This document shows, one piece after another, positions 1 to 64,000 of a DNA stretch of 64,000 bases. The position numbers were made by a program, and so were the translations under genes. The DNA comes from a virus (Duplodnaviria; Heunggongvirae; Uroviricota; Caudoviricetes), in IMG/VR virus record IMGVR_UViG_3300032312_001770, positions 64,001-128,000 of that record; one strand, written 5' to 3'. Numbering within the stretch: position 1 is the first letter of the stretch; each line of letters begins with the position of its first letter. Under the pieces are notes generated by a model that saw only the letters and a list, made by a program, of their open reading frames with translations, did no database searches and had not been told where the DNA came from.

Positions 1-878
1 CCTGAACTACCGCTTGTACCGGCATATCCAGATGTACCACTCGATCCATTTAGTCCTGATGTGCCACTTGATCCACTTAATCCTGATGTACCACTTGAGC
101 CTGATGAGCCTGATGAGCCTGATGAGCCTGATAGTCCCGAAGTACCACTATCACCTTTAGGTCCTGATATTTGACCCATATCAACCCATCCATCAGAATT
201 AGAAGCAGAAGAAGCAGGATTATAAATCCATAAATTTCCAGTATCTTGTGTTAAATATGTACTTAAATTTATGGGTTCTGGAACTGAATAACTACCACCA
301 ATAGAGGTTGTTAGACCATATATTGAAGGATAAACTCCTAGTACAGTTAATGTCTCTCCGGCAGGACCGGATGATCCATCATTACCATTAACACCTGAAG
401 TTCCTGATGATCCATCATTACCATTAACACCTGAAGTTCCTGATGACCCATCATTACCATTAACACCTGAAGTTCCTGATGATCCATCATTACCATTAAC
501 ACCTGAAGTTCCTGATGATCCAAAAAAAGTACCATTAACACCTGATGATCCACTCGATCCAGAAGTTCCTGAAGAAGATATACTATCAATATAATTTTTA
601 ATTTGAACATCTATTAATGTTGGTGTCTTTTCTAAAAGTGTATCAACTTGTGACTGAAATAAACCTAAAGCTATTTTAGCTTCATTTTGAGATGAAAAAG
701 GAATAGATATTATTTTACCGCTTTTGAAAGCAATTTCTAAAATATTATTTGAAACTCTTGTAGTTCCTATTGAGAACGGATTTATTGTATAAACAACAAT
801 ACCCTTATTATCAAATACTTGAATATTAGTATCAGATGTTGTTATCGGTCTCAAAAATGTATTATAGCTAAAAATCAT
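1..878 (-). CDS. Collagen-like Gly-X-Y (GSS/GTS) repeat virion or fibre protein; runs off the left window edge
   Basis: ATG at 878 gives MIFSYNTFLRPITTSDTNIQVFDNKG...SSGTSGVNGNDGSSGTS..., open to the window edge. It is missing from the ORF track, which shows only the shadow frame 347..610. Confidence 0.85.
   Translation of the reverse strand, partial: MIFSYNTFLRPITTSDTNIQVFDNKGIVVYTINPFSIGTTRVSNNILEIAFKSGKIISIPFSSQNEAKIALGLFQSQVDTLLEKTPTLIDVQIKNYIDSISSSGTSGSSGSSGVNGTFFGSSGTSGVNGNDGSSGTSGVNGNDGSSGTSGVNGNDGSSGTSGVNGNDGSSGPAGETLTVLGVYPSIYGLTTSIGGSYSVPEPINLSTYLTQDTGNLWIYNPASSASNSDGWVDMGQISGPKGDSGTSGLSGSSGSSGSSGSSGTSGLSGSSGTSGLNGSSGTSGYAGTSGSS
370..513. repeat. Four copies of a 36-bp coding tandem repeat (GSSGTSGVNGND)
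   Basis: Unit gatgatccatcattaccattaacacctgaagttcct is repeated head-to-tail with no spacers. Confidence 0.95.
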
Positions 879-894
879 CTTTTATTTTAATTTT

Positions 895-2025
895 TTAAGC
901 AGTTATATTAAGTTCTACTATCACACCGTCTAAATAGTTATGAGCAATATCTGAGAAGTCAAATGATAATGAATATGTACCAGCATTTAATATAGTATCA
1001 ATGTTACCAGCAGTACCACTTATTATTAAATTTGTTGGTAATATGCTCATATATCCATCTCTATTGTCTTCAATATAATCAACTAATGAGTAAATAAGTT
1101 GAGACTTATTAATATTACTACCAAAAGAACTTAAAGACATTGAAGTTGAAAAAGTGTTACCATAACTTGTATCATAAGGAACACCAGAGGTAGCACCATT
1201 AAATGAAATATATTCAGAATCTACCATATCATAGAAATAAAGAATTGGATCAACACTATCACTAACTGGATTAAGTGTATCTATATCTGTATTTGGATAT
1301 TGTAAAACATAATTTAATAATGAATGAGCTTGATAAGTATCAGTTTCTGATACAAATTGTAAGAAAATTGTACCTAAACTTGAATCATCAATAATTAAAA
1401 TCTGACCACTTCTTTCAATTGAATTAATATCACTTAATCTAATATAAATTAAAGGTTTAACTGGAGAACTCTTATCATTAATAACTAAAGATTCACCAAC
1501 AATATGACTGTGAATATCAGTGTAATTAAGATTAACAAATGAAGTGCCTGATTGATTTAAAGTGTCTGTAAAAATAGAATAAGAATCATCAATAACACCA
1601 ACCATAATATCTATATAAACTGGATATTTTGTACTTGGATTTGTAAGATATAATTGTGGGACTCTATGTGTTGAATTACCAGTTAAAACCATCGTATCAG
1701 CAAAAGAATTAACTCTTGTCATATCATCGTAATAACTCCAATTAACATAGTTATCAGCCTCTATTACAGATTTAGGATCATAAAGAGCTTTCATACAAAG
1801 AAAAGTAGCATTATCACCTAAACCTAAGAAATTTAGTAAATAATTTACTTGACCTGTTTTTAATATAACTCTACTTTTTAGAATTTGTTTGTAAGGAATT
1901 CTTAAATCTGATAAGATAATTCTTTCTCTTATACCTGAACCATCTACGGCTACAAAATCACCTCCATTAGTTTTAATAAATTGTGCTTTAGTGCCAAAGA
2001 GATTTGCTCCACATGTAACTGCCAT
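895..2025 (-). CDS. Hypothetical protein, probably structural
   Basis: 376-aa ORF rich in S/T/N, co-oriented with flanking structural genes, with an AATATATA motif upstream. Confidence 0.6.
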   Translation of the reverse strand: MAVTCGANLFGTKAQFIKTNGGDFVAVDGSGIRERIILSDLRIPYKQILKSRVILKTGQVNYLLNFLGLGDNATFLCMKALYDPKSVIEADNYVNWSYYDDMTRVNSFADTMVLTGNSTHRVPQLYLTNPSTKYPVYIDIMVGVIDDSYSIFTDTLNQSGTSFVNLNYTDIHSHIVGESLVINDKSSPVKPLIYIRLSDINSIERSGQILIIDDSSLGTIFLQFVSETDTYQAHSLLNYVLQYPNTDIDTLNPVSDSVDPILYFYDMVDSEYISFNGATSGVPYDTSYGNTFSTSMSLSSFGSNINKSQLIYSLVDYIEDNRDGYMSILPTNLIISGTAGNIDTILNAGTYSLSFDFSDIAHNYLDGVIVELNITA

Positions 2026-2072
2026 AAGTATATCTTTTTATTTTAACATATATATTAAAATCTAAAGACACT

Positions 2073-4814
2073 TTATTTTATATCTTGAACATCTATTTGA
2101 TATTTATCGGCAATTGAAACATCAGAAGAATTAATTCTAGTGATTTTTATCTTTTTACCTTTATTCAAACTAAAGTAAGGAGTATTTGATAATAAAGTTG
2201 AAGATGTTCCGTGAATGTAAAGAGGTAATGAAGCCGAAGCACCATAAGCAACTAAATCAGGATTACTATCAGCGTTTAATCTAATATAAGAACTTGTAGA
2301 TCCAACAACAGAATCAACTTTATATTGACCTGAGAAGTTAAATACAGAAGCAGTACCAACAAAGAAATTGTTTAATCTGAAAGTATCTCCCGTTTTAATA
2401 GAATTGTTTAATATTAAAGTATTACCAGACAAAGGAACCTCTAAAATATTACCCAATGTATATTGAATAGTTTTACTAAAATCAATATCAAAATTGAAAT
2501 CGGACCATAAATAAGCTGAATTTGGTAAAGAATTTGCTGTGTTATAATAAACAGGTAAATCTATACTACCAATTAAAAGAGCTTCGGTTGTTGTTATAGA
2601 AGTAGCTGTAGTAGTTGAAGGAACTGCTGTGTTAATATAAATATCTAACTTTTTATTTTGAGAAGCCAATTGAGTACCAGTTATCATAATATCAACACTT
2701 TGTTTATAAGCTAAATCAGTATCTAAAACAATTGTTAATTTGTCATTGTTTGGTAGTGCCAAAGCAACTTGGTCGTTATTAATAATATTTAATAAAAAGT
2801 TTTTATTTTCAGGAATTGTTAAGTTCAATGGAATCACACCACTAGTATTATATAAGTCAGTTGTATTAATATTATTAACACTTGTATATGAAGTCTCTCT
2901 ATTAAATAAAGATATAGAAACTGGTGTACCAGGATTTGTAACAACACTAATACTATCTGTACTGACTAATTGATTACTTGAATATAATCTTAATAAGTTT
3001 TCAAGATTTGATATCTTAGTATTTATAGTGGAAATATCTGTTTGTGTGTAAAGTAATTGTTGTAAAGCATTTAATTGGTCTTTTAAATCACCTTGTTCCG
3101 CCAATATATTCATAAAGCTATCATTTGTAGATGATAGTCTTGACATAGCTTGATTAAACAAATTCATACTAAATAAAGAGTTAATAGCCTCTGGATTATA
3201 GGCTTGTTGTGGATTGTCATTTACAATATTAAAGTTTAGATTTAAACTATAAGCATAAGAAGTACCATCTTGTTGACCATTAGAAACCATTTTCTTATAA
3301 ATAGGAAATCTAATTCCTATTTCTTCATCCACTGCATTGTTGTCTGGATTATCTAAGAAAGAAACACCATATAAATTTGTCTTAGTTGTAATAACTCCGG
3401 TTAAATCAGTTTTCTGAACAGTATAATACCATAAAATAGCATTATATTCAAAATCAGAAGGTGGTGTATTGTTAACTTCTAAGGCATTAAATTGGTCAAA
3501 GTTAGTTAATGTTCTATTAAATATATTCATCTTAACATAGTGACTAGTATTAAAATCAATACCAATACCATCAATTGTAGAACCATCAACAATTGGATTA
3601 TTAATATCACCAGTAACACCAAAGTAATCACCACTTCTTCTTAAAGAATCACCAGTTGCTGTTTCATATGTAAAATCAGGAGTATCAAATTGTGCAAAAT
3701 AAGAACCTGGATAATTTTGAGGAGTATTAACTAAAGGAGATGTAAATAACTCAGCACCTAAAATTTCAGGTTGATATTGACTCGGTAAAATAGGAAATGT
3801 TAAATTTGGTTTGTAGTTGACATCATAATTAGTTCTAAATAAAATATCAGGTGTAGCACCAACATGATCTGGAATTTGAGCCTGAACTTCAGTATAGTTT
3901 CTATTTGCTTCTTGAACATTAGAAATACCGGTTATTTCACCAATATATTGAACAAATCTATCATAAACTAATTTAACTTGACCAGATGTTTCAAATTCTG
4001 TGCCTAGTGTAGTATCAATATCAAAAACAATTCTTTGTCCTTGAGTAGCACCAGCTGGTGTAATAAAAAGAACAGTAGTATTTACACCTGTTTCATATTG
4101 AGAGTTTAGTAAAGGATAAAGACCTGAACTTAAAGGATATTCATAATTATAAATAGTAGAATTAGCAACATTGAAAATATTAACTTTATCACCTACTCTA
4201 AAATTAGTAGTACCTGCAAACTCAACTTCTAACTTATTTGTGTAGGGAATTACATTTGTTTCATAAAATGAAATAGCATCCCATTCAATAACTTGTCTTT
4301 CTCTCCATAGATATTCAGGTAAATAAGCATCATCATTAATATTATTTCTTTGAAACTCAGTAATATTACTAAAATATTCATCATCTGGAATAGCTGGTTC
4401 AAAATCAATAAGTTTTAACTTTTTAGCCCATTTGAAGAAAACTTTTTCAGTTGGAGTTTCTAAAGCATTTGTGTCATAATAATATTTAGTATTATTTAAT
4501 CTACTTTCTCTAATTACAACTTCTTGATTTGCTACATAGTTTCTTAATGATTCAACTATTTGTTCGTTATAAGTTGCAGGTGGTGTAGCATTAACTGACT
4601 TTTGAAATGAATTATCAAAGTCAAATACTATTTTATTTGACATTGTACCAGCAACTAAATTTTGTTTAGGTAAATTTAATAGAACAAACTTAGAGAAATA
4701 CATCTTGTAGTTTGAGTTCTGGTAAGCCGCTGATATATCTTCAGCCGCACCTGGGAAAGCATAAAATGAAGTTCCATTCGATTTTAAAAACTTATAAAGA
4801 GGTGTAGATGCCAT
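2073..4814 (-). CDS. Large putative virion structural protein
   Basis: 913 aa, T/N/S-rich, with a central coiled coil (LKDQLNALQQ...ISNLENL), in a structural gene cluster. Confidence 0.6.
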   Translation of the reverse strand: MASTPLYKFLKSNGTSFYAFPGAAEDISAAYQNSNYKMYFSKFVLLNLPKQNLVAGTMSNKIVFDFDNSFQKSVNATPPATYNEQIVESLRNYVANQEVVIRESRLNNTKYYYDTNALETPTEKVFFKWAKKLKLIDFEPAIPDDEYFSNITEFQRNNINDDAYLPEYLWRERQVIEWDAISFYETNVIPYTNKLEVEFAGTTNFRVGDKVNIFNVANSTIYNYEYPLSSGLYPLLNSQYETGVNTTVLFITPAGATQGQRIVFDIDTTLGTEFETSGQVKLVYDRFVQYIGEITGISNVQEANRNYTEVQAQIPDHVGATPDILFRTNYDVNYKPNLTFPILPSQYQPEILGAELFTSPLVNTPQNYPGSYFAQFDTPDFTYETATGDSLRRSGDYFGVTGDINNPIVDGSTIDGIGIDFNTSHYVKMNIFNRTLTNFDQFNALEVNNTPPSDFEYNAILWYYTVQKTDLTGVITTKTNLYGVSFLDNPDNNAVDEEIGIRFPIYKKMVSNGQQDGTSYAYSLNLNFNIVNDNPQQAYNPEAINSLFSMNLFNQAMSRLSSTNDSFMNILAEQGDLKDQLNALQQLLYTQTDISTINTKISNLENLLRLYSSNQLVSTDSISVVTNPGTPVSISLFNRETSYTSVNNINTTDLYNTSGVIPLNLTIPENKNFLLNIINNDQVALALPNNDKLTIVLDTDLAYKQSVDIMITGTQLASQNKKLDIYINTAVPSTTTATSITTTEALLIGSIDLPVYYNTANSLPNSAYLWSDFNFDIDFSKTIQYTLGNILEVPLSGNTLILNNSIKTGDTFRLNNFFVGTASVFNFSGQYKVDSVVGSTSSYIRLNADSNPDLVAYGASASLPLYIHGTSSTLLSNTPYFSLNKGKKIKITRINSSDVSIADKYQIDVQDIK

Positions 4815-4906
4815 TTAATTGTCAATTTATTTTATAATCTATATATAATTTTTCATATCTTCTGTTTCTAAAAAGGAAACAAGAAGTATTTAATAAATAT
4901 ATTATC

Positions 4907-5350
4907 ATGATAGGTAATATATATTATTTAATTGGTTTTTTAGTATTATTCTCTTTATTATCAACTATTCTAAAATTTAGAAAAATTTACTCAATAAATG
5001 AGTGGAGAGAAAAATATGAAAAAATTACCGGTAAAAAACCACTTAAAAGAGAATTTAGAAGTAAAAAGGAATATTCTTTGCATGAATCAGCAGGTATACT
5101 TGGCTTATTTGAGCTTATTTGGATATTTGTTGGTTTTTTTACAGGAAATTGGTACTTATTTGGCACAACATTGGCATTATCTTATTTACTTAACATTATA
5201 CTAAAACCTTTCAAGTTTTCAATACTTCACAAATTAATCTCTTTCACTTTTTTATTAAGTAGATTATGCTTATATTTGTATTTAATAGTAAATCATTTTT
5301 ATTTACATCAAGATACATATAGCATAGTTAAACATTATATAAAATGGTAG
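4907..5350 (+). CDS. Membrane protein
   Basis: Several hydrophobic segments (YYLIGFLVLFSLL, LFELIWIFVGFF, LYLYLIV). Confidence 0.65.
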   Translation: MIGNIYYLIGFLVLFSLLSTILKFRKIYSINEWREKYEKITGKKPLKREFRSKKEYSLHESAGILGLFELIWIFVGFFTGNWYLFGTTLALSYLLNIILKPFKFSILHKLISFTFLLSRLCLYLYLIVNHFYLHQDTYSIVKHYIKW

Positions 5351-5787
5351 TCATTCACGGTGAATCTAATTCAGGCAAATCAAAAAAAGCTCTTAGTCTA
5401 ATAGACATATCTAAGAAGACTGTTTACTTTGCTTTAGATTTTGATAAAAATATCAAATCACTTGAATTAAATAACAAAAACCTACAAGTAACTGCTTATC
5501 CTAGAGGTTCATTCTTGATTGACTTAGAATATGAGATATTAAATCATGGTGGACTTTTTAAGAATAAACTTTCTTATGTTGTCATAGACACTATTAACTT
5601 TCTTAAAGATGATAAAAAAAACCTACCTAAGTTATTGAATAGATTAAAAAGACTTGAAAAAGAATATAATAAGTTTGAAATAATTGCCGTTATTAATACG
5701 TTGCATCATTTTGATTTAAAAGATGATATAAAAATTATTGAAGGTGTTAGATTTATTGAAACTAAGAAAAAGATTATAAATCTTTAA
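5344..5787 (+). CDS. Minimal P-loop NTPase (RecA/KaiC-like fold)
   Basis: Walker A GESNSGKS at the N-terminus and Walker B-like YVVIDT, in only 147 aa. Confidence 0.65.
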   Translation: MVVIHGESNSGKSKKALSLIDISKKTVYFALDFDKNIKSLELNNKNLQVTAYPRGSFLIDLEYEILNHGGLFKNKLSYVVIDTINFLKDDKKNLPKLLNRLKRLEKEYNKFEIIAVINTLHHFDLKDDIKIIEGVRFIETKKKIINL

Positions 5788-6163
5788 CTATTTGAGATAC
5801 TGCTTTTTCCGTACCACTAATTATATAATCATAAAGACCAAAAGTATTTGATTCACTTGGTACTTCATTGAAATATTTAATATCATTTAATAGCTCATCA
5901 ATATCATTTCTAAATTTCAAATAAAATTCATAAATATCCGAATCATTAATAAATCCTTCAATTTTAGTATCATCTGGGGATTTGATGAACTTATCTACAA
6001 ATGATTTAAACTCACCACCACTTTTTTCAATAGTTTTCTCAATCATTGATTTAACTTCCTCTTTTAACTCAGTGTATTTACCACTATCTTGAGATTTCTC
6101 AGTAGGTTGAGCTTCAGTTGTTTCATCAGCTTCTTTTATAAATTGTAGATATTTTTTAATCAT
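5774..6163 (-). CDS. Putative internal head protein with a capsid-targeting-like N-terminus
   Basis: Start reassigned to the ATG at 6163 (MIKKYLQFIKEA), directly after aatatatacaat. Confidence 0.6.
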   Translation of the reverse strand: MIKKYLQFIKEADETTEAQPTEKSQDSGKYTELKEEVKSMIEKTIEKSGGEFKSFVDKFIKSPDDTKIEGFINDSDIYEFYLKFRNDIDELLNDIKYFNEVPSESNTFGLYDYIISGTEKAVSQIVKDL

Positions 6164-6192
6164 ATTGTATATATTAAAATTTAATTTATAAA

Positions 6193-9100
6193 TTAAGTCC
6201 AAATTGCGTTGAATACACCATTATACCAAAGTCCACCTTCCCATAATCCACTTTCATAAATACCATTTGTCCAAATACCACCTTTCCAGTTTAAGTTAGC
6301 AAATTTAGAAACAACTCTTAAACCAGTATCAACTGACGTAGAAATTGAAGTACCAACTAAATTAGTTCCAACATAAATAGTTGTACTTTGATTTGCTGTA
6401 TCTTGTGTGGCATATAAAATAATATAAGATCCAGGATTTTCATTAGAACCAAATACTGAATTGGAATTATTAGATAAATTATCAATAATAAAAATATTAT
6501 CACCAGTATTAAAATAGAATATACCATTTAGAGTAAAAGTATTATTAACTGTATCAATTTGAATAACTTGAATATCTTCTAAGATACCACCGTACCAAGT
6601 TCCTGTTTTGAAATCCATATCATAAGCAATACCACCATACCATTCACCTGAGAACCATTGACCTGTTTTCCAAATAGAATACTTATTAACTTCAGAAGCT
6701 ATAAGAACACCATTATCATCAGTGTTTAGATATGAATAGAATGATCCGCTTATCCACTTACCAGCTTGCCAGTTAGCAGTTCTGCTATTAAATGATTTAG
6801 TACCAAATCTAGCCAAGCCATTTCTTTGTTCCCAAGTACCATTATACCACATACCATTCTCAAAGTCACCACCTAACCATTTACCATCTAACCAATAAGT
6901 TGGTTCATTATCACAGTTAAAAACACCATTATTCCAAGTACCAAGTATCCAAATACCACCCTCAAATCTACCATCATTCCAAGTACCATCATTCCAGATA
7001 CCTTTATGCCACATACCATTATTCCAAGTACCATCATACCATCTACCATTATACCAGATACCAGCATTCCAAGTACCACCAAACCATCTACCATCATACC
7101 AGAAAGATTGTTCAAAGTCTACGGTTTTTGTATCAACATCAACTGTTAAAATTTTATCATTAATTGTATTAGCATTCCAAATACCATCATACCAATCACC
7201 TGCCATCCAAACACCAGACTGCCAAATGCCACCAAACCATCTGCCATATAACCAAGTACCTTTATACCAAACTAATTCATTATTATTATTTAAACCAATA
7301 ACAGCACCTGATAACTCAGCTTCAAGTAACCAAGCATATTGTAAGTTAATAGTATCCATATTTAATCCATCAACTAATCTAAATCTATATTTCTCAAAAT
7401 CCACATTAATTAAACTATAAGCACTATTTAATAACTTTAAGTTTTCAATTGATAACTCTAATGACATTTTACCTCTACCATCAACACCCAAATCAATTAA
7501 ATCAACTGGTTGATAGTTTAAGAAGGGATCTTCTTTTGTGTATTTAACATATCCAGTATCATCACCAGTAGTTGGTGATGTACCATATGGAATATCAGTT
7601 AAAAAGTCATACTCGTTTATTTTTGTAATAACATGATATCCAAAATATTGTGGATTCAATTCTTGAGAGGAACCATCACCACCATTGAATTCTAAAACAA
7701 CACCATCACCATCTAATAAGTCATGCTTTTCGGAACAAGAAATATAAAGTTTATTTGTAAAATTTATAGTATTTAAAATAGGAACATTATATTCTTTAGC
7801 TAATCTTGTTATATTCATTGCTAATTCATTCTTGTAATCAACATAGATAATAGCGGATAAAGCTTGAATAGTATCTGAATCTGATAATAAAATCTTAGCA
7901 TAAGAATCTGTTGGTATCTTAAAATTTAATTCATTTTGATAGTTATAATATTTAAATAAATCTTGGTCTTGCCAAGAATTTGATTTCATCTTAGCTCTTT
8001 GAATATTATTCAACTCTTGTAAGTCAGCACTTATTTGAGATAAATGTCTTCTAGAGATAATGTCTAGTGTACAATTAGATAATATATTTTGAAAAAGACT
8101 ACTAATAGGTAGAACTCTTTTATGAAATTCAATAACATAAGCATTTTGTAAAGAATCATAATATTTATTCATTACTAAAAGTTTGTCTGTAGAGTAAGTT
8201 AGCGAACCTCTAACTTTAACATCAACAAATGTATTAATAAAGATACTATCCCATTCTAGTTTTAATCCTGTACCAAATAAGATTTTATTAGTTGGTAAGC
8301 TCATACTACCACCAGAATAAGTTAAACCATTATAATCAATATAAACAGTAGAAGCTGTTAAACTACCAAGTGGTAAACCTTCATATTGAGGCATAGCCAA
8401 ATATTCTTTAGTAGCATAGAATTTAGGATTGACATCATTTACATCATTTAATCCTGTTAAATAATCCATTAAATTATATGTAGGTGAATATCCAAATTTT
8501 AAGAACCCTGAAGTATAAATCATATCATATAAAGTAGTTGTGAAGTTTCCACCAACAGCTAAATTATAACTTAATCCCCAGTTTGGATTTGAATTAGGAA
8601 TACTACCATATAGTGACTTTGATATGAGATTTATTGTATCACCAGTTACTACTGATGAGGTAGGAGATAAATAAGAAGAATATGATGTTGTTATTCCCAA
8701 TAATAAATTATCAAGTGTACTTGATAAAGTTGATATTTGAATCTCATTAGTATTAATGGCTGTATCTTTAAATGTATATGTAGTTGTAACTCCACCTAAA
8801 ATTAAAGTAGCGCTATCACCATCACTTGGTATTAAATTAAGTAATCCAGACAAAGAAGCACTAGAATTACTTGTAATAGTACTTAAAGTCGGTTCTAAAT
8901 TCCAACTTAAACTTAAATTAGGATTAGCACCAAATAATGATAAAGCTGATATGTTAATAGAATTACCAACAGAGGAAACACTTAGAATATAACTGTTTAT
9001 ACCTGATGTCGATGATATAACAGTTGATAAATTAGATAAGCAACCAGATATAGTAGATGATATTAAAACATCCGTTAATAAAGAAGGTGTGGTCTTAAAT

Positions 9101-12100
9101 GTATATGTATAGAGTGTACCACCTAACCTAAGCTTAACTATATCATTATTATTTGGCAATGATGTTAATGTACCTGATAATGAGGCGCTATAATCAAAAG
9201 ATCTTCTATCGACTTTAAATAGATTACCAGAATAGATTATATCCTTTCCATTCTCAGCCATTATTATTCGATTTAATAACTTACCGAATATTGAAGGAGA
9301 TGTAAGAGTTGTTGATATATTACCACCATTGTCAACTTTTCTAATTGTACTAACAAGAGCACCATCATTTGAGACTATATAAATACTATCTTCAATCGCA
9401 TCATAAACAATGCCTGTTGTGTAACCTAACTGAGCAATTGTTGCTGGTCCACCATCACCTGAATATCCAAGTGTACCATCACCAGCAACTGTTGTAATTA
9501 TACCCGTATTATAATCAACTTTTCTAATAACAAAATTGTCTTTATCTGCAATATATAAATTACCAAAGATATCAAAAGCAATAGCTGATGGATTATTTAA
9601 CCTAGCAGATATTGCTGGTCCAAAATCTCCACCATAAGCACCAGTACCATCACCTGCATAAGTACCTATAATACCACTATTATCAACTACTCTAATTCTA
9701 TTATTACCAGAGTCACATATATAAACATAATCATTAAGAGGATTAACAGCTACAGCAACCGGTTTGTCTAACTGAGCATTAATAGCCGGAACACCATCTA
9801 AAAATCCAGAAGGACCAACAGTACCCGCAAAAGCCTCAATTCTTCCAGTATTATAATCAACTTTTCTAATAATATGAAAGTTAGAAGATGTACAACCAGT
9901 AGCAATATACATGTTACCTAGTGAATCAAAATCTATATCAGTTGGTAAATATAACTGACAATTAGCGTATGGACCACCATCACCACCATAACTAGGTATT
10001 AATGATTGAAAACCAACTTCAGTTTGTATAATACCGGCACCATTAACAATTCTAATAACATTATTGTCGGTGTCTGCTATGTAATATGAATTTGTATTTT
10101 GATTATATCTGATACCGGATGGGTTAGCTAATTGAGCAATAGGCGCTGGACCACCGTCACCAGCATATCCGTAATTAGAACCAGCCAATTTAGTATTACT
10201 AGAAGAAAGACCATTTACAAAACTATATGTTGATGTAATAAATGTAGTAGATGATGAAACACCACCTGAGAATGAATAGTTGGAAACACTAGCAGTTATT
10301 AAACTATTAGCAGAAACATCAACAGAAGTTTGTAAATTATAATAAGATGTTAGATTATTAAACTTAGCACTTAATTGAAATAAACTTGAACTAGTGTTAG
10401 TAACATTTCCATTCGAATCTAAATAATCTAATTTATAAGCATTTGAAATTGGATGATTATTGAATCTATTTTTTAATTGAGAAACTGTTGAATATTTATT
10501 TAAGTTTGTTATAGTAATTGAACTACTAGTCAATTGTAAATCATTTATAATATTTTGATTAAACTCAGTAAACATATAGATAAATTTCCAAGAACCTATA
10601 GTTTCAATTCTATTAACAATTAATTCAGAATCAACTAAGTTGCTTTCAAATTTAATTAAATCACCAATTGAAACTGGATACAATAAAGAAACTTTATAAA
10701 TCATTAAATAATCATAAAGAAATATTCTGTAAGTACCGGCTAATCCAGTTGTTGGAACACCTGAGATAGAAGGTTTTCCAAATCCATTAAATCGACTTTG
10801 ATTAGAATCTATAATGGTAGGAGCCAATAAAGATATAAGTGAAGCAGATGCAGTAATTTGAGAACTGCTATGTAAACTAACACTAGGATTAACATTATAT
10901 GAAAAAGTAGTAGATATTAAAACTTTTTTAGATTCATCCATTGGCGTTAAACTATAATATTCAAATGTTTTTTGAGTATCTGTCCAATAAGTTAACCAGT
11001 TTGTTTCTGAATAGGTTCCATTATTAGTCGATGTAAGTGGGTGTTCTATTGGTTTGAATTCAATTTGAGAATTAACACTGGCTAATGTAGAGTTACTAAA
11101 TGTAATTGAATTAGGTAATCTATACTCACCCGCATCTGTAAAGAAGTTTAACTTGGAAGCTATATCATAGTCAATAACCAACATTTTAGATTTTAACTTA
11201 TCTTCAAATGTTGAATCTAATGAGTTCAGAGTTATTGTAGAGTAAGTAGAATAACCTAATAAAGAAGTGTTGCCACAGATTAGCATTTCAGTCGAATTGT
11301 AATCAAATATTTGATTTGGATAACCAGAGTACTCAAAGGTAGCACTTGTGCCTATAGCTGTATTTGAATAGGAACTTCCGGTACCTAGAATACTAAAGTT
11401 GTTTATATCAAATGAGAATATACCATCATTTATTGTTACTGGATCAGTTCCTGTGAAGTAAAATATATTAGTACCTTGTCTTCTTGTTATATTTCTAATA
11501 TCTTTATAATCTTGACCAAAATCAAAGTAAATAAAATCAGTACCTATTTGAGAAAAAGAATTATTAACATCATATGCTATAACTTTATTGTTATTAGTAA
11601 CTAAGAAAAGTAATTCTTTATTAGTAGGTATAGATTGTGTGTAATAACTAAAACTAACTCCCCAAGTTGAAATGTTAGTTTTATACATATCATTAATATT
11701 TTCAACTAATAAATATTCATCAACAGAATCTTCAATTTGTGAAATTCTTCTTTTATAGGCTGTCCATCCAGCAATACTATCAACAAACTCAATTAAAACA
11801 CCAGCATCACCAGCTACATAAAAACTTGAGTTTGTTGAATATAAAACTTTATTATAATTGTATTCGCTAAAACTATCAACTTCTATTCTTTCCCAGGTTT
11901 GACCAGCATTTTTTGTATAAAGTATAGTATTTAACTCACCAACAACAACACCACTTATATCATTAAAAAATGAAACAGAAGTAAGATTTGTTATAATAAG
12001 TTGAGGTAAAGTAGTAGGTATTTCCTCAAGTAATATTCTATCAATACTAAAATCATGTTTTCTAACTCTTAAAAGTGTATTTTCATCACCACATATCCAA

Positions 12101-13146
12101 TAAAACTGTGAAGTCTCTGTAATACCTCTTAAATTAACTTTATATTTATTTTTAATAATATTTGACTTACCTTCTTGAGTATTTAATATAACACCAAATT
12201 CACCAACCGCAATAGTTCTTTCTGGAATACTATAAGTAAATCCTTCATAAACATAAGTTTGAGCAACATGTTTAATAATATCATAATAGTTAATCTCAAA
12301 AAGATTATTATAATCAACTCTATTTCTTAAAATCCAATTATGCTTTTCGATAAATTCAATAGGTTGTGCTAAGAAAGTTGTTGGGTAGTAACCACTTAAT
12401 AACCTTGATAAATGAAATTGTTTATTTGCATTAACATTACCTAATTTAACAGAAACAGTATATCTAACACATTGTTCATAAACATCTAAATCAGTTTCTC
12501 TTACTAAATTACCATTTGAGTATCTATAAACACCATTTTCTTCACTACTATATTGATATTCAATAGTCGCTCCTAAATCTTGAACAACTGTATATTTACT
12601 TGTAAAATAAGTATTAGGATCAGCGGTACTTAATAAGACAATATTTACTGTTTGATTTTTAATTAAAACACGATGACCTTCCATTAAAATAACACCATCA
12701 ATTACATAGTTCTTAGTGATTGTTGTTAAATCAATTTGTTCAACTGTAGCAACATCAACATAATAAAAGTTTTTAGAAGCGTCTTTTATTAATCTATATG
12801 GAGTAAATAAATTCTTTAATGTTAAACCATATTCAGTTAAATACTTTGAATAATCATTATAAGTATTTTGGTCAATTGGAGTAGCATGTTGAGGTGGTAT
12901 AGAAGTAATACTATAAGGAGAACCAACAGTAGTGTCTGTGCTAACATACCAATCTCTAGCTTGATAGTCACCTAAAATATCATAGATATCGGTAAGATCA
13001 TTTACTGGTAAATATGTAGCACCACTTAAAATTCTAGAATAATATCTAGTTGCTCTTAATTCTTGTTTTAGAAGGTCAAAATCACTCTTAGATATTGAAT
13101 CTTCATTGGCAAACCATTTGTTATAATCAGTATTGTATGTCCACAT
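6193..13146 (-). CDS. Giant modular virion protein: BNR/Ycf48-like repeats, NHL beta-propeller and C-terminal Trp-Gly pentapeptide repeats
   Basis: 2317 aa. BNR-like VGELNTILYTKNAGQTWE; NHL repeats GDGGPAxxAQLxxPxG...ADxxNxxIR; WxxGx repeats (WYDGRWFGGTWNAGIWYNG). Confidence 0.75.
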   Translation of the reverse strand: MWTYNTDYNKWFANEDSISKSDFDLLKQELRATRYYSRILSGATYLPVNDLTDIYDILGDYQARDWYVSTDTTVGSPYSITSIPPQHATPIDQNTYNDYSKYLTEYGLTLKNLFTPYRLIKDASKNFYYVDVATVEQIDLTTITKNYVIDGVILMEGHRVLIKNQTVNIVLLSTADPNTYFTSKYTVVQDLGATIEYQYSSEENGVYRYSNGNLVRETDLDVYEQCVRYTVSVKLGNVNANKQFHLSRLLSGYYPTTFLAQPIEFIEKHNWILRNRVDYNNLFEINYYDIIKHVAQTYVYEGFTYSIPERTIAVGEFGVILNTQEGKSNIIKNKYKVNLRGITETSQFYWICGDENTLLRVRKHDFSIDRILLEEIPTTLPQLIITNLTSVSFFNDISGVVVGELNTILYTKNAGQTWERIEVDSFSEYNYNKVLYSTNSSFYVAGDAGVLIEFVDSIAGWTAYKRRISQIEDSVDEYLLVENINDMYKTNISTWGVSFSYYTQSIPTNKELLFLVTNNNKVIAYDVNNSFSQIGTDFIYFDFGQDYKDIRNITRRQGTNIFYFTGTDPVTINDGIFSFDINNFSILGTGSSYSNTAIGTSATFEYSGYPNQIFDYNSTEMLICGNTSLLGYSTYSTITLNSLDSTFEDKLKSKMLVIDYDIASKLNFFTDAGEYRLPNSITFSNSTLASVNSQIEFKPIEHPLTSTNNGTYSETNWLTYWTDTQKTFEYYSLTPMDESKKVLISTTFSYNVNPSVSLHSSSQITASASLISLLAPTIIDSNQSRFNGFGKPSISGVPTTGLAGTYRIFLYDYLMIYKVSLLYPVSIGDLIKFESNLVDSELIVNRIETIGSWKFIYMFTEFNQNIINDLQLTSSSITITNLNKYSTVSQLKNRFNNHPISNAYKLDYLDSNGNVTNTSSSLFQLSAKFNNLTSYYNLQTSVDVSANSLITASVSNYSFSGGVSSSTTFITSTYSFVNGLSSSNTKLAGSNYGYAGDGGPAPIAQLANPSGIRYNQNTNSYYIADTDNNVIRIVNGAGIIQTEVGFQSLIPSYGGDGGPYANCQLYLPTDIDFDSLGNMYIATGCTSSNFHIIRKVDYNTGRIEAFAGTVGPSGFLDGVPAINAQLDKPVAVAVNPLNDYVYICDSGNNRIRVVDNSGIIGTYAGDGTGAYGGDFGPAISARLNNPSAIAFDIFGNLYIADKDNFVIRKVDYNTGIITTVAGDGTLGYSGDGGPATIAQLGYTTGIVYDAIEDSIYIVSNDGALVSTIRKVDNGGNISTTLTSPSIFGKLLNRIIMAENGKDIIYSGNLFKVDRRSFDYSASLSGTLTSLPNNNDIVKLRLGGTLYTYTFKTTPSLLTDVLISSTISGCLSNLSTVISSTSGINSYILSVSSVGNSINISALSLFGANPNLSLSWNLEPTLSTITSNSSASLSGLLNLIPSDGDSATLILGGVTTTYTFKDTAINTNEIQISTLSSTLDNLLLGITTSYSSYLSPTSSVVTGDTINLISKSLYGSIPNSNPNWGLSYNLAVGGNFTTTLYDMIYTSGFLKFGYSPTYNLMDYLTGLNDVNDVNPKFYATKEYLAMPQYEGLPLGSLTASTVYIDYNGLTYSGGSMSLPTNKILFGTGLKLEWDSIFINTFVDVKVRGSLTYSTDKLLVMNKYYDSLQNAYVIEFHKRVLPISSLFQNILSNCTLDIISRRHLSQISADLQELNNIQRAKMKSNSWQDQDLFKYYNYQNELNFKIPTDSYAKILLSDSDTIQALSAIIYVDYKNELAMNITRLAKEYNVPILNTINFTNKLYISCSEKHDLLDGDGVVLEFNGGDGSSQELNPQYFGYHVITKINEYDFLTDIPYGTSPTTGDDTGYVKYTKEDPFLNYQPVDLIDLGVDGRGKMSLELSIENLKLLNSAYSLINVDFEKYRFRLVDGLNMDTINLQYAWLLEAELSGAVIGLNNNNELVWYKGTWLYGRWFGGIWQSGVWMAGDWYDGIWNANTINDKILTVDVDTKTVDFEQSFWYDGRWFGGTWNAGIWYNGRWYDGTWNNGMWHKGIWNDGTWNDGRFEGGIWILGTWNNGVFNCDNEPTYWLDGKWLGGDFENGMWYNGTWEQRNGLARFGTKSFNSRTANWQAGKWISGSFYSYLNTDDNGVLIASEVNKYSIWKTGQWFSGEWYGGIAYDMDFKTGTWYGGILEDIQVIQIDTVNNTFTLNGIFYFNTGDNIFIIDNLSNNSNSVFGSNENPGSYIILYATQDTANQSTTIYVGTNLVGTSISTSVDTGLRVVSKFANLNWKGGIWTNGIYESGLWEGGLWYNGVFNAIWT

Positions 13147-13147
13147 A

Positions 13148-13369
13148 TTATTTTTTTACTTTTAATTCCCAGATTACCGTTTTACTACTCATCAAAGTAC
13201 TACTACTTATAACCTTTACTTTAGATTTTTTTAAAATCTTTTTAATCTTCTCAATGAAATCTTCATAAGTGTATATATCAACAATATAGTCAGATATATC
13301 AATTTTGTAGATTTCTTTCTCTGAGAAAATCAAGTCATATATTAGGTCATCCTCCTTTTTCATCATCAT
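13148..13369 (-). CDS. Hypothetical protein
   Basis: 73-aa ORF with an AATATATA motif upstream. Confidence 0.55.
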   Translation of the reverse strand: MMMKKEDDLIYDLIFSEKEIYKIDISDYIVDIYTYEDFIEKIKKILKKSKVKVISSSTLMSSKTVIWELKVKK

Positions 13370-13472
13370 TTGAGAGTAATGTTTGACTTATATATTAAAA
13401 TTTAGTAGCTCTTATAAATAGAAAAGGGTGTAGAAAAGATATCAATATATAAAGAAAAATAATCCAATTTTG

Positions 13473-14228
13473 ATGAGTAAACAAAGAGCAGAAGTAAAAG
13501 GTCAAATTCAAGAAGGAGTTCAAGAATTTGAATACAAAAAGAATCTTAGAAAAAGAAACTCACTTACTAAAGAAGAATTTCAAAAGTCAAATGTTCATCT
13601 TAGTGAAAAGCAACAAAATCTGTATAAAGGTATCAGAAATAGTACTTTAACAGTGGTTCACGGACCAGCAGGTACATCTAAAACATATACTACTTGTTAT
13701 GCTGCTTTAGCACTTTTAGCAGATAAAAAAATTGAAAAGATTATTATTACAAAGCCTATTCAAGAGTCAGGTGAAAACTTAGGTTTCCTACCAGGAAGTA
13801 TGGAAGATAAATTACACCCATATAAACAATCTTACTATACAACATTTTGTAAAATAATTGGTAAAGTATCAACTGATATGTTATTTGCCACAGAAGAAAT
13901 TGTGTTTGAGCCCCTAGCTTATATGAGAGGTTCTACTTATGATAACTGTATAATGTTATTAGATGAGTGTCAGAACGCTTCTATTAAACAATTAATGTTA
14001 TGGGTTACTCGTCTAGGTAAAGACTCTAAAGCTGCTATGATGGGTGATACGTCACAATATGATGTTAGAAAAAAAGACTCTGGTTATAACGACTTTATTG
14101 GAATGGTAGCTGGAATGGAAGAACTTTGTATGTTTGAATTTAATAATACAGACATTGTTAGAAATAAATTCTTAATACAAATTGCCAATCGATATGATAA
14201 GTATCGTTCGGAACAAAAAGAATTTTAA
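13473..14228 (+). CDS. phoH: PhoH-family ATPase
   Basis: GPAGTSKT Walker A, GENLGFLPG, PLAYMRGST, LLDECQN and MMGDTSQYD motifs. Confidence 0.95.
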   Translation: MSKQRAEVKGQIQEGVQEFEYKKNLRKRNSLTKEEFQKSNVHLSEKQQNLYKGIRNSTLTVVHGPAGTSKTYTTCYAALALLADKKIEKIIITKPIQESGENLGFLPGSMEDKLHPYKQSYYTTFCKIIGKVSTDMLFATEEIVFEPLAYMRGSTYDNCIMLLDECQNASIKQLMLWVTRLGKDSKAAMMGDTSQYDVRKKDSGYNDFIGMVAGMEELCMFEFNNTDIVRNKFLIQIANRYDKYRSEQKEF

Positions 14229-14230
14229 TA

Positions 14231-14260
14231 AAAAAACCCACCTAATTGGTGGGTTTTTTT
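14231..14260. terminator. Bidirectional intrinsic terminator (CCCAC family)
   Basis: aaaaaacccacc-taatt-ggtgggttttttt lies between convergent genes. Confidence 0.85.
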
Positions 14261-15224
14261 AATTATTATCGTCTCCATCAAAGTATAAAATTTCATCTTC
14301 ATCTGGCTCACGCTCTTCGCGTTCCATAGCACCAGAACTTTGAACTAAAATATAATCAAAGTTATATGAGTTAGAGTTAGAGAATCTACCCTTATCAAAA
14401 TTGAAGAACTTGAAAGTATCTAAGTAAGGATAATAAGATAAATTATGTTCATCTAAAATAACATATAATTGTTTTCTAACAGGAGAACCAGTACCATCAT
14501 CAAACAACATTTCTGTTTTAGCACTTTGTTCCCATTTACAAAGATAACCATTTTCTTTAGCCCAGTCCTTAAAGAAGTTAATATCATGATCATAGTAATA
14601 ATATATTCTATCCATAAACTTATATTCTTTAGTAGAATCTTTATGGTCTTTAACACCTTCCCACAATAAGGCTCTAGCTCTTACTTTATCATCATCTGAA
14701 AAGAAAACTAACATTTTTACTTTACTAGAATTCTTAGCATATAAAGTCATAAACCTGTTTCTTTCTCTTTGTCTCATACAAGAATTCCAAAGAGATCCGG
14801 CTCTATTTCCATTAAGACTGTGATAATTATCTTCTAAATAATACTTTAGAATTTCTTCTCCTTCAACAATCTTTAATTTAGATATATCTCTAGAAAAATA
14901 AGATTTATAAAGATTTACAAATTTTTCAATAAGTGCATCAGTAACCTTAAAATTCTTAAATGAAAACTCTGTTAAAAACTTTCTGACAAATCTTCCAATT
15001 TTAATCTTAACACGACCATTTTCCCAGTTATCTTCAACTTTTTCATATTTAGACTTTGGTAGAAAAGAAACAACATCAATTTCATCAGATGATCTTTTGA
15101 TGTAGTTTCCTTCATCATTTATATGTGATGAATCACCTTGTAAGAATAAGGCGGCTATAATAGATTCTCTTTGAGCAAATTGCAAAAAGTGATACATTTC
15201 ATCGTTAAAAATAAGTAATGACAT
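14259..15224 (-). CDS. Conserved-looking phage protein of unknown function
   Basis: 321 aa with motifs KIGRFVRK, NSCMR, RARALLW and FMDRIY. Confidence 0.6.
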   Translation of the reverse strand: MSLLIFNDEMYHFLQFAQRESIIAALFLQGDSSHINDEGNYIKRSSDEIDVVSFLPKSKYEKVEDNWENGRVKIKIGRFVRKFLTEFSFKNFKVTDALIEKFVNLYKSYFSRDISKLKIVEGEEILKYYLEDNYHSLNGNRAGSLWNSCMRQRERNRFMTLYAKNSSKVKMLVFFSDDDKVRARALLWEGVKDHKDSTKEYKFMDRIYYYYDHDINFFKDWAKENGYLCKWEQSAKTEMLFDDGTGSPVRKQLYVILDEHNLSYYPYLDTFKFFNFDKGRFSNSNSYNFDYILVQSSGAMEREEREPDEDEILYFDGDDNN

Positions 15225-15239
15225 TTTTATATATAGTTT

Positions 15240-15452
15240 ATGAAGTTTTTATTAGAGTTCAAATCGTTTTTAAAAGAGGGAGACACTGTTCTTATAGAAT
15301 ATTGGTATAATGACATGATTACTCCTGTTAAGATTGTTGAGAAAATATCTAAAGTTTCTTACAAAGTTAGTCATAATGTTCCTAATTCTAAAATTCCTAA
15401 TGCTCCCGATGAAATTATTAAGTCTTCTGATATTATTGATTTTAGTCGATAA
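15240..15452 (+). CDS. Small protein with a capsid-targeting-like N-terminus
   Basis: MKFLLEFKSFLKEG start; short beta-rich body. Confidence 0.55.
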   Translation: MKFLLEFKSFLKEGDTVLIEYWYNDMITPVKIVEKISKVSYKVSHNVPNSKIPNAPDEIIKSSDIIDFSR

Positions 15453-16644
15453 TGTTTCCTAAAAGATATTGATAAAACATTCTATCATTATCACTTTCCA
15501 TATCAAGGTATTGTTCCTTAACTACTTCTAATTCTTCTTTTGTTAAATCATCTTTAACAATTTTATCAATTAAATTATCATAGTAATTAGCATCAGATTT
15601 TGGTTTGAAATCATATGTTGTTTCTTTGAATGGTACTAAGTCACCATTTCCGTTATCCATATAAGATCTGCCTTTCTTTTTACTTCTACGGCTTTTCTTA
15701 AACTTACCATACTCAATTTCCCAATCGTCAGTACTATTATCAATAGGCGCATCATCTTGAGGACTTTGGTCATACCAATCATCATGATAACCATAGTCTC
15801 TGCTTCTCCAGTTGTTAGATTTAGGAGTATAAGTAGTTGACTTATAACCACTTCCATAGTTATTATAACCATAAGATTTATACTCTTTCTTGGTCATATC
15901 TCTTTCAGTTGGAAGATTTTCCCAATCAACTAATAAACAAACCTCAGCCAAATCTTCAAGGTGTCTAATATCTTGAGTTTCATTAACAGTGTGTTCTTTA
16001 TAATAACCAACAGAGATATTTGTACACTCTGGAATAATATCAGTAAACTCAGCGGAGTCTGTATAAACACCACCTTCATCTTTTTTATATTTCATACCAG
16101 ATAAGTTCAATTGTCTTGCTAAAGCGTCAGCAAAAGAATCTGAACAACATCTTGTAGATGATTGATAAGTAATAACAGAATCAGTACCACGTCTATCAAA
16201 AGAAAGAATCCTATCATATTTACCTTTAAAGTCTTGAATAGACATAGATGAAGCCAATCCAGACCCAATACAACCAACTTCTTCACCAATAAAAAAATAA
16301 TAAAGACCTGGAATATTGTTTTTAATTAAATGTAACATAACAGTAACCCCGGCTTTATCATCAGCGCCTAAGGTAGTTTTACCATCTGTACCAATAATAT
16401 CACCATCAAGTGTGTGTGTAACTGAAGTTGCTTCTTTAGAAACTGTATCTAAGTGAGAAGCAAATATTGTGCGTGATTCGCCAATTTTATAAAAGTAGTT
16501 ACCGTGAGTATCTTTCTGTAAATCTGATGGAAAGATGCCTTGTTCTATCATATCTGATACTAACTCATCTTCAGTACCATATGGATAAGTACGGCTCGTC
16601 AACCTAATAAATGTTTCAAAAATCATGTTATCGTTTTTGTTCAT
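15442..16644 (-). CDS. M20/M28-family zinc peptidase with a low-complexity C-terminal tail
   Basis: SHLDTV, LGADDKAG, GEEVG, SFDR, YTDS and GYYKEHT metal-ligand motifs. Start taken at ATG 16644, downstream of TATATTTG. Confidence 0.85.
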   Translation of the reverse strand: MNKNDNMIFETFIRLTSRTYPYGTEDELVSDMIEQGIFPSDLQKDTHGNYFYKIGESRTIFASHLDTVSKEATSVTHTLDGDIIGTDGKTTLGADDKAGVTVMLHLIKNNIPGLYYFFIGEEVGCIGSGLASSMSIQDFKGKYDRILSFDRRGTDSVITYQSSTRCCSDSFADALARQLNLSGMKYKKDEGGVYTDSAEFTDIIPECTNISVGYYKEHTVNETQDIRHLEDLAEVCLLVDWENLPTERDMTKKEYKSYGYNNYGSGYKSTTYTPKSNNWRSRDYGYHDDWYDQSPQDDAPIDNSTDDWEIEYGKFKKSRRSKKKGRSYMDNGNGDLVPFKETTYDFKPKSDANYYDNLIDKIVKDDLTKEELEVVKEQYLDMESDNDRMFYQYLLGNIID

Positions 16645-16670
16645 GTCGAGCGTGGATTTATTTATGTTTA

Positions 16671-16678
16671 CAAATATA
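16671..16678 (-). promoter_or_regulatory. Bacteroidota-type -7 promoter element TAnnTTTG (also at 21170-21177, 22032-22039, 23850-23857, 28003-28010, 33885-33892 and 52847-52854 on minus; 38460-38467 on plus)
   Basis: TATATTTG or TATCTTTG in intergenic DNA, mostly shortly upstream of start codons and in the gene's orientation. Confidence 0.75.
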
Positions 16679-16720
16679 CAATATTTATTAACAAAAAGCA
16701 AAAATTATGATATATAATTT

Positions 16721-17251
16721 ATGTCTTATATTATAAATAAATCAAATATAGAAAATAATATTTTAATTCTAACTGATAAAAATGATTTAAAATATTTTAT
16801 AAAATTAACAGAAATTTCCGAAGGCTCTGACGTGTGGACATTTAGCTTTATACGAGAACCAAACAAAATATCTAATAATTCATTTGAATATATGTTTATT
16901 TTATGTAAGGAAATTTTTGAAAGTGATTTATTAGATAAAAATAAAGTTAGTAAAATATTACTTTTAATTGAAGGAGATAGTAGAGAAAGTGCTGATGAAA
17001 AAACAGAAATATTTACAAAACTAATAAATGATAATTGGAATTTTAAAATAGAACAAAATCCTGAAACAATTATTGAAGATGGTGGAGGTTATATTAATTT
17101 AAATAAAAACTCTATTTATATTACTAAAAAAGAGAAAGTCTCAGAAGATATAGTAATTCTTGAAATTATGAAATTCTGTCCAAACTGTGGTTTAGAAAAT
17201 AATAATTATAAATTTTGTCCATCTTGTGGAACAAATTTAAAACAAGCATAA
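16721..17251 (+). CDS. Protein with a C-terminal double zinc ribbon
   Basis: CPNCG...FCPSCG. Confidence 0.7.
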   Translation: MSYIINKSNIENNILILTDKNDLKYFIKLTEISEGSDVWTFSFIREPNKISNNSFEYMFILCKEIFESDLLDKNKVSKILLLIEGDSRESADEKTEIFTKLINDNWNFKIEQNPETIIEDGGGYINLNKNSIYITKKEKVSEDIVILEIMKFCPNCGLENNNYKFCPSCGTNLKQA

Positions 17252-17285
17252 ACTTTTTCAATATATATTTTAGCTGTTCGCTACA

Positions 17286-17343
17286 CTTATGTCGGGTATC
17301 AGAAGGATGCCTTTGAGATTTAGAAATGAATCAAAGATATAGG
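17286..17343 (+). promoter_or_regulatory. Candidate structured 5' leader (three-way junction)
   Basis: P1 cttatgtc/gatatagg, P2 gggtatc/gatgcct, P3 ttga/tcaa. G-U pairs favour the plus strand. Confidence 0.4.
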
Positions 17344-17364
17344 ATAAAATAAAAAAGAATAACT

Positions 17365-18306
17365 ATGGCAAAAACAATTGCAAGTAGCAATTCCAAGCCA
17401 AATGCTTGGATTGTATCTCCTAATGACAGAGGGAGAAAATCAATTAAAAATGGAAAAGTCTTCTTAACTGATGGAGACGAATTCGAAATCGAATTATTTA
17501 ACCCACTAACCGTTTCAGTTCTCGCTGATATTAAATTAAACGGTCAATCAATCTCAAAAACAGGATTAGTAGTAAAACCAGGACAAAGGGTTTATTTAGA
17601 CTGCTTTATTGATGATAGAAAAAAATTCAAATTTTCAACTTACGAAATTGAAAACTCTGGTGAGTCATTAGACGCAACTCAGAACAATGGTCTTTTAGAA
17701 GTTTTCTTCTATAAAGAAGATGTTATCACTTTAGATAACTGGCAAAGAAAGTTTGATAGAATCATCGTTGAAAAACATTATCCGGTTTACTATCCTACCC
17801 ATCCATCTTATCCTTACTACAGACCTAGCATCTGGTTTGGAACTACAAGTCCAAATTGGGGTTGTACTATAACAGATAATGGTTCAGGTATTATAGGAAC
17901 AACAACTACATCAAATGCTTTTTACTCAAGTAATAATCTTGTAAATTGTAGTTATACCTCTGATGTTGATTTATCAAAAACTTATGGTTCTCTATCAAGT
18001 AATATCAATTCAATTGAAACAGGCAGAGTTGAAAAAGGTGAAAAGTCTAAACAAAAATTCACTGAGGTAGATATGGACTTTGAGAAACATTATATTTCTT
18101 CAACTATTATTCAAATCTTACCAGAAAGTAGAAAGCCAGTTGAGACAAAAGATATATTCAACAAAAAAACAGGAGAGATAAATGTAAAAAAAGAATCTGA
18201 TGAAGTAATTGAACTAATCAAAAAATTAGCCGATTTACACTCAGTCGGAATCTTAACAGATGAAGAGTTCTCTGAAAAGAAATCAGAATTACTAAGTAAA
18301 ATATAA
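17365..18306 (+). CDS. Hypothetical protein with a C-terminal SHOCT-like domain
   Basis: C-terminus IKKLADLHSVGILTDEEFSEKKSELL. Confidence 0.7.
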   Translation: MAKTIASSNSKPNAWIVSPNDRGRKSIKNGKVFLTDGDEFEIELFNPLTVSVLADIKLNGQSISKTGLVVKPGQRVYLDCFIDDRKKFKFSTYEIENSGESLDATQNNGLLEVFFYKEDVITLDNWQRKFDRIIVEKHYPVYYPTHPSYPYYRPSIWFGTTSPNWGCTITDNGSGIIGTTTTSNAFYSSNNLVNCSYTSDVDLSKTYGSLSSNINSIETGRVEKGEKSKQKFTEVDMDFEKHYISSTIIQILPESRKPVETKDIFNKKTGEINVKKESDEVIELIKKLADLHSVGILTDEEFSEKKSELLSKI

Positions 18307-18328
18307 AATAAATAAGTGAACAGCTTTA

Positions 18329-18360
18329 AGAAAGAGAGAAAAAATAGTCTCTCTTTTTTT
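18329..18360 (+). terminator. Intrinsic terminator
   Basis: aaagagaga...tctctcttt stem followed by a T-run. Confidence 0.75.
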
Positions 18361-18371
18361 ATATATACACT

Positions 18372-19730
18372 ATGATTAAAAAGTATCTACAATTTATTTC
18401 AGAATCTATTAAAGAACAAATAGAAGAGAAAACTCTTTGGAAATTATCTGAAGATGATATTACTGATTACATGTTAGAGATAACAGATGCTGGATATTAT
18501 GTTTCTGTTGAATTTGGATTTGTAGAAAAGTTTAAACAATCTAGTTATAAAGATGGTCAACATATAGAATCAGAGAAAGAGGTTTTCACTTATAAAGTAA
18601 AAGCTGGTGATGAAGTTAGACCTGCCTATTGGATTAAAATAGACAAAAGTGATAGAATTAAAAAAGATGATGTTACCTCTACATTTCAATTTGCTTGTTC
18701 AATTATTGAAGAAGAAGCCAATGCTGAAATAAAAATAAATGATAGTGACGGTAATCTTGGTGATCCGGATGGTATAGTTATTAAAGATGGATTATTTTTC
18801 ACAGATAACTGGAACTCAAATGAGCCAGAATTATTGGAAGCTGATGATTATATTGCTATTTTTGCTAAGTCAAAAGATACAGTTGAATTTACTGAAGAAG
18901 ACCTTGTAAAATATTATGACTGGTCTGATGCTATTATTAAAAATGGTAAGGCTTATGTTGAATTAGATATAGAAGATATGTCTGATATAATGCTATCAAG
19001 AAGTTCCAACTATAAAGATATTCTATTAAATGGCCAAGAAGATATGTATGATAATTACTATGGCTCTGATTATCAACCAGATATTCCATCAATGTTTCAA
19101 TATACATTAAACAATGAAAATGAAGTTCTATTAATCAAAGCTATGATTAAGGAGATGGGTGGTTTAGAAGATACTATTAATCACATTGGTGATGAGTGTT
19201 CTGATGAAGCATATGAGAGAGTTAAAGATAAATCAGAAGAAGAAGTTATTCAATTCCTACTAAAAGAAAGATTCTATGAAACTCTTAAACAATTATGTAA
19301 AAATTCTGAAATCTGTCAAGAAATTAGACAAACTATTGGTGATTGGGAAATGGATGCTCATATTGACTCAAACTATCAAACAATTCTTGATGAATTTGAT
19401 GAGATAGTTGAAAAAGAATTTACATTTACAAAAGAAAGAAGAGAAGTTACTAAACACTACACATCAAAAGATGCTGAAGGAAATCAAACAAGAAGAGAAT
19501 ATCAAGAGCTTGATACATTTTATACTATTCCTTATAACAATAATTGGATAGATAATGAAGATGGTGAAAGATTAAAAAATTTGAGTTTACATGATATATT
19601 TAAAGACTGGTGTGGTGAACAATATTTCACTTATGAAATGAAACCAAATTTCTCTGACTATGGTGATGTTGATTCAAAAGCACTTAATCAAGATTTAAAA
19701 TCAGACTTAGAAAGATACTTAAATAGATAA
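18372..19730 (+). CDS. Acidic protein with a capsid-targeting-like N-terminus
   Basis: MIKKYLQFISES start, 452 aa, with ttatatata directly upstream. Confidence 0.6.
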   Translation: MIKKYLQFISESIKEQIEEKTLWKLSEDDITDYMLEITDAGYYVSVEFGFVEKFKQSSYKDGQHIESEKEVFTYKVKAGDEVRPAYWIKIDKSDRIKKDDVTSTFQFACSIIEEEANAEIKINDSDGNLGDPDGIVIKDGLFFTDNWNSNEPELLEADDYIAIFAKSKDTVEFTEEDLVKYYDWSDAIIKNGKAYVELDIEDMSDIMLSRSSNYKDILLNGQEDMYDNYYGSDYQPDIPSMFQYTLNNENEVLLIKAMIKEMGGLEDTINHIGDECSDEAYERVKDKSEEEVIQFLLKERFYETLKQLCKNSEICQEIRQTIGDWEMDAHIDSNYQTILDEFDEIVEKEFTFTKERREVTKHYTSKDAEGNQTRREYQELDTFYTIPYNNNWIDNEDGERLKNLSLHDIFKDWCGEQYFTYEMKPNFSDYGDVDSKALNQDLKSDLERYLNR

Positions 19731-19731
19731 T

Positions 19732-19926
19732 TTACTCTGTAACTAGAATCAAATTATCTTTAATTACAAATCGAAAGTCGCCTTCTTCTAAAATCATAAT
19801 AACATCTTTATGATTATTACTAATTATAGAAATTGGCAATGAATTCTGATTGTTATAAACAAATCTACGAACTTTTTCTTTTAATTCTGAGATACTTATA
19901 GTATCTAATAAATTAAGTTCTTTCAT
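19732..19926 (-). CDS. Hypothetical protein
   Basis: 64-aa ORF continuing the minus-strand run. Confidence 0.5.
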   Translation of the reverse strand: MKELNLLDTISISELKEKVRRFVYNNQNSLPISIISNNHKDVIMILEEGDFRFVIKDNLILVTE

Positions 19927-19931
19927 ATTAA

Positions 19932-20498
19932 TTATGGCTTTAAATAATCTTTGACTTTCATTAACATATAATCTGTAATTAAATCAGATGGATTTAGAGA
20001 GTTTAGATATCTAATATCTATTTTTACAGACTTACTCATTTCTTCTTCTTTAGATCCGTCACCTTTAGCAACAACTTCTTCATAATCTCTTTCATTCAAA
20101 GGAATTAAAAATGGATAATATTTATTAGAATTAGCTTTACTAATATAAAGAGGTTTCATATCTTCAAATTGAAAATCGTCTCTAATAACAATACCAGCTT
20201 CTTCTTCAAGTTCTCTTCTTAAAGCTTTCTCAACACTTTCACCTTGTTCAATACCACCACATACTAAAGTAACGTGATATTCTTGACCATCAACATATTT
20301 GAATGTAGGAATATATTCATATCTTAAAACAATTTGATTTGTCTCAATTAAAAAAGGAATACAAACAACACAATCTTTTTCTTTAAGAATAGACCAATCC
20401 TCAAACTGAACTACTTGAAAGTGTTTATCTTGATAAAGAACTTTGTCTTTATCATCATCAAATTCTGCCTTTGGTTTTAGCTTTGAAAATTTCTCCAC
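19932..20498 (-). CDS. NUDIX hydrolase
   Basis: Nudix box GGIEQGESVEKALRRELEEEAG. Confidence 0.9.
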   Translation of the reverse strand: MEKFSKLKPKAEFDDDKDKVLYQDKHFQVVQFEDWSILKEKDCVVCIPFLIETNQIVLRYEYIPTFKYVDGQEYHVTLVCGGIEQGESVEKALRRELEEEAGIVIRDDFQFEDMKPLYISKANSNKYYPFLIPLNERDYEEVVAKGDGSKEEEMSKSVKIDIRYLNSLNPSDLITDYMLMKVKDYLKP

Positions 20499-20529
20499 AA
20501 TTTAATATCTATTTTCTTATATATTAAAT

Positions 20530-21165
20530 TTAATATCTGTAATTCTTGGTCGCTTTGCGGCATTTCAACTGACTCTTTATATTATTATTTTCTGAAGTAC
20601 CTAACTCTAACCGAGCATTCTTACGTTTCATAACTAAACCTTCAATCATATCAATAGGAGTTAATTTATCAAAGATATTTTTAAAATCATCTTTATAAGA
20701 CTTAACTCGATAAACATTCTCAGTTACTTTGAAAAGATATTCTTTTTCAGAATCTACTTGACCATAAATAGTATTAAGCAATTGAATTCTTTCTTCAAAT
20801 GTTTTACCTACAAGATATTCGCTATTAAATCCAAGAATATCAAAAATAACAAATTTATGATTAAAAACTTGATTGTTTTCGTCTGACTTAGACTTATTCA
20901 TATATTCACCATTCAAAATCATCCAGCCTTCGCCGCGATAAATATCTTTTATTTCATTATCAGAAATGTTAAAGTTAGTAAGTCTTTGATTGTGACGGTT
21001 CATAACAATAGTCTTAACACCATTTGTAAAGATAACACAATTTGAACCATTAAGTTTTGGCTGAGCAATCAAAGATCCATTATCCCAAAACTCTAATTCC
21101 GTATCAGGAATAGCGTTTTTGGGTCTTGGGGGAAAAATATAACGATAATTGAGGTACTTTGCCAT
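20530..21165 (-). CDS. ATP-dependent ligase or capping-family covalent nucleotidyltransferase (adenylation domain only; RNA ligase-like)
   Basis: Motif I QPKLNG, III ILNGE, IIIa FVIFDI, IV IEGLVMK, V LKCRK; no OB domain. Start at ATG 21165. Confidence 0.8.
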   Translation of the reverse strand: MAKYLNYRYIFPPRPKNAIPDTELEFWDNGSLIAQPKLNGSNCVIFTNGVKTIVMNRHNQRLTNFNISDNEIKDIYRGEGWMILNGEYMNKSKSDENNQVFNHKFVIFDILGFNSEYLVGKTFEERIQLLNTIYGQVDSEKEYLFKVTENVYRVKSYKDDFKNIFDKLTPIDMIEGLVMKRKNARLELGTSENNNIKSQLKCRKATKNYRY

Positions 21166-21184
21166 AAAACAAAGATAAGAAAAA

Positions 21185-21778
21185 CTAAGCGAACTGCCAA
21201 GACATTTGACCAAAAATTTGAGTCAAGTCCTCATTATGTTTACGAGAAGTTGAAATGTTTACTTTTGAGTTAAGAGCCATATTCAACTTGTAATCCATAA
21301 CTTCTAAAGGATTATGAACTTTAAGTTTTTTTCCATTGAAGTCAATTGTAATAAAAGAAGCACTTTCATTATGGAAAAAATCAACTTTATACTCTTTCTC
21401 TGAGGTAAATATTCCTCTCTTGTGTTTAAACTCAACATAGCCTAATCGGTTAGGAGTTGAAAATTCCTCATCGTCATAGCCATCTTTGATATATTTAGGA
21501 TAACGATTTTTATCATCAATAAGAATATCAATATCATTTGTATCTCTGTATATTAGACCAAAAATATTTAGTGCTAATGAACCACTAATGATATCATTGG
21601 GTAATTTATCTGAAATAAAATAAAGTAGGTCTTTATGTTTATCTAAAGCTTTTTCGGAAGCAGTGAAGTTAGCCTCACCACTAATAACTTTTAATTTGTA
21701 ATCTCTGAATTCTGTTTGTAGTTCAGATGGAGTTAAAAAGTTTGTATGTACCGAACCTAAACGATATGAGTTTGCCAT
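21185..21778 (-). CDS. Pol-beta-superfamily nucleotidyltransferase
   Basis: SGSLAL...RDTNDIDILI (GS + DxD motif), with a later VDFF strand. Confidence 0.75.
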   Translation of the reverse strand: MANSYRLGSVHTNFLTPSELQTEFRDYKLKVISGEANFTASEKALDKHKDLLYFISDKLPNDIISGSLALNIFGLIYRDTNDIDILIDDKNRYPKYIKDGYDDEEFSTPNRLGYVEFKHKRGIFTSEKEYKVDFFHNESASFITIDFNGKKLKVHNPLEVMDYKLNMALNSKVNISTSRKHNEDLTQIFGQMSWQFA

Positions 21779-21793
21779 TAATGTAAAAATTAG

Positions 21794-21864
21794 AGGTCGG
21801 GGATAGTAACAAGCTATCGTAACATCACTTGCGGTAATGTACCTATGATCTCGGTCACCCGACC
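21794..21864 (-). ncRNA. tRNA-like cloverleaf RNA (Cys-like GCA loop, U discriminator, non-canonical T- and D-loops)
   Basis: GGTCGGG-TG-ACC(GAGATCATA)GGT-A-CATTA(CCGCAAG)TGATG-TTAC-GATAG(CTTGTTA)CTATC-CCCGACC-T-CTA. Confidence 0.6.
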
Positions 21865-21870
21865 TTATTA

Positions 21871-22011
21871 TTAAGAATTAAACTCAGCGTTGAGTTCATC
21901 CATTAAAAGTTGATTTTGATAGTCTTGAGCCATCTGAAGAAAATCGCATACACAATTAACATCTAAATTCTGATTGTCAAGAACGTCTGAAACTACTGAT
22001 GTGATATCCAT
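21871..22011 (-). CDS. 46-aa acidic peptide (not in ORF track)
   Basis: MDITSVVSDVLDNQNLDVNCVCDFLQMAQDYQNQLLMDELNAEFNS*, directly downstream of TATCTTTG. Confidence 0.6.
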   Translation of the reverse strand: MDITSVVSDVLDNQNLDVNCVCDFLQMAQDYQNQLLMDELNAEFNS

Positions 22012-22043
22012 ATCTTTTTTATTTTGTTATACAAAGATAAGGA

Positions 22044-22418
22044 TTATTTTTTAATATTCAAAATATCTCCTAAAGTTATAGGAGAATGTTCCATTGATTC
22101 TATCTCTAGAATGTGATTAATTCTTTTCTGTCTAAGCATTTCTTTAGAATAAATAGAAGTCATATCTATTAATTTACCAGGAGAATGAGTATGTTGTGTT
22201 ACTCTCATACCTCTTTTACTTATATGTGTTACTGTTTTAGGTTGAAGTTCGTCTGGTAAATATTCATAATCAACAGGCACACATGAATAACAATAACAAT
22301 AACCATCATGATCATACCAATCATCATCATACCAATAACTCCAATAGTAATCATCACTAAGTTCAGCCTTAGTAATTATTCTATCAAGTATTTCTATTTT
22401 ACTTTTTCTCAGTGCCAT
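22044..22418 (-). CDS. Hypothetical protein with an aromatic/acidic, Cys-containing segment
   Basis: YYWSYWYDDDWYDHDGYCYCYSC; RQKRINHIL motif. Confidence 0.55.
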   Translation of the reverse strand: MALRKSKIEILDRIITKAELSDDYYWSYWYDDDWYDHDGYCYCYSCVPVDYEYLPDELQPKTVTHISKRGMRVTQHTHSPGKLIDMTSIYSKEMLRQKRINHILEIESMEHSPITLGDILNIKK

Positions 22419-22827
22419 TTATTAACTCACTTAATCTCCAATCTCTGATGTTGATTTTAAAATCATCAAAAGAATGAGAGTTAGCCATTATATCTATTCT
22501 CGTATTTATTTCTTTTATTAAGTCACTTATTTCCATATCTCTATTTCTACATTGACCATCATAAACACATTCGACTTTATTTTCATCAGAAGATAATACC
22601 CAAACTGTGATGTTTTTGTAAACATCAAACATTTTTTTTGTTCTATGCAAATGTTCTTCAGCAACTTGTCTTGATGAATTTTTAGTATCAACATAAACAG
22701 CAAAAATAGGATTATTCAAATCTAATTCAATCTTTTCTTCTTGTTGATACATCATAGTAATAGGAATATTACTATTGAGTGCCGAAGATAAAGGAGTGGT
22801 AGGATTATTAAAAAAAGGTAAAGGCAT
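22399..22827 (-). CDS. Hypothetical protein
   Basis: 142 aa with C-terminal IRDWRLSELI. Confidence 0.55.
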   Translation of the reverse strand: MPLPFFNNPTTPLSSALNSNIPITMMYQQEEKIELDLNNPIFAVYVDTKNSSRQVAEEHLHRTKKMFDVYKNITVWVLSSDENKVECVYDGQCRNRDMEISDLIKEINTRIDIMANSHSFDDFKINIRDWRLSELINGTEKK

Positions 22828-22871
22828 AAATAAGTTTTATTTTTTATTTATACCAAAAAGATAAAATTTGT

Positions 22872-23354
22872 TTATATCTTATCTATCATAGGAACACTTC
22901 TGTGAAATAATCTTAACTTGGCTTCTTCTTTAGAAAGAAAACCAGCCCAATCTATTTCACCAAAAGGAAGCTTATGATTTGGAATAACTTCTGAGTCTAA
23001 TCCGATTTCGGAAATATCATTAATATACATAGTAAATAAGTATATCTTTTTATAAACTACATCTTTCTTTTTGTAATTCATATAATCAAGAACTAATGGT
23101 TCACCAGAAATCATATCATCGGTGAGTTTCACAGATGTTTCTTCAAAAAGTTCTCTTAAAGCCGCTTGTTTGATAGTCTCACCCTCTTCAATACCACCTT
23201 TTGGAAAAGAATAAGAACCAAACCATTTATCATTATTTGATGGATGGCAAATCAATACTTTTTCGTTCTTTAGAACAATTATAACACCAGCTGACTTCTT
23301 CATCTTACTTTCAAAAGGTTCAAATTCAAAAAATTTATCAATCTTATTTATCAT
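22872..23354 (-). CDS. NUDIX hydrolase
   Basis: FPKGGIEEGETIKQAALRELFEETS; SAGVII N-terminal strand. Confidence 0.9.
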   Translation of the reverse strand: MINKIDKFFEFEPFESKMKKSAGVIIVLKNEKVLICHPSNNDKWFGSYSFPKGGIEEGETIKQAALRELFEETSVKLTDDMISGEPLVLDYMNYKKKDVVYKKIYLFTMYINDISEIGLDSEVIPNHKLPFGEIDWAGFLSKEEAKLRLFHRSVPMIDKI

Positions 23355-23836
23355 TAGTCTATATGTCTGACATCTTTGTGCGATGCTTTAGGTTTTTGGT
23401 TGTGTGACCACAATCTTGCGAATGGTGTTTGAAAGAAATCATTATAGATTAAAGTATCGTCAATATGTAGTGAAATATTATGTTTTTTACAATAATCAGC
23501 TTTAACATGGTCCCAAAGACCATCTTCAAACTTCTTTTGAATTGTACCATCTGGAAACTGAATCTCACCGGTTACACCAGCACCCATTTCAATCAAATGG
23601 TCATATACAGAAAACTTATGTGTCCATTTAACACCAAATTCATTTAATTGTTTTTCAAAATCTTCACTCCAATGACCACCTGTAATTAAGTGAACTTCTC
23701 CACCATTTTTAACAAATGAATCAGTTAAAAATGAAAAAAATTCCGGCATCGCATCTACAACTCCATGTATATCTAAACCTAACTTAAAAACACCAATACT
23801 CACTTCCTCATTAACCATTTCACTAAATTTAATCAT
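23354..23836 (-). CDS. HAD-superfamily phosphatase or nucleotidase
   Basis: LDIHGV (variant motif I), LITG (II), K (III), HIDD (IV). Confidence 0.75.
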   Translation of the reverse strand: MIKFSEMVNEEVSIGVFKLGLDIHGVVDAMPEFFSFLTDSFVKNGGEVHLITGGHWSEDFEKQLNEFGVKWTHKFSVYDHLIEMGAGVTGEIQFPDGTIQKKFEDGLWDHVKADYCKKHNISLHIDDTLIYNDFFQTPFARLWSHNQKPKASHKDVRHID

Positions 23837-23861
23837 TTACTATATATTACAAATATAAAAA

Positions 23862-24233
23862 TTATTTTAATATATCCCTAATTTTTTTATCTCTCATATA
23901 TTGAATAATATTATTAGGTGGTTTCTTAAAAGCACCTTTAATAAAACTCAAAAATATTTCTAATTGTAAATCTTTATTATCACCAAATGTTTTCAAACTA
24001 AAACTACCAAAGTTTTTACCAGACATCATATGACTGCTCATTTGTGATAAACTAAGATGTGCTAAGTCATGTTCATCATCTAAACGTATCTTCAATTGAT
24101 CAGCAAAAGCCATAGCATTTTGATTAGGATTACCAATCACATCAGTAGCCATGCTAAAAAAATACGGCTTGGATGACCAAGTTTGAGTAAATCCTAACTC
24201 TTTAATAAATGATATGAATTCTTTCTTTATCAT
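23862..24233 (-). CDS. Hypothetical protein
   Basis: Start at ATG 24233 overlaps the upstream TAA (TAATG); C-terminal MRDKKIRDILK. Confidence 0.55.
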   Translation of the reverse strand: MIKKEFISFIKELGFTQTWSSKPYFFSMATDVIGNPNQNAMAFADQLKIRLDDEHDLAHLSLSQMSSHMMSGKNFGSFSLKTFGDNKDLQLEIFLSFIKGAFKKPPNNIIQYMRDKKIRDILK

Positions 24234-24634
24234 TAGTAAACTAAATCTCTCCAATAGGAATCTTCTACCGGTACAACTAAACACTTATGACCTTTTTCTT
24301 CACAAGCTTGATTAATCAATTGAACTTCATAATCATCGTTTTCAAAATGTCTATCAATACCTAAATTAATAATATAAGAAAACTTCATTTCACGATTAGT
24401 AAAATGAATTGTCTTAATACCTAACTTTTTAGCCAATTCTTGAACTTCTAAGTGTTCATTTTTAATACCTTTATCAGCATTTTCTGGACCAAATCTTTTA
24501 GTAATAATCATTACTTCATGTCCTTCGATAAGATATTTCTTAGCCAATCCTTGAACTTCATCTTTTTGGCTATTAGATGGATGACCACCAAACTCATCTA
24601 CTAAAGTTCCATCAAAATCAAAACTTATTCTCAT
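24233..24634 (-). CDS. HAD-superfamily hydrolase
   Basis: ISFDFDGTL, IITKR, K, HFENDD. Confidence 0.8.
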   Translation of the reverse strand: MRISFDFDGTLVDEFGGHPSNSQKDEVQGLAKKYLIEGHEVMIITKRFGPENADKGIKNEHLEVQELAKKLGIKTIHFTNREMKFSYIINLGIDRHFENDDYEVQLINQACEEKGHKCLVVPVEDSYWRDLVY

Positions 24635-25098
24635 ATACTTATTTCTAATATTTTAAATTTGAAAACACCAGCTGGTGTTTTCACATCACATATCTGATTT
24701 AGTGTCTTTCCAAGTAAACCAGCACCAATTGGACTACTTGTTGATATTTTACTTACCTTTATGTCAATTTCATTCTCTGGGACAATCTTAAATATCATTT
24801 CTTTATTATTAGTTGTATTCAAAACTTTTACTGTTGTAAAAATGGCAACTTTATCAGTTTTAATATCAGCCACATCAACAATAGTAGAGTTTGCTAAGAA
24901 AGATTGTAGTTTGTCAATTTTCTTTTGAACTTTTTCATACTCTTCTTTAGCAATTAAGTATTGTGTATTTTCTTCTAATGTACCACTTTCACGAGCTTCG
25001 GTCAATTCATTTATCACACGACTTTTTTCAACAGTCAATAAGAAGTTCAATTCTTCTTGAAGTTTTATTTTTCCTTCTTTTGTTAGTATATTTTTCAT
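24631..25098 (-). CDS. greA: GreA/GreB-family transcription elongation factor (variant tip)
   Basis: LTKEG..KL..EL..L, ARESGTLEENTQY, ISTSSPIGAGLLGK and TPAG motifs. Confidence 0.9.
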   Translation of the reverse strand: MKNILTKEGKIKLQEELNFLLTVEKSRVINELTEARESGTLEENTQYLIAKEEYEKVQKKIDKLQSFLANSTIVDVADIKTDKVAIFTTVKVLNTTNNKEMIFKIVPENEIDIKVSKISTSSPIGAGLLGKTLNQICDVKTPAGVFKFKILEISI

Positions 25099-25730
25099 TT
25101 TAGGTTTTTATTTTTATTAAATGTTTTTTCATAAACGTCCTTAATAGCTTGTTTACCATTAGGTTGAATTTCTCTTGTTCCAATACCAGCAAAGTTTTGA
25201 ACATCAATAGTAGGAACTTCTTTCATTTCAACAAATTGAAGTGTTGAATAAGACCATCTAAACCACTTATCTCTAATTTGGTCAAAAACAAAAACTTCTC
25301 TATTATTATTAACACCCATCATAACTGCATAGCCAGTACCACCATCAACGATATCATATTTACCTTTATTGTAGTAACCTTTAGTATTTTTTTCACTAGG
25401 TTTGATAATAGTACCTATAGCAAAAATCTGCTCAGAGTATTTAACTTGAGCCCAATTACGAGCTAAAAGATTCATATACTTATGAATACCATAACGGTTC
25501 AAATACTTATTGGCTTTATTAACTTCTATAACACCATCTTTATAATCTTCATCTGATATTTCAATCTTATTAGGTGATGTATGTTTAGGGGTCTTATAAG
25601 AGTAAGCTCTGGTGAGCACACCAAATGGAATACCATCAATTTCCCAATCAGTATCAGCACCAGGCGCACCACCAGAATGACAAACTACTTTTGTTAAGTC
25701 AATAGGTTTTTTGTCAAATATATCTATCAT
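25095..25730 (-). CDS. SLOG-superfamily (DprA/YspA-like) nucleotide-binding protein
   Basis: HSGGAPGAD, GGTGYA and FAGIGTR motifs. Confidence 0.6.
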   Translation of the reverse strand: MIDIFDKKPIDLTKVVCHSGGAPGADTDWEIDGIPFGVLTRAYSYKTPKHTSPNKIEISDEDYKDGVIEVNKANKYLNRYGIHKYMNLLARNWAQVKYSEQIFAIGTIIKPSEKNTKGYYNKGKYDIVDGGTGYAVMMGVNNNREVFVFDQIRDKWFRWSYSTLQFVEMKEVPTIDVQNFAGIGTREIQPNGKQAIKDVYEKTFNKNKNLK

Positions 25731-25996
25731 TATTCTAATATTTTTTTTAATAAAATCTCTCTGTTTAGAGAAATATTTTCCTCAAAAAATAAACTAATAG
25801 TTGTTTCATCATCAAATGTAGAAAATATATTAAGTTTATATTTAACATCAATATAAAAACTATCTAAATGGTTTATTATCAAAAATCTAGCATCATCTAT
25901 TGATGATATTTTTCTTCCAATTTCAATTGGGAAAGATTCCATTAGTTTTTTGTCTTTTCCGTAATAAATGTTAACTGATATAATGCTCTGTGACAT
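25730..25996 (-). CDS. Hypothetical protein
   Basis: 88 aa with C-terminal NREILLKKILE. Confidence 0.5.
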   Translation of the reverse strand: MSQSIISVNIYYGKDKKLMESFPIEIGRKISSIDDARFLIINHLDSFYIDVKYKLNIFSTFDDETTISLFFEENISLNREILLKKILE

Positions 25997-25999
25997 AGA

Positions 26000-26869
26000 C
26001 TATAAACTTACTTTTAATCCTTCAATGTTCCAGATAGCAATATTACCATCCATCTTAAAGTATAAATCTCTTATATCAACTGGTTCGTTCAAAACATATT
26101 TCTTTAGATATAAGAAAAATAGATTACCATTACATCCTACCATTTCTTTGTATAACTCAGTACCAGTCTCAGACAAATATGTATTAATTCGGAAGTCTTC
26201 TATTCTTTTTACTGTAAAAAGTTTAGTTTTAAATAAACTTCTATCAACAGTATTTAGTATTTCTTCAATTTGATTAAAACTTTCAAAAGCATAAATAACC
26301 TCATCATTTTTAACACAAGCAATATCTAAATTAAGATGTTTGTATTTATTTAATAATTCTTCAATAATAACTCGTTGAGCTTTACCTTGTCTTTTTGGAT
26401 TGATATTGCCAAAGATAAACTGTCTTAATTGTTTTGAGTGATTGAAAATCTCAGGAACATCAAACTTAGCAATAAAGTCTTCATAAGAACCGCCAAGTTC
26501 AGGTGCAAACTCAGGATCGTAATTTTTAAGAACTACCCAATTGGCTTTTTTAATATCAATTGAGATATATTTCTTATCTTCTGAATATTCAAAGTTTTTG
26601 GTTGTTGGTAGATCGGGTAATAGATTATCATCTTGAAGTTCATTGTAAGCTCTTGTGAGCTTCAAATAATCAATAATCTCATTTGACTTTTTTAATCTAT
26701 ACTCATAAAGTTCACCATACTTTTCTTCGGCTCCTTCATAAAGTTTAATTAAGTCTTTAATGTTTTTCCACCTTTCTAATTTTGAAAATTGATTAATATA
26801 ATAATCAAAATGTGCGTAATCCGGTACACTGATATCCATCAATCTACAAAAACCTTTTACGTCTTTCAT
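26000..26869 (-). CDS. Minimal polymerase-like palm protein (PolA-superfamily-like)
   Basis: ISIDIKKAN (motif A-like), SKQLRQFIFG (B-like), VKNDEVIY (C-like, compare VHDE). Confidence 0.45.
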   Translation of the reverse strand: MKDVKGFCRLMDISVPDYAHFDYYINQFSKLERWKNIKDLIKLYEGAEEKYGELYEYRLKKSNEIIDYLKLTRAYNELQDDNLLPDLPTTKNFEYSEDKKYISIDIKKANWVVLKNYDPEFAPELGGSYEDFIAKFDVPEIFNHSKQLRQFIFGNINPKRQGKAQRVIIEELLNKYKHLNLDIACVKNDEVIYAFESFNQIEEILNTVDRSLFKTKLFTVKRIEDFRINTYLSETGTELYKEMVGCNGNLFFLYLKKYVLNEPVDIRDLYFKMDGNIAIWNIEGLKVSL

Positions 26870-26871
26870 AT

Positions 26872-27210
26872 TTAGTTTAGTATTTGTTTTAGTTTCTCGT
26901 CTCGTAAATAAGCTTTATAATCTTCTTGTTCAGTTATGAAATATTCTGACATTTCTTTTTCAGTAAAGTAATACCATTTAATTTTCTCAATATGAGGTAA
27001 ATTCCACCAGTCCTTTCTACCAGAAAATGAACCAAAATATTCATCTTCAACACAGAAACCATATCCTGTTTTACCGTTAACCTCTTTATCGGCATTGTAT
27101 TCCAATGGACCACATCCTTTAATAGGATAATGAGAACCGTTTTTAAGTGTTTTGTATTCTTTAACACAAACCAGTCTATCACCCATTTCAAATCTAACAA
27201 ATTTATCCAT
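26872..27210 (-). CDS. Hypothetical protein
   Basis: 112 aa with C-terminal LRDEKLKQILN. Confidence 0.55.
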   Translation of the reverse strand: MDKFVRFEMGDRLVCVKEYKTLKNGSHYPIKGCGPLEYNADKEVNGKTGYGFCVEDEYFGSFSGRKDWWNLPHIEKIKWYYFTEKEMSEYFITEQEDYKAYLRDEKLKQILN

Positions 27211-27424
27211 TGAATATTCGTTTAATTTTTTCTTTTCTCATTTTTATAATGCGAACCTTATCTCTCAACTTAAAAACTTCAGAGTAAACATCTGTTACCA
27301 GTCTTGAGTTTTCACCATAATTAGAGTTAGCAATCATCTTGTAATAAGCTAATTTAGTTTCTAATTCTTTCATCTTTTCTAATTCTTTCATCTTAATCTT
27401 CTCCATGATGGTCAATTTTTTCAA
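27203..27424 (-). CDS. Mini-protein with a PolB motif B-like sequence
   Basis: KMIANSNYG within a helical 73-aa ORF; C-terminal MRKEKIKRIF. Confidence 0.5.
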   Translation of the reverse strand: MKKLTIMEKIKMKELEKMKELETKLAYYKMIANSNYGENSRLVTDVYSEVFKLRDKVRIIKMRKEKIKRIFNG

Positions 27425-27998
27425 TAGTTCTCTTTGACATTATGTTAGTAATATCACCAATATTAAATGGACGATACTCACCAAATTTCTTAAAAGCAAC
27501 ATCAACTCCAACATCCATTGATTTTCCATAGTCAGGAATTGAACCATGTGAGTGACCATAAAGATGTATAACACCTTTATGACTACCTAACCAAACACGA
27601 TGAGAATAGTGAGAGAGAAACAACTCAGTTTTACCCAACTTCAAATGTAAAACATCTTGAACAGATGAGAAAATTTGAATCGGATTAAATGATGTGTCGT
27701 GATATTTTATTTCTTTATCTACTATATGTTGATCATGATTTCCTAAAATCAAATGTACATTTTTACAAACAATGTAGTTTCTAAATTGAAGTATATTATG
27801 AACTCCGCCAAAACTCCAATCACCTAAGTGATAAAGAATATCATCTTCTTTTACATATTTGTTAATACCATCAACAAGTGCCATATTCATTTCATGTACA
27901 GAGTTAAAATCTCTATATCCTGACAACCAGTTAGATATTTTCGGACCTGCTATATTTGTATGTCCAAAGTGTGTGTCTGATGTAAACCATATATTCAT
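27393..27998 (-). CDS. Calcineurin-like metallophosphoesterase
   Basis: SDTHFGH, HLGD, GNHD, GHSH and DVGVD motifs. Confidence 0.9.
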   Translation of the reverse strand: MNIWFTSDTHFGHTNIAGPKISNWLSGYRDFNSVHEMNMALVDGINKYVKEDDILYHLGDWSFGGVHNILQFRNYIVCKNVHLILGNHDQHIVDKEIKYHDTSFNPIQIFSSVQDVLHLKLGKTELFLSHYSHRVWLGSHKGVIHLYGHSHGSIPDYGKSMDVGVDVAFKKFGEYRPFNIGDITNIMSKRTIEKIDHHGED

Positions 27999-28016
27999 GA
28001 TACAAATATATGAATA

Positions 28017-28165
28017 TTATTTAAAAAATAAAAGAGATTTGTTATATTTTCTTGAGAGTCCTATTTTATCTATCTCATAACCATCATATAACCATTTAGA
28101 AAGGTATTCTATCTTTTGGCGTTGACATAATCTTATTATAGAAGATTTACTTTTTTTATTTTGCT
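28017..28165 (-). pseudogene. C-terminal remnant of a LAGLIDADG-type homing endonuclease
   Basis: Minus frame reads KKSKSSIIRLCQRQKIEYLSKWLYDGYEIDKIGLSRKYNK...*; WLY...LxRKY resembles LAGLIDADG C-termini. Confidence 0.45.
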
Positions 28166-28267
28166 TTCTTAGCAGCAGAAAGATTGTTAGAAAAATATCC
28201 AGATATGGAAGGTAACATCATTACTATATTATGCGATAGAGGAGAAAGATATCTTTCTTGTTTTTAA
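28163..28267 (+). pseudogene. C-terminal remnant of cysteine synthase (CysK/CysM)
   Basis: AFLAAERLLEKYPDMEGNIITILCDRGERYLSCF* matches the CysK terminal motif (I/V)xxxxDxGERYLS; in-frame TAG at 28139-28141. Confidence 0.7.
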
Positions 28268-28271
28268 AAAT

Positions 28272-28279
28272 AATATATA
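28272..28279 (+). promoter_or_regulatory. Putative phage late promoter AATATATA (representative of about 20 sites)
   Basis: Recurs a few to ~25 nt before starts, e.g. upstream of 6163, 23836, 28285, 39472, 43027, 49213, 50062 and 59413. Confidence 0.65.
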
Positions 28280-28284
28280 GTGTA

Positions 28285-29538
28285 ATGAAACACTTAAAAT
28301 CTTATAATGAAGGTTTCTTAGATTACTTTAAGAAAGATACTAATGATGATAAAATCACATTAGATATGATACATCGTCTTGAAAAGGTTAAAGATAGCAA
28401 TCCATATGAAATTCATGATATAATGAGTGAAGATATGAGGTTGCCTGCCTGGACACAAAACATAGCAGATACTACTGAAAATGGTGTACGTTCTGAATAT
28501 TACAGTGTAATCTATCTTGTTAGATTTGATGATGTTGATGTCCTTATATCAAATGATAGACATAAGTTAATATACAACAATACTGGACTACCAGCCGGTG
28601 AAGAAAAGTGTAAAAATCAATGGAAACTATTTATTGGCAATAACACAGGTTTATGTGAGAGAATTAGATCTAAAGAATCTTATCGTATAAAACTATTTCA
28701 TCTAATAGACAAAATTTATAAAGAAGATAAAGAAAGAAAAAGAATGGATAGAATTCAAACTGAAATAAATCCAGCGGCGGATTTATTAGAAGAGGGTCTT
28801 TTTGATTTCTTTTCTAAGAAAGTAACTGAAGATGATAAAATCGCTTTAGAATATATCAAGAGATTAAAGAAAGTAAAAGGTATTTCACCATATAAGATAA
28901 CAAAAGACGATACAAGTAGCGAAAATTCATACAAAATAAACAGATGGGAAGTAGATTTTGAAGATACGCCTATTAAATTATGGTCTGTTATATCTACTAG
29001 AACTTCAGGTTTTGATGAACAATCTCAAGAACTTTTAACTAGTAAAAAATTGGCTAAATATAGTAGATATGAGTTTTACGGATTAAATATTAAATGCGAA
29101 GGTGAAATTGAAAATTGTAAAGCCAGTGCTAAAGTATTAAAAGAATTGGTTGAATTGGTTGAGTCCGTATATGAGAATGATAAAGAAGCCAGAAGAATTG
29201 AACACATATCAATCAATATGAATCCAGCGGCTGACTTAATTGATGAGTCTATATACGAAAGAGAAGTAGTATTCACTAATAAAAGAAATCCAAGATTAGT
29301 AATAACAATAAAGAAGAATCCTGATGGTAGAATTACTGAAATTGAAAATGAAACTGGTATGAGATTTCCTTTCTCAGTAGGACAATTACTACAAAGAAAT
29401 GTAGAAGTTTGGGCTTGTAATAACAACTTCTTTATGGATGGTAAAGATACCTGTCCAGATAAAAAAATATTTGGTGTAAAAACTAAAGATGTTCCACAAG
29501 GTCATGAATGGAGACATATTTTTCCACACAAATTTTAA
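28285..29538 (+). CDS. Putative internal head protein with a tandem domain duplication
   Basis: MKHLKSYNEG start after aatatatagtgta; two related units each ending NPAADL[LI][ED]E. Confidence 0.65.
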   Translation: MKHLKSYNEGFLDYFKKDTNDDKITLDMIHRLEKVKDSNPYEIHDIMSEDMRLPAWTQNIADTTENGVRSEYYSVIYLVRFDDVDVLISNDRHKLIYNNTGLPAGEEKCKNQWKLFIGNNTGLCERIRSKESYRIKLFHLIDKIYKEDKERKRMDRIQTEINPAADLLEEGLFDFFSKKVTEDDKIALEYIKRLKKVKGISPYKITKDDTSSENSYKINRWEVDFEDTPIKLWSVISTRTSGFDEQSQELLTSKKLAKYSRYEFYGLNIKCEGEIENCKASAKVLKELVELVESVYENDKEARRIEHISINMNPAADLIDESIYEREVVFTNKRNPRLVITIKKNPDGRITEIENETGMRFPFSVGQLLQRNVEVWACNNNFFMDGKDTCPDKKIFGVKTKDVPQGHEWRHIFPHKF

Positions 29539-29569
29539 TATATAATTAATCCAAAAAATACTGTAGATT

Positions 29570-29794
29570 ATGATAAAGAAGTACGAAGATTTCATTAAGG
29601 AATCACACTCAAAAACTGTAAAAATTAGTTCAGAAGATGTAAGTTTATTTACTAGTGAGCCACTTTTACAAAAACTTGTAGCAGATAAGAAAGTTAGTTT
29701 ATTTGACGATGAAGTTAAATATGATGAATCTGATATTCAAACTAAAGAAGTATTAGATCAATATTTAGAACTACCCGGTAAGACTGAAGAATAG
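29570..29794 (+). CDS. Small protein with a capsid-targeting-like N-terminus
   Basis: MIKKYEDFIKES. Confidence 0.6.
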   Translation: MIKKYEDFIKESHSKTVKISSEDVSLFTSEPLLQKLVADKKVSLFDDEVKYDESDIQTKEVLDQYLELPGKTEE

Positions 29795-29819
29795 TTTAAC
29801 TAATCAATCATTTCTATAA

Positions 29820-30878
29820 TCATTTTTTAATATGTGTCTTCAAATTATCCCAAAGTATTCTCCAAATATCATCAATTTGGTCATACCTAATCCTAATTAG
29901 ACTAATATAATTATCCTCGCAATAATCAGATTTAATTTTATCATTAATCTTTAATTTGTCAAGAGCTTCTTGACCACCAAAAAAAGATAAAGATAAAAAA
30001 TGTTGCTCTCCATCAAACTCTATACACGTCCTAATAGAAGGAATATAAAAGTCGAAAGGTAGTTGGAATATATTTTTACAGTCTGAAAATTTATGTTGTC
30101 TATTATAATTTATATTATATTTATTAAGAAATTTTGAAATTTCTTTTTCTCCTTTTGATTCATTACAGTTAGAACATCCATTTCCTTGTAAGTGCGAAAG
30201 TGGTCTTTGTGTAAAATCACCATGTATAGGACAAGTAATAGTAACTTTTATTTGATTTTTTACATAATTTGTTTTATCATAAATAAATTTATTATCATGT
30301 ATAATGTTTGATTCTTTTATAAATTGTTCTGTAGTTTTTCTAATAGAATATTTTATCTTTTCAGGTGCGTTGGATAAGTGACCATTTGGAGTTTGCTCAT
30401 ATATATCTCCATTGTATATTATCTTAACCTTGGTTTTACAATTCACATAATCAACAAGTGAATAGTCATATTTATCTCCCCACTTATCTTTTGATTTTTT
30501 AATAAAAAACTCTTGATTTGAATTATCTTCAGGTGCCATTTTTTTCAAATGTGAAATAGCTACTTGTTCAAATATAATACCATCATATATAATTTTAACT
30601 TTATTTAAAGCTCCACTATATTCAGATAATGAATAGTCATATTTATCACCCCATACTTCTTTAGCTTCTGATATAAATTGTTCAGTTGTTTTAGTTGGTG
30701 TATTCTTTTCCGGACATCTACCAAGTAGAATATGTTTAACTACCTTCTGTCTATATAGAACACCATTATAGATAATATCTATATCATCATTTGATAATAC
30801 CTTATCAGATAAGTTTGGATATTGATATTTATAACCATGAATATCTCTTGCTCTATCTAAAAATTCTTTTTTAGTCAT
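29820..30878 (-). mobile_element. Free-standing putative homing endonuclease (DUF723-like repeats plus Vsr/PD-(D/E)xK nuclease)
   Basis: Repeated FIxxxKxxxGDKYDYSLxxY; CPIHG/CSNC zinc motif; SKGE...FDFY...IEFDGEQHF...LIRI. Confidence 0.75.
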
Positions 30879-30996
30879 ATGTTATATATAAAATAATTAT
30901 TTCCCCCTTTTAGAATAATAATGTAAAAATTATTCAAAAATAACAAAAGGGGGAAATGTAATATTAATATATAAAGTATAAAAATTAATTAAAAAA

Positions 30997-32229
30997 ATGG
31001 CAAAGCAAGAGAAAAAAGAAGTAAAAAGATTTGAATTTAGTAAGGTAGGAACTATATTAGATAATATAGCAAAATCAACTCCAATTCTAATCGAGAAGGA
31101 ACTAAAGGAAAGAAATTATATATCAACTGGAAATTATCTTTTAGATGCGGCACTTTCCGCAAAATTAGTAGGTGGAGGTATTTTGGGAGGTAGGATATTT
31201 GGACTTCTAGGAGAATCTGGAGCAGGTAAGTCATTTATCGCTTACTCTATATGTAAATCAGCTCAAAGAAAACAAGATTATAGTGTAATCTATATTGACA
31301 CTGAGAATTCAATAGATATTGAAGGCATAGGAAAAATGGGAATTGATAACTCACCTGAAAAATTCAGACTAATTAGATCAAATAAAGTAGAAGATATCAA
31401 TATCACACTAACACAACTTTTAGATGAATTAAAAGCTCAAAAAATGGCAGGATATGAAATTCCAAAGATTTTAATTGTATTAGATTCTATTGGTATGATG
31501 TCATCTAATAAAGAAAAAAGCGATTTATTAAAAGGTGATATGAAGCAAGATATGACAAGAGCTAAGGGATTAAATGCTCTTTTCAGAAGTATTAGTTCTG
31601 ACCTTGGATATCTTGATATTCCTATGGTATGTTGTAACCATACATACTTAACACAAGATTTATTCCCAAGAGAAATCAGTAAAGGTGGTATGGGTCTAGT
31701 TTATTCAGCTTCAGTTTTAGGTTTTCTATCTAAATCTAAATTGAAAACCGGAGAAGAAGATGATATGGACTTAGGTCAATCAGGTATTTCAGTTTTATTC
31801 AAAACTCAAAAGAATCGTTTAGCTAAACCAAAGAAAATTAGATTTGATATTTCCTTCTTAAATGGGCTGAATCCTTACACTGGATTAGACGCATTCTGTA
31901 GACCAGAGTATTTTGAACAAATTGGAATTGCTCAAGGTAAAATGGAAGTTGATAAGAAAACAGGAGAAATGACTTTTGTACCGGGTGGTAACAGATGGTA
32001 TATAAATCACTTAAATAAATCAGTTACAACAAAACAATTATTCTCATCTGAGGTATTTACTCAAGAAGTTCTTGAAAAAATGGCACCAATTGTAAATGAT
32101 TATTTCAGATTTAGATCATTGGATGAAATTGAAGATGTTGAGAAGAAGTTTAATGAAGTTATGGGTGATGATGAAGATGAAACAAACGGATTTACAGATG
32201 CGACTGACGCAGATGATATCTTTGGATAA
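30997..32229 (+). CDS. uvsX: UvsX/RecA-like recombinase
   Basis: GESGAGKS Walker A, YIDTE, VLDSIG, GGMGLVYSAS and KNRL motifs. Confidence 0.92.
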   Translation: MAKQEKKEVKRFEFSKVGTILDNIAKSTPILIEKELKERNYISTGNYLLDAALSAKLVGGGILGGRIFGLLGESGAGKSFIAYSICKSAQRKQDYSVIYIDTENSIDIEGIGKMGIDNSPEKFRLIRSNKVEDINITLTQLLDELKAQKMAGYEIPKILIVLDSIGMMSSNKEKSDLLKGDMKQDMTRAKGLNALFRSISSDLGYLDIPMVCCNHTYLTQDLFPREISKGGMGLVYSASVLGFLSKSKLKTGEEDDMDLGQSGISVLFKTQKNRLAKPKKIRFDISFLNGLNPYTGLDAFCRPEYFEQIGIAQGKMEVDKKTGEMTFVPGGNRWYINHLNKSVTTKQLFSSEVFTQEVLEKMAPIVNDYFRFRSLDEIEDVEKKFNEVMGDDEDETNGFTDATDADDIFG

Positions 32230-32280
32230 TAAAAATAAATCCCTTTAATACTAAGGGATTACAAAAATAAATGAAATAAA

Positions 32281-32454
32281 ATGAAACAAGAAATTTTCGA
32301 ACAATTGACAAAACTTTGGGCTGAATTTGAAGCTAATCACAATGCTACAAGTAAAGTATCAGACTCAAGAGCAAGAAAAGCTTTAGGCGAAATTAAGAAA
32401 TTAGTTACAGCTTATAGAGCAGCTTCTACTGAAGAAGGTAAAGCAACAAAGTAA
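32281..32454 (+). CDS. Histone H1-like (Hc1-type) small protein, 57 aa (not in ORF track)
   Basis: MKQEIFEQLTKLWAEFEANHNATSKVSDSRARKALGEIKKLVTAYRAASTEEGKATK; RARKA...L...R..S pattern. Confidence 0.65.
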   Translation: MKQEIFEQLTKLWAEFEANHNATSKVSDSRARKALGEIKKLVTAYRAASTEEGKATK

Positions 32455-32477
32455 TAAAAAAATAACAATCCATTCCA

Positions 32478-32696
32478 ATGAAAAATATGATTAACTCTCT
32501 TTTATTAGAAAGAAATGTCGAAAATAAAAACTTTTCTGACGATATACTATATAAAGTTGGAATGGATAATGTTAGAAATAACATTGAATTTTATTCAGAC
32601 AAAACATTTACTTGTGAATCTGTAATAAAAGAGTTATTTATCCGAGGTATAATTAGTTATATCGAGAGAAATAAGTTTCCTTGTTTGGAAAAATAA
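32478..32696 (+). CDS. Hypothetical protein
   Basis: 72-aa ORF. Confidence 0.45.
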   Translation: MKNMINSLLLERNVENKNFSDDILYKVGMDNVRNNIEFYSDKTFTCESVIKELFIRGIISYIERNKFPCLEK

Positions 32697-32740
32697 GGTG
32701 GTGGAATCTGAACGGTTTCGAACCCGGTCGGCCCTTTATT

Positions 32741-32772
32741 AAAAAATCTCTGAAGAAATTCAGAGGTTTTTT
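32741..32772. terminator. Bidirectional terminator
   Basis: aaaaaatctctgaa-gaaa-ttcagaggtttttt. Confidence 0.75.
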
Positions 32773-32949
32773 ATTTTATATCACATATAAATTCTTCAAA
32801 CTTATAATTAGGGAAATCATCTACATATTTGATTATTACATTGATATCAAATCCAATTTGTTTTCTAACAACTTCAATTAAGTCTAATTCTCTATCATTT
32901 AATGATTCACAGATAATACTTAATTCTAATTAAATAAAAGAAGAAATGT

Positions 32950-33411
32950 TTATTTTCTTATTGACATAAGTCTATGTCTGTATATCATCAACAACCAATA
33001 ACAGACTAAATATAGATTATAAATAGGAGTAAACCATTTAATATCAGATACCATTTTTAGGACAACATCACCCAAAGCAAAAAATACTAAAGTAAAAAGT
33101 AAGTATCTAGCAAGTTTATCATATTTTTCAGAAAGTAAGAAAAATTTGAATTTATTTATTTTAGATAATTTACTATGATTGACTATTTCATCAAGTTTTT
33201 CGTCACGCTGACAAGCCTTACAAATACGATAATTTGCTTTATTGTTTAATATATTGTATAAAACATCATTTCTATCTATTTCAATCTTTTCCTTACAACA
33301 ATAACACATTTCACCGTTTCTCAAATCCATAATGACATAATTGGTTTTTCTAAGCATAATCATATAGTAGGTTATGAAAATAAATGGTATTAACGAAAAT
33401 ATAAGTGACAT
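32950..33411 (-). CDS. Membrane protein with a zinc finger
   Basis: N- and C-terminal hydrophobic helices; CYCC...CKAC; QRDEKLDEIV. Confidence 0.6.
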   Translation of the reverse strand: MSLIFSLIPFIFITYYMIMLRKTNYVIMDLRNGEMCYCCKEKIEIDRNDVLYNILNNKANYRICKACQRDEKLDEIVNHSKLSKINKFKFFLLSEKYDKLARYLLFTLVFFALGDVVLKMVSDIKWFTPIYNLYLVCYWLLMIYRHRLMSIRK

Positions 33412-33412
33412 A

Positions 33413-33865
33413 TTAGCCTAAAATTAATTGTAAAAATTTATCTCTCTTTTCCATTTTAGAAAGAGATTTAATACATTCTGGTCCCAATCCATTCTCAATA
33501 GAAGAAGGAACTGTAAGAGGTCTTCCACATTTACCACATCTTCCTTCGTGCCAAGCCTCAATAAAATCTGGTAAAGTTCCTAATATAAGTTTGACCAAAA
33601 CATACTCAAATACTTTAACACTTTGAGCGTCAGCAGATATATCAGATTTTCTACCATGTCTAAACTTACCTTCAATACAAGTTCCAATATAAGAATAAGA
33701 GTCTGGTCTGGTTAAAACACTAACAAAAAACATATTAGAATCTTTGGCTTGTTTTACTTTGAAGGTAAAACGGTTGCCTGTTTTTGAATTAAGTAAAGTA
33801 ACTATTGATTTACCAGCAAAGATAAATTTAAGTGCTTCTGAATTGTCTAATTTATGTCCGTCCAT
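33413..33865 (-). CDS. DUF6011-like zinc-finger protein
   Basis: CGKCGRPLTVPSSIENGLGPEC. Confidence 0.7.
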   Translation of the reverse strand: MDGHKLDNSEALKFIFAGKSIVTLLNSKTGNRFTFKVKQAKDSNMFFVSVLTRPDSYSYIGTCIEGKFRHGRKSDISADAQSVKVFEYVLVKLILGTLPDFIEAWHEGRCGKCGRPLTVPSSIENGLGPECIKSLSKMEKRDKFLQLILG

Positions 33866-33954
33866 TATGTAGTGATTTAGAATACAAATATAAGGAAAAT
33901 ATTTTAATTGTCAAATAAAAAGGTGGAAAACATGAATTGTTACTATATACTTTT

Positions 33955-34677
33955 ATGAATATTGTCGCAATTGATCCATCATTAATATCTACAGCACTTG
34001 TTGTCACTTCTGGTGATACTTTCAAGATGTTTAACTATTGTAGAGAATCATCAGCATTTGGTAAAACCGGAATCAAAAAATGGTTCAAACTAGCTGAACA
34101 GTATGTAACTTATAAGTTTATTGAATACAGAGAATTTGAAGATTACTCCGAAGGAGAACTTACAAAGTTAAAAGACTATGATAAAATCACTGATGGTATT
34201 ATTAAAGATATCTTAGATAATATTGATTCTACTAAACCAACTAAGATTGGAATTGAAGGTTACTCATTTTCATCAACAGCTGGTGATATTATTGACTTAG
34301 TTACATTCTCAACTCTTTTAAGAAAGAAACTATTTGATAAGATATCAGAAGATATTACAGTTCTTTCACCATCAACACTTAAATTAGAATCTTGTAAATT
34401 AACTTATCCACCTATTATTAAAGAGATTGGTGGTAAGAAACCAAGACAAGAATTTATTTGGAGAAACACAATGGGTATATCTGGTGGAAAATTTCAAAAA
34501 CCTGAAATGTTTAGAGCTATCACTGAGAATAATGACTTAAATGATTTCTGGGCAAAACATTGTAAGTTATCACAAGCAGATGTTTTATCTATCTCAGTTA
34601 TACCAAAACCTTATGAAGATGTCAATGACGCTTATTTAATCTATAAAGTATTAGAAAAACAAAACCCACTTAATTAA
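33955..34677 (+). CDS. RuvC-like Holliday junction resolvase (RNase H fold)
   Basis: IVAIDPS (D), IGIEGY (E), DVNDAY (DxxD). Confidence 0.75.
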   Translation: MNIVAIDPSLISTALVVTSGDTFKMFNYCRESSAFGKTGIKKWFKLAEQYVTYKFIEYREFEDYSEGELTKLKDYDKITDGIIKDILDNIDSTKPTKIGIEGYSFSSTAGDIIDLVTFSTLLRKKLFDKISEDITVLSPSTLKLESCKLTYPPIIKEIGGKKPRQEFIWRNTMGISGGKFQKPEMFRAITENNDLNDFWAKHCKLSQADVLSISVIPKPYEDVNDAYLIYKVLEKQNPLN

Positions 34678-34688
34678 GTGGGTTTTTT
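34661..34688. terminator. Bidirectional terminator (CCCAC family)
   Basis: aaaacccactt-aatt-aagtgggtttttt at a convergent junction. Confidence 0.85.
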
Positions 34689-34689
34689 G

Positions 34690-36645
34690 TTATACGTCTC
34701 CGTATTCTTTAATCTTATTTTCAAGATAAGAAATTGTAATTGCTTTCTTATCATCTGGAATTTTTCTACTATGTTTCAACCAACTTAAAGCCGCTTTGAA
34801 TCCAGTTTTAACACCTTTCTCAAGCATATAATCAATAAAGTTTAATCTACCATATTCAGCCGCCCATTTGATTGCCATATTTCTACCACCTTCGTCGGCT
34901 AATTTAGCACCATACTTAACAAGTAATTGAAATACATCATAGTAACCTTCACCAATATCGTCTTTGGTTTTCCAACCACCTTTACAACATCTTCTGATAG
35001 GAAGAGAGTTATCAAAGTTTGGATCTAATCCTTGTTTCAAACAATATTCAACTGCTTCAAGGTCATTACAAATATTGTTAAATACTTCACCTGTTAGCTC
35101 AGAACCATTAGAAACTAATAGTTTAATCATATCTAAGTCTTGAGCTTTATTAATAATAGCATCCGCTTTACTTCTCAAGTTTGGAGAACCACCTAATTCT
35201 AAAATAACTTTAGCTTTTTCGTGATTGTTTTCTTCAACAGCATGTAAAAGAGCTACACAGTTATCTTTATTAATATTAGCACCATCTTCTTTAACATATT
35301 GTTTAATTTGTTCAATTGATAAGCCTTTCTTAACGATTTCTCTTTCAGCTATTTTAGCTCTTTCTCTTCTTCTAATTTCTTCATCAGTCATAGGTTTAAG
35401 TTGCGCAAAAATATCATCTTTAATATCATACTCACCTTCCCATTTTTTAAGAATACTTTTAATTGAACCAGAAATACCAGCATCATCTTTAGCGTGACAA
35501 GCTCTAATTTTTTGACCTGGTTCAATTGTAATACCTATTGTGGAATAGTTATCATATTGAGGAATGTTAAAGTTATAAATATAATATTGTTTGTTATTAT
35601 GAGAAGCCACATAGTTTTCCCACTGAGAAGAATAATCTTTAATACAGTGTCTTGTGTGACCATTTAAGTATTGATTTGCTTGAAATGATTTAACTTCAAT
35701 AATTAAGATACCATTTTCTTCGTAAACTGTATCAGCTCCTAAGAAACCATATTTCTCATTACAAGTATTAATCTTATCATAGAAAGCAAGAATTGTTTCA
35801 TTCTCAGATGATTTCAAATAGTTTTGAGCCGCTTTAATAAACTCTCTAATGTTAGTATATCTACTAAGTGGCCCAAAATATCTTTTATCACCTTTCTTAT
35901 AAGATTTACCATGAATAACTTGGTCAGTTTCAATAGTTCTAACTTCACCAAAGAAAGACTTCCAAAGTTTTTCTTTTTTAACTTCATCTTCACCACCTAA
36001 TTGGTCAAATCCTCTACAAACTTGAGCAAATTGTCCTTTAATAACTTCTGGTGAATCATTATAATCTTTCTTCAATACAGGAGTTAATTTATCAATTACT
36101 TTCTTAATCTTTCTATAATCTTCTAATGAATCTAAACCATCAATTAAAACCTCAGCATTATTTGGAATATTAACATCAATGAAGTTTTGGTCAAACTTCT
36201 TAGGCAATTTATCCAATAAACCTTTGTATTCAACAAGTTTATTCAAAATACTTTCTTCATTTGTAAATAACTCTTCCAAAGAAACCATTTCAGCAAAATA
36301 GAAATAAGTAAAAGGATAAGTCCAACCAATATATTGTTGTCCAAGTAACTCTCTGATTTTTAAGAAATCCGGATTTCTTTCAATATTTCTTACTTCTTCA
36401 TCTTTCAGTTTAAGTTCTCTTAGTTTCAATCTGATTTCAGCTTGTTGTTCCGGTGTAAAATCACCTAAAGTTAAGCTTCTCTTTTCTTTATGATCTAATT
36501 GAGCCTTTAACTCGCCTTCAACAAATCCAAGATTAGTAGCAGCTTGAGTTAATAAATATGTGTCTTTTAAGAACTTTTTAGCTTTATCAAGATTTTCATT
36601 TAATGGCTTTTCACCTAAAAATTGGTTATACTTAAATAATTTCAT
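34690..36645 (-). CDS. Ankyrin-repeat protein with a capsid-targeting-like N-terminus
   Basis: GANIN...ALLHAVEENNHEKAKVILELG; AIKWAAEYGRLNFIDYMLEKG; start MKLFKYNQFLGE. Confidence 0.75.
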   Translation of the reverse strand: MKLFKYNQFLGEKPLNENLDKAKKFLKDTYLLTQAATNLGFVEGELKAQLDHKEKRSLTLGDFTPEQQAEIRLKLRELKLKDEEVRNIERNPDFLKIRELLGQQYIGWTYPFTYFYFAEMVSLEELFTNEESILNKLVEYKGLLDKLPKKFDQNFIDVNIPNNAEVLIDGLDSLEDYRKIKKVIDKLTPVLKKDYNDSPEVIKGQFAQVCRGFDQLGGEDEVKKEKLWKSFFGEVRTIETDQVIHGKSYKKGDKRYFGPLSRYTNIREFIKAAQNYLKSSENETILAFYDKINTCNEKYGFLGADTVYEENGILIIEVKSFQANQYLNGHTRHCIKDYSSQWENYVASHNNKQYYIYNFNIPQYDNYSTIGITIEPGQKIRACHAKDDAGISGSIKSILKKWEGEYDIKDDIFAQLKPMTDEEIRRRERAKIAEREIVKKGLSIEQIKQYVKEDGANINKDNCVALLHAVEENNHEKAKVILELGGSPNLRSKADAIINKAQDLDMIKLLVSNGSELTGEVFNNICNDLEAVEYCLKQGLDPNFDNSLPIRRCCKGGWKTKDDIGEGYYDVFQLLVKYGAKLADEGGRNMAIKWAAEYGRLNFIDYMLEKGVKTGFKAALSWLKHSRKIPDDKKAITISYLENKIKEYGDV

Positions 36646-36653
36646 TTTATTAA

Positions 36654-38189
36654 TTATTTTCTTCTTGTATGAAAGTTATGACCTTCATTAATTCTTTCTA
36701 ATTCTTTAAGATAAATTTCTTTACCTTCTTTCATATACTGAGCTAACATTTCAACTCTTTTGAAATCTTTTTTATCTAAAGCATCATCAATTAAATCTTG
36801 CAATTCTCTTTGAGTTAATTCAGAGTAATTCAATTCAGATTGGTGTTGAAAAACTTCTGGCTCAGCTTTACCTGGCATCATAGTATCTTTCTCTTCTTCA
36901 TAACCACCATTATCAAAGTCATAACTAGGCTCTTCAACATCTATAACTTGACCTAATTCATATTGATTTAATTCTTTATTAACCTCATCAATCATTTCAT
37001 CAATTTTTCTACGAGCATCTGGAGTTTTATTTAATATACCTCTAAATAGTTGTAAGAAATCCGCATCTGAAATATAATCTGAATTCATCATTTTACCAAA
37101 GATAAAAGCTCTCATATTTGGATGTTTAGCTTCTGGATTTTGATTAATAAAATCTCTAAAATCAGCCGCAATTTCTGGACCTGTTCTGAAATCTTCAGCT
37201 TCATCTTCAAATGAACTAACATTTAATTTAACAGTTTGTGCCATTTTAATTTCTTCTTCAGAAGATCCTTCAGCTGGAAATTGAATTGAAGCAATTAACT
37301 CATAAATACCTTTAACAGTTTCATGAATCAACATAGGAAAATCAATACCACGAGCTCTGATTCTTGGAGTAGCCCCTTGGACTTCTTCACCAAACTTTTC
37401 TTTATCTTCTTCATCTGGTTCATCACCAGCAGCTAAGTCTTTAAGAATTCTATCAGCAAAATCTTCATCACTTTCTTCTTCTTTTTCTTCAGCTTCTTCT
37501 TTTTGTTTTGGTTTCCAATCAACAGAGACAGCACCAGCCATTCCTTGTGGAGCTCTTTCCATCATATCAGCTTTAATCTCAATAGGAATAATCCAATCCA
37601 TTTTATCAGCCAAATTACTCATCTCTTTCCACATATTTAGAATTTGATCAGCCTGTGGACCAAAAATGTCAATTAGACCATCTTTAACCTCTTGCATAGC
37701 AATAATATTTTTAGTGTTTTTAGCTTCACCTTGAATAATATTATTACCTAATTTAGCTTTGTGTATTTTATTAATCGTAGCAGGATCTTGAATTTGTCTA
37801 AACTTTGGAGCTTCTTCATTATCATCATCTTGTTCTTCTTCGCAGTCTTTCATAAATTTAGCAATTTGAGAACCAGATCTTAATAATTTAATATCAAGTT
37901 CAACATCATCAAGAATCTCACCATAATTTTGTGTAATAATTTCCTTAGCTAAATTTTCTAAATCTTCTTCACGACCACGAGTCATTTGTTGAGATTGTTC
38001 AACTAATTGCATTAATCTACCACCAAATTGCATTGGAGTTTCACGACCAGATAAACCTAAACGAGCCTTAGCTCTTGCTTCAGTATCTTTAAGATAGTCT
38101 TTATCACCAGGTTGTTTATCACCTTCGTTTGGAACACCAGGGTTGCCTTTTATAGTTACTTCTTCTAAGAATTTTTTAAAATCTTTCAT
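36654..38189 (-). CDS. Putative internal head protein
   Basis: MKDFKKFLEE start; 511 aa, helical and acidic. Confidence 0.55.
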   Translation of the reverse strand: MKDFKKFLEEVTIKGNPGVPNEGDKQPGDKDYLKDTEARAKARLGLSGRETPMQFGGRLMQLVEQSQQMTRGREEDLENLAKEIITQNYGEILDDVELDIKLLRSGSQIAKFMKDCEEEQDDDNEEAPKFRQIQDPATINKIHKAKLGNNIIQGEAKNTKNIIAMQEVKDGLIDIFGPQADQILNMWKEMSNLADKMDWIIPIEIKADMMERAPQGMAGAVSVDWKPKQKEEAEEKEEESDEDFADRILKDLAAGDEPDEEDKEKFGEEVQGATPRIRARGIDFPMLIHETVKGIYELIASIQFPAEGSSEEEIKMAQTVKLNVSSFEDEAEDFRTGPEIAADFRDFINQNPEAKHPNMRAFIFGKMMNSDYISDADFLQLFRGILNKTPDARRKIDEMIDEVNKELNQYELGQVIDVEEPSYDFDNGGYEEEKDTMMPGKAEPEVFQHQSELNYSELTQRELQDLIDDALDKKDFKRVEMLAQYMKEGKEIYLKELERINEGHNFHTRRK

Positions 38190-38190
38190 A

Positions 38191-38448
38191 TTAATAATTT
38201 TGATTTGTTAAGTTAGCAAACTTTTGAATTACTTCTTCCATTGTAGCTTCTTTTAATTTCTTTTCAGCTTTAGTACCAGGTTCAACAGCTGGCTTGTCTC
38301 TTCTAATTGGATTTGGTTTACCAGGTTTAGTACCAGGTTTAGTAGTAGGACTTGTTTTTGGTGGAGCAGTAACTGGATTAGGACTTTTAGAAGGAGCTGG
38401 AGCACCGGCACCATAAACAAATTCTTCAAACTTTTTTATTAGTTTCAT
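38191..38448 (-). CDS. Small Pro/Lys-rich protein with a capsid-targeting-like N-terminus
   Basis: MKLIKKFEEF; PAPSKSPNP...KPGTKPGKP. Confidence 0.55.
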   Translation of the reverse strand: MKLIKKFEEFVYGAGAPAPSKSPNPVTAPPKTSPTTKPGTKPGKPNPIRRDKPAVEPGTKAEKKLKEATMEEVIQKFANLTNQNY

Positions 38449-38507
38449 ATATAAACGGTTATATTTGTAGTATATATTATTTTTTACATACAGAAAATTA
38501 ACTTTTT

Positions 38508-38993
38508 ATGAAAATAAAACCAATTAGAAATATTTACGATTACAATGAAGCTCAAAAGTATTTGGAATCAATCTTTCACAGTGAACTAACTGAAGAAGAA
38601 TCAAATGATGTCGCCATTTTAGAAATTCTTATAGAAGAATTTGAAAGAAAAGGAAAAGTATTAAAAGAAGATTTAGTAGTAGAACCTTTGATAGATTATG
38701 TCTATGACTTAGTATCAAATGCTTCTCAATATGAATCTCCAGGTCTTTTAGAAAGAGGTCTAAAATTAGGAGAAGAATATGGCGAATTATCAGCTGAGAT
38801 TCTTAAACTAAAAGGATATAAAAGAACAACAGAAGATGAAGGTAGAATTCATTATAATATCTTATTGGAATCAACTGATTGTTTAATAATGATATTTGAT
38901 ATAATGACACAGATGGGTTTTACAAAAGAACAAATCTGTAATATGTCTGAGAAACAAGTAAATAAATGGTTAAAAAATATAGAAATTAAGTAA
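38508..38993 (+). CDS. HigA-like N-terminal domain fused to a MazG-like nucleotide pyrophosphohydrolase
   Basis: MKIKPIRNxxDYxxA...LEILIEEFE (HigA-N pattern) followed by KLGEEYGELSAEI...LESTD (MazG-like). Confidence 0.65.
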   Translation: MKIKPIRNIYDYNEAQKYLESIFHSELTEEESNDVAILEILIEEFERKGKVLKEDLVVEPLIDYVYDLVSNASQYESPGLLERGLKLGEEYGELSAEILKLKGYKRTTEDEGRIHYNILLESTDCLIMIFDIMTQMGFTKEQICNMSEKQVNKWLKNIEIK

Positions 38994-38995
38994 TT

Positions 38996-39424
38996 ATGGA
39001 AAAAGCGTATGTAATTTTAAGAAAAGGATTCGAATATGATGATAGTATCTACAGTGAGTCCGAAGGTGGTAGTCCAAGTCTAATTGTATTTTCTAAAAAA
39101 GATGCTAATAGAAAGGTAGATGAATTAAATGCTAAAGAGTTTAAGCAGTGCTCAATATCAGAATACTCATATGATATGGAGGATATTCTAACAGTAGAAA
39201 TTGATGAATATTACAAATTCAATGAATCTCTTAATCAAAAGTATGGTAAACCAGAACTAAAAAATAAATGGGAGTCTAGTGAGAATAGATTACATCCTAT
39301 GGCTAATGAAGAAGAAACTGAGAAATATATGAAGATGGTCAGTATGAGTTTTTTCGAGGCAGTTGAAACAGATATCGATGTTCAGTCGTATAGAGAAAAA
39401 AAGATAACTGAAATCTTGAACTAA
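38996..39424 (+). CDS. Hypothetical protein
   Basis: 142 aa with C-terminal YREKKITEILN. Confidence 0.55.
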   Translation: MEKAYVILRKGFEYDDSIYSESEGGSPSLIVFSKKDANRKVDELNAKEFKQCSISEYSYDMEDILTVEIDEYYKFNESLNQKYGKPELKNKWESSENRLHPMANEEETEKYMKMVSMSFFEAVETDIDVQSYREKKITEILN

Positions 39425-39471
39425 TATAAATAAATTCAATAAATCCCCATAGGTTTTTAATATATAGACTT

Positions 39472-40581
39472 ATGGGAATTTTTAATTTTAAACAATTCGT
39501 AATAAACGAAGCACACGGTTTGTCTAAGTCAAGTGTTATGTTTGTTGATGTCTTACAAAAAAAGACATATTATAAATTCTTAGATTTTTTAGAATCTACT
39601 GAAAATATATTAGATGAGAAAGTAGAAATTAAATACAGAAAATTAGTACCATTTCTAAATGATACTAAACTTTATGCTGATTTTCCAGTTGTGGGTTTTG
39701 AATTAATACTGGAGTTTAAAAAAATGACACCGGCTAGATTCAAAGGTATGTATGATTATCCTAATCATGTTGCTATTGGTGGTTATGCCTCTGGTTTTGG
39801 AAATAAAAACTGGAAAAACTATTCTAAAATAGTTAAGCCCGCTAGAAAAATTGCTGATGTAGGTTTAATAATTCAATTAAGTGTTGGTGTTGATGTAGAT
39901 AAAAGAAACTTTGACATTAATAATACAGAAAACAAACAAGAATTAATAGATGGAATAAACTCAACTTTATATCATGAATTAAATCACTGTTATGAACATT
40001 ATAAAAGAACTATTAAAGGTGCTAAAAGAGGTGAATATAGAAAACCTATCTATGATAGATCTTTTAATACAGCCTTAACTTATGCTGAGAAAAACAAATG
40101 GAAGTTTCCTAAAGAAATTTGGTATAAATGGACTTCTGAATTTTTAACATATATATACTTCAGTGAAAGACAAGAGATGAATGCTAATATTCAAGAAATT
40201 AATTACTTCATAGATAAATATCCAAATAAAGATTTAAAAGAGTTTAAGATATACAGAACAGCGAGCGAAATGAAGTATTTTAATGCTAATGAATTTTATA
40301 ACTCATTAATTAACACTATATCATCTCATTATAATTTGAGAGATACGGACAATATTTTATTGGCTGGATCGAAAGATGAACATGAAATTGCTAATAAATT
40401 GAAAGATATGTGGGTATCAGTATATGAGAATGAGTTAAAAAATCAAAAAGGTAAATCTATTATACCAATAAACACTTTTAAGAAAATGAATTGTAAACAA
40501 TTTGTTGAGTATTGGACTAAAGAATTTAATGAAAACGGAAAATATCTTATGAATAAAATTGGGAAAATAACAACTAAATAA
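39472..40581 (+). CDS. Zincin-like metallopeptidase with a capsid-targeting-like N-terminus
   Basis: YHELNH (HExxH) with downstream EMNA; start MGIFNFKQFVINEA. Confidence 0.6.
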   Translation: MGIFNFKQFVINEAHGLSKSSVMFVDVLQKKTYYKFLDFLESTENILDEKVEIKYRKLVPFLNDTKLYADFPVVGFELILEFKKMTPARFKGMYDYPNHVAIGGYASGFGNKNWKNYSKIVKPARKIADVGLIIQLSVGVDVDKRNFDINNTENKQELIDGINSTLYHELNHCYEHYKRTIKGAKRGEYRKPIYDRSFNTALTYAEKNKWKFPKEIWYKWTSEFLTYIYFSERQEMNANIQEINYFIDKYPNKDLKEFKIYRTASEMKYFNANEFYNSLINTISSHYNLRDTDNILLAGSKDEHEIANKLKDMWVSVYENELKNQKGKSIIPINTFKKMNCKQFVEYWTKEFNENGKYLMNKIGKITTK

Positions 40582-40980
40582 ATGAAAAAATTTACTAAAA
40601 TACTAGAAGAAGTAGAAAACGAAAGATTCTACAAAATAACCGCTCAAGTTGAACTGGTAATACCTTCAGAAAATGAAGGAGAGGCTGGCTATTTAGCAGA
40701 TTCTATTTTAGCATCTATAGAATATGGGTCAGAATACGTTATTGATAATATTGAACAAACTGAAAAGTTAGAAGAGTCTATAATATTTGAATCAAAGTCA
40801 AAAATAAAAACTGAATTAAAAGATAATAATGATTATCAAATGATTTCAGGTATTATTGATATTCTAAAAAAAGTTAAAGATAAAGAAAATAGAATGGAGA
40901 TTGCTAATGATATGGTTTCTCAATTCAAAAAAGAAAAAATCAAATTTGATTATGATAATTTCTTAGATACATTAAAGTAA
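40582..40980 (+). CDS. Putative internal head protein
   Basis: MKKFTKILEE start. Confidence 0.5.
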   Translation: MKKFTKILEEVENERFYKITAQVELVIPSENEGEAGYLADSILASIEYGSEYVIDNIEQTEKLEESIIFESKSKIKTELKDNNDYQMISGIIDILKKVKDKENRMEIANDMVSQFKKEKIKFDYDNFLDTLK

Positions 40981-41022
40981 TCTTAGAAATTAATATATAA
41001 ACTATAAAATTAAACAAATAAT

Positions 41023-41592
41023 ATGAAAAAGTTTTCAGATTTCAAACCAGTTAAAAAGAAGATATTCGAAGCAGAATCAAATCTTCCTTCAAACTATGAA
41101 GATATATCAAAAGAAGAATTACTTAAATTGATGTCAGGTCAAACTAAAAGTGAAGAAAATACAGAAGATCGTGAAGAAGAGAAATCAGAAGAAAATTCTG
41201 AAGCATCTGGTTCTAATGATGTATCAACATTCATTTCTAAGTTATTAGAAAGTAGAGAGATGGCTCAAGTTTATCACTGGACTGTTAAAGGTGATATGGG
41301 TTCTCATGCTGCTCACTTAGCCTTACAAACATATTATGAAGAAGTTATTGAATTTATTGATGACATCGTTGAGATTTATCAAGGTCAATATGGTCTTATC
41401 GAAGGATATGATGTAATTGATACAACAGACTCTAAATCAAAAGATAGATTAGATTATTTTAAAGAAACTGTAGAGTATGTTAAATCAGCTAGAAAATGTA
41501 TTAAAGCTGAAGATACACACATTCACAATATAGTAGATGAGTTAATAGCTTTACAATATAAAACAATTTACAAGTTAACTTACAATAAATAA
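41023..41592 (+). CDS. Ferritin/Dps-like four-helix protein (DUF5856-like)
   Basis: YHW...HxAHLALxxYYE...DDIVExxQG...DE; start MKKFSDF. Confidence 0.7.
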   Translation: MKKFSDFKPVKKKIFEAESNLPSNYEDISKEELLKLMSGQTKSEENTEDREEEKSEENSEASGSNDVSTFISKLLESREMAQVYHWTVKGDMGSHAAHLALQTYYEEVIEFIDDIVEIYQGQYGLIEGYDVIDTTDSKSKDRLDYFKETVEYVKSARKCIKAEDTHIHNIVDELIALQYKTIYKLTYNK

Positions 41593-41593
41593 T

Positions 41594-42142
41594 ATGAAAC
41601 ACATTAAGAAACATCCAATTAATGATAAGTTATCAAATTTATCAAAAGATATAAAGAAACAGGATCATAGTAAACCAGCATCAAAAAATAAATTAGATGC
41701 TGATAAATCTTTAAGTGATGCTGATGTTTCTATGAAAGTAACTAAACCTTCTAATAAGAAATTAGATGGTGAAAAATTCTTAGCAGATCCTACAGTAAAT
41801 ACTAAGAAACCTAACAAGCCTTCTAATAAGAATTTAGATGGTGAAAAGTTTCTATCAGAAGGACTTAATCACTTAAAAAGATTTAATGAAGAATTTGATA
41901 GAGATGGATATGATTCACATTGGAACAAATTTGAACAATGGTTATCTGAAAAAGATTTTGAACTATATGATGGTAGAGAAGATCTTCACAATAAATTTAT
42001 GGAAGTTGCCAATAATGATAATTTAGATGCTGAGGGAAAATCAACAGAAATTGCTGGTTACTTAGAAGACAATTGGGGATTACATGGTGGTTATAAACAA
42101 ACAATTGACTACTTAGATTCCCTATTCATGGATGAAATTTAA
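41594..42142 (+). CDS. Repeat-containing putative head protein
   Basis: Three KP(A/S)xKxKLDx(D/E)KxL units; internal EGLNHLKRFNEE. Confidence 0.55.
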   Translation: MKHIKKHPINDKLSNLSKDIKKQDHSKPASKNKLDADKSLSDADVSMKVTKPSNKKLDGEKFLADPTVNTKKPNKPSNKNLDGEKFLSEGLNHLKRFNEEFDRDGYDSHWNKFEQWLSEKDFELYDGREDLHNKFMEVANNDNLDAEGKSTEIAGYLEDNWGLHGGYKQTIDYLDSLFMDEI

Positions 42143-42144
42143 CT

Positions 42145-42172
42145 AAAATCCCACTTAATAAGTGGGATTTTT
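42145..42172. terminator. Bidirectional terminator (CCCAC family)
   Basis: aaaatcccactt-aat-aagtgggatttt at a convergent junction. Confidence 0.85.
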
Positions 42173-42418
42173 TATTTCTATAGTTCCGTAATATTTACTA
42201 TTTACCATCTTTTTAGAATACCTACTTGTAATTGATTTACTTGGTGAGAATTCATCTTTAAAATCTAAACCTAAATCAAATATCTTATTAATCTTTCTTT
42301 TTCTACTTACATTTTTAGAACCATATCCAACTATAGTCTGAGCCGTAGTCATAGGTATATAAGGAGCATAAATATAACCTGGTTCTATTAAATTATCAGA
42401 CTTTTTACCTATTAACAT
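42155..42418 (-). CDS. Mini-protein resembling the C-terminus of a T4 gp23-type major capsid protein
   Basis: GYIYAPYIP...FSPSKSITSRYSKKMV..KYYG. Confidence 0.6.
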   Translation of the reverse strand: MLIGKKSDNLIEPGYIYAPYIPMTTAQTIVGYGSKNVSRKRKINKIFDLGLDFKDEFSPSKSITSRYSKKMVNSKYYGTIEIKNPTY

Positions 42419-42545
42419 TAAATAATCTTTTGATTTTATCTTTTCTTATTTTACTTCTAAGAAAATAATTTAAAAAATTAGTTCTTACATAGTCTTCTCG
42501 TCGGTGTTTCCAACCATCTTTACCCCAACCTCTTGCAAAAGACAT
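42405..42545 (-). CDS. 46-aa basic peptide (not in ORF track)
   Basis: MSFARGWGKDGWKHRREDYVRTNFLNYFLRSKIRKDKIKRLFNVNR*. Confidence 0.5.
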   Translation of the reverse strand: MSFARGWGKDGWKHRREDYVRTNFLNYFLRSKIRKDKIKRLFNVNR

Positions 42546-42649
42546 AAATTTTTAATTTTTGTTTTTCTTTTTTGAATCCTATCAAATCTATACAAAGCAT
42601 TTTTGATAGATTCTCTTTTACAATCAGGTATATTTTCCCAAACTGCCAT
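42485..42649 (-). CDS. 54-aa peptide (not in ORF track)
   Basis: MAVWENIPDCKRESIKNALYRFDRIQKRKTKIKNL...*; overlaps the next peptide gene. Confidence 0.4.
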   Translation of the reverse strand: MAVWENIPDCKRESIKNALYRFDRIQKRKTKIKNLCLLQEVGVKMVGNTDEKTM

Positions 42650-42670
42650 AATATTATACAGTAAATTTAA

Positions 42671-42988
42671 TTACTTGTTTTCAGTGTACATATATTTTCT
42701 ACCACCATCATTGTAATCCATTAGATTATTGATTACAGTATCAATCTTATCATTACAATCATCAACATCTTTCTTAATTACTTGAAGAGCAGCAATAGAA
42801 TCATCTATTTGGTCATTACCTTTTTTAGAATCACTCTTATAGTTATTAAGTTCATTTAGAAGAGATTCAATATATCTAGACTTGTCTAACATAGTAGCAG
42901 CAAAGTCTTTTAATTGCTCATTGATTTCACTAACTCTCTCCGATGAGATATCTACTTGTTCATCTTCATTGAATCTTTTAATTTTCAT
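42671..42988 (-). CDS. Coiled-coil protein with a capsid-targeting-like N-terminus
   Basis: MKIKRFNEDE start. Confidence 0.55.
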   Translation of the reverse strand: MKIKRFNEDEQVDISSERVSEINEQLKDFAATMLDKSRYIESLLNELNNYKSDSKKGNDQIDDSIAALQVIKKDVDDCNDKIDTVINNLMDYNDGGRKYMYTENK

Positions 42989-43026
42989 AATAATGGTTTG
43001 ATAATTTTAATATATATATTAATATT

Positions 43027-43713
43027 ATGAAACGTAAGAATAAACTTATTTTAGAATTTACCGAATTCAATATGCAAAGAATGAATCCAGACTCTGCTGC
43101 TGGAGCAATTGGTGGTCAAGTTAATGACCCATCATTGTCAACAAATGCGTTTGATAGATATGCAGATGGTATTAGACAAGCTATGTCAAGAGTTAATGAC
43201 ATTCTTTATAATTTAGCTGGTACAAATGCCTATAGAAATTTAAGAAGTAAACTAGGTTTAGAACACCAAAATATTCAAAAGATGAAAATTCTTAGAATTT
43301 TAAAATCAAATAGTATTTTCTATGATGTTTATATAACTTTTGTAATTGACGATGAAGAGTACTGGGGTGTAATTGAAAATATTATGGGTAATCCAGAATT
43401 AACATCTGAAGTTTTTAAAGATTATGATCTTTATCAAAGTAAAGAATGGATTATTAAAATAAAAGGTCTTATCATTAAGACCGTTAAAACTTGGCTAAAA
43501 CCTGAACCAGGTATGTATAAGTTATTAAATGATGAATTATATTGTTATTCAACAGAAACTGGCAAACAGTTAAAAATGGAAAAAGGCATTGAAGTTGAAT
43601 TAATTAGAGCACATGATAATAAAATGATTGTTAAACACGAAACAGATTACTATAATCTAGTTGGTGACAATTATATCTACTTTAATTGGTGGTTCGAGAA
43701 AATTGAAGATTAA
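43027..43713 (+). CDS. Hypothetical protein
   Basis: 228 aa, with AATATATA immediately upstream. Confidence 0.55.
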   Translation: MKRKNKLILEFTEFNMQRMNPDSAAGAIGGQVNDPSLSTNAFDRYADGIRQAMSRVNDILYNLAGTNAYRNLRSKLGLEHQNIQKMKILRILKSNSIFYDVYITFVIDDEEYWGVIENIMGNPELTSEVFKDYDLYQSKEWIIKIKGLIIKTVKTWLKPEPGMYKLLNDELYCYSTETGKQLKMEKGIEVELIRAHDNKMIVKHETDYYNLVGDNYIYFNWWFEKIED

Positions 43714-44918
43714 TTTGTATTATGTATTGTTATATTAAATGATATAACATCAGATAAACAACCACCAAGTGGATTATCACCATTGTGAGTAAAATACATC
43801 CTAGAATTACCAGTAACTTGATTACTAATAATAACAGATCCGCTATAAACATTGCCACTAAAAAGTCTGTTGTTAAAAGTACTAGTAGATGGATTTGAAG
43901 ACCATACACCTACGGCCGCTGAATTAGTAGGAATAGAACTTTCAAATAAAGAAACCGCTGATAGATTTATATAGTTATCCAGTGGAGTTCCCGAACAAGA
44001 AGAGACACTAGTAAACTTAATAACACCAGAAAGATGAAGAAGTCTACCAATTTTTGTGTACTGACCATTGGATTGAATCGTGAATTGACCAGTAGTTCCT
44101 GTTATAATTGGTGACCAAGTTCCTTCCTCATAATCATCTAAAGTGTTTAAGTCTGAAGACTTTTGTTGCACACTTGAAAATTTAACTCCAGTACCAATAG
44201 AAACAGTACCAACAGATAAGGTTCTAGTTCCTGGAACATAAGTAAGATCGATATGGTTTGACCTAATACCTTCATTGCCTGAACCTACTCCTGCCCAAGC
44301 ACCACTAGAAATAAAAGTTAAATATTGAGTAACATTATTAGTAGAATCACGAGTAATTCTAGAATTTGTAGAACTTGAAGCCGTACCAACAGATAATAAA
44401 CTTTGATTTGTCCAAGATGTAAATGAATTACCGGATAATAAGACTTGACCAGTTGAGCCATTTGTTAATTTACTAGTTGCTCCACTAACTGGTATCGATC
44501 CGTCATTTATATTAAAACCATTTATTTGAGTAATAAAAGTACCAGGTCCAAAAAAACCACCCTGAACAGTAACTTTTCCATCTTCTGGATTAATCTGAAC
44601 TAACGCGTCTCCGTTACCATTATCAGCGGTTTTAATAATTCCATTATATTCGTATAAAAGACTATTTGTAATTACATTACTTGAACTAAATATAGGAAAA
44701 TAATATAATGTTCCAGAACCAACGATACCTGAAGAATTTTCAGAAACCCAAGAGGAGCCATTCCAGACGTAAGGTACACTATCTGATATATCAAAAACTC
44801 TTAAACCATGATATTTATAAGGTATATCATTTCTTGCTGCTGAACCAGAGGCAACTATTCTATTATCTATTGGTAGTGCGGTATTTACTTGAAAACCATC
44901 TATAATTTGTATTGACAT
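43710..44918 (-). CDS. Tail fibre or adhesin-like structural protein
   Basis: S/T/G-rich; LDDYEEGTWSP motif typical of fibre proteins. Confidence 0.6.
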   Translation of the reverse strand: MSIQIIDGFQVNTALPIDNRIVASGSAARNDIPYKYHGLRVFDISDSVPYVWNGSSWVSENSSGIVGSGTLYYFPIFSSSNVITNSLLYEYNGIIKTADNGNGDALVQINPEDGKVTVQGGFFGPGTFITQINGFNINDGSIPVSGATSKLTNGSTGQVLLSGNSFTSWTNQSLLSVGTASSSTNSRITRDSTNNVTQYLTFISSGAWAGVGSGNEGIRSNHIDLTYVPGTRTLSVGTVSIGTGVKFSSVQQKSSDLNTLDDYEEGTWSPIITGTTGQFTIQSNGQYTKIGRLLHLSGVIKFTSVSSCSGTPLDNYINLSAVSLFESSIPTNSAAVGVWSSNPSTSTFNNRLFSGNVYSGSVIISNQVTGNSRMYFTHNGDNPLGGCLSDVISFNITIHNTN

Positions 44919-44936
44919 ATTGTATATATAATTTTT

Positions 44937-46469
44937 TTAATATTTGAATTGGTAAATTACGGATGGTGGACCAATTAAAGGAACACTATTCCATTGATAA
45001 ACTCTAAATTGTTTTGAAGCCCAAAGACCTGTTGGTGATGATAAAGTCAATAGACTTGATGAAAAAGAACTTGATATTATATTATTACCTTGATTGTCAT
45101 AAATGCCACTTAAAACTGGATAATTACTATCATAAATAAAATATAAATTTCCACTACCAAAAATATCAATATTTTTATCACCTTTTGGTTCAATTGTCTT
45201 TGTTAAAGAAGCTAAACCAGCTGTTGTTATTATAGACAATGAACTAAATCCATAAAAATAAGGATAAACTCCATTTAGAGTAGCAGTTGATGAGTTTGAT
45301 TGTGTACCATCATTAACTGTTATAGTAAAAGATGATGTCGCTGAAGTAACCGGAGTTATAACCACACCACTAACCGTACCAGAAACAGTTGATTGACCAG
45401 TAGATGTTATAGCAGGGTAATTACCTGGTATCATATAAGATAAAATAGTAGTCTGTGTAGGCAAACTTCTTTTATTTATAGTGTATGATAATTTAACTAA
45501 AGGTGATGTACCAATCTCAACATAGCCAGATGAATAAGGAGGCAATATTGATAAGCTACACAAAGGTGGTAAATAAGGATAAGCAATTCTTCTTAACATT
45601 TCAACAATTGAAACAGAATTGAATGTCTCACCAAATTTAATATCTCCAATTTCTATAGGACAAGGTAAAGACTCGGTAAATTCAAATGGATGACCATTCA
45701 CATTAACAGGAGTACCATAAATATTTGTAACACTACCAGTAGTACCAATAAAACTACTAGCCGAAAAAGTAATGTCACTCCAAATCATTTTACCATTATT
45801 CCAAGATAAAACTCTACCATCACCAGCCGCAGTTAAACCAACGTCTAAACCTTGAGATTGTTGAGGTCTTGGAAAAACTATATTATTAATAGAAACTGTG
45901 CCGAAATCACTATTTAAATTAATAGTAGTAGCAGTTCCACCAACTAAAGTAGGGTTTGTAATATCTAAAGATAAAGATGAATAAGTACCAAAAGTAACTA
46001 TCTGAGATTGTATATAGGGCGAGTTAGTATATAAAGAAGGATTAGTACCAGATAAAATAGAAATTCTTGTTCTATTATTAGAAACTGTATCTCTTTTTGT
46101 ATTATATAAAAAAATATCAGCATCCGAATTTAGCAAAGATGATGTCATTACATCAATATTTGAATTAGTACCTGAGTAATGTCTTTTACCAAAATAAATT
46201 TTACTTTTAACATCTTGATTCAAGTAATCAGCGTTAGCATTATCAATACCAATATAACTTATTGTAGATTGAGAAGCTGTTGTTTGTTTAAATGCCGAGC
46301 TTGACCAAGATGTTAAAACAACATCTCTTATATCTTTTGGATTTATTTCCTTATTTACATTGTCATATAAAACATCCAAAACCGATGTGAAGTCAACGGC
46401 TGTAGCGCCTATTATATTATAATTGAATGCTTCTGTAGATGTTCCTATATTAATACTAAATGTCATCAT
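44937..46469 (-). CDS. Structural protein (paralog of 46473..48038)
   Basis: SINIGT.TEA, KDIRD..L..W..SAFKQT and YPY.PP are shared with the neighbour. Confidence 0.6.
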   Translation of the reverse strand: MMTFSINIGTSTEAFNYNIIGATAVDFTSVLDVLYDNVNKEINPKDIRDVVLTSWSSSAFKQTTASQSTISYIGIDNANADYLNQDVKSKIYFGKRHYSGTNSNIDVMTSSLLNSDADIFLYNTKRDTVSNNRTRISILSGTNPSLYTNSPYIQSQIVTFGTYSSLSLDITNPTLVGGTATTINLNSDFGTVSINNIVFPRPQQSQGLDVGLTAAGDGRVLSWNNGKMIWSDITFSASSFIGTTGSVTNIYGTPVNVNGHPFEFTESLPCPIEIGDIKFGETFNSVSIVEMLRRIAYPYLPPLCSLSILPPYSSGYVEIGTSPLVKLSYTINKRSLPTQTTILSYMIPGNYPAITSTGQSTVSGTVSGVVITPVTSATSSFTITVNDGTQSNSSTATLNGVYPYFYGFSSLSIITTAGLASLTKTIEPKGDKNIDIFGSGNLYFIYDSNYPVLSGIYDNQGNNIISSSFSSSLLTLSSPTGLWASKQFRVYQWNSVPLIGPPSVIYQFKY

Positions 46470-46472
46470 ATC

Positions 46473-48038
46473 TTAAAATATAAATTCAAAATTACCACTA
46501 CCTGTATAACTACAAGTTCCTATTGTTTTGTAAATTTTCCATTGTGGTATAGGAATAGCCAAATTATTACCTCCAGTTGGTGTAACTGATACAGAATATG
46601 TAAATGCTGAGTATGTAAGATTACTTGAATCATGTATAATAAATCCATTAGGATCTTTAATTTTTGATAATAAAGAATAAGAGTGAGGATAAACAAAGTA
46701 AACATAACCACCACCAATATAAGGAATTGATACTGATTGAGAAGGTCCTAAATAAGGAACAACTAATCTATTTGCTGAATTTATATAATTTCCTAACTGA
46801 GTTGCTCTTAAAACACCAGCACTTGGAGTAAAATCAATATTAGTAAGACTAAATCCATAAAAAGATGGATGTACAAATCTAACAGATGCCGTAGCACTAT
46901 GTGAGAATGTTAAAAGGAAAGGATTATCTCTTGCACTTAAAACAAAACTTTGAGTGCCCGACGTGTTACTATAAATATTTGAACTAAAAGTAGCATTTAA
47001 TTGACTACCAACAGAACCACTAAAAGATAAACCTGAATAAGTAGCACCACTTATATCATAACTACTAATTATATTAGAATATCTTGTTATTGAATAACTA
47101 AATAAAGCTGAAGAGGTAATACCTGTTGAAAAATAATCAACACCACCAGTTGTAACACTCAATGATAAAGTAGGAGGCACATAAGGATACAATATCTTTC
47201 TTATAACTTCCGATAAGGGCCAATTTTGACCATTATAAGAACCAGCTGAGAAAGAACTACCTTGAAAAACACCACCAATTGTTTGAGGAACAATTGAATT
47301 ATCAACAAACTCTAATGAATAGCCATTAACATTACTTGGGCTACCATAAATATTTGTAGGTAAACCAATTGTACCAATATTAGCAATACTAACTGTTGGT
47401 TCAGCCCATCTAAGAACACCATTTGGATATGAACCAGAATATTTTAATATTCTACCATTTGAGGCAGATGCTGATGTTTCAGCAACTGTTGGAAATGTAA
47501 TACCATTAATAGCAACTCTACCTGTATTACTGAAAACATTAATTGGACCTGAGAATAAAGATGGGTTAACTAAATTTAAATCAAGCGCAGTATTTGAGTT
47601 AATAGAATTTGATTGTATATAAGGAGCATTTGTATGTAAAATAGAATTTGTGCCTGCTAATATAACAACCTTTGTACTTTGTGTAGCCGAAGAATCAGGC
47701 TTGGTATTATAAATATAAATATCATTATTAGTATTAGTTAGTAATGAATTATTCATTACATCCAATCCACCATGATTTCTTTTACCAATTAAAATCTTTT
47801 CTTTAATATCTCTATTGGAAGGATTACCAGAATCTATACCAAGATATTCTATACTTGCCTGACCAATTGTTTGCTTAAAAGCTGATGTAGCCCAAGCTGA
47901 TAGAAAAGCATCTCTGACATCTTTAGGTGATATTAGTTTTTGAGTATTATCGGGTAAATCTAATAGAACACTATTAATATCTTGCTTTCTTAGAGCCTCT
48001 GTTGGTGTTCCAACATTTATACTGTAGGTAGCTGGCAT
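46473..48038 (-). CDS. Structural protein (paralog of 44937..46469)
   Basis: SINVGT.TEA, KDVRD..L..W..SAFKQT, YPYVPP. Confidence 0.6.
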   Translation of the reverse strand: MPATYSINVGTPTEALRKQDINSVLLDLPDNTQKLISPKDVRDAFLSAWATSAFKQTIGQASIEYLGIDSGNPSNRDIKEKILIGKRNHGGLDVMNNSLLTNTNNDIYIYNTKPDSSATQSTKVVILAGTNSILHTNAPYIQSNSINSNTALDLNLVNPSLFSGPINVFSNTGRVAINGITFPTVAETSASASNGRILKYSGSYPNGVLRWAEPTVSIANIGTIGLPTNIYGSPSNVNGYSLEFVDNSIVPQTIGGVFQGSSFSAGSYNGQNWPLSEVIRKILYPYVPPTLSLSVTTGGVDYFSTGITSSALFSYSITRYSNIISSYDISGATYSGLSFSGSVGSQLNATFSSNIYSNTSGTQSFVLSARDNPFLLTFSHSATASVRFVHPSFYGFSLTNIDFTPSAGVLRATQLGNYINSANRLVVPYLGPSQSVSIPYIGGGYVYFVYPHSYSLLSKIKDPNGFIIHDSSNLTYSAFTYSVSVTPTGGNNLAIPIPQWKIYKTIGTCSYTGSGNFEFIF

Positions 48039-48085
48039 TTAGTCTTATTCTTTTTTTGTATATATTAAAAAAACAAGACCAACTA

Positions 48086-48481
48086 TTAACTAAATAAAAA
48101 TTCTAATCTTATTAAATCTTTTACTCTAGCCGTTTGTAAATTTAAATCTTCAAAGTTAATTTTTTCATAACCAATTTCATTTTCAATTCCCATTAGGTTT
48201 GCCATATCAGCTGAAAAAGCATCCATATCTTTTATATTAACACCACCAGCATTACCACTATCATCTTTAACAATAATAACATTACCTTCTTCGTCTTTTT
48301 CAGCATGTTTATTTATAACTCGTTGTTCCATTTTATTTCTATCATAAACGATAGATGTAATTTCTTTGATAATTCTCATTAACTTAAAAGCAACAGAAGC
48401 ATTAATATCAACATCTACTAATTTATTTAAAGCGATTAATGTTTCTTCATTTAGATCTGAGTTTCTTACTACAATAGGCAT
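48086..48481 (-). CDS. Hypothetical protein
   Basis: 131-aa ORF. Confidence 0.55.
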   Translation of the reverse strand: MPIVVRNSDLNEETLIALNKLVDVDINASVAFKLMRIIKEITSIVYDRNKMEQRVINKHAEKDEEGNVIIVKDDSGNAGGVNIKDMDAFSADMANLMGIENEIGYEKINFEDLNLQTARVKDLIRLEFLFS

Positions 48482-48493
48482 AATTTTTATATT

Positions 48494-49213
48494 TTATTTT
48501 ATTGGTTCTACTAAACCATCAATTCTTAATTTTATTATTTCAAAATATTTTTCATCTCTTTCCATAACTATATACTTTCTATCAGTTAATATACAAGCAT
48601 GTGCTGTTGTTCCTGTACCCGCAAAATTATCAAGAACAATATCACCAGGATTTGAATGTTTATTTACAATATCTGTAATTAATTGTAATGGCTTTTGTGT
48701 TGGATGTTCATATCTTTCTTTACCGTGACAAATAGGATATCTATAAGTACCATTATCATAGACAGAATGAAAAGTAGGTTTCTTTCCTTTTACAAAAGTA
48801 AAGAAGTATTCAATAGCATTTGACAAATAGTTTAATTTAGAATTAATAGGAACTGGATTTGATTTTTGCCATTGACAAACTCTAGGTTGTTTGAACTTGT
48901 ATTTATCAGCCATAGTTTTAATCTCAGTTGATTTCCAAACATCATAGAAAATGATTAAAGTTCCACCATCTCTTAAAACTCGATTATACTCTTTGAAAAG
49001 AAAATTCCAATCTAGTTCATCTTTATCCCACTCACCAAAGTCAATTGAAATACTACCATACTTAGTAGCCATTTCTTTTGAAGCGTCATCTGAATACTTA
49101 TTGAAGTTTGAATCTCTTGAAATTAAGTACGGTGGATCAACTAAAATTAAATCCACAGACTTACTTTCAACATTTTTTATTAATTCAAAACAATCACCTT
49201 GTAAAATCATCAA
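48494..49213 (-). CDS. N4/N6 DNA methyltransferase (beta-class motif order)
   Basis: DPPY, HPTQKP, then LDNFAGTGTT. Confidence 0.92.
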   Translation of the reverse strand: MMILQGDCFELIKNVESKSVDLILVDPPYLISRDSNFNKYSDDASKEMATKYGSISIDFGEWDKDELDWNFLFKEYNRVLRDGGTLIIFYDVWKSTEIKTMADKYKFKQPRVCQWQKSNPVPINSKLNYLSNAIEYFFTFVKGKKPTFHSVYDNGTYRYPICHGKERYEHPTQKPLQLITDIVNKHSNPGDIVLDNFAGTGTTAHACILTDRKYIVMERDEKYFEIIKLRIDGLVEPIK

Positions 49214-49275
49214 AGTATATATTCAACAACATGACCTTCATAAAAATAATATATAATAAAAAATAACCGATAAAT

Positions 49276-50046
49276 ATGAACTTAGTAAATTTATTAAAAG
49301 GGTTATTAAACCTTCAAAAAAAAGTAAATGTTAAATTTCTTCCATCACAAGGTTTATTCTACAATGATGACTTTGAGATATCAATTAAAAAAGCAGATGT
49401 CGGTGACATTATTGAATATGAACACGATTATATCAAAGATGACTTAGGTTTAGTAATAACTAAGCTAAAAAAGGTTGTAGAAAAAAATACTATTTTCTCA
49501 ACTGGTTATTCATTTAATAATTTAAAAAGTATTGACATAGTATTTTTATTTTTAGAAATAGTAAGATTTACAAAAGGTAAAGCTGTGAGTCTAACGTATT
49601 TTGATGATGAGAAAGGAAAAGAAATGAATATAGAATTCTCATCAAACTATTTTAATTATTTTAAAATTGATGATGATGTTATGAAAAACTATAACTCAGA
49701 AACAAAAGAATTTACTATAGAAGACTTTAAATTTACTTTACCATCAATAGGTATTGAGAATTGTTTAACAAACTATCTAATAAGCAAATCAGATGATTCG
49801 GACATGTATAAATATAGTAATTACAACTATGATTTTATTTACTTCTTAGGTAATAAAAAAGACATAACATTTAATGAAATAGATAATTTAATCCAAATAT
49901 TTAATTATGATATAGAAGAATCTGATTCTAAAAAAATTAGAAAAGTAATTAAAATATTTCAAGCAATTCAAAAATACTCATTAAAAAGAAATGGTAAAGT
50001 AATTAATATAAATTCTAAGATAGATCTGGAAAAAATATGGAAGTAA
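49276..50046 (+). CDS. T4 gp26-like baseplate hub assembly protein
   Basis: LPSQGLFY N-terminal motif; DxxFLFLEIVRF. Confidence 0.55.
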   Translation: MNLVNLLKGLLNLQKKVNVKFLPSQGLFYNDDFEISIKKADVGDIIEYEHDYIKDDLGLVITKLKKVVEKNTIFSTGYSFNNLKSIDIVFLFLEIVRFTKGKAVSLTYFDDEKGKEMNIEFSSNYFNYFKIDDDVMKNYNSETKEFTIEDFKFTLPSIGIENCLTNYLISKSDDSDMYKYSNYNYDFIYFLGNKKDITFNEIDNLIQIFNYDIEESDSKKIRKVIKIFQAIQKYSLKRNGKVININSKIDLEKIWK

Positions 50047-50061
50047 TTTAATATATACTAT

Positions 50062-50784
50062 ATGAAACTTAAAAAGTATAATGACTTTATTAAAGAGTCT
50101 TTTGGAACTTCTCAACAATATGCGAATTTCCTAACATCTAAAGCTATATCAACTGATATATTTAATGATAGCTTATTTGATGTTAAACAATTTGCTAGAG
50201 TTAGTAACTATAGATATTTAGTTGATTCAAAAGGACATGCTATTAATACAGAAGTTGATGATAATGAAAAGTATAAAATACTTTACACTTGTCAAATTCA
50301 ATACAGTTTAGTACCTGGTAAAAATGATTTTAATAAAGTTCTTGATAATCTAAATACTATTAATATATCTGTAGGTGAAATGATAGATAGAGTTGAAGCA
50401 GAGGGATTAAAACTTGAAAAAAGTGAGTATTGGTTAGATAAAACAACAGGACATGAAAGAGTTATTCATACTTTTTCTATATCATTTATAAGCGATGAAA
50501 TAAGCACAAAAGAACTAAAAGATACATTTGATATTTACAAAACATCACAAGATAAAGAATACTTAGATGGATTAAAAAGATTAAGACAAATCTATAAAGA
50601 AGACAATATAGACTTTGATAGATATATGGACACAACTGATGATGAAGAATATATTGAAGTTGGTGTATTTATAGGAGAAGATTTATACGGTGTAGCTTCA
50701 TATAATACACAAACTAAACAATTCACTATTGATGAGGACGAAATAGTTGCCTCGGTAAACGCTTACAGAGAAGAAAATCAATAA
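50062..50784 (+). CDS. Putative internal head protein
   Basis: MKLKKYNDFIKES start directly after aatatatactat. Confidence 0.55.
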   Translation: MKLKKYNDFIKESFGTSQQYANFLTSKAISTDIFNDSLFDVKQFARVSNYRYLVDSKGHAINTEVDDNEKYKILYTCQIQYSLVPGKNDFNKVLDNLNTINISVGEMIDRVEAEGLKLEKSEYWLDKTTGHERVIHTFSISFISDEISTKELKDTFDIYKTSQDKEYLDGLKRLRQIYKEDNIDFDRYMDTTDDEEYIEVGVFIGEDLYGVASYNTQTKQFTIDEDEIVASVNAYREENQ

Positions 50785-50813
50785 AAAAACCCACTCAAAT
50801 TGAGTGGGTTTTT
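50783..50813. terminator. Bidirectional terminator (CCCAC family)
   Basis: aaaaaaacccactca-aat-tgagtgggttttt at a convergent junction. Confidence 0.85.
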
Positions 50814-50820
50814 ACTTTAA

Positions 50821-52272
50821 TTAAAGCTTGATAGCCTTAATCTCATTGCAAAGAGCTTTCTTGTCTAACTCCATCATTTTCATGATGTCAAACACTTTGT
50901 CGCTGAACCCAGCCAAAGCAAAGACATTTTGTTCTGGAAACTGTAAAGTCCCCATTCCAGCAAGATCCCAAGAGTAAACGTATGGATTAGCACCAAACTT
51001 ACTCTTATACTTAGAGAACTCAGCAGATGGAGTTGTATAACCCATCCAACCTTGCATGTCTGACAAGATAATAACTCTGTCATACTTCTTATTAGCTCTA
51101 TCAAAGATAGCCTTAAAGTTTGTTCCACCACCTGAGAATCTGAAGCTACTTCTAATAGTCATTACAGAATCCATTGGATTATAAGACATATACTTAGCAT
51201 CAGTAGAGAAAGTCATAACATCACAGTTATTAACTTTAGCCAAGATAGCACCAAATAGTGAAGCAATCTCAGATGGCTTACCACTCATAGAACCAGAAAC
51301 ATCCATAACAACAAGTGTTTCGCCATCAAATACTGGTACGTTAGCAACAGAAATATCAAGTGCTTGGTTGATTGCCATAAGAACGTCTCTTACGTCTTTA
51401 GAAGAACCAATCTTACTGATTTCTTCATAAGCAGTTGAGAAACGGAACGGAAGAACTCTAGAGTTCTTAATCAATCTTTCATCAACTAACATTTCACAAG
51501 CTGATTTAACAGCAGTTGGAGCCTGAGTGATGATGTTTCTCAAGTTTCTAAGAAGGGCGAAGTAACCAATCTTCTTGGTAGAAATCAATTCAGACCAAGC
51601 ATCAGACTTCAATTTAGTCAAGTCTTCTTCAGACTCAGCTACTTGACCAGCTTGAGACAACATAGATTCCCAAGTTTGAGTATTTTTCAACTCACCTTTA
51701 ACAAGTGACTCAAGAGCCGCCTTGTTTCTAACAGTAGGAATTGGGTGAACAATGTTAACTAAGTCAACAAGTTTCACTTCTTTGTTATCACCTTTATACT
51801 TAGCCAATTGGTAACCATCAAACTTATCGAAAGCTTTAGCGAATCCTTTCTTCAAAGCATTTGGAAACTTAGGACTATCCTTAGAAGTCTTATAAGCCAA
51901 ATAGTATGACATGATTTCAGTCATATCATCAACACGAACAACTACTTTGTCGTAGAATTTTTTACCCCACTCGGCGCCCGATAGCTGTGAAGTTAATTCA
52001 CCAGCAAGGGCATGAGTAATACTTCTCATACCGAAACGGTCACGAGCAAAGATAGCCGCCTTAGCAACAAACTCTTTATCTTTCACTTTAGTAGAAAGTT
52101 TTCTCAATTCATCTAATGATGTTTGAGCATTTCTATAAAACTGGTCATTAACAAATGATGTTAATAAAAGTGATACTAAAGCTAGTTCATCAGATTGTGA
52201 ATAAGCTTGTCCACCTGCTAGGTTTTCAGTTAAAGTCTTTGCCTTTGGCATTGTTGTGTTAAATTTTGACAT
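50821..52272 (-). CDS. rsr: Ro60/Rsr TROVE-domain RNA-binding protein with a C-terminal vWA domain
   Basis: NLAGGQAY, FYR, GMRSI, FDxYQLAKY, TWES.LS, ALLRNLRNI, VLPFRF and vWA DVSGSM...TNF...LSDMQ motifs. Confidence 0.92.
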   Translation of the reverse strand: MSKFNTTMPKAKTLTENLAGGQAYSQSDELALVSLLLTSFVNDQFYRNAQTSLDELRKLSTKVKDKEFVAKAAIFARDRFGMRSITHALAGELTSQLSGAEWGKKFYDKVVVRVDDMTEIMSYYLAYKTSKDSPKFPNALKKGFAKAFDKFDGYQLAKYKGDNKEVKLVDLVNIVHPIPTVRNKAALESLVKGELKNTQTWESMLSQAGQVAESEEDLTKLKSDAWSELISTKKIGYFALLRNLRNIITQAPTAVKSACEMLVDERLIKNSRVLPFRFSTAYEEISKIGSSKDVRDVLMAINQALDISVANVPVFDGETLVVMDVSGSMSGKPSEIASLFGAILAKVNNCDVMTFSTDAKYMSYNPMDSVMTIRSSFRFSGGGTNFKAIFDRANKKYDRVIILSDMQGWMGYTTPSAEFSKYKSKFGANPYVYSWDLAGMGTLQFPEQNVFALAGFSDKVFDIMKMMELDKKALCNEIKAIKL

Positions 52273-52305
52273 AATCTATATTTTAATTTTTAATTTATTT
52301 TAAAC

Positions 52306-52345
52306 AAAAAAGACCAGATAAACATTTCTGTTAAATCTGGTCTTT
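52306..52345 (-). terminator. Intrinsic terminator between the ncRNA array and the Ro60 gene
   Basis: aaagaccagat...atctggtctttttt on the minus strand. Confidence 0.8.
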
Positions 52346-52712
52346 ATAATTTGCGCAAACAAGTAAATTTAGCCTAAGCGTTACAAAGAATTCTCCCGAA
52401 ACTTTGCCTATAGTTGTAGTGACCATATCACTCAGTTCTTTATTTAAAGGAAGTTTCTGAATTCCTTGACTAACCTCTTAAAAGAGTTTCAGGAGTCACC
52501 TGGACTTTTTCACTTTAATTTAGTATGTCCTTTCGGCTTCACCCAAATTCAGTAGCTTTGCTGTCGCTAAGCACTTTCTGTCATAGTTATAATTGATATA
52601 TCGAAGTATCTCAAACTATCGCTATGTCTGCGTTTTAATTATATTGACCAGAGTAAGTTATCAAAGAGTGTTTTTTTCTGAACCGAAGTAACTCTCTAAT
52701 TCACTACTGGAG
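52346..52712 (-). ncRNA. Array of related structured ncRNA units (candidate Y-like RNAs)
   Basis: Three clear units sharing TAG[TC][GC]A-N6/7-[GC]AG-W-WACTTC[GC] with closing stems, two partial copies and a CC-GAAA-GG tetraloop; no ORF in the track. Confidence 0.6.
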
Positions 52713-52863
52713 TATTTTAATTGTCTTTGTTTTATATCAGAAAATCAAAAAGTTTTAATTTTCTTCAAAAAAGTTTTTTTAATTTGTTTAGTATATATCA
52801 ACCTCTAAAATTTCGTTTTTTTCAAAGGTGGATTGTTTATAGTCTACAAAGATAGTAGTTATA

Positions 52864-53508
52864 TTAATACTTTCCAACATGTTTTGAAATTTCTTCAATT
52901 AAATTTTCTAATTCTTCATCAGATATCTTATTAGAAAAATTCAAATAATCAGTAATTATGAACTCTTCAGAGATTTCTTTTTGAACAGGATTCATAATAT
53001 AATCAACAAATTCTAATTTTTCATCATCTGTAAAACATTTAACCATTGATAAATAAGACCAATCTAATTTATCTTTCCATTGTCTGATAAAATCAATTGA
53101 TAAATCATTAGCACTAATAACTGACCATAAATTCTTATCTTCAATAACTTTAGTATGTTTATCAAATGAGTCAGATTGAGTAGAAATATAAAGTATCATT
53201 CTATTCCAATTTATATTTTCTTTATACTTGGTAATAAATTCATCAGATAAATTAGAATAGGTACTCATACTTAATTCAGTAATATCTTCAATACTTAAAT
53301 ACTCAACTTCAATAGCTTTAGTAACAAACTCTTCTGAAAAGTTTAATCCTCGAACAAGAACGTCTTTATCTAAGAGGTCAGTACATTCTAAAATAGTATC
53401 TTCAGTTAATTCATAGTTTGTAGCAATATCATAAGTTGTATAACCACTTGATAGTAGTTCAAGTACCCAACTTCTATCTAACTTTTCTTCTATTTCAATT
53501 TTATTCAT
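52864..53508 (-). CDS. Tryptophan-repeat family protein
   Basis: Repeats LSDEFITKYKENINW and LSIDFIRQWKDKLDW. Confidence 0.6.
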   Translation of the reverse strand: MNKIEIEEKLDRSWVLELLSSGYTTYDIATNYELTEDTILECTDLLDKDVLVRGLNFSEEFVTKAIEVEYLSIEDITELSMSTYSNLSDEFITKYKENINWNRMILYISTQSDSFDKHTKVIEDKNLWSVISANDLSIDFIRQWKDKLDWSYLSMVKCFTDDEKLEFVDYIMNPVQKEISEEFIITDYLNFSNKISDEELENLIEEISKHVGKY

Positions 53509-53537
53509 AAAAATAATTTCTTTTTTTATTTATATAA

Positions 53538-53568
53538 TAAAAAAAGGGATTGTTGTTACAATCCCTTT
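53538..53568 (-). terminator. Intrinsic terminator after nrdA
   Basis: aaagggattg...caatccctttt followed by a T-run on the minus strand. Confidence 0.75.
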
Positions 53569-53587
53569 CAATATTAATTACCAATGA

Positions 53588-56131
53588 TTAAGCACCACAA
53601 GCTAAACAATCATCTGGATTATCAAGTGAACACGAAATTTCAGCCATTTTCTCTTCAACAGACTTAGTATCTTCTTGAACAGTAAACTTAACAGCGTCTG
53701 ATGCGGCTTTGTTTCTTAGATAGTAGATGCCTGTTTTCAAAGCAGATCTTTTATCTCTATAACATCTGGCTTTACCTTCTGAATCATATATAACTTCAAT
53801 GAATTCACCTTGTGGAATATTTGGAGTACCATCAGAATTAATAATGAAGTTTCTTCTACCCCAACCATAAAAGTGCATTGAAGTTAGCTTAGCAAAGTTT
53901 GGAGAGTCCATAAAAATATTCATTGATTGTGTTTGGTCAATGAAAGCACCTCTATCAGCCGCCATATCAATAACATCTTTTTGTTTAATTTCATAAACAG
54001 TTTTGAAGACTTCTTTTAAGTTAGTTGGAACTTCAGGAATATTCTGAACGGATCCATTTTCATTAATAATCTTCTTTCTTAAAGTATCACCCCATAAGTT
54101 TAACTTTACTAATTCTTTAACTAAATATTTATTTACTAAGATAAAAGTACCTGAAAGAACTGAACGAGTGTACATATTTGAAGTTTGAGCTTCACAAGAT
54201 GCTTCGTTACCTAAGATAGATGCTGTTGATGCTGTTGGCATAATACAAGTTGTTAAAGAGTTTCTAACACCATATTTCTTAATATCTTCTCTTAACTTAT
54301 CCCAGTCCCATCTTTTTGTTGGCTTTACATTCCATAGGTCAAATTGTAATTTTCCTTGAGAAATAGGTGAGCCTTCGTAGGTAGCATAAGCTCCATCAGT
54401 TTTAGCTAAGTCACAAGAAGCTTTAATACAAGCATAATAGATTGTTTCAAATATTTCTTTATTAATTGATTTTGCTTCTTCTGATTCATAAGGTAAACCC
54501 ATCATAAAAAACACATCAGCTAAACCTTGAACACCTAATCCAATTGGTCTGTGTAGTAAGTTAGAGAACTTAGCAGCAGGTGATGGATAGAAATTAACAT
54601 CAATAACATTATTTAAGTTAATAGTGGCTTGATAAGCAACTTCATACAATTTATTGAAATTATAAGTTTTGTTTTTATTAACAAACTTAGGTAGAGCAAC
54701 AGAAGCTAAATTACAAACAGCTGTTTCATTTACCGACTCTTCACCATAGAATTCACTTAATCCCAATTTAGTAAGTAATTCTTTGTTCTTTAAAATATCA
54801 CCTTGAGTTTTAGTAACACCAGTTGCTTCAACAATTTCAGCACATAAGTTAGAACTTCTAATCACACCAATATTAGCTTGGTTTGATTTCTCATTGATAG
54901 AGTCTTTATAAAGAATATAAGGAGTTCCTGTTTCAATTTGAGATTCAAGAATTTTATTCCAAACTTCTCTTGCTTTAAGAGTTCTTTTACCTTTACCCAT
55001 ACTTTCATATTTGGTGTAAATTTCTTTGAAATCCTGACCGTATGTTTCTGTTAAACCAGAACACTCATGAGGACACATTAAAGTCCAGCTCTCATCAAGT
55101 TCAACTCTTTCCATAAATAAATCATTCATCCACATTGCCAAGAATAAATCTCTAGCTCTAATTTCATCTTTACCTTGATTCTTACGAAGGTCTAAGAACT
55201 CCATAATATCAGCGTGCCAAGGTTCCATGTAGATTGCAATTGAACCTTTTCTTTTACCACCACCTTGGTCAACGGCTCTTGCTGTTTCATTAAAGATTTT
55301 TAAGAAAGGAATAATACCATTTGAAGTACCGTTAGTACCGGCGATGTAAGTTCCTTTAGATCTAACTTTAGTGAAAGAAATTCCGATACCACCGGCATTC
55401 TTAGATATTTGAGCAGATTCTTTAAGAGTATTAAAGATACCTTCAATTGAATCATTCTCAACATCTAATAAGAAACAAGATGATAATTGTGGTCTACCTG
55501 TACCAGAGTTAAATAAAGTTGGAGTTGCGTGAGTATAATATCCTTCTGAAAGTGTATTATAAGTCTCTATCACTTTTTCTAAATTCTCACCCCATACTTG
55601 AAGAGCAGTTCGCATATACATATATTGAGGACGTTCAGCAACTTTTCCATCTAATTTTAACAAATAAGATTTTTCTAATGTTTTGAATCCAAAATAATCA
55701 AAGTTATGATCTCTTGAGTGTACGATAGCTGAATCAATTTCATCAGCATGTTTTTTAACAATGTTGTAGAAACTCTCAGAAACGATTGGAGAATGTTTTC
55801 TAGTTTTAGGATCTATATACTTATACAAATCCATAACAGTTTCTGAAAAACTTTTCTTGGTTTCTTTGTGTAAGTTTGTGATTGCCAATCTTGCCGCTAA
55901 TATAGAATAATCTGGATGCTTGGTTGCCAATGATGCGGCTGTTTCCATCGCCAATTGGTCTAAAACATAAGTTCTAATATCTGGCATAATACCTTCAATT
56001 ACTTTTTGAGCTACCTCAAAAGGAATAATCAATTTATCAAGACCATATGTCTGCTGTGTAATTCTGTCTAGGATTTTATCCAACATTACCGGTTCTTTCT
56101 TCCCATTTCTTTTTACTACTTTTATATTCAT
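53588..56131 (-). CDS. nrdA: Class Ia ribonucleotide reductase alpha subunit with ATP cone
   Basis: VVKRNG ATP cone, ATPTLFN, SSCFL, SSNLCAE, VCNLAS, MPTAST, KTGIYY and terminal C..C motifs. Confidence 0.97.
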   Translation of the reverse strand: MNIKVVKRNGKKEPVMLDKILDRITQQTYGLDKLIIPFEVAQKVIEGIMPDIRTYVLDQLAMETAASLATKHPDYSILAARLAITNLHKETKKSFSETVMDLYKYIDPKTRKHSPIVSESFYNIVKKHADEIDSAIVHSRDHNFDYFGFKTLEKSYLLKLDGKVAERPQYMYMRTALQVWGENLEKVIETYNTLSEGYYTHATPTLFNSGTGRPQLSSCFLLDVENDSIEGIFNTLKESAQISKNAGGIGISFTKVRSKGTYIAGTNGTSNGIIPFLKIFNETARAVDQGGGKRKGSIAIYMEPWHADIMEFLDLRKNQGKDEIRARDLFLAMWMNDLFMERVELDESWTLMCPHECSGLTETYGQDFKEIYTKYESMGKGKRTLKAREVWNKILESQIETGTPYILYKDSINEKSNQANIGVIRSSNLCAEIVEATGVTKTQGDILKNKELLTKLGLSEFYGEESVNETAVCNLASVALPKFVNKNKTYNFNKLYEVAYQATINLNNVIDVNFYPSPAAKFSNLLHRPIGLGVQGLADVFFMMGLPYESEEAKSINKEIFETIYYACIKASCDLAKTDGAYATYEGSPISQGKLQFDLWNVKPTKRWDWDKLREDIKKYGVRNSLTTCIMPTASTASILGNEASCEAQTSNMYTRSVLSGTFILVNKYLVKELVKLNLWGDTLRKKIINENGSVQNIPEVPTNLKEVFKTVYEIKQKDVIDMAADRGAFIDQTQSMNIFMDSPNFAKLTSMHFYGWGRRNFIINSDGTPNIPQGEFIEVIYDSEGKARCYRDKRSALKTGIYYLRNKAASDAVKFTVQEDTKSVEEKMAEISCSLDNPDDCLACGA

Positions 56132-56230
56132 GCTTTATTAATTTTTTTTGTCTTTTATATATTGGTTCATTTTTTTACTGAAAATTCTATAATTTGTTTT
56201 TTTTAAGATTTTTTATAGTGCTCAAAAAAA

Positions 56231-57202
56231 TTATAGGAAATCAATATTATTAAGTTTATTTAAATTGTATTTAAACTTTGTGTTATTAAGAATTTTACTA
56301 ATCATATCAAGAGTTACATCATATATTCTTTCATAAGAATTTACTTTGAACTTAGAGTTTTCATAGTCAACTTCAATAACATCACCAGTGATAGTTATTG
56401 AATGTTCTGTAAACTCGTCAACCCATTGAAATTCAATTTCAGTACCTTCATAAATATTTCTATTTGTAATATCTTTAGAACTACTATTCTTACCAATATG
56501 GTCTTGTAATTCAAAAATGATTAGATTTCTCCAATTTTTATCCAAAAGTTTAAACATATTGAATAAATTATCAGAAAAATAAACAGCTAATTCATTAAAC
56601 AACTCGACATTAGTAAAACTTTCATCTTGAAGATTATTTTTTAAAATATTATAATATTGATTAAAATCTGTTCTGGAAGGTTTTCTACGATTATTTAAGA
56701 AGTTAATTGAGGTGTTAGCTTCAAGTACTTCATAAACTCTTTCTTTAACTAGTTTAGCTCTAATATATTTTTCATTATCAATAGATTCAAAATAGTAGTT
56801 AGACGATCTATCTACTTCAATTGTATCTTTATGATACATATCAAAAGAGCTTGTACCCTCATCTTCATCTAAAGGATCCTCTTTCTTACCCTTAAAAATA
56901 GAGTCATATTTTAATGAGTGTTTTCCTTCTAATTTATGTTTAGATAAAACAACATCACTATCTGCACTTTCTTCTGTTTTTGTCTCTGGTTCAGGTTCGG
57001 TAATATTAAGGTCATCATCATCAATTTCAATAACGATGTCTATATCATCATCATCATCATCAAGGTCTAAGCCAGCTTCACTATCTTCATCTTCATCTTC
57101 ATCTTCACTATCATTTTGGTCTTCTAAGATATCTTCTGTTGATTCAATCTCATCATCATTTTCTAAATCGTCAAAATCTTCATCTCTAACTTTTTTAGCC
57201 AT
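56231..57202 (-). CDS. Hypothetical protein with a highly acidic N-terminus
   Basis: D/E-rich first ~85 aa; lies between the helicase and nrdA. Confidence 0.6.
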   Translation of the reverse strand: MAKKVRDEDFDDLENDDEIESTEDILEDQNDSEDEDEDEDSEAGLDLDDDDDDIDIVIEIDDDDLNITEPEPETKTEESADSDVVLSKHKLEGKHSLKYDSIFKGKKEDPLDEDEGTSSFDMYHKDTIEVDRSSNYYFESIDNEKYIRAKLVKERVYEVLEANTSINFLNNRRKPSRTDFNQYYNILKNNLQDESFTNVELFNELAVYFSDNLFNMFKLLDKNWRNLIIFELQDHIGKNSSSKDITNRNIYEGTEIEFQWVDEFTEHSITITGDVIEVDYENSKFKVNSYERIYDVTLDMISKILNNTKFKYNLNKLNNIDFL

Positions 57203-57232
57203 AGAGTTTTTTATTATTTTTTTTTAAACCAA

Positions 57233-58567
57233 TTATTGGTCTATAAATTGGTCATTTTCAAGAGTCAAATAAACAGAGTTCAAACTTAATTTGATTTGCG
57301 ATTTTAAAAAATCACCATCTCGTTGTTTTAACAATTTGAATCTGTAAATATTCTGCCTCTTCATTTCTTCTGTTCTTATTATAGCAAAGAATGTATCAGC
57401 GGTTTCAGCTATTGCCTTAGATTCTGGAACACTTTCTAATGTAATATCAGCTGAGTTCCAAGCATCCTTAGCCACTTGAACACCGGTAATGACCGGAACT
57501 TTATATTTAGCACCTAAAGCTCTTAGAGCCTCTGCTAAAAATTTACCCTTTGTGTAAAGGTTATCAGCGGCAGCAACTTTACCAGCTGTAACAAGAGTGA
57601 TATAATCAACAATAACTAAGTCAATTTTAACATCCTTTTTTTCTTTTAGTTTTTGAATGTAATTATCAAAGTCATTCACTGTTGCTGTACCAGCCGCCCA
57701 GAATTTAGTATAAATCTTACCAACTTTTCTTTCAAATAAGTCATCACCACTACTATCTGGTTTACTAAGATTTTGAATTTTCTTTCTAATCATTTCAGTG
57801 TCTTTTGACATGACATCATAATCATTAATCGGAATTCTTAAACGCATAGCACCAATTCTCTTCATAACTTTTCTTTCACTCATTTCAAGTGTTATATAAA
57901 GAACATTATTACCCATATCTGCTGCCTTAAAAGCAAAATTTTGCATCCATAATGACTTACCATTATTAGTTTCAGCCATAACAACATTTAAAGTAGAAAT
58001 ATCCCAACCACCACCTAACATATGGTCAATAGATTCAAATCCACACTTTACTTTAAATTTAGAAGAGTCTTGAACGTGATTTTCAGGATCATCAAAATCG
58101 GAACCCATATCATCATCTTGTACGAAATTGGTAGATGACATCTCATCAACAATACTTCTAATTCTATCAGCGGCTTCAACAGCCTTTTCAAAGTCTGAAA
58201 TAGAATCAAGGTTTCTTGTTTCGTCAATAATATCAACTGTGCCTGTTTTCAAACGATTGGATAGTATCCAAGCATTGAACTTAGGCTCAATAAAATTCTT
58301 TTCATCATACTCTTTAAGATCAACTTGTAGAATAGATTTAAGAATGTCTTTAGTGATTATACCTTCTTTATCTTCAAGAGAAACCATATCCAAAATCTGA
58401 CGAGGTGTCGGAGTTTGAGTATCATTACCTTTAATCATATACTCACGAATAACACCATATACAAATTGGATTTCAGAGTTTCTGAAAAAATAAGGTTTTA
58501 CAATATCAAAGTACTTCTTGTTCTTGAGAATAAAATTAAAGAATACTTTTTCTAGTTGGGGAGTCAT
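57233..58567 (-). CDS. dnaB: Replicative DnaB/T4 gp41-like helicase
   Basis: AETNNGKS, YITLEM, VIVDYI, GVQV, SKAIAETAD and KQRDG motifs. Confidence 0.92.
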   Translation of the reverse strand: MTPQLEKVFFNFILKNKKYFDIVKPYFFRNSEIQFVYGVIREYMIKGNDTQTPTPRQILDMVSLEDKEGIITKDILKSILQVDLKEYDEKNFIEPKFNAWILSNRLKTGTVDIIDETRNLDSISDFEKAVEAADRIRSIVDEMSSTNFVQDDDMGSDFDDPENHVQDSSKFKVKCGFESIDHMLGGGWDISTLNVVMAETNNGKSLWMQNFAFKAADMGNNVLYITLEMSERKVMKRIGAMRLRIPINDYDVMSKDTEMIRKKIQNLSKPDSSGDDLFERKVGKIYTKFWAAGTATVNDFDNYIQKLKEKKDVKIDLVIVDYITLVTAGKVAAADNLYTKGKFLAEALRALGAKYKVPVITGVQVAKDAWNSADITLESVPESKAIAETADTFFAIIRTEEMKRQNIYRFKLLKQRDGDFLKSQIKLSLNSVYLTLENDQFIDQ

Positions 58568-58624
58568 TTAACCATTTCATTTTTATATTATATGAAATGA
58601 ATGAACTAAGTTTAAGTTTTAAAC

Positions 58625-59413
58625 TTATTGCTCCTTGATCAAATCACCTGGCTGATTCTTCTCTGAATCACGGAATGTAGCAAACTTTTGAATAACTGGC
58701 GTTTCTATATCATCCAAAACTTCTTTTTGATTAATAGTGAATTTACTTTTTAATCTACTAATAATTTCAACAATTCCATGCTTAGTAATAATAGTACCGA
58801 TACCAACAGCTAATCCTAAGAAGTTTTGAGGAAGAGTTTCTAAATTTAACTCATACTTGTCAATTATAGCCATAACACCATTTAACAAAGGAATTAAAAG
58901 AGATGTATAAGCAAACATATCAATAACACCACCTATAACAGCTCCAATATGTTTACCAATAATTGAAAAAATGTTTTTAATTGACTGAAGACCTTTTATT
59001 AACTTTTTAACTATACCATTACCAAAACCCCTCATCTTTAATTCTTCTAACATAGATTTAGAATCTTTTGTTAAACTTTCTTCCTCTTCAACAGATTTAC
59101 ATTTCTTTTCTTCAAGATATGTTATAGCAACAGAAGAAAGTGTAAGCAAGACAACAGATTCAGTATTAAGATTAAATGAATCTATATTCATATTTTTCAT
59201 CAATCCATAAACAACAGGATAAAGAGCGCCAATACCAGCACCAAATGTAGAAACTAAACCAACGTTTAGTTTTAAATCAGAAATAACTTTTTTAGCCACT
59301 CTTTTATAAGAATCTCCACCATCAGATTCTACAATCATCTTATCAAATGAATTTAAGAATTCATTTACCATTTCATTTTGTAAGTTATAATCGTTAAATC
59401 TTTTAATGTTCAT
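58625..59413 (-). CDS. Putative head-packaged protein with hydrophobic Gly-rich helices
   Basis: MNIKRFNDY start; FGAGIGALYPVV, IGAVIGGVI and LGLAVGIGTII segments. Confidence 0.55.
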   Translation of the reverse strand: MNIKRFNDYNLQNEMVNEFLNSFDKMIVESDGGDSYKRVAKKVISDLKLNVGLVSTFGAGIGALYPVVYGLMKNMNIDSFNLNTESVVLLTLSSVAITYLEEKKCKSVEEEESLTKDSKSMLEELKMRGFGNGIVKKLIKGLQSIKNIFSIIGKHIGAVIGGVIDMFAYTSLLIPLLNGVMAIIDKYELNLETLPQNFLGLAVGIGTIITKHGIVEIISRLKSKFTINQKEVLDDIETPVIQKFATFRDSEKNQPGDLIKEQ

Positions 59414-59541
59414 ACTAGGTATATATTATTTATTTACCATCATTTTTATTAAAGTTTGAAAATATTTAGTAAAAGCTTTAAAAATGTGATAATTGGTGTT
59501 TTACATTTAATATATATGTTATAAAAAATTATTGTGCTAAA

Positions 59542-60054
59542 ATGAAATACTTAAAAAAATTCGAAAACTTTGACCTCGGTAGATTTTCTGACGAGGAAGA
59601 AAACAAAAACTTCATGAATCAACCAGACGAAAACGAACAAGCTTTCGATCAAGAAGAAGAAATATTCAACTCTGAAGACCAAGAAGATGAGTTAGAAGAA
59701 TCTGAAGAAGAAGATACTTACGAAGATGAGAGAGAAGAAGAAAGAGGAAGAGTTTGGGGTGATGAAGTAGTTGAAAGAAAGAAAATCAACGCAGGTTTCC
59801 AAGCTTACTTAGATAAAAAGGCTGGTAAAAAAACTGATAAAAAAGAAGACAAAGAAGAAAAAGGTGGTAAAAAAGCTAAACCTGATTTTTTAGACTTAGA
59901 CAAAGACGGTAATAAAAAAGAATCTATGAAAAAAGCGGCTAAAGACGCTAAAGAAGATAAAAAAGATGACAAAAAGGAAACTAAAGGTTTATCTAAAGCA
60001 CAATCTAAATTACCTGAAGGATTAAGAAAAGCAATTGAAGCAAAAAAGAAATAA
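59542..60054 (+). CDS. Acidic/basic low-complexity head or scaffold-like protein
   Basis: MKYLKKFENF start; acidic N-half and Lys-rich C-half with KPDFLDLDKDGNKKESMKKA. Confidence 0.6.
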   Translation: MKYLKKFENFDLGRFSDEEENKNFMNQPDENEQAFDQEEEIFNSEDQEDELEESEEEDTYEDEREEERGRVWGDEVVERKKINAGFQAYLDKKAGKKTDKKEDKEEKGGKKAKPDFLDLDKDGNKKESMKKAAKDAKEDKKDDKKETKGLSKAQSKLPEGLRKAIEAKKK

Positions 60055-60073
60055 TTTTTAACTAATATAAAAC

Positions 60074-60102
60074 AAAACCCACTCAAATGAGTGGGTTTTT
60101 TT
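60074..60102. terminator. Bidirectional terminator (CCCAC family)
   Basis: aaaacccactc-aaat-gagtgggttttttt at a convergent junction. Confidence 0.85.
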
Positions 60103-61768
60103 ATGCGTTAATGTTAACGTTTATCTTTTTAATAGCCTCTTGAATCCAATCCGGTATAAAGTGTGAACTATGTTTAATAACATCACCAAATCCACCATCA
60201 ATAATAATTGTATCAGCATAATCAATATTAGAACGAACCGGTCTACCAGTCATCTGTATTAATCCTGATACTGTTTTCCAAGAATACCAATCAGGATTAT
60301 TTGATTGTCTTAACTTATTCTTTTGAGAACCTAAAGATGGGTAAGGAACTTTAGCAATGATTTGAAATCTAGCATCATCATTATCAAATGAAACTCCGGT
60401 ATCCATAGATGGACTAACAATAACAGTTGGTTCAGGTGACTCTTTATGAAACTTCAACATCTCATCTTTATTAGTAGAGTCGTGAAATATCAATCTAGGA
60501 TCTTTAATAGCGCCTTCAATCCACTTAGCTAATTCAAATGAGTTAGTATGAATAATACCTTTTTTGTTCTTATACTTATCAAGTAACTTTTTAATATAAG
60601 GAACATACTTCTTAAAGGTTTCTTCTTTAGACTTATAAGACATCTTACCTAAAGGCATATAAAAGATAGGTCTATTCTTAGGATTAAATGGAGAACGAAT
60701 TGAATAATAAACAGCTTTACCAACATCCAGACCATTTAATTGACAGAATAAACTTTTATCTAAAATAGTACCAGACATTAAAACAACCATATCATAATTA
60801 CTAAAAACATATTTATCTAAGTAATCATAAGCCCAAATAGGCTCTAATGATAACTCTTTTTGTTTTACTTTCTCATTGTAATAAGATTCTAAAACCCAAT
60901 TATTAGGATTCTCTTTATATTCTTTTAAGAAAATTTCAATCTTCAATTGTAACTGTCTTAAATCTGTAGCCAATTGCATCAACTTAACATCAGAGTTTTT
61001 TCCACCAATAACTTTATTGATTTTCAAATCTCTTTTATCTTGTTTAACATTTCTTGGAGCAGATGACATACCTTTCTCCATAGACTCAAGTGTTGATAAA
61101 ACTTCACCGTTAAGATATTTTAAGAAGTCAACATATTGTGTAATTGTAGCAACACTCTTTAATTGTTTCATAATAGAATACTCATCAGAGAATTTAAATC
61201 TTTTGACCATAGTTTCTGTTATCTTAATAGTGATAAAGTCCGACATAACATCATCAAACTCATGAGCTTCGTCAACAATAAGAACTCTTGAATCTCTACT
61301 TTCTAATAACTTAGGATTATAGATAGCATAAAGAATATACAAGTAGAAATTAGTAAGTGACATATTACCACTGATGAAAGATTCTTTGGCATAAGTATAA
61401 GGACAAGCCTCACAAGATGTTTTATTTAAACGGTTAAACTCAGCACCTTGAGCACAAGAACAAGAATATTGTTCACACTCATAGTTGTCTTTGCCTTTTA
61501 AATCAGAGATAGATTCGTACTCATTTGAGTATTGGTCTTGAAGAAGTTTACTATTAGTGATAATATCAACTTTTGCCATTTTATTGACATTCTTTTTATA
61601 CCAATCAGCAATCATTAGAGCTAAGTGTGATTTTCCAGAACCAACCGGAAGATTAAGTAAGAAAAATTTATTTAATTTATTCTTTTGATATTCTGACTCG
61701 ATAAAGTTGAGTGCTTCTTTTTGTTCCTTTCGAGGTTTATATTTAGCTAAATCTGTTTTTAATGACAT
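60101..61768 (-). CDS. DinG/XPD-like SF2 helicase
   Basis: PVGSGKS, LKGKDNY.C, IVDEAH, MSGT, HTNS, GVSF, KVPYP and QMTGRPVRS motifs. Confidence 0.88.
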   Translation of the reverse strand: MSLKTDLAKYKPRKEQKEALNFIESEYQKNKLNKFFLLNLPVGSGKSHLALMIADWYKKNVNKMAKVDIITNSKLLQDQYSNEYESISDLKGKDNYECEQYSCSCAQGAEFNRLNKTSCEACPYTYAKESFISGNMSLTNFYLYILYAIYNPKLLESRDSRVLIVDEAHEFDDVMSDFITIKITETMVKRFKFSDEYSIMKQLKSVATITQYVDFLKYLNGEVLSTLESMEKGMSSAPRNVKQDKRDLKINKVIGGKNSDVKLMQLATDLRQLQLKIEIFLKEYKENPNNWVLESYYNEKVKQKELSLEPIWAYDYLDKYVFSNYDMVVLMSGTILDKSLFCQLNGLDVGKAVYYSIRSPFNPKNRPIFYMPLGKMSYKSKEETFKKYVPYIKKLLDKYKNKKGIIHTNSFELAKWIEGAIKDPRLIFHDSTNKDEMLKFHKESPEPTVIVSPSMDTGVSFDNDDARFQIIAKVPYPSLGSQKNKLRQSNNPDWYSWKTVSGLIQMTGRPVRSNIDYADTIIIDGGFGDVIKHSSHFIPDWIQEAIKKINVNINA

Positions 61769-61877
61769 ACTTTATGATCTTTTTGTAAAAATTATATACT
61801 TTTTTTAGAAAATGTTTGAAAAAATAGATTTTTAGGCGATTTTTAGTAATATATAGAATAAATTACCTTCCTTTATT

Positions 61878-62063
61878 ATGCTACTAATACCAGACTACGA
61901 TGAATTTAACATCTATACATCAGTTGATGATATAGAAATTTATGTACATCAACTTTTTTCGCAAGGATATGAGTTGAAAGAAGAAATATATACATTATGT
62001 CTTAAACACTTTGGAAAAGAGTTTCAAGATATTATAGATATATTTTTTGAATATGAAGATTAA
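61878..62063 (+). CDS. Hypothetical acidic protein
   Basis: 61 aa, following an AATATATA motif. Confidence 0.5.
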   Translation: MLLIPDYDEFNIYTSVDDIEIYVHQLFSQGYELKEEIYTLCLKHFGKEFQDIIDIFFEYED

Positions 62064-62700
62064 AAACTACAATGAATTTGCAAGCGAGAATGTACTTTAC
62101 ATTTTTGACTTTGATGATACGCTTGTGAATTCACCAAGCTTTGATGAACTAGCAATTAATTATCTAGAGGAAGATATAACAATCAAAGACTTATTAAATC
62201 AATCTATAAATAGGGTTGGTGTCACATTAGACGACTTGAAATGGCAGGATGGTAGAATATATGTACTTGATCCAAATAAAGAGCTTAAAGAGTTCGGTAA
62301 CTGGGTTAGAAAAGGAGATAGATTATATATGTTTACTCCAAATGCTTTTCACTTATCAGATTTAAGTTTACCAAGTACATTAAAAGAACTTTCACAGTTA
62401 TATAAATCAGTCGAGAATAAATGTATAGTAACAGCTAGAGAAGAATCTCTAAGAAATAAAATAACTAAAACATTATTGGATTTAGGATTAGAACTACCTA
62501 AATATGGCTTACATATGGCACCAGTAGGAACTAAAAATTCTGGTCATTGGAAAGGCGAAAGAATAGTTGAAATAATAAATGAAACAGGATTTCAAAAAGC
62601 TATATTCTATGACGATAATATTAAGTACATTAAAAGAGCCACTAAAGTAGTTAAAGAAAAGCTACCAAATTTAGACTTTAAAACATTTAAAGTTTTATAA
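62047..62700 (+). CDS. HAD-superfamily phosphatase with a capsid-targeting-like N-terminus
   Basis: FDFDDTL, VTAR, K, FYDD; start MKIKNYNEFASE. Confidence 0.8.
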   Translation: MNMKIKNYNEFASENVLYIFDFDDTLVNSPSFDELAINYLEEDITIKDLLNQSINRVGVTLDDLKWQDGRIYVLDPNKELKEFGNWVRKGDRLYMFTPNAFHLSDLSLPSTLKELSQLYKSVENKCIVTAREESLRNKITKTLLDLGLELPKYGLHMAPVGTKNSGHWKGERIVEIINETGFQKAIFYDDNIKYIKRATKVVKEKLPNLDFKTFKVL

Positions 62701-64000
62701 CTCTGCTTCTAGCTGTTTGATTTCATCAAGAACTTTTTTAAGTTCTTCTTTCTTATCCATCATTACTTTTTTAGCTTTCTTTCTATCAGCATAGACATCT
62801 TCAAGCATATTCAAAGTTGGCGATATTCTTTTTTCAAATACAACACCATTGATACAAAGAACGTGTTTATCAGGATCAATAGGTCTACCATTTGTACACT
62901 TAGATTTATCTTTTTCATCTTGAAGACCAATGAATGTTTCAGGAGCAATAAAGAACTGTCTTTGAGTTGTTGGATAAAGCGAAGCAAAGTCATAAGTAAC
63001 ACACCACTGATTCATACCAACCACAGGATCTTTTACCCAACCACCAGCAATTGTAGAATCAGCATCACCTTTTTCATCTCGAAAAAGTACAATATTATCC
63101 ATCTTACGGAATCTATTTCTTAAAACACCTTCCGTAATAGCCAAAGAGCCTAACGCATTGTTCATTTGAGAAACAACGTCAATAATTCTAATTTGAGCTA
63201 ATGATGAAATCGCATAAATAATTGAGATATAGTTACGAGCTTCATGAATCTTTTGCACTAGAACCGAATCGACCGCGTTATAATACATAAATGTTTCAAA
63301 GTCGTCTTCATATAATTTCTGTAAAGATCCATTGTACTTAATCTTTTCAACACCAACAAGTTTATTAGCAACAAAGTCTAATGATGATGATTCTTTTACC
63401 TTAATAGAAGTATCACAGATTTCATAAAGTTGCATGTAATCAAAAATCATTCTATGTGCTGGAACTTCAAATTCAGTTGACCAAATCTTATTCATTCTTT
63501 TTGTTAAAGATGAGACAGCAGGATCGATTCTGTATTCTTTACCATTAGCCCATTTAGAAATCTTTCTAGAACGATTTACTAAATACAACCAGTCATATTG
63601 TAAAAAGTTCCAACCAGTAAGAATAGGCATCTTGGGAATCATCTTATAGAAGAAAGCATAAAGCATATCAAACTCATCATCATACTGAATATATTTGAAT
63701 TTGTATTCTGTACCGAACTTCTTAAAATACTTATTAGTATTATTGATAATTCTTTCTTGCATATCTTCAGGCATTTCTTTCAAACCCAAAAGAATAATTT
63801 TATCATCATAAACAATAGAGATAGAAAGAACTTGAGTTGAAGCACCTTCTTTTGTTACATTACCATCTTGGTCTTTAATATCAGCCGCTTCAGGAAAACC
63901 ATCAACGATTTCCGTTTCAATATCTATAAAGTAAATCTTAGGTAGATTAAATTCAAAGATTTCATTTTTTTCTGATTCGGGCAAACTGTCTAAGAACTCA
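62695..64000 (-). CDS. polB: Family B DNA polymerase, N-terminal subunit (exonuclease + motif A) of a split enzyme; 5' end outside the window
   Basis: ExoI IDIET, ExoII GWNFLQYD, ExoIII YNAVD, motif A YDFASLYP; stop follows the first finger helix. The frame is open to the window edge. Confidence 0.9.
   Translation of the reverse strand, partial: EFLDSLPESEKNEIFEFNLPKIYFIDIETEIVDGFPEAADIKDQDGNVTKEGASTQVLSISIVYDDKIILLGLKEMPEDMQERIINNTNKYFKKFGTEYKFKYIQYDDEFDMLYAFFYKMIPKMPILTGWNFLQYDWLYLVNRSRKISKWANGKEYRIDPAVSSLTKRMNKIWSTEFEVPAHRMIFDYMQLYEICDTSIKVKESSSLDFVANKLVGVEKIKYNGSLQKLYEDDFETFMYYNAVDSVLVQKIHEARNYISIIYAISSLAQIRIIDVVSQMNNALGSLAITEGVLRNRFRKMDNIVLFRDEKGDADSTIAGGWVKDPVVGMNQWCVTYDFASLYPTTQRQFFIAPETFIGLQDEKDKSKCTNGRPIDPDKHVLCINGVVFEKRISPTLNMLEDVYADRKKAKKVMMDKKEELKKVLDEIKQLEAEL

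Follow-up and report, generated by a model that had tools for sequence, protein, structure and literature searches.

Results

A cloverleaf RNA gene within a run of phage genes

The window, by which we mean the whole stretch of 64,000 nucleotides of tailed-phage DNA that was analysed, carries on its minus strand a co-oriented run of genes in which a cloverleaf RNA lies between a small acidic ORF (pep46) and the genes of three enzymes (Table 1). The 46-aa ORF, the Pol-beta-type nucleotidyltransferase (NTase), the ligase-like gene and the NUDIX gene were all found as an earlier note on this DNA had described them. An alternative genetic code was considered and rejected, because under translation table 11 ORFs of 100 aa or longer reach a coverage of about 99%.

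Table 1. Features of the tRNA-Cys locus, in window coordinates
Feature	Position	Strand	Basis
Terminator-like hairpin, end of upstream 124-aa ORF	22066..22085	-	consensus scan, pattern match only
Bacteroidota-type promoter-like element	22032..22062	-	sequence, conservation
pep46, acidic 46-aa ORF	21871..22011	-	ORF, tblastn
Variant tRNA-Cys(GCA) gene	21794..21864	-	sequence, fold, covariance model, covariation, orthologues
Minimal Pol-beta-superfamily NTase, 197 aa	21185..21778	-	motifs, Pfam, AF2, fold comparison
Minimal ATP-dependent ligase, 211 aa, nucleotidyltransferase domain only	20530..21165	-	Pfam, motifs
NUDIX hydrolase, 188 aa	19932..20498	-	PF00293, 36.8 bits (cut-off 21.1)
64-aa ORF, last of the co-oriented run	19732..19926	-	ORF; conserved in L004, L094-L096

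The promoter-like element consists of TTTG (22062-22059), a 19-nt spacer and TAtcTTTG (22039-22032) and precedes the start codon of pep46 by about 20 nt. It is near-invariant in seven aligned relatives and fits the Bacteroides consensus, TTTG/TAnnTTTG. The sequence TTATCTTTG occurs six times in the window, every time on the minus strand. The putative terminator hairpin would set the pep46-tRNA-NTase unit apart. pep46 itself has no match in Pfam or PHROG; its stop codon lies 6 nt upstream of the tRNA-Cys, and it is kept beside the tRNA in most relatives (38-83% identity by tblastn in L004-L011, L015, L058 and L071/L080).

Re-reading of the sequence gave exactly the tRNA geometry that had been described for the cloverleaf. 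Counted to discriminator U73, the RNA has 71 nt and consists of a 7-bp acceptor stem (GGTCGGG/CCCGACC), a UG linker, a 3-bp D stem with the D-loop GAGAUCAUA, a 5-bp anticodon stem whose loop, CCGCAAG, has GCA at its centre and carries C32-C33 and G38, a 4-nt variable region, and a 5-bp T stem with the T-loop CUUGUUA. The two tRNA-Cys identity elements claimed earlier, GCA and U73, are both present, and the abnormal T-loop and the C at position 33 were likewise confirmed. The RNA resembles canonical bacterial and phage tRNA-Cys (RF00005) in its cloverleaf dimensions, its 3-bp D stem with a purine-purine 13-22, its 4-nt variable loop, GCA, A37 and U73. Unlike canonical tRNA-Cys, it lacks U33, G18G19 and T54-Psi55-C56. 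The cloverleaf is the minimum-energy structure of the RNA in RNAfold (-23.7 kcal/mol, z = -2.3), and in this structure 32 pairs with 38, leaving an anticodon loop of 5 nt. The ATG of the NTase gene lies 15 nt past the discriminator.

Downstream of U73 the window reads C-U-A-A, with no encoded CCA. The CUA tail had been counted as a defect, but it is normal for this phage group: in G001, a relative that is 97% complete, almost all of the 53 tRNA genes end in N73-C-(A/T)AA, likewise without CCA, and the relatives G001, W01 and W02 encode a class II CCA-adding enzyme. No CysRS gene was found in the relatives.

Detection and conservation of the tRNA-Cys

ARAGORN in standard mode made no tRNA call within the 64-kb window, its relaxed (-ps) mode found nothing at the cloverleaf site, and Rfam gave no tRNA match for the window copy at E<=10. 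The prediction that standard tRNA finders would not see the cloverleaf is therefore true for these searches. The mitochondrial mode of ARAGORN labels the site Cys(gca), a call that is no proof alone, as this mode made about 40 spurious calls in the 134-kb genome. A covariance model made from 15 relatives, with the window sequence left out, was run on both strands of the 64 kb, and its sole match was the cloverleaf site (81.1 bits, E about 3e-21). Among the orthologues, those in L004, L006, L007 and L011 score 52-57 bits with the Rfam tRNA model (cut-off 29 bits), and those in L001, L004, L006, L007, L011 and L015 are called tRNA-Cys by ARAGORN.

Copies of the tRNA-Cys occupy the same position in more than 15 huge-phage contigs. 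The covariation that the earlier note had proposed to look for among homologues is present in these syntenic copies: 99.7-100% of their stem cells are paired, compensatory changes on both sides are seen in 11-12 of 20 stem pairs, and none of 500 shuffles matched these values of pairing and double change. U73 and A37 occur without exception in 84 distinct family sequences; these were retrieved by the pattern YGCAA, which itself imposes GCA and the A that directly follows. L162 and L170, both metagenome contigs, have the exact allele type of the window, with a compensatory change in the T stem. Judged by sequence comparison, the cloverleaf is a genuine, conserved and oddly built tRNA-Cys gene, because its orthologues covary, copies of it score with Rfam and U73 is invariant. 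The clade that holds it is best explained as one of Mahaphage-type phages that infect Bacteroidota and are huge, at about 0.4-0.64 Mb.

A second tRNA-Cys in the main tRNA array

In G001, G002, G007, G008, W01 and W02 another tRNA-Cys sits in the main tRNA array, between tRNA-Ile and tRNA-Thr, and has U33, GG in the D-loop and a T-loop of the UUCGAAU type. This comparison covers six large relatives; the genome record of the window is itself only about 30% complete. We had considered that the orthologue might be the sole tRNA-Cys of G001. This was ruled out by the covariance model, which reveals the array copy there; ARAGORN overlooks that copy because of a D-loop hairpin. The window copy is thus a member of a paralogue lineage that stands apart from the tRNA arrays. 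Since each large relative has an array tRNA-Cys with canonical loops, the window copy is most likely a spare tRNA-Cys with a remodelled anticodon arm and elbow. Presence of the array copy does not correlate with the C33 allele, as all six large relatives have it, with either allele.

Variation at the remodelled positions

C33 is found in 29 of the 84 family sequences. A 32:38 pair capable of Watson-Crick or GU pairing accompanies it in 27 of these 29 and is found in 8 of the 55 U33 sequences, raw counts that ignore kinship. Loss of GG from the D-loop goes with loss of C56 across the family. Close relatives alternate between U33 and C33 alleles, and some U33 alleles share the same altered elbow. 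Among members of the ligase-linked clade, the anticodon stem (pairwise divergence 0.57) and the T-loop (0.44) differ more than the acceptor stem (0.15) and the T stem (0.16); the anticodon stem is fast-changing yet always paired. The modification i6A37 usually needs an A36-A37-A38 context, which G38 abolishes.

As a lead only, tertiary covariation of 19:56 (G-C to U-A, A-U or C-G) fits 63 of the 84 sequences and fails for the allele group of the window under one D-loop register.

The neighbouring enzymes and their tie to the tRNA

The NTase has the conserved motifs SGSLAL...NDIDILI, VDFF and KHNEDL. No variation is seen at G66-S67, D82-x-D84 and D133 among 18 homologues, and the hG[GS], the DxD and the third carboxylate of the Pol-beta superfamily are present. 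Its only Pfam match is DUF6036 (17.1 bits, under the cut-off of 23.6 bits), AbiE-labelled models of PADLOC match it weakly (E 0.011-0.013), and a protein-atlas look-up returned only generic minimal-NTase neighbours. Searches of PDB sequences with the NTase profile and with the ligase found nothing. With the AF2 model (pLDDT 84.5), VIA-align gave Z scores of 9.0 for MenT3/TglT, 8.8 for TM1012, 8.1 for ANT(2''), 8.0 for MenT1 and 7.7 for JHP933, which are tied within about 1 Z, and about 5 for CCA-adding enzymes. The substrate of the NTase is not inferable from its fold, because the scores of TM1012, ANT(2'') and LnuA are close to that of MenT3. Of the claim of a MenT-like NTase there stands a weak likeness in fold, shared about equally with TM1012 and ANT(2''). 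Like the MenT/AbiEii toxins (MenT3 = Rv1045/TglT, and MenT1), the window protein is a small NTase of Pol-beta fold with GS...DxD and a third acidic residue, and MenT3 is its top structural match. Unlike them, it is phage-borne, has about 11% identity to MenT3 (143-146 residues aligned, rmsd 3.5) and does not match PF08843; nor was an AbiEi/MenA-like antitoxin gene recognised in the run.

The ligase has motifs I (KLNGSN, K37), III (LNGEYM), IIIa (FVIFDIL), IV (EGLVMKR) and V (LKCRK), all invariant in 13 sequences. It scores 38.9 bits with PF01068 (cut-off 26.2) and 26.7 bits with the RNA_ligase family PF09414 (cut-off 27). The protein stops after motif V and has no OB domain; its predicted structure (pLDDT 36) was unusable. 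In the NUDIX protein the Nudix box GX5EX7REUXEEXGU is satisfied by GGIEQGESVEKALRRELEEEAG. It is closest to pyrophosphatases of ADP-ribose and ADP compounds (NudF, NudE), with NCBIfam NudE/YffH matches below cut-off and a PDB match to the ADP-ribose pyrophosphatase 1g0s (E 4e-4). No kinase or phosphatase for end healing was found within the gene run.

The gene order tRNA-(NTase)-ligase-NUDIX is kept across ligase identities of 62-93%. L002, L015, L071/L080 and L074 have the tRNA-Cys but no NTase. The NTase occurs without the tRNA-Cys in L005, where an HNH-like ORF occupies the slot, and in L012 and L013; for NTase and ligase, the loci that lack it are L005 and L012-L014. This separability in both directions counts against an obligate pairing of NTase and tRNA as the suggested toxin and RNA antitoxin or enzyme and substrate. 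Common descent, rather than membership of a toxin-antitoxin or repair unit, appears to account for their association, and NTase, ligase and NUDIX hydrolase are best explained, from comparison of the loci, as conserved neighbours and not obligatory partners.

Discussion

We propose, with about even confidence, that the window carries a remodelled spare tRNA-Cys(GCA) of a paralogue lineage that sustains Cys decoding under attack by host tRNA nucleases. Decoding of Cys despite host nucleases that hit the standard tRNA-Cys would most likely be its purpose. A host-type promoter would drive a joint transcript of the 46-aa ORF, the tRNA and the NTase gene, from which RNase P and a 3' nuclease may release the tRNA-Cys. 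CCA would then be added post-transcriptionally, an activity for which the relatives have their own enzyme, and the host CysRS would charge the tRNA through U73, G34-C35-A36 and the tRNA-Cys-type core. The anticodon arm and elbow appear to have been rebuilt, with C33 and a pairable 32:38, with 18/19 and 55/56 replaced, and with an anticodon stem that varies yet stays paired. It has been reported that phage tRNAs with changes in the anticodon loop blunt anticodon nucleases (van den Berg et al. 2023, PMC10264068), and that T5 tRNAs overcome the tRNA nucleases of retron and PARIS systems (PMC11555353, PMC11464382). Like such nuclease-evading tRNAs, the window copy is phage-borne, belongs to phages with a large tRNA set, and keeps its anticodon and identity while positions next to the anticodon are changed. 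Unlike them, it changes U33, couples this to a pairable 32:38, rebuilds the elbow of D-loop and T-loop, and stands outside the arrays beside a retained tRNA-Cys with canonical loops. We know of no host nuclease targeting tRNA-Cys for these uncultured hosts, which counts against evasion as the purpose and against a decoy.

A broader alternative, possible in our view and rather doubtful, is that huge Bacteroidota phages have a dedicated non-decoding tRNA-Cys paralogue, recognised by CysRS, with a closed C-G-C-A-A pentaloop (C33 plus Watson-Crick 32:38) and a re-coded 18:55 / 19:56 elbow, which acts as an off-ribosome carrier, as a decoy, or as a substrate of the adjacent MenT-like NTase, minimal ligase or NUDIX hydrolase. 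It speaks against the decoding role proposed above that elongator tRNAs hardly ever depart from U33 and that the normal decoding loop contains no Watson-Crick 32:38 pair (PMC5041475), so that the window loop C32-C33...G38 may decode poorly or not at all. The earlier note had likewise held that the RNA may not be a translating tRNA; against this stands its orthology with tRNA genes that Rfam and ARAGORN accept.

We consider it unlikely that the gene is a plain redundant tRNA-Cys, that is, a working second copy that drifts under relaxed constraint, with non-adaptive oddities and irrelevant neighbours. The more canonical second tRNA-Cys in all six large relatives examined, the alternation of U33 and C33 alleles among close relatives and the fact that divergence is common in phage tRNAs are consistent with this explanation, and the hypervariability of the family could stem from a redundant copy being under relaxed constraint or from allele recombination, not from an arms race. 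Pure drift should nevertheless break stems, yet pairing is nearly complete, and A37 and U73 are constant. Moreover, C33 is coupled to a pairable 32:38, if kinship is ignored, and loss of the D-loop GG to loss of C56, so that the changes look coordinated.

Distinctly unlikely, we think, is an off-ribosome tRNA that CysRS charges or binds and that serves as a Cys donor or as a substrate of the NTase, ligase or NUDIX hydrolase, in 3'-end tailing or end repair. What is kept (U73, GCA) is what CysRS reads, what is lost (U33, G18G19, C56) is used by the ribosome and by elbow readers, and the canonical array copy could cover decoding. A precedent is found in the Staphylococcus non-proteinogenic tRNA-Gly of peptidoglycan bridge synthesis, which lack G18G19 and U55/C56 (PMC4574755, PMC7826273), with UU or CU in place of G18G19 (PMC4574755). 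Like the window copy, they are paralogues beside proteinogenic copies and retain their synthetase identity; unlike it, they keep U33, have known consumers, the Fem transferases, and carry Gly rather than Cys. The conserved order of tRNA, ligase and NUDIX genes and the nearness of the NTase fold to MenT3, a tRNA 3'-end NTase, also point this way. Against it are the contigs that have the tRNA without the NTase or the NTase and ligase without the tRNA, the Z scores of 8-9 shared by TM1012, ANT(2'') and LnuA, none of which are tRNA enzymes, the gene run without an end-healing enzyme, and the existence of alleles that combine U33 with this altered elbow.

It is quite improbable that the RNA is a decoy, a tRNA-Cys mimic dispensable for translation that soaks up a host tRNA-targeting nuclease or modifier. 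Its anticodon and overall shape are kept while U33 and the elbow are changed, a putative early host-type promoter lies upstream, and there are known cases of phage tRNAs that neutralise defences aimed at tRNAs (PMC11464382, PMC11555353); a decoy should, however, preserve the recognition surface of the nuclease, yet variability is highest in the anticodon stem, at 32/33/38 and in the T-loop, and a single gene copy makes a weak sponge. It is scarcely credible that the RNA is the antitoxin of an NTase toxin of the MenT/AbiEii kind, or that the cloverleaf arose by chance or is decaying: the closeness of the NTase gene, its MenT-like fold with weak AbiE-labelled matches, and the many chance cloverleaves of the mitochondrial mode of ARAGORN are outweighed by the separability of tRNA and NTase, by the absence of a PF08843 match, by the single cloverleaf with no tandem repeats and an NTase neighbour in place of the ToxN-like nuclease of type III toxin-antitoxin systems, and by the leave-one-out covariance model and the covariation, which exclude chance and decay.

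The remodelled spare tRNA-Cys bears on how phage tRNAs are counted and understood. Standard finders overlook both the window copy and the array tRNA-Cys with its D-loop hairpin; tRNA genes in huge phages are therefore under-counted, and published tRNA inventories are affected. Phage tRNAs are now regarded as weapons against host immunity directed at tRNAs. The lineage is a natural allele series in which U33, 32:38 and the elbow of D-loop and T-loop are rebuilt while synthetase identity is kept. This series makes it testable which tRNA features a working, or a deliberately non-working, tRNA can give up, whether such changes give nuclease resistance, and whether the NTase, ligase and NUDIX hydrolase act on tRNA.

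An orthologous tRNA-Cys gene in related phages

The minus-strand element has the tRNA-Cys-shaped cloverleaf geometry described in the earlier note, as both its sequence and its predicted fold confirm. The acceptor stem has 7 bp (GGUCGGG/CCCGACC) followed by UG, a 3-bp D stem around GAGAUCAUA is followed by a single spacer base, the 5-bp anticodon stem closes the loop CCGCAAG, the variable region has 4 nt (UUAC), the 5-bp T stem closes the loop CUUGUUA, and the 3' end is a discriminator U and then CUA. This cloverleaf is the minimum-energy fold (RNAfold, -23.7 kcal/mol, z -2.3), which also closes C32-G38 to leave a 5-nt loop. As the earlier note predicted, tRNA finders miss the gene: ARAGORN in standard mode found no tRNA in the window, nor did an Rfam search at E<=10 return a tRNA match. 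The mitochondrial mode of ARAGORN calls Cys(gca) at the site, together with about 40 other dubious calls across the 134.6-kb genome, so that geometry alone is unconvincing.

The stronger evidence comes from relatives retrieved via the ligase and NTase proteins, where a Cys(gca) cloverleaf occupies the same slot, 3' of the 46-aa ORF (pep46) and 5' of the NTase or ligase gene. ARAGORN in standard mode accepts the orthologues at loci L001, L004, L006, L007, L011 and L015, and with the Rfam tRNA model (cut-off 29 bits) those of L004, L006, L007 and L011 reach 52-57 bits. Across 11 orthologues 220 of 220 stem cells are paired and 11 of 20 pairs have changed on both sides; none of 500 shuffles and no shift of the register approaches this. 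For another set, 15 sequences that exclude the window, the figures are 99.7% of cells paired, 12 of 20 double changes and 0/500 shuffles. Trained on those 15, a covariance model has the variant tRNA-Cys as its single match in 64 kb (81.1 bits, E ~3e-21). The orthologue calls, the covariation and this match thus identify the element as a diverged orthologue of accepted tRNA-Cys genes, and the last two rule out both a chance cloverleaf and a decaying relic. Two independent contigs from metagenomes, L162 and L170, have exactly the window's allele type, defined by the D-loop GAGAUCAUA, the loop CCGCAAG and a T-loop of CUUGUUA or CUUGCUA, and show a compensatory exchange of G-C and A-U in the T stem. 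Our analysis shows that the variant tRNA-Cys is a selected tRNA-family gene with CysRS identity marks.

Coordinates of the variant tRNA-Cys and related features
Feature	Position	Strand	Basis or remark
Variant tRNA-Cys, overall	21864-21794	-	sequence reading
Promoter-like element TTTG-19 nt-TAtcTTTG	22062-22032	-	sequence; ~20 nt upstream of pep46 ATG
TTATCTTTG sites	14539-14547, 21170-21178, 22032-22040, 26410-26418, 33817-33825, 37097-37105	-	pattern match
Second NUDIX hydrolase gene, 160 aa	22872-23354	-	PF00293, 54 bits; four genes upstream of variant tRNA-Cys
HNH-like ORF, 314 aa	L005:2447-3391	-	HNH-like motif; fills variant tRNA-Cys slot
Differing tRNA alleles	L092:2415-2488, L094:2416-2489		compared with window 21791-21864
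Array tRNA-Cys with D-loop hairpin	L034:17262-17348 (G001), L121:1501-1586 (LR756502), L122:1501-1586 (LR745206), L126:1501-1586 (G008)
C33 tRNA-Cys beside CUA-anticodon tRNA	L054:1346-1498, L076:2342-2492, L091:7266-7416, L057:41-249
Extra-arm tRNAs	G000:C1:3568-3837; G001:219872-219959, 231626-231712, 255781-255866		G000: own genome, outside window

Two tRNA-Cys paralogues

The source record (134.6 kb, 29% GC, IMG/VR), of which the window covers bases 64001-128000, has as its closest GenBank relatives the 'uncultured phage' genomes LR745206, LR756502 and LR756504 (634-642 kb), which are members of the Mahaphage clade; Bacteroidetes hosts have been predicted for the clade's largest phages (>634 kb; PMC7162821). 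We rejected the possibility that the orthologue in the related genome G001 is its sole tRNA-Cys, since the covariance model detected another GCA cloverleaf, flanked by tRNA-Ile and tRNA-Thr in the main tRNA array of G001, G008, LR745206 and LR756502. ARAGORN misses this copy because of a 12-13 nt GNRA-capped hairpin inserted after GG in its D-loop, and the tRNA inventories of these phages are therefore under-counted; G002 and G007 have a normal-sized tRNA-Cys at the same position. At position 33 the array copies have U, their D-loop contains GG and their T-loops are of the UUCGAAU or UUCAAUC type; the window's element belongs to the ligase-linked lineage rather than to theirs. All large relatives examined have two tRNA-Cys paralogues, one of them from this lineage; the window's record, about 30% complete, lacks the part of the genome that would contain the array.

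In the source genome and in G001, tRNAs of 84-88 nt for Lys, Glu and Ile (also Asn, Thr, Met and Gln) carry a class-II-like extra arm with a 4-5 bp stem and a GAAA-type loop cap, and directly adjoin normal-length isoacceptors; in bacteria it is normally only the tRNAs for Leu, Ser and Tyr that have an arm of this kind.

Divergence of the ligase-linked lineage

We scanned IMG/VR and JGI metagenomes with a sequence pattern and then applied the covariance model, obtaining 84 distinct family sequences that could be parsed; their invariance at the positions of the retrieval pattern (CGAG...TAGGY...YGCAA...ACGRT) is partly built in. Retrieval put no constraint on the stems, the T-loop or positions 32, 38 and 73, and U73 is invariant (84/84). 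Distant family members have a canonical appearance and are found within ordinary tRNA arrays. Both the C at position 33 and the T-loop CUUGUUA, noted earlier as abnormal, are present, and C33 recurs in 29 of the 84, where YGCAA fixed GCA and A37 and allowed only C or U at 33. A Watson-Crick or wobble-capable 32:38 pair occurs in 27 of these 29 (C-G 13, U-A 10, A-U 2, U-G 2) compared with 8 of 55 U33 sequences (Fisher p ~1e-12, sequences counted without correction for phylogeny). Elsewhere U33 is almost invariant in elongator tRNAs, with eukaryotic initiators and one Candida tRNA-Ser as the known exceptions, and in the decoding conformation positions 32 and 38 cannot normally pair in Watson-Crick fashion (PMC5041475). 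A tRNA-Cys of the C33 type with the loop CCGCAAG also occurs in other phage contigs, 3-60 nt from a CUA-anticodon tRNA (amber suppressor), a proximity that hints at a link with TAG-recoded phages; L054-type arrays hold a second tRNA-Cys, with U33.

In the elbow, D-loop GG is always accompanied by C56, and sequences that have lost GG have A, U, G or C at position 56. Of the 84 sequences, 63 agree with a re-coded 19:56 pair (U-A, A-U, C-G); under one register the window's allele group does not, which makes this pair no more than a lead. In the ligase-linked clade, divergence in the anticodon stem (0.57) and T-loop (0.44) runs at 3-4 times that in the acceptor (0.15) and T (0.16) stems, with pairing always kept. 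Where the NTase shares 91-92% identity with that of the window (L092, L094), the locus has a clearly different tRNA allele, differing in anticodon stem, D-loop and T-loop, and the alleles that match the window's come from phages whose flanks are less closely related (L009, L170, L162); the RNA is thus mosaic relative to its flanks, a pattern that suggests allele exchange by recombination. The remodelled anticodon loop and elbow are, as these comparisons show, lineage-specific.

Neighbouring genes and expression

The 197-aa NTase has invariant GS...DxD...D motifs and a confident structure model (pLDDT 84.5) whose best matches are MenT3/TglT (Z 9.0), TM1012 (8.8), ANT(2'') (8.1), MenT1 (8.0) and JHP933 (7.7), with CCA-adding enzymes at only about 5; Pfam gave only DUF6036, below cut-off. 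The model places it as a predicted minimal NTase of the MenT/AbiEii/TM1012/ANT(2'') neighbourhood. The 211-aa ligase has all five nucleotidyltransferase motifs, passes PF01068 and lacks an OB domain; its motif I (KLNGSN) looks Rnl2-like. The NUDIX protein is nearest to ADP-ribose / ADP-compound pyrophosphatases, and with the second such gene the region carries two. The order pep46 - tRNA - (NTase) - ligase - NUDIX persists over a range of 62-93% ligase identity. L002, L015, L071/L080 and L074 have the tRNA but no NTase, and L012, L013 and L014 the enzymes without the tRNA; L005, a close relative, keeps NTase, ligase and the 46-aa ORF in place, and its tRNA slot is taken by an opposite-strand HNH-like ORF, probably a homing endonuclease judging from its sequence.

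The promoter-like element upstream of pep46 is nearly invariant in 7 relatives and fits the Bacteroides promoter consensus. The Bacteroidota -7-like box TTATCTTTG occurs six times in the window against 2.6 expected, a count reached in 5 of 100 shuffles; all six copies lie on the region's coding strand, and the one before pep46 has TTTG 19 nt upstream. The variant tRNA-Cys would be co-transcribed with the 46-aa ORF from a host-type promoter, then excised, given CCA and charged with Cys. Its CUA tail, earlier regarded as an abnormality, is ordinary for its clade: in G001 (97% complete, 476 kb, 53 ARAGORN tRNAs covering all 20 amino acids) nearly all tRNA genes have C-(A/T)AA after the discriminator, and CCA is therefore not encoded. 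A CCA-adding enzyme of class II, matching PF01743 at 104-108 bits, is encoded in each of G001, LR745206 and LR756502. No CysRS was found in the phage relatives, so charging would fall to the host enzyme.

Possible functions

Simple redundancy with relaxed constraint is one rival account of the variant tRNA-Cys. Another is an off-ribosome role, by analogy with the staphylococcal non-proteinogenic tRNA-Gly, which like the variant lacks G18G19/U55C56 (PMC4574755); a third is that it acts as a decoy. The earlier proposal of an RNA antitoxin to a MenT/AbiEii-like NTase is unlikely in the form of an obligate pair, since the two genes separate in relatives. By analogy with published cases, the most likely reading is that the variant tRNA-Cys may be a spare, remodelled to escape host tRNA-targeting nucleases: phage tRNAs have been proposed to carry anticodon-loop changes for such escape (PMC10264068), and in some cases phage tRNAs defeat tRNA nucleases (PMC11555353, PMC11464382).

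Follow-up and report, generated by a model that had tools for sequence, protein, structure and literature searches.

A small tagged fragment of a phage capsid protein, and a plausible role for it as an immune decoy

The DNA analysed here, called the window below, is a stretch of 64,000 bases (bases 64001-128000) from a 134.6-kb viral record with a G+C content of about 28%. CheckV places the record at about 30% completeness, which makes it part of a genome that measures several hundred kilobases. The subject of this report is an 87-codon mini-gene at the end of a short minus-strand operon. Three of the four genes in this operon encode a short peptide motif, the tag, which also occurs on many other proteins of the same phage. 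The locus contains the following features:

43009-43020, no strand assigned: a copy of AATATATA, readable on both strands; candidate promoter
42671-42988, minus strand: gene for a 105-residue coiled-coil-like protein, first of the minus-strand unit (ORF list)
42485-42649, minus strand: micro-ORF of 54 residues with a weaker, internal tag (ORF list; tag PSSM score 14)
42405-42545, minus strand: micro-ORF of 46 residues with a tag 4 residues before the stop codon (ORF list; tag PSSM score 27)
42155-42418, minus strand: 87-codon mini-gene, a capsid-tail mimic with an internal tag (stop codon at 42155-42157)
42145-42171, no strand assigned: perfect hairpin with 13-base arms and T runs on both sides; bidirectional terminator

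The ORFs of 54, 46, and 87 residues occupy three overlapping minus-strand frames, and the stop region of the 46-residue ORF overlaps the start of the 87-codon gene. The mini-gene is the last of four genes between a motif-bearing gap and a bidirectional terminator, and these boundaries make the three micro-ORFs the distal part of one small transcription unit. Upstream, the copy of AATATATA sits in a 38-base divergent gap before the 105-residue gene. In G001, a near-complete relative (476 kb, 97% complete), AATATATA is the commonest upstream motif: it precedes start codons by about 20-30 bases in 95 of the 285 upstream regions, among them those of the capsid gene and the orthologous operon. This element is probably the main promoter element of the phage. 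Downstream, the hairpin overlaps the last codons of the mini-gene and ends the operon; convergent plus-strand genes end at the hairpin too. One of these, two genes before the common terminator (41023-41592, plus strand), encodes a 189-residue DUF5856 protein that matches a PHROG named starvation-inducible (Dps-like) regulator. A weak Rfam match to Trp_leader is the hairpin itself; Rfam identified no other RNA family, introns included, between 41000 and 44000. Nor was an endonuclease gene adjoining the mini-gene locus found in the ORF list or with Pfam or PHROGs.

The product of the mini-gene consists of two capsid-protein segments separated by an insert that carries the tag. The first-pass annotation had recognised both C-terminal motif blocks of a gp23-type capsid protein in the 87-residue ORF, and Pfam, tblastn, and profile alignment agree on this assignment. 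The parts of the protein are encoded as follows:

42329-42418, minus strand: block 1 (residues 1-30), the capsid segment at GYxYAPYxP, corresponding to T4 gp23 residues ~437-462
42260-42328, minus strand: 23-residue insert, absent from capsid proteins
42278-42307, minus strand: core tag (residues 38-47), inside the 23-residue insert
42158-42259, minus strand: block 2 (residues 54-87), the capsid FxPxxxxxSRY...YYG segment plus the last strand

The Pfam Gp23 profile (PF07068) aligns residues 1-34 with profile positions 303-333 (E 6e-4), at a score of 19.8 bits that lies below the curated cut-off of 24.4 bits. In a tblastn search of 50,697 phage records, all matches were 3' ends of annotated major capsid genes (best E 7e-6). 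In these matches, about 60 residues of the subject account for 93-99% of the query, which leaves the query with about 22 extra residues. A family profile built from 110 members aligns with T4-like capsid proteins in two separate pieces, positions 1-30 and 54-83, which fall on consecutive C-terminal segments; the second piece matches the last 30 residues of the capsid proteins. Because profile positions 31-53 are skipped in these alignments, the tag-bearing stretch is an insertion, and the placement of the tag between the two blocks, also proposed earlier, stands. Relative to T4 gp23, the mini-protein starts at the conserved strand before GYxYAPYxP (T4 ~437) and spans the FxPxxGxxTRY block to the last strand, without the T4-specific C-terminal insertion. 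T4 gp24 also has extra residues at the loop that holds the insert.

A complete Gp23 protein comprises an N-arm, an E-loop, a spine helix, and the A- and P-domains, over about 376 profile positions. The mini-protein contains the conserved C-terminal sequence blocks, and covers only the C-terminal end of the profile, from about position 303. Since it falls short of both the cut-off and this complement of domains, it is not a capsid protein of the Gp23 family. AlphaFold2, given a 51-sequence alignment, predicts a single helix, residues 35-47, which corresponds to the tag (block pLDDT ~85); the rest of the model is low-confidence coil (mean pLDDT 64). By themselves, the two capsid blocks are predicted to have no fold. 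A sequence search of solved structures with the mini-protein yielded no capsid match. The model of a full-length T4-like capsid relative (pLDDT 52) was unusable for mapping the blocks, so their assignment to capsid strands is one that we take from general knowledge of the fold.

The family is large. A word-indexed protein search returned 305 homologous clusters at 90% identity; among the matches listed (120 of the 305 clusters), lengths range from 79 to 123 residues and identities from 72 to 91%. An exhaustive search of 50%-identity representatives brought in about 40-60 more small proteins built alike, the most distant at about 35-40% identity. The six relatives obtained as DNA each have an intact reading frame. 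Among these six (pairwise dS at most 0.75), omega ranges from 0.20 to 0.65, and the pooled pN/pS for the whole gene is 0.45. By segment, the values are 0.47 and 0.52 for the capsid blocks and 0.32 for the insert with its tag. The near-invariant residues are capsid hallmarks (G14, Y15, P19, Y20, R66, Y67, and Y77) together with R39 of the tag. The first-pass annotation had named dN/dS as a check for neutral decay of the fragment; the pooled ratio and the preserved frames indicate purifying selection rather than such decay. A pseudogene or decaying fragment was rejected on the same grounds, and on the count of 305 clusters. Judged by its sequence record, the 87-codon ORF is a real, selected small protein that is probably translated separately.

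Relatives differ in how their parts are arranged. In P0160, P0178, and P0256, block 2 precedes block 1 and the tag is at the very C-terminus; P0143 and P0146 contain two tags each; and P0138 has an additional tagged segment fused in front. Some relatives have the loop without a tag. The versions with swapped blocks or a C-terminal tag suggest a modular "bait plus handle" design. With both modules retained and their order free, a tethered bait is to be expected rather than a structural part.

The two peptides encoded directly upstream, first noticed for their tags, are genuine ORFs with the motif. The 46- and 54-residue ORFs are both kept in two relatives (G001 and L009) and merged in a third: in L006 (2892-3014) they have collapsed to one 40-residue ORF through a tag-to-tag deletion that fused the 54-residue ORF to the tail of the 46-residue ORF. 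This deletion between tag-coding stretches implies that the tags act as recombination joints between cassettes. The N-terminus and tag of the 46-residue ORF are conserved in G001 and L009, and this ORF is absent from L006, L007, L010, and L011. Other relatives have different upstream tagged peptides, or none. From this variation, the capsid mini-gene is the member that stays constant, while the two peptides upstream are cassettes that can be exchanged. By Pfam, the upstream ORFs have no relation to capsid proteins, and no parent protein for the 46- and 54-residue peptides was found among Pfam, PHROGs, longer proteins, or the ESM Atlas. The 105-residue gene, for which Pfam gives only weak coiled-coil-type matches, precedes the micro-ORFs also in L006, L008, and L009.

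Could the mini-gene be a functionless by-product, that is, a scrap of a foreign capsid gene brought in through homing-endonuclease activity or illegitimate recombination, and open by chance or linkage? Homing endonucleases and inteins target conserved sites of the kind mimicked here; HNH-like and T5orf172-like ORFs, recognised by eye, adjoin two sister fragments; and the L006 deletion demonstrates that tag-coding repeats do recombine. However, the frame is intact over hundreds of clusters as well as in the DNA relatives, pN/pS is below one with hallmark residues nearly invariant, and elsewhere in the family the two blocks return in swapped order, again with a tag. Moreover, the locus is without an adjoining endonuclease gene, terminal repeats, or target duplications. 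We therefore consider a by-product improbable.

A different objection is that the ORF might be the last exon of a split capsid gene, its parts united by an intron, by trans-splicing, or by joining at the protein level. The record at hand has no full capsid gene; it has one N-terminal and one C-terminal Gp23 fragment, 48 kb apart. Yet G001 encodes an uninterrupted 564-residue capsid protein besides its own copy of the mini-gene, which rules out a split capsid gene. The mini-gene also has its own start codon and matches the G001 capsid gene poorly, and the lack of an intron family around the locus and of capsid likeness in the upstream ORFs speaks against splicing as well. Virtually no probability remains for this reading.

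What, then, is the tag? Its occurrences were searched with a matrix derived from 16 coordinates and then with the pattern [RK]xx[KRN][IL]xx[IL][FLIY]; the tag of the mini-gene has a PSSM score of 28.4. Of the 164 genes of this record, 13 encode the tag within the last 22 residues of the protein; in G001, 61 of 663 genes do so. The tag is thus a C-terminal feature of about 8-9% of the proteome in this phage and in its 476-kb relative. Shuffled proteins contain the motif at 0.3-1.2%, and the per-residue rate is about 20-fold higher in protein tails than in protein bodies. In G001, 0-2 residues separate the tag from the stop in 42 of the 61 cases. The tag of the mini-protein, however, ends 40 residues before the stop, and that of a sheath-like mini-protein 24 residues before it. 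Whatever reads the tag cannot need a free carboxylate, given the internal position in the mini-protein. A C-terminal degron of the ssrA type was rejected because the tag is internal in these two proteins.

Two subtypes are apparent. The first, strongly basic and ending in Phe, is found on nearly all fragment-bearing mini-proteins. The second, RDxKIxxIL, is found on about 45 somewhat larger ORFans. Within the window, the ORFs at 22399-22827, 23862-24233, 26872-27210, and 38996-39424 (112-142 residues) end in a tag of the RDxKIxxIL type; a family search with the last of these gave no recognisable match. No function was recognised among ten of the larger tagged proteins examined. A membrane-targeting amphipathic helix of the MinD type would call for a high hydrophobic moment in the tags. 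That of the mini-protein tag is 0.73, the highest in the protein, whereas the 61 tags of G001 average 0.29, equal to random 11-mers.

A PIP-box or phage clamp-binding tail was also considered and provisionally set aside on the replication proteins: the NAD ligase, the DnaB-like helicase, and the N-terminal part of the family B DNA polymerase (PolB) are not among the tagged genes, and the remainder of PolB was not located. As a separate observation, PolB itself looks split. An ORF in the window (62695-63984, minus strand) reaches only through the exonuclease domain and one third of the polymerase profile, the first; in G001 the PolB profile match is confined to positions 18-177, with the remaining enzyme likewise not located.

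Several features bear on whether the tag is selected as peptide or as nucleic acid. Codon use in the 61 G001 tags equals the genome-wide pattern for K, R, L, F, N, and D, and differs slightly for Ile; arginine is encoded by AGA, CGT, and CGA, and leucine by TTA, CTA, CTT, and TTG. Nothing is conserved downstream of the tags. With background codons and unconserved downstream sequence, selection acts on the tag peptide. An in-frame mobile repeat of the RPE or MITE type was rejected: only the tag-coding stretches repeat, the flanks are without repeats, and codon use is that of the background. Around the insert, no terminal repeats, inverted or direct flanking repeats, or target duplications were found. 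The alternative would be that gene ends bear a signal in the nucleic acid (promoter, translation-coupling site, or mobile in-frame element) to which the peptide is incidental. The DNA that encodes the tag is rich in A, the next start codon often follows closely, and pS in the tag is somewhat low at 0.235. These points are outweighed by freely varying synonymous codons at background frequencies, by unconserved downstream sequence free of flanking repeats, and by the mini-gene itself, whose tag lies 40 codons from the stop and forms the only confidently predicted helix. A nucleic-acid signal is accordingly very unlikely.

The mini-gene is one of a class, defined as small ORFs that combine a fragment of a core protein with a [RK]xx[KRN][IL]xx[IL][FL] helix; the mini-gene combines all of these. 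The first-pass annotation had envisaged such a class and a survey of related genomes for it. In G001 there are at least four tagged capsid fragments, which represent different parts of Gp23: profile positions 132-172, 162-194, 222-260, and 302-342. Together they cover 28% of a capsid protein, yet 57% of its strongly conserved columns. G001 also contains an untagged N-terminal capsid fragment and a divergent 258-residue paralogue. The idea of a class of tagged mimics thus holds insofar as tagged pieces of core proteins exist, but not insofar as mimicry means a close copy of the cognate capsid protein. When all tagged mini-proteins were compared with the phage's own proteome, only noise-level matches appeared.

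Beyond the capsid protein, likenesses seen by eye in other tagged mini-proteins are to the sheath N-terminus, PolB motif B, the terminase Walker A motif, and the DnaB Walker B motif; none of the PolB-, sheath-, terminase-, or helicase-like mini-proteins has Pfam support. The PolB-like example had been reported previously:

27203-27406, minus strand: 67-residue tagged peptide with a PolB motif-B-like KxxxNSxYG, recognised by eye; no Pfam match

This peptide does end in the tag, and it has an orthologue in G001 (127466-127636); its polymerase likeness is by eye and is not matched by Pfam.

Further examples lie outside the window. At G000 40897-41248 (minus strand), two adjacent tagged mini-proteins have, by eye, a terminase-type Walker A-like and a DnaB-type Walker B-like motif; their G001 orthologues have no Pfam match. 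At G000 58447-58932 (minus strand; L002 1474-1959), an untagged 161-residue ORF is a gp23-type N-terminal copy, resembling the Gol region, whose conserved motif is interrupted by about 48 inserted residues. It is followed by an 81-residue sheath-like tagged mini-protein and then by a 111-residue ORF that looks, by eye, like T5orf172/GIY-YIG.

Similarity of the mini-protein to its cognate capsid protein was a point that the first-pass annotation had named for checking. A capsid protein is present in two of the relatives, G001 and G004; matched to these two proteins, the family profile reaches 8.5-8.8 bits, compared with 32-56 bits for classical T4-like capsid proteins, a set chosen by likeness to the query, and 5 bits for T4 gp23 itself. 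Similarity to the lineage's own capsid protein is therefore weak, with no close copy. The three other tagged capsid fragments of G001 behave alike, with 17-24 bits on T4-like capsid proteins and 2-8 bits on the own capsid protein. Of 27 strongly conserved columns, 18 are matched by the mini-protein of the window, 17 by T4 gp23, and 12 by the lineage's own capsid protein. In these columns the bait is thus no less canonical than T4 gp23 and surpasses the own capsid protein, as would suit a high-affinity decoy. The safe statement, as far as sequence comparison goes, is that the bait is consensus-like and not a copy of the cognate capsid protein. A consensus-like bait fits each of three ideas: a high-affinity decoy, a weapon against classical T4-like phages, or a retained ancestral sequence.

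Under the second of these ideas, a weapon against competing phages, the mini-protein would cap or mis-pair the capsid subunits of co-infecting T4-like phages, while the divergent capsid protein of its own phage would be spared. The contrast in bit scores, for the mini-protein and for the three other G001 fragments, is what such a weapon would show, and a segment whose role is to pair with a partner sheet would be expected to be unfolded alone, as the strands are predicted to be. Against it, the own capsid protein is evenly divergent, matching 33% of the conserved columns inside the mimicked blocks and 30% outside, and so gives no sign of the block-specific escape from self-poisoning that a weapon might call for. 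Fragments with nucleotide-binding motifs would make unlikely assembly poisons, and the foreign capsid proteins in the comparison were selected for their likeness to the query. Finally, G008, a huge phage (361 kb) that has a classical T4-like capsid protein, also carries a block-1 mini-protein: a 74-residue ORF (77523-77747; L120 1024-1248) in which the block-1 capsid motif is followed by a Trp-rich tail, possibly the form that bait plus tag takes in another clade. A weapon is the strongest of the alternatives, although we regard it as unlikely.

Some of the same evidence bears on a role in the virion or its assembly. Here the tag would be a cargo-loading or scaffold-type docking helix, comparable to encapsulin cargo peptides, the C-terminus of the P22 scaffold, or the T4 capsid targeting sequence, and the capsid-like strands would insert at special positions in the phage's own shell, or the peptide would be delivered with the DNA. 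That about 9% of the proteins have a short helical label is reminiscent of a loading signal, and the operon has its upstream motif in common with the capsid gene of G001. One difficulty is that the strands resemble the own capsid protein poorly; another is a free module order, which is ill-suited to a fixed structural role; the protein encoded upstream of the capsid gene, like other neighbours, does not end in the tag. A virion role seems to us rather improbable, if a little less so than the by-product.

The reading favoured here, tentatively, is that the mini-protein is a tethered mimic that captures whatever reads the conserved segment of capsid proteins, a host factor or sensor being the likeliest candidate, while its helix docks on a shared hub. 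As to binding, the identity of the target, and the consequence, we infer the following sequence of events. The two most C-terminal conserved segments of a consensus T4-type major capsid protein would serve as bait, and a basic helix of 10-13 residues, in two subtypes, as handle. The capsid-derived strands would occupy the reader that recognises this segment in not-yet-assembled capsid protein; this reader would most likely be a host factor or a defence sensor of conserved linear capsid motifs. The helix would then dock the complex on a partner common to the other tagged proteins, and because of this docking the reader would be captured or diverted rather than triggered. The first-pass proposal of an immune decoy is, in this form, a plausible candidate function.

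Support for the tethered mimic comes from several directions: the more than 300 clusters, the frame kept in all six DNA relatives, and the near-invariant hallmark residues; the modular design, with free block order and both modules kept; the tag as a peptide label that forms the only confident helix in the model; membership in a class that coexists in G001 with a full capsid gene; and placement in a four-gene unit between a promoter-motif gap and a terminator, which speaks for expression. Other observations weigh against it. Ligand-activated sensors are usually switched on by binding, so a decoy needs an extra neutralising step, postulated here for the handle. The weak likeness to the own capsid protein (8.5 bits) means that a sensor of that protein may not be the target. 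Constraint is only moderate, at a pN/pS of 0.45; the larger tagged proteins have no known function that points to the role of the tag; and the PolB, terminase, helicase, and sheath likenesses consist of short motifs seen by eye. Behind the tethered mimic, the alternatives rank in this order: phage weapon, virion role, by-product, nucleic-acid signal, and split exon.

A broader proposal would extend the tethered mimic to the whole class. The tagged mini-proteins might form a modular capture system: a library of tiny proteins that present conserved capsid, sheath, packaging, and replication motifs on one hub-plugging helix, and that seize and neutralise host sensors or proteins of rival phages. 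This extension is speculative, and we hold it less probable than the tethered mimic itself. If it is true, this would be a new kind of counter-defence, acting at the protein level through bait and handle.

If the bait-and-handle arrangement is real, large phages hold a compact, evolvable display of the motifs that are read by defences or rivals; the fragments would point to features of capsid, sheath, terminase, and polymerase that are being read in nature, and the tag would be a new address code over about a tenth of a megaphage proteome. Whatever its function, a widespread, selected family of capsid-tail proteins of about 85 residues lies unannotated in hundreds of metagenomic phage genomes.

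Comparison with known systems begins with the C-terminus of the gp23-family capsid proteins (PF07068; T4 gp23 ~437-479 plus the last strand), which has the same two blocks in the same order and the same hallmark G-Y, P-Y, R-Y, and Y-G residues. Unlike these proteins, the mini-protein represents about 64 of more than 500 residues, without N-arm, E-loop, spine helix, or A-domain; it has the 23-residue helix-bearing insert at the inter-block loop, and it is predicted to be unfolded alone.

The Gol peptide, which lies near the N-terminus of T4 gp23, triggers exclusion through Lit and EF-Tu. This is a precedent for a short linear stretch of a T4-type capsid protein being what a host defence reads. 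The difference is that Gol is N-terminal and triggers a defence, whereas the mini-protein comprises C-terminal segments and is proposed to block one. We know of no Lit-like partner for the mini-protein.

Short docking labels include the T4 capsid targeting sequence, encapsulin cargo-loading peptides, the C-terminal helix of the P22 scaffold, the PIP-box, and phage clamp-binding tails. Like these address peptides, the tag is a short label that could dock unrelated proteins on one partner, and its hydrophobic spacing (h-x-x-h-h with basic flanks) is like that of a PIP-type plug. Unlike them, it is present on about 9% of a proteome, mostly on ORFans, and also occurs within a loop. Rickettsia palindromic elements are in-frame insertions in protein genes. 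The resemblance is that a short repeat adds a peptide inside conserved proteins in an AT-rich genome; the tag differs in being without a palindrome, a flanking repeat, or conservation at the DNA level beyond its codons.

In the literature on tagged capsid fragments, capsid mimics, and C-terminal address tags in large phages, nothing was found beyond one analogy, from Bodo saltans virus, and the tagged core-protein-fragment mini-proteins of this megaphage lineage correspond to no described family that we could find. Bodo saltans virus encodes ankyrin-repeat proteins that contain fragments of essential genes, for which the authors proposed a decoy role (Deeg et al. 2018, PMC5871332). The likeness is one of design only: pieces of essential proteins on one common module, in many paralogous genes (PMC5871332). 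That virus is a eukaryotic giant virus, and its module is a large ankyrin domain, not a 10-residue helix; its fragments come from catalytic domains, and there, too, the decoy role is a proposal (PMC5871332).

What the first reader, a model, noticed from the sequence alone, without database searches (positions are those of the whole stretch)
50821..52860. Phage Ro60/TROVE gene with an upstream array of related structured ncRNAs (candidate new Y-RNA class)
The ~590-bp gap upstream of the Ro60 gene has no ORF in the track, is visibly less AT-rich in its central part, and is closed by its own terminator (52345-52306). On the gene strand it holds three hairpin units: 52710-52648, 52626-52582 and 52474-52413. 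They share TAG-TGA/CGA/TCA-N6/7-(G/C)AG-W-WACTTC(G/C): GTAGTGAATTAGAGAGTTACTTCGG, ATAGCGATAGTTTGAGATACTTCGA, TTAGTCAAGGAATTCAGAAACTTCCT. Each has a closing stem, and the stem sequences differ while pairing is kept (agagagt/actcttt, tagtttga/tcaatta, attcag/ctgagt). Units 1 and 2 also share a 3' TAACT. There are two partial copies and a GNRA hairpin. Ro60 proteins are known to bind Y RNAs encoded next to them, but I see no tRNA-like T-arm of the YrlA type here. This may be a multi-RNA Ro60 RNP used for RNA decay, repair or decoying, and the window also encodes an RNA-ligase-like enzyme.
Basis: partly seen in the sequence, partly recalled or inferred. Interest (0 to 1): 0.88.

Follow-up and report, generated by a model that had tools for sequence, protein, structure and literature searches.

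The report
Phage Ro60 with two Y RNAs
The gap in front of this huge phage's Ro60 gene encodes two partner RNAs of the known Y-RNA kind, a 63-base hairpin and a 277-base RNA that carries a large clade-specific folded domain where bacterial Y RNAs carry a tRNA look-alike.

Summary
The Ro60 gene, the ORF-free gap, its higher G+C and its terminator are all real.

- **Unit 1** (52710-52648) is a hairpin with strong compensatory change. A covariance model built from it has this as its only match in the window.
- **Where that model matches elsewhere.** It hits 75 related phage loci and 44 sites beside Ro60 genes in 40 other loci, mostly Bacteroidota. Every hit is on the Ro60 strand.
- **Link to YrlA.** In the bacterial loci the same basal module (UAGYGA, stem, GUUACUUC on the 5' side, AAYUUWCUC on the 3' side) carries YrlA-type tRNA-like RNAs.
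- **Unit 2** is the 5' strand of a long-range stem that closes 277 nt later, just before the terminator.
- **The enclosed ~220-nt domain** is not tRNA-like. I found it only in this phage clade.
- **Unit 3** is an optional insert inside that domain, not a paralogue.

So this is a Ro60-Y RNA locus, as already shown for Thermus phage phiLo and mycobacteriophages. Its new feature is the oversized Y RNA. Near-complete relatives also encode an RNase II/R-like exonuclease and further Y RNAs inside tRNA arrays.

The scan reached the same reading on a related genome (e1-5386636). No expression or binding data exist.

The parts
50821..52272 (-). Ro60 gene (483 aa, TROVE ring plus vWA domain with a DVSGS MIDAS motif)
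   Evidence: Pfam TROVE 1.2e-17, with vWA_Ro60 and VWA_CoxE just under their cut-offs. The closest solved structure is Thermus phage phiLo Ro60 (9KOP/9L5Y), E 1e-22 over the full length.
50784..50812 (-). Hairpin plus U-run after the Ro60 stop codon (likely terminator)
   Evidence: Read directly from the sequence.
52306..52345 (-). Hairpin plus U-run that closes the RNA locus, 33 nt before the Ro60 ATG
   Evidence: Sequence. The outer stem GACCAGA/UCUGGUC is almost invariant in relatives, and the inner stem varies with compensation.
52648..52710 (-). Y1, a short Y RNA. Layout: closing stem CCAG/CUGG, internal loop UAGUGA opposite AACUUACU, a 10-bp covarying stem, and an apical loop with UUACUUCG and an A-rich run.
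   Evidence: RNAalifold and pair counts. Model R1 scores 76.4 bits, E 1e-16, and this is its only hit in the window and in the 134.6-kb record.
52355..52631 (-). Y2, a 277-nt long Y RNA: a basal module formed by its two ends, enclosing an apical domain of about 220 nt
   Evidence: RNAalifold predicts the long-range closing helix on 63 and on 36 sequences. It forms in 36 of 36 single-sequence folds.
52602..52631 (-).
   Evidence: 18 modelled pairs are 98% paired; 9 pairs show change on both sides; slid controls give 22-54%.
52355..52378 (-). Y2 3' basal strand: CUUAGGCUA, AAAUUUACU, UGUUUGC
   Evidence: Same test. The layout matches the 3' strand of Y1 and of the bacterial units.
52379..52601 (-). 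Y2 apical domain. In order: a small variable hairpin; a hairpin with loop AGCGACAGC (52572-52555); a UACU/AGUG helix enclosing a variable hairpin; single-stranded AAAAAGUCC; two small hairpins; the optional insert; a hairpin with loop UAUGG (consensus GAGAUGG) (52432-52418); and a hairpin GCAAAG/CUUUGU (52407-52383).
   Evidence: 28 modelled pairs are 84% paired against 42-54% when slid. There is no T or D arm and no Rfam match. A sequence profile finds the domain only in the phage clade.
52431..52467 (-).
   Evidence: Both helices covary. A pattern for the insert is missing in 28 of 63 distinct relatives.
52792..52832 (-). Conserved inverted repeat followed by GATATATA. A possible promoter or operator, or the 5' end of the primary transcript.
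   Evidence: A strict pattern finds it in 54 of 97 loci, and the stem covaries. It lies 20-148 nt upstream of Y1. Its function is inferred only.

Best explanation
The locus is a phage Ro60-Y RNA cassette. A transcript that starts upstream of 52712, probably near the conserved GATATATA block at about 52792, yields two RNAs.

- **Y1** is a 63-nt hairpin.
- **Y2** is 277 nt.

Each RNA has a basal module made by pairing its own 5' and 3' ends. Inside that module a conserved internal loop, UAGYGA opposite AAYUUACU, is the inferred Ro60 docking site.

A terminator 33 nt before the ATG ends most transcripts. I infer that read-through supplies the Ro60 mRNA.

By analogy with Deinococcus Rsr/Yrn1/PNPase and with phiLo Ro60/Yrl/PNPase, the RNAs would gate the Ro60 ring and tether it to a partner. 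The clade-specific apical domain of Y2 is the candidate tether. Its partner could be a host exonuclease or the RNase II/R-like enzyme that related phage genomes encode.

Shown here: the structures, their conservation, their homology to the bacterial module, and their linkage to Ro60 genes. Inferred: transcription, processing, Ro60 binding, and the identity of the partner.
For: - **The protein is a Ro60.** Pfam and PDB matches agree.
- **The gap is conserved about as well as the gene.** Identity to LR745206 is 70% for the gap and 76% overall.
- **The gap travels with Ro60.** The upstream gene differs between relatives while the gap stays.
- **Y1 structure is supported.** 12 of 16 pairs have compensatory change and the covariation score is 0.52 against 0.15 in shuffles.
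- **Y2 basal module is supported.** 98% of cells are paired, and the closing helix changes on both sides in many lineages.
- **Model R1 is specific.**
  - It has a single hit in the window and in the phage record.
  - It has one hit per locus in 75 of 87 relatives. All are on the Ro60 strand, 330-450 nt upstream; the other 12 loci lack upstream DNA.
  - It has 44 hits, all on the Ro60 strand, in 40 bacterial and other-phage loci.
  - In three whole bacterial genomes its only significant hits sit beside Ro60.
- **The module belongs to YrlA-type RNAs.** The bacterial units with this module carry T and D arms that align with Salmonella YrlA. They hit RF02553 at E down to 6e-9.
- **There are precedents.**
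  - Two Y-like RNAs upstream of phiLo Ro60 bind it and form a complex with PNPase (PMC12135203).
  - YrlA and YrlB of M. smegmatis are processed from one precursor upstream of rsr (PMC4201824).
Against: - There are no transcript, processing or binding data. The RNA ends are inferred.
- The loop motifs (UAGUGAA, UAGCGAU) differ from the published GNCGAA(N)G. RF02553 gives no hit in the gap even at E < 10.
- The sizes, 63 and 277 nt, fall outside the 80-130 nt given for characterised Y RNAs.
- The inner basal stem of Y2 competes with a local hairpin in single-sequence folds, 12 against 12 of 36.
- A long structured RNA that ends in a terminator just before the ORF is also what a cis-acting leader looks like.
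- The aligned sequences are related, so pair counts overstate the number of independent events.
Confidence: 0.75

Rival explanations
1. The roughly 430-nt RNA is mainly a cis-acting leader. Ro60, or some other ligand, binds it and sets how often the terminator at 52345-52306 is read through. This would autoregulate Ro60 synthesis, and no stable trans-acting RNAs would be made.
For: The terminator lies 33 nt before the ATG, and no separate promoter is visible between them. This layout is kept in relatives. The outer terminator stem is unusually constant in sequence.
Against: The same basal module occurs in tandem arrays of up to six units before bacterial Ro60 genes. It also occurs inside tRNA arrays more than 100 kb from Ro60 in a related phage. 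Neither placement fits a leader. I found no alternative antiterminator pairing, and the Y1 stem and the terminator stem do not covary. This reading can coexist with the Y-RNA reading.
Confidence: 0.12
2. One reading: three or more paralogous small hairpin RNAs of 45-65 nt, each an independent Ro60 ligand of a new class.
For: Units 1 and 2 share UAGYGA-N9-WUACUUCG. The AGCGA motif recurs in an apical hairpin loop. Twelve of 36 single-sequence folds give the local unit 2 hairpin.
Against: The long-range closure of unit 2 is predicted on alignments and forms in 36 of 36 single folds. Unit 3 lacks the conserved motif and is dispensable. The module is that of the known YrlA family.
Confidence: 0.05
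3. The RNAs are structured and expressed but act without Ro60, for example as decoys or sponges for a host RNA-binding protein. Their position next to Ro60 would then be historical.
For: LR756502 (642 kb) has a Y-like RNA but gave no TROVE match. Earlier notes of this scan and Burroughs and Aravind, as cited there, raise Ro-independent tRNA-like RNAs.
Against: Every one of the 75 phage loci with enough upstream DNA keeps Y1 before Ro60. All 44 hits in the 40 other loci are on the Ro60 strand.
Confidence: 0.06

Closest known systems
Thermus phage phiLo Ro60 with Yrl1 and Yrl2 (PMC12135203; PDB 9KOP, 9L5Y)
   Same: A phage-encoded Ro60 with two Y-like RNA genes directly upstream on the same strand. 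It is also the closest solved protein (E 1e-22). Each RNA is a 5'-3' stem with an internal loop that bears a CGA-type motif.
   Different: The phiLo RNAs are of ordinary Y-RNA size. Here one is a 63-nt minimal hairpin and the other is 277 nt with a multi-hairpin apical domain. The host phylum and the phage type (400-630-kb genomes) differ. Nothing has been tested biochemically here.
Bacterial and mycobacteriophage YrlA and YrlB (Rfam RF02553; Chen et al. 2014, PMC4201824; Wang et al. 2018, 10.1101/312249)
   Same: The genes are encoded upstream of Ro60, often several in a row. Their layout is a basal stem, a conserved loop motif, then YUAY (here UUAC or AUAC). The Bacteroidota units that share the phage's module have YrlA T and D arms. 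Y1 resembles the 'long hairpin' second Y RNA (YrlB, Yrn2).
   Different: Neither phage RNA in the window has a tRNA-like domain, and RF02553 gives no hit. The Y1 loop is A-rich, not pyrimidine-rich. The apical domain of Y2 has no counterpart in the bacterial loci or in 301 sampled Bacteroidota genomes.
Deinococcus radiodurans Rsr with Yrn1 and PNPase (RYPER), and Rsr acting with RNase II and RNase PH (as summarised in PMC4201824)
   Same: This is the working model: the Y RNA tethers the Ro60 ring to a 3'-5' exonuclease and gates the ring. Related phage genomes encode an RNase II/R-type enzyme.
   Different: No PNPase or RNase PH gene was found in the phage genomes searched. The RNase II/R gene lies 40-85 kb from Ro60. 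In Deinococcus the RNase II-linked role was carried out by Y-RNA-free Rsr.
Metazoan Y RNAs
   Same: A terminal stem formed by the two ends, an internal loop or bulge as the Ro60 site, and a variable apical effector region. Some relatives have UGGUCA in the loop, which recalls the metazoan GGUCCGA.
   Different: There is no detectable sequence homology (no RF00019 hit). Transcription and 3' ends differ, and so do the sizes.

Membership tests
Ro60 / TROVE protein | TROVE HEAT-repeat ring followed by a vWA domain with a MIDAS motif | tested here: met
   Pfam TROVE 64.7 bits against a cut-off of 23. vWA_Ro60 and VWA_CoxE fall just below their cut-offs. DVSGS is in the sequence. Full-length match to phiLo Ro60.
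Y RNA (Ro60 partner RNA, general) | Encoded close to the Ro60 gene and on the same strand | tested here: met
   Y1 and Y2 lie 83-438 nt upstream on the same strand. The same holds for 75 hits in 87 relatives and for 44 of 44 hits in the 40 other loci.
Y RNA (Ro60 partner RNA, general) | Long stem formed by pairing of the RNA's 5' and 3' ends | tested here: met
   Y1. Y2.
Y RNA (Ro60 partner RNA, general) | Conserved Ro60-binding motif on the 5' strand (metazoan GGUCCGA; bacterial GNCGAA(N)G or CGAA) | tested here: inconclusive
   The loops read UAGUGAA (Y1) and UAGCGAU (Y2). Bacterial units with the same module read UAGCGAA, which contains CGAA. The position is equivalent to the loop in the RF02553 consensus. 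The letters are not identical.
Y RNA (Ro60 partner RNA, general) | Bound by Ro60 and stabilised by it | not testable with these tools
   Needs pull-down, EMSA or a knock-out.
Y RNA (Ro60 partner RNA, general) | Length of about 80-130 nt (PMC4201824) | tested here: not met
   The paired cores are 63 nt (Y1) and 277 nt (Y2). True ends are unknown.
YrlA (Rfam RF02553) | tRNA-like apical module: T arm, closed acceptor-like hairpin, D arm | tested here: not met
   ARAGORN finds nothing in the window. There is no tRNA or YrlA hit in the gap at E < 10. No T or D arm sequence appears in the alignment. Bacterial relatives do have them, and a related 634-kb phage has one in a tRNA array.
YrlA (Rfam RF02553) | Score at or above the Rfam gathering cut-off of 69 bits | tested here: not met
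   No hit. Even clear Bacteroidota YrlA units reach only 28-46 bits, so this cut-off is strict for the lineage.
YrlA (Rfam RF02553) | Conserved YUAY just after the basal stem | tested here: met
   UUAC in Y1 and AUAC in Y2 are nearly invariant.
YrlB / Yrn2-type second Y RNA | [quoted passage not shown] | tested here: inconclusive
   Y1 is a long hairpin without a tRNA-like part, but its loop is A-rich. Short units with the same A-rich loop sit beside bacterial Ro60 genes, for example in Hymenobacter glacieicola.
Riboswitch or attenuator leader | Known aptamer followed by a terminator with an alternative antiterminator | tested here: not met
   A terminator is present. No Rfam cis-regulatory family matches, and I found no covarying alternative pairing.

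The most novel reading that the evidence does not exclude
Y2 is the first of a class of 'giant' Y RNAs. In these, the tRNA-like effector module is replaced by a multi-hairpin domain of about 220 nt. That domain would recruit a phage-chosen partner, most plausibly the phage's own RNase II/R-like exonuclease, to the Ro60 ring. Huge phages would then carry a complete, self-encoded machine for degrading structured RNA. The machine could be used on host rRNA and tRNA, or against RNA-based defence, and it sits beside the ribonucleotide reductase genes.
Probability: 0.18. Interest if true: 0.8.

Novelty: new variant of a known kind. Interest (0 to 1): 0.58.

Why it matters
Y RNAs are thought to work as modular adaptors: a constant Ro60-binding stem plus a variable effector module that picks the partner. 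In bacteria, the tRNA-like module of YrlA is the only effector module solved at high resolution, and its partner is still unknown.

This locus offers a natural module swap. The stem stays the same, and a 220-nt domain of another kind sits on it. The swap is conserved across dozens of huge-phage genomes. That gives a direct test of the adaptor idea: ask what the new domain binds.

The work also yields a basal-module consensus and a covariance model. The model finds Y RNAs, including short ones without a tRNA-like part, beside Ro60 genes in Bacteroidota and other phyla. The Rfam YrlA model stays below its cut-off there or finds nothing.

The basic arrangement is already known, so the advance is incremental.

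Tried and rejected
- **"Rfam has no YrlA model."** I first inferred this, and it was wrong. Earlier scan notes named RF02553. One search shows it matches the Bacteroidota units below its cut-off. The null result in the window therefore means "no tRNA-like module".
It is at most an alternative conformer.
- **RNAalifold's alternative register for Y2** (UAGC with GCUA). It has some covariation. I preferred the register that matches Y1 and the bacterial units, but the two are not resolved.
- **AAACTTTTT-N13-ATATAAAA as the promoter.** It is unique in the window but absent in L001 and L010, so it is not essential.
- **Covariation between the terminator stem and the Y1 closing stem** (an attenuation idea). 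Only one lineage suggested it, and others contradict it.
- **Mimicry of a host RNA by the apical domain.**
  - The gap gave no meaningful Rfam match; its only hits had E above 1.
  - The profile has no hit in the bacterial loci.
  - BLAST gives only chance-level 25-40-nt matches in 301 Bacteroidota genomes.
- **RtcB or PNPase as an encoded partner.** Neither was found in five related records.
- **Sub-threshold RF02553 hits in the phage genomes.** Most are partial matches (model positions 30-81) of the kind that tandem tRNAs give. The control genomes give such hits too.
- **The window's ligase.** It is 30 kb away and of the DNA-ligase type.
Full report
**What is at the coordinates**

The minus strand of 50821-52272 encodes a 483-aa protein. 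Its TROVE domain scores 1.2e-17, and it has a vWA domain with a DVSGS MIDAS motif. Its closest solved relative is the Ro60 of Thermus phage phiLo, aligned over the full length at E 1e-22. Deinococcus Rsr and Xenopus Ro60 follow.

The 591 nt upstream (52273-52863) hold no ORF of 40 aa or more on the gene strand. The centre of this gap has G+C of 0.33-0.37 against 0.18-0.25 in its flanks. The gap folds far better than shuffles, with z = -4.7. A hairpin with a U-run sits at 52345-52306, 33 nt before the ATG.

The window lies in a 134.6-kb IMG/VR virus record estimated at 30% complete. Its relatives are phage genomes of 436-634 kb, among them LR745206. Neighbouring genes are a class I ribonucleotide reductase large subunit, a DnaB-type helicase, a DNA methylase and another helicase.

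**Relatives**

The Ro60 protein brought in three sets of loci.
- 26 IMG/VR loci at 67-99% identity.
- 80 metagenome loci at 71-98% identity.
- 36 loci from bacterial genome assemblies at 41-61% identity. These are mostly Bacteroidota MAGs, plus the isolate Hymenobacter glacieicola.

The gap is conserved about as well as the gene: 70% identity to LR745206 for the gap against 76% overall. It stays with Ro60 while the upstream gene changes between relatives.

**Y1**

- On 38 sequences, RNAalifold gives a closing stem, an internal loop and a 10-bp stem. Twelve of the 16 pairs show compensatory change.
- 94.2% of cells are paired, against 74.9% in shuffles and 35-53% with slid partners. The covariation score is 0.52 against 0.15.
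- A covariance model built on this alignment (R1) has a single hit in the window (76.4 bits, E 1e-16) and in the whole phage record.
- In 87 distinct related loci it gives 75 hits. There is one per locus, all on the Ro60 strand and 330-450 nt upstream. The 12 loci without a hit lack upstream DNA.

**The module is not phage-specific**

A simple pattern for UAGYGA-N8-11-UACUUC first showed copies upstream of Ro60 in many bacterial loci, up to six in a row. R1 then gave 44 hits in 40 bacterial and other-phage loci (240 kb, both strands), every one on the Ro60 strand. In three whole bacterial genomes its only significant hits sit beside Ro60.

Reading these units shows what they are.
- **Long units.** Many carry a T arm, a closed hairpin and a D arm between the two strands of the module, in that order. 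That is the YrlA architecture.
- **Match to Salmonella.** These arms align with the published Salmonella YrlA effector module (sequence from 10.1101/312249).
- **Match to Rfam.** The units hit Rfam YrlA (RF02553) at 28-46 bits, with E down to 6e-9, below the 69-bit cut-off.
- **YUAY.** The UUAC of GUUACUUC corresponds to the conserved YUAY of YrlA (PMC4201824).
- **Short units.** The same loci also hold units of 65-85 nt without a tRNA-like part and with the same A-rich loop as Y1, for example in Hymenobacter.

Y1 is therefore a member of a widespread short Y-RNA type. It is comparable to the 'long hairpin' second Y RNAs, YrlB and Yrn2.

**Y2**

- **The pairing.** Its 5' strand (52631-52602) pairs with 52378-52355, just before the terminator.
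- **Same layout as Y1.** The 3' strand has the same order as in Y1: inner stem, then AAAUUUACU, then closing stem.
- **Prediction on alignments.** RNAalifold finds the long-range closing helix by itself on 63 and on 36 sequences.
- **Lineage changes.** The helix changes on both sides in many lineages (for example GCAGACA/UGUUUGC, GAGGACA/UGUCCUC, GAAGGCA/UGCCUUC).
- **Pair counts.** My Y1-like model of 18 pairs is 98% paired. Nine pairs change on both sides, and slid controls give 22-54%.
- **Single-sequence folds.** The closing helix forms in 36 of 36 folds. A conformational alternative cannot be excluded.

**The apical domain of Y2**

The enclosed domain (52601-52379) contains several helices with compensatory change. 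The 28 modelled pairs are 84% paired, against 42-54% when slid.

Its 'TAGTCA' half is not conserved. A pattern for the insert is missing in 28 of 63 distinct sequences.

The domain has no T or D arm. ARAGORN finds nothing in the window, and Rfam gives only chance-level matches (E above 1) in the gap, none of them to tRNA or YrlA. A profile of the domain finds all 14 held-out phage loci. In the bacterial and other-phage loci its best match is a chance-level E of 0.05. BLAST gives only chance-level matches in 301 sampled Bacteroidota genomes.

**Wider repertoire in relatives**

The 634-kb relative LR745206 holds three more R1 hits, 100-150 kb from Ro60. All of them lie inside tRNA arrays.
- A short unit next to tRNA-Trp.
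- A full YrlA-type unit with T and D arms, between tRNA-Gly and tRNA-Ala.
- A unit with a T arm only, between tRNA-Val and tRNA-Thr.

The last type recurs in a 476-kb relative. It also recurs in LR756502, which gave no TROVE match.

The absence of a tRNA-like Y RNA is therefore true of this window and of the 134.6-kb record. It may not be true of the whole phage.

Four near-complete relatives have no RtcB and no RNase PH or PNPase domain. All four encode a protein of about 630-657 aa with an OB fold, CSD2, RNB and S1 domains, which is the RNase II/R architecture. The gene lies 40-85 kb from Ro60.

A contig with 99% Ro60 identity to the window has this gene 47 kb upstream of Ro60. The same offset would fall beyond the end of the window's own record. 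Such genes are rare in the phage collection, at 42 of 50,697 records.

**How it most likely works**

Shown: two conserved structured RNAs, homology of their basal module to that of YrlA-type RNAs, and strict linkage to Ro60 genes.

Inferred from established work:
- Y RNAs dock on Ro60 through the basal stem and loop. They gate the ring and tether it to exonucleases (RYPER in Deinococcus; Rsr with RNase II and RNase PH; PMC4201824).
- In phage phiLo, two upstream Y-like RNAs bind the phage Ro60 and form a ternary complex with host PNPase (PMC12135203).

By analogy, Y1 and Y2 would be made from one transcript that mostly stops at the terminator. Read-through would supply the Ro60 mRNA. The apical domain of Y2 would select a partner. 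Host PNPase and the phage RNase II/R-like enzyme are candidates. I have no evidence for either beyond co-occurrence.

**Novelty and verdict**

The arrangement is known from mycobacteriophages (2014) and phiLo (2025). Two things are new.
- A 277-nt Y RNA whose effector module is a clade-specific multi-hairpin domain rather than a tRNA mimic.
- The recognition that short Y RNAs and this basal-module consensus are widespread beside Ro60 genes of Bacteroidota and other phyla, below or outside the reach of the Rfam model.

A note of this same scan on a related genome (e1-5386636) reached the same reading. That is not independent evidence. I score interest at 0.58 and class this as a new variant of a known kind.

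Noticed in passing
L160:234-375, L161:196-302, L159:160-231 (LR745206); L163 about 208-325; L162:199-306 (LR756502): Related huge phages carry further Y-like RNAs inside tRNA arrays, 100-150 kb from Ro60. One is a full YrlA type with T and D arms. LR756502 has such an RNA but gave no TROVE match.
   Followed up: partly
L150:1129-3006 (-); also G001, G002, G003, G004 and LR745206 at 195757-196752: Relatives encode an RNase II/R-type exonuclease (OB_RNB, CSD2, RNB and S1 domains) 40-85 kb from Ro60. It is rare among phage records (42 of 50,697) and is a candidate Ro60 partner.
   Followed up: partly
window 52792-52832 (-): A conserved inverted repeat with a covarying stem, followed by GATATATA, lies 20-148 nt upstream of Y1 in at least 54 of 97 loci. 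It may be a promoter or operator, or the 5' end of the transcript.
   Followed up: partly
L021, L022, L023: 3001-5130: The Ro60 match spans about 2130 nt instead of 1449. This points to an insertion of about 680 nt inside the gene (intron, intein or homing element).
   Followed up: no
L014 about 2890-2990; L017 and L025, between terminator and ATG: An extra, G+C-richer element of about 70-100 nt is inserted between the Y-RNA terminator and the Ro60 start. It has shared sequence blocks and no Rfam match.
   Followed up: partly
L029 (crAss001) 4693-4836 and about 5096: The 900-nt unannotated gap downstream of the crAss001 TROVE gene holds a 144-nt match to the Rfam tRNA model and one copy of the UAGUGA...UUACUUC pattern. 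R1 did not reach E 0.1 there.
   Followed up: no
window 52572-52555 and 52623-52618 (-): The loop of an apical hairpin (AGCGACAGC) repeats the basal loop motif UAGCGA. In a divergent subclade both change in parallel, to UGGUCA and (C)UGGUCA or UAGUCA. This is a single lineage split, so the evidence is weak.
   Followed up: partly
window 20530-21213 (-) and 19932-20498 (-): A small ATP-dependent ligase (DNA_ligase_A_M 1.3e-9; RNA_ligase below its cut-off) sits next to a NUDIX protein.
   Followed up: partly
L116:315-1097 and L117:2146-2940: Two MAG contigs, binned as Patescibacteria and Bacteroidota, carry nearly the same array of six Y RNAs (four YrlA-type, two short) before Ro60. A shared mobile or viral origin, or mis-binning, is possible.
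   Followed up: no
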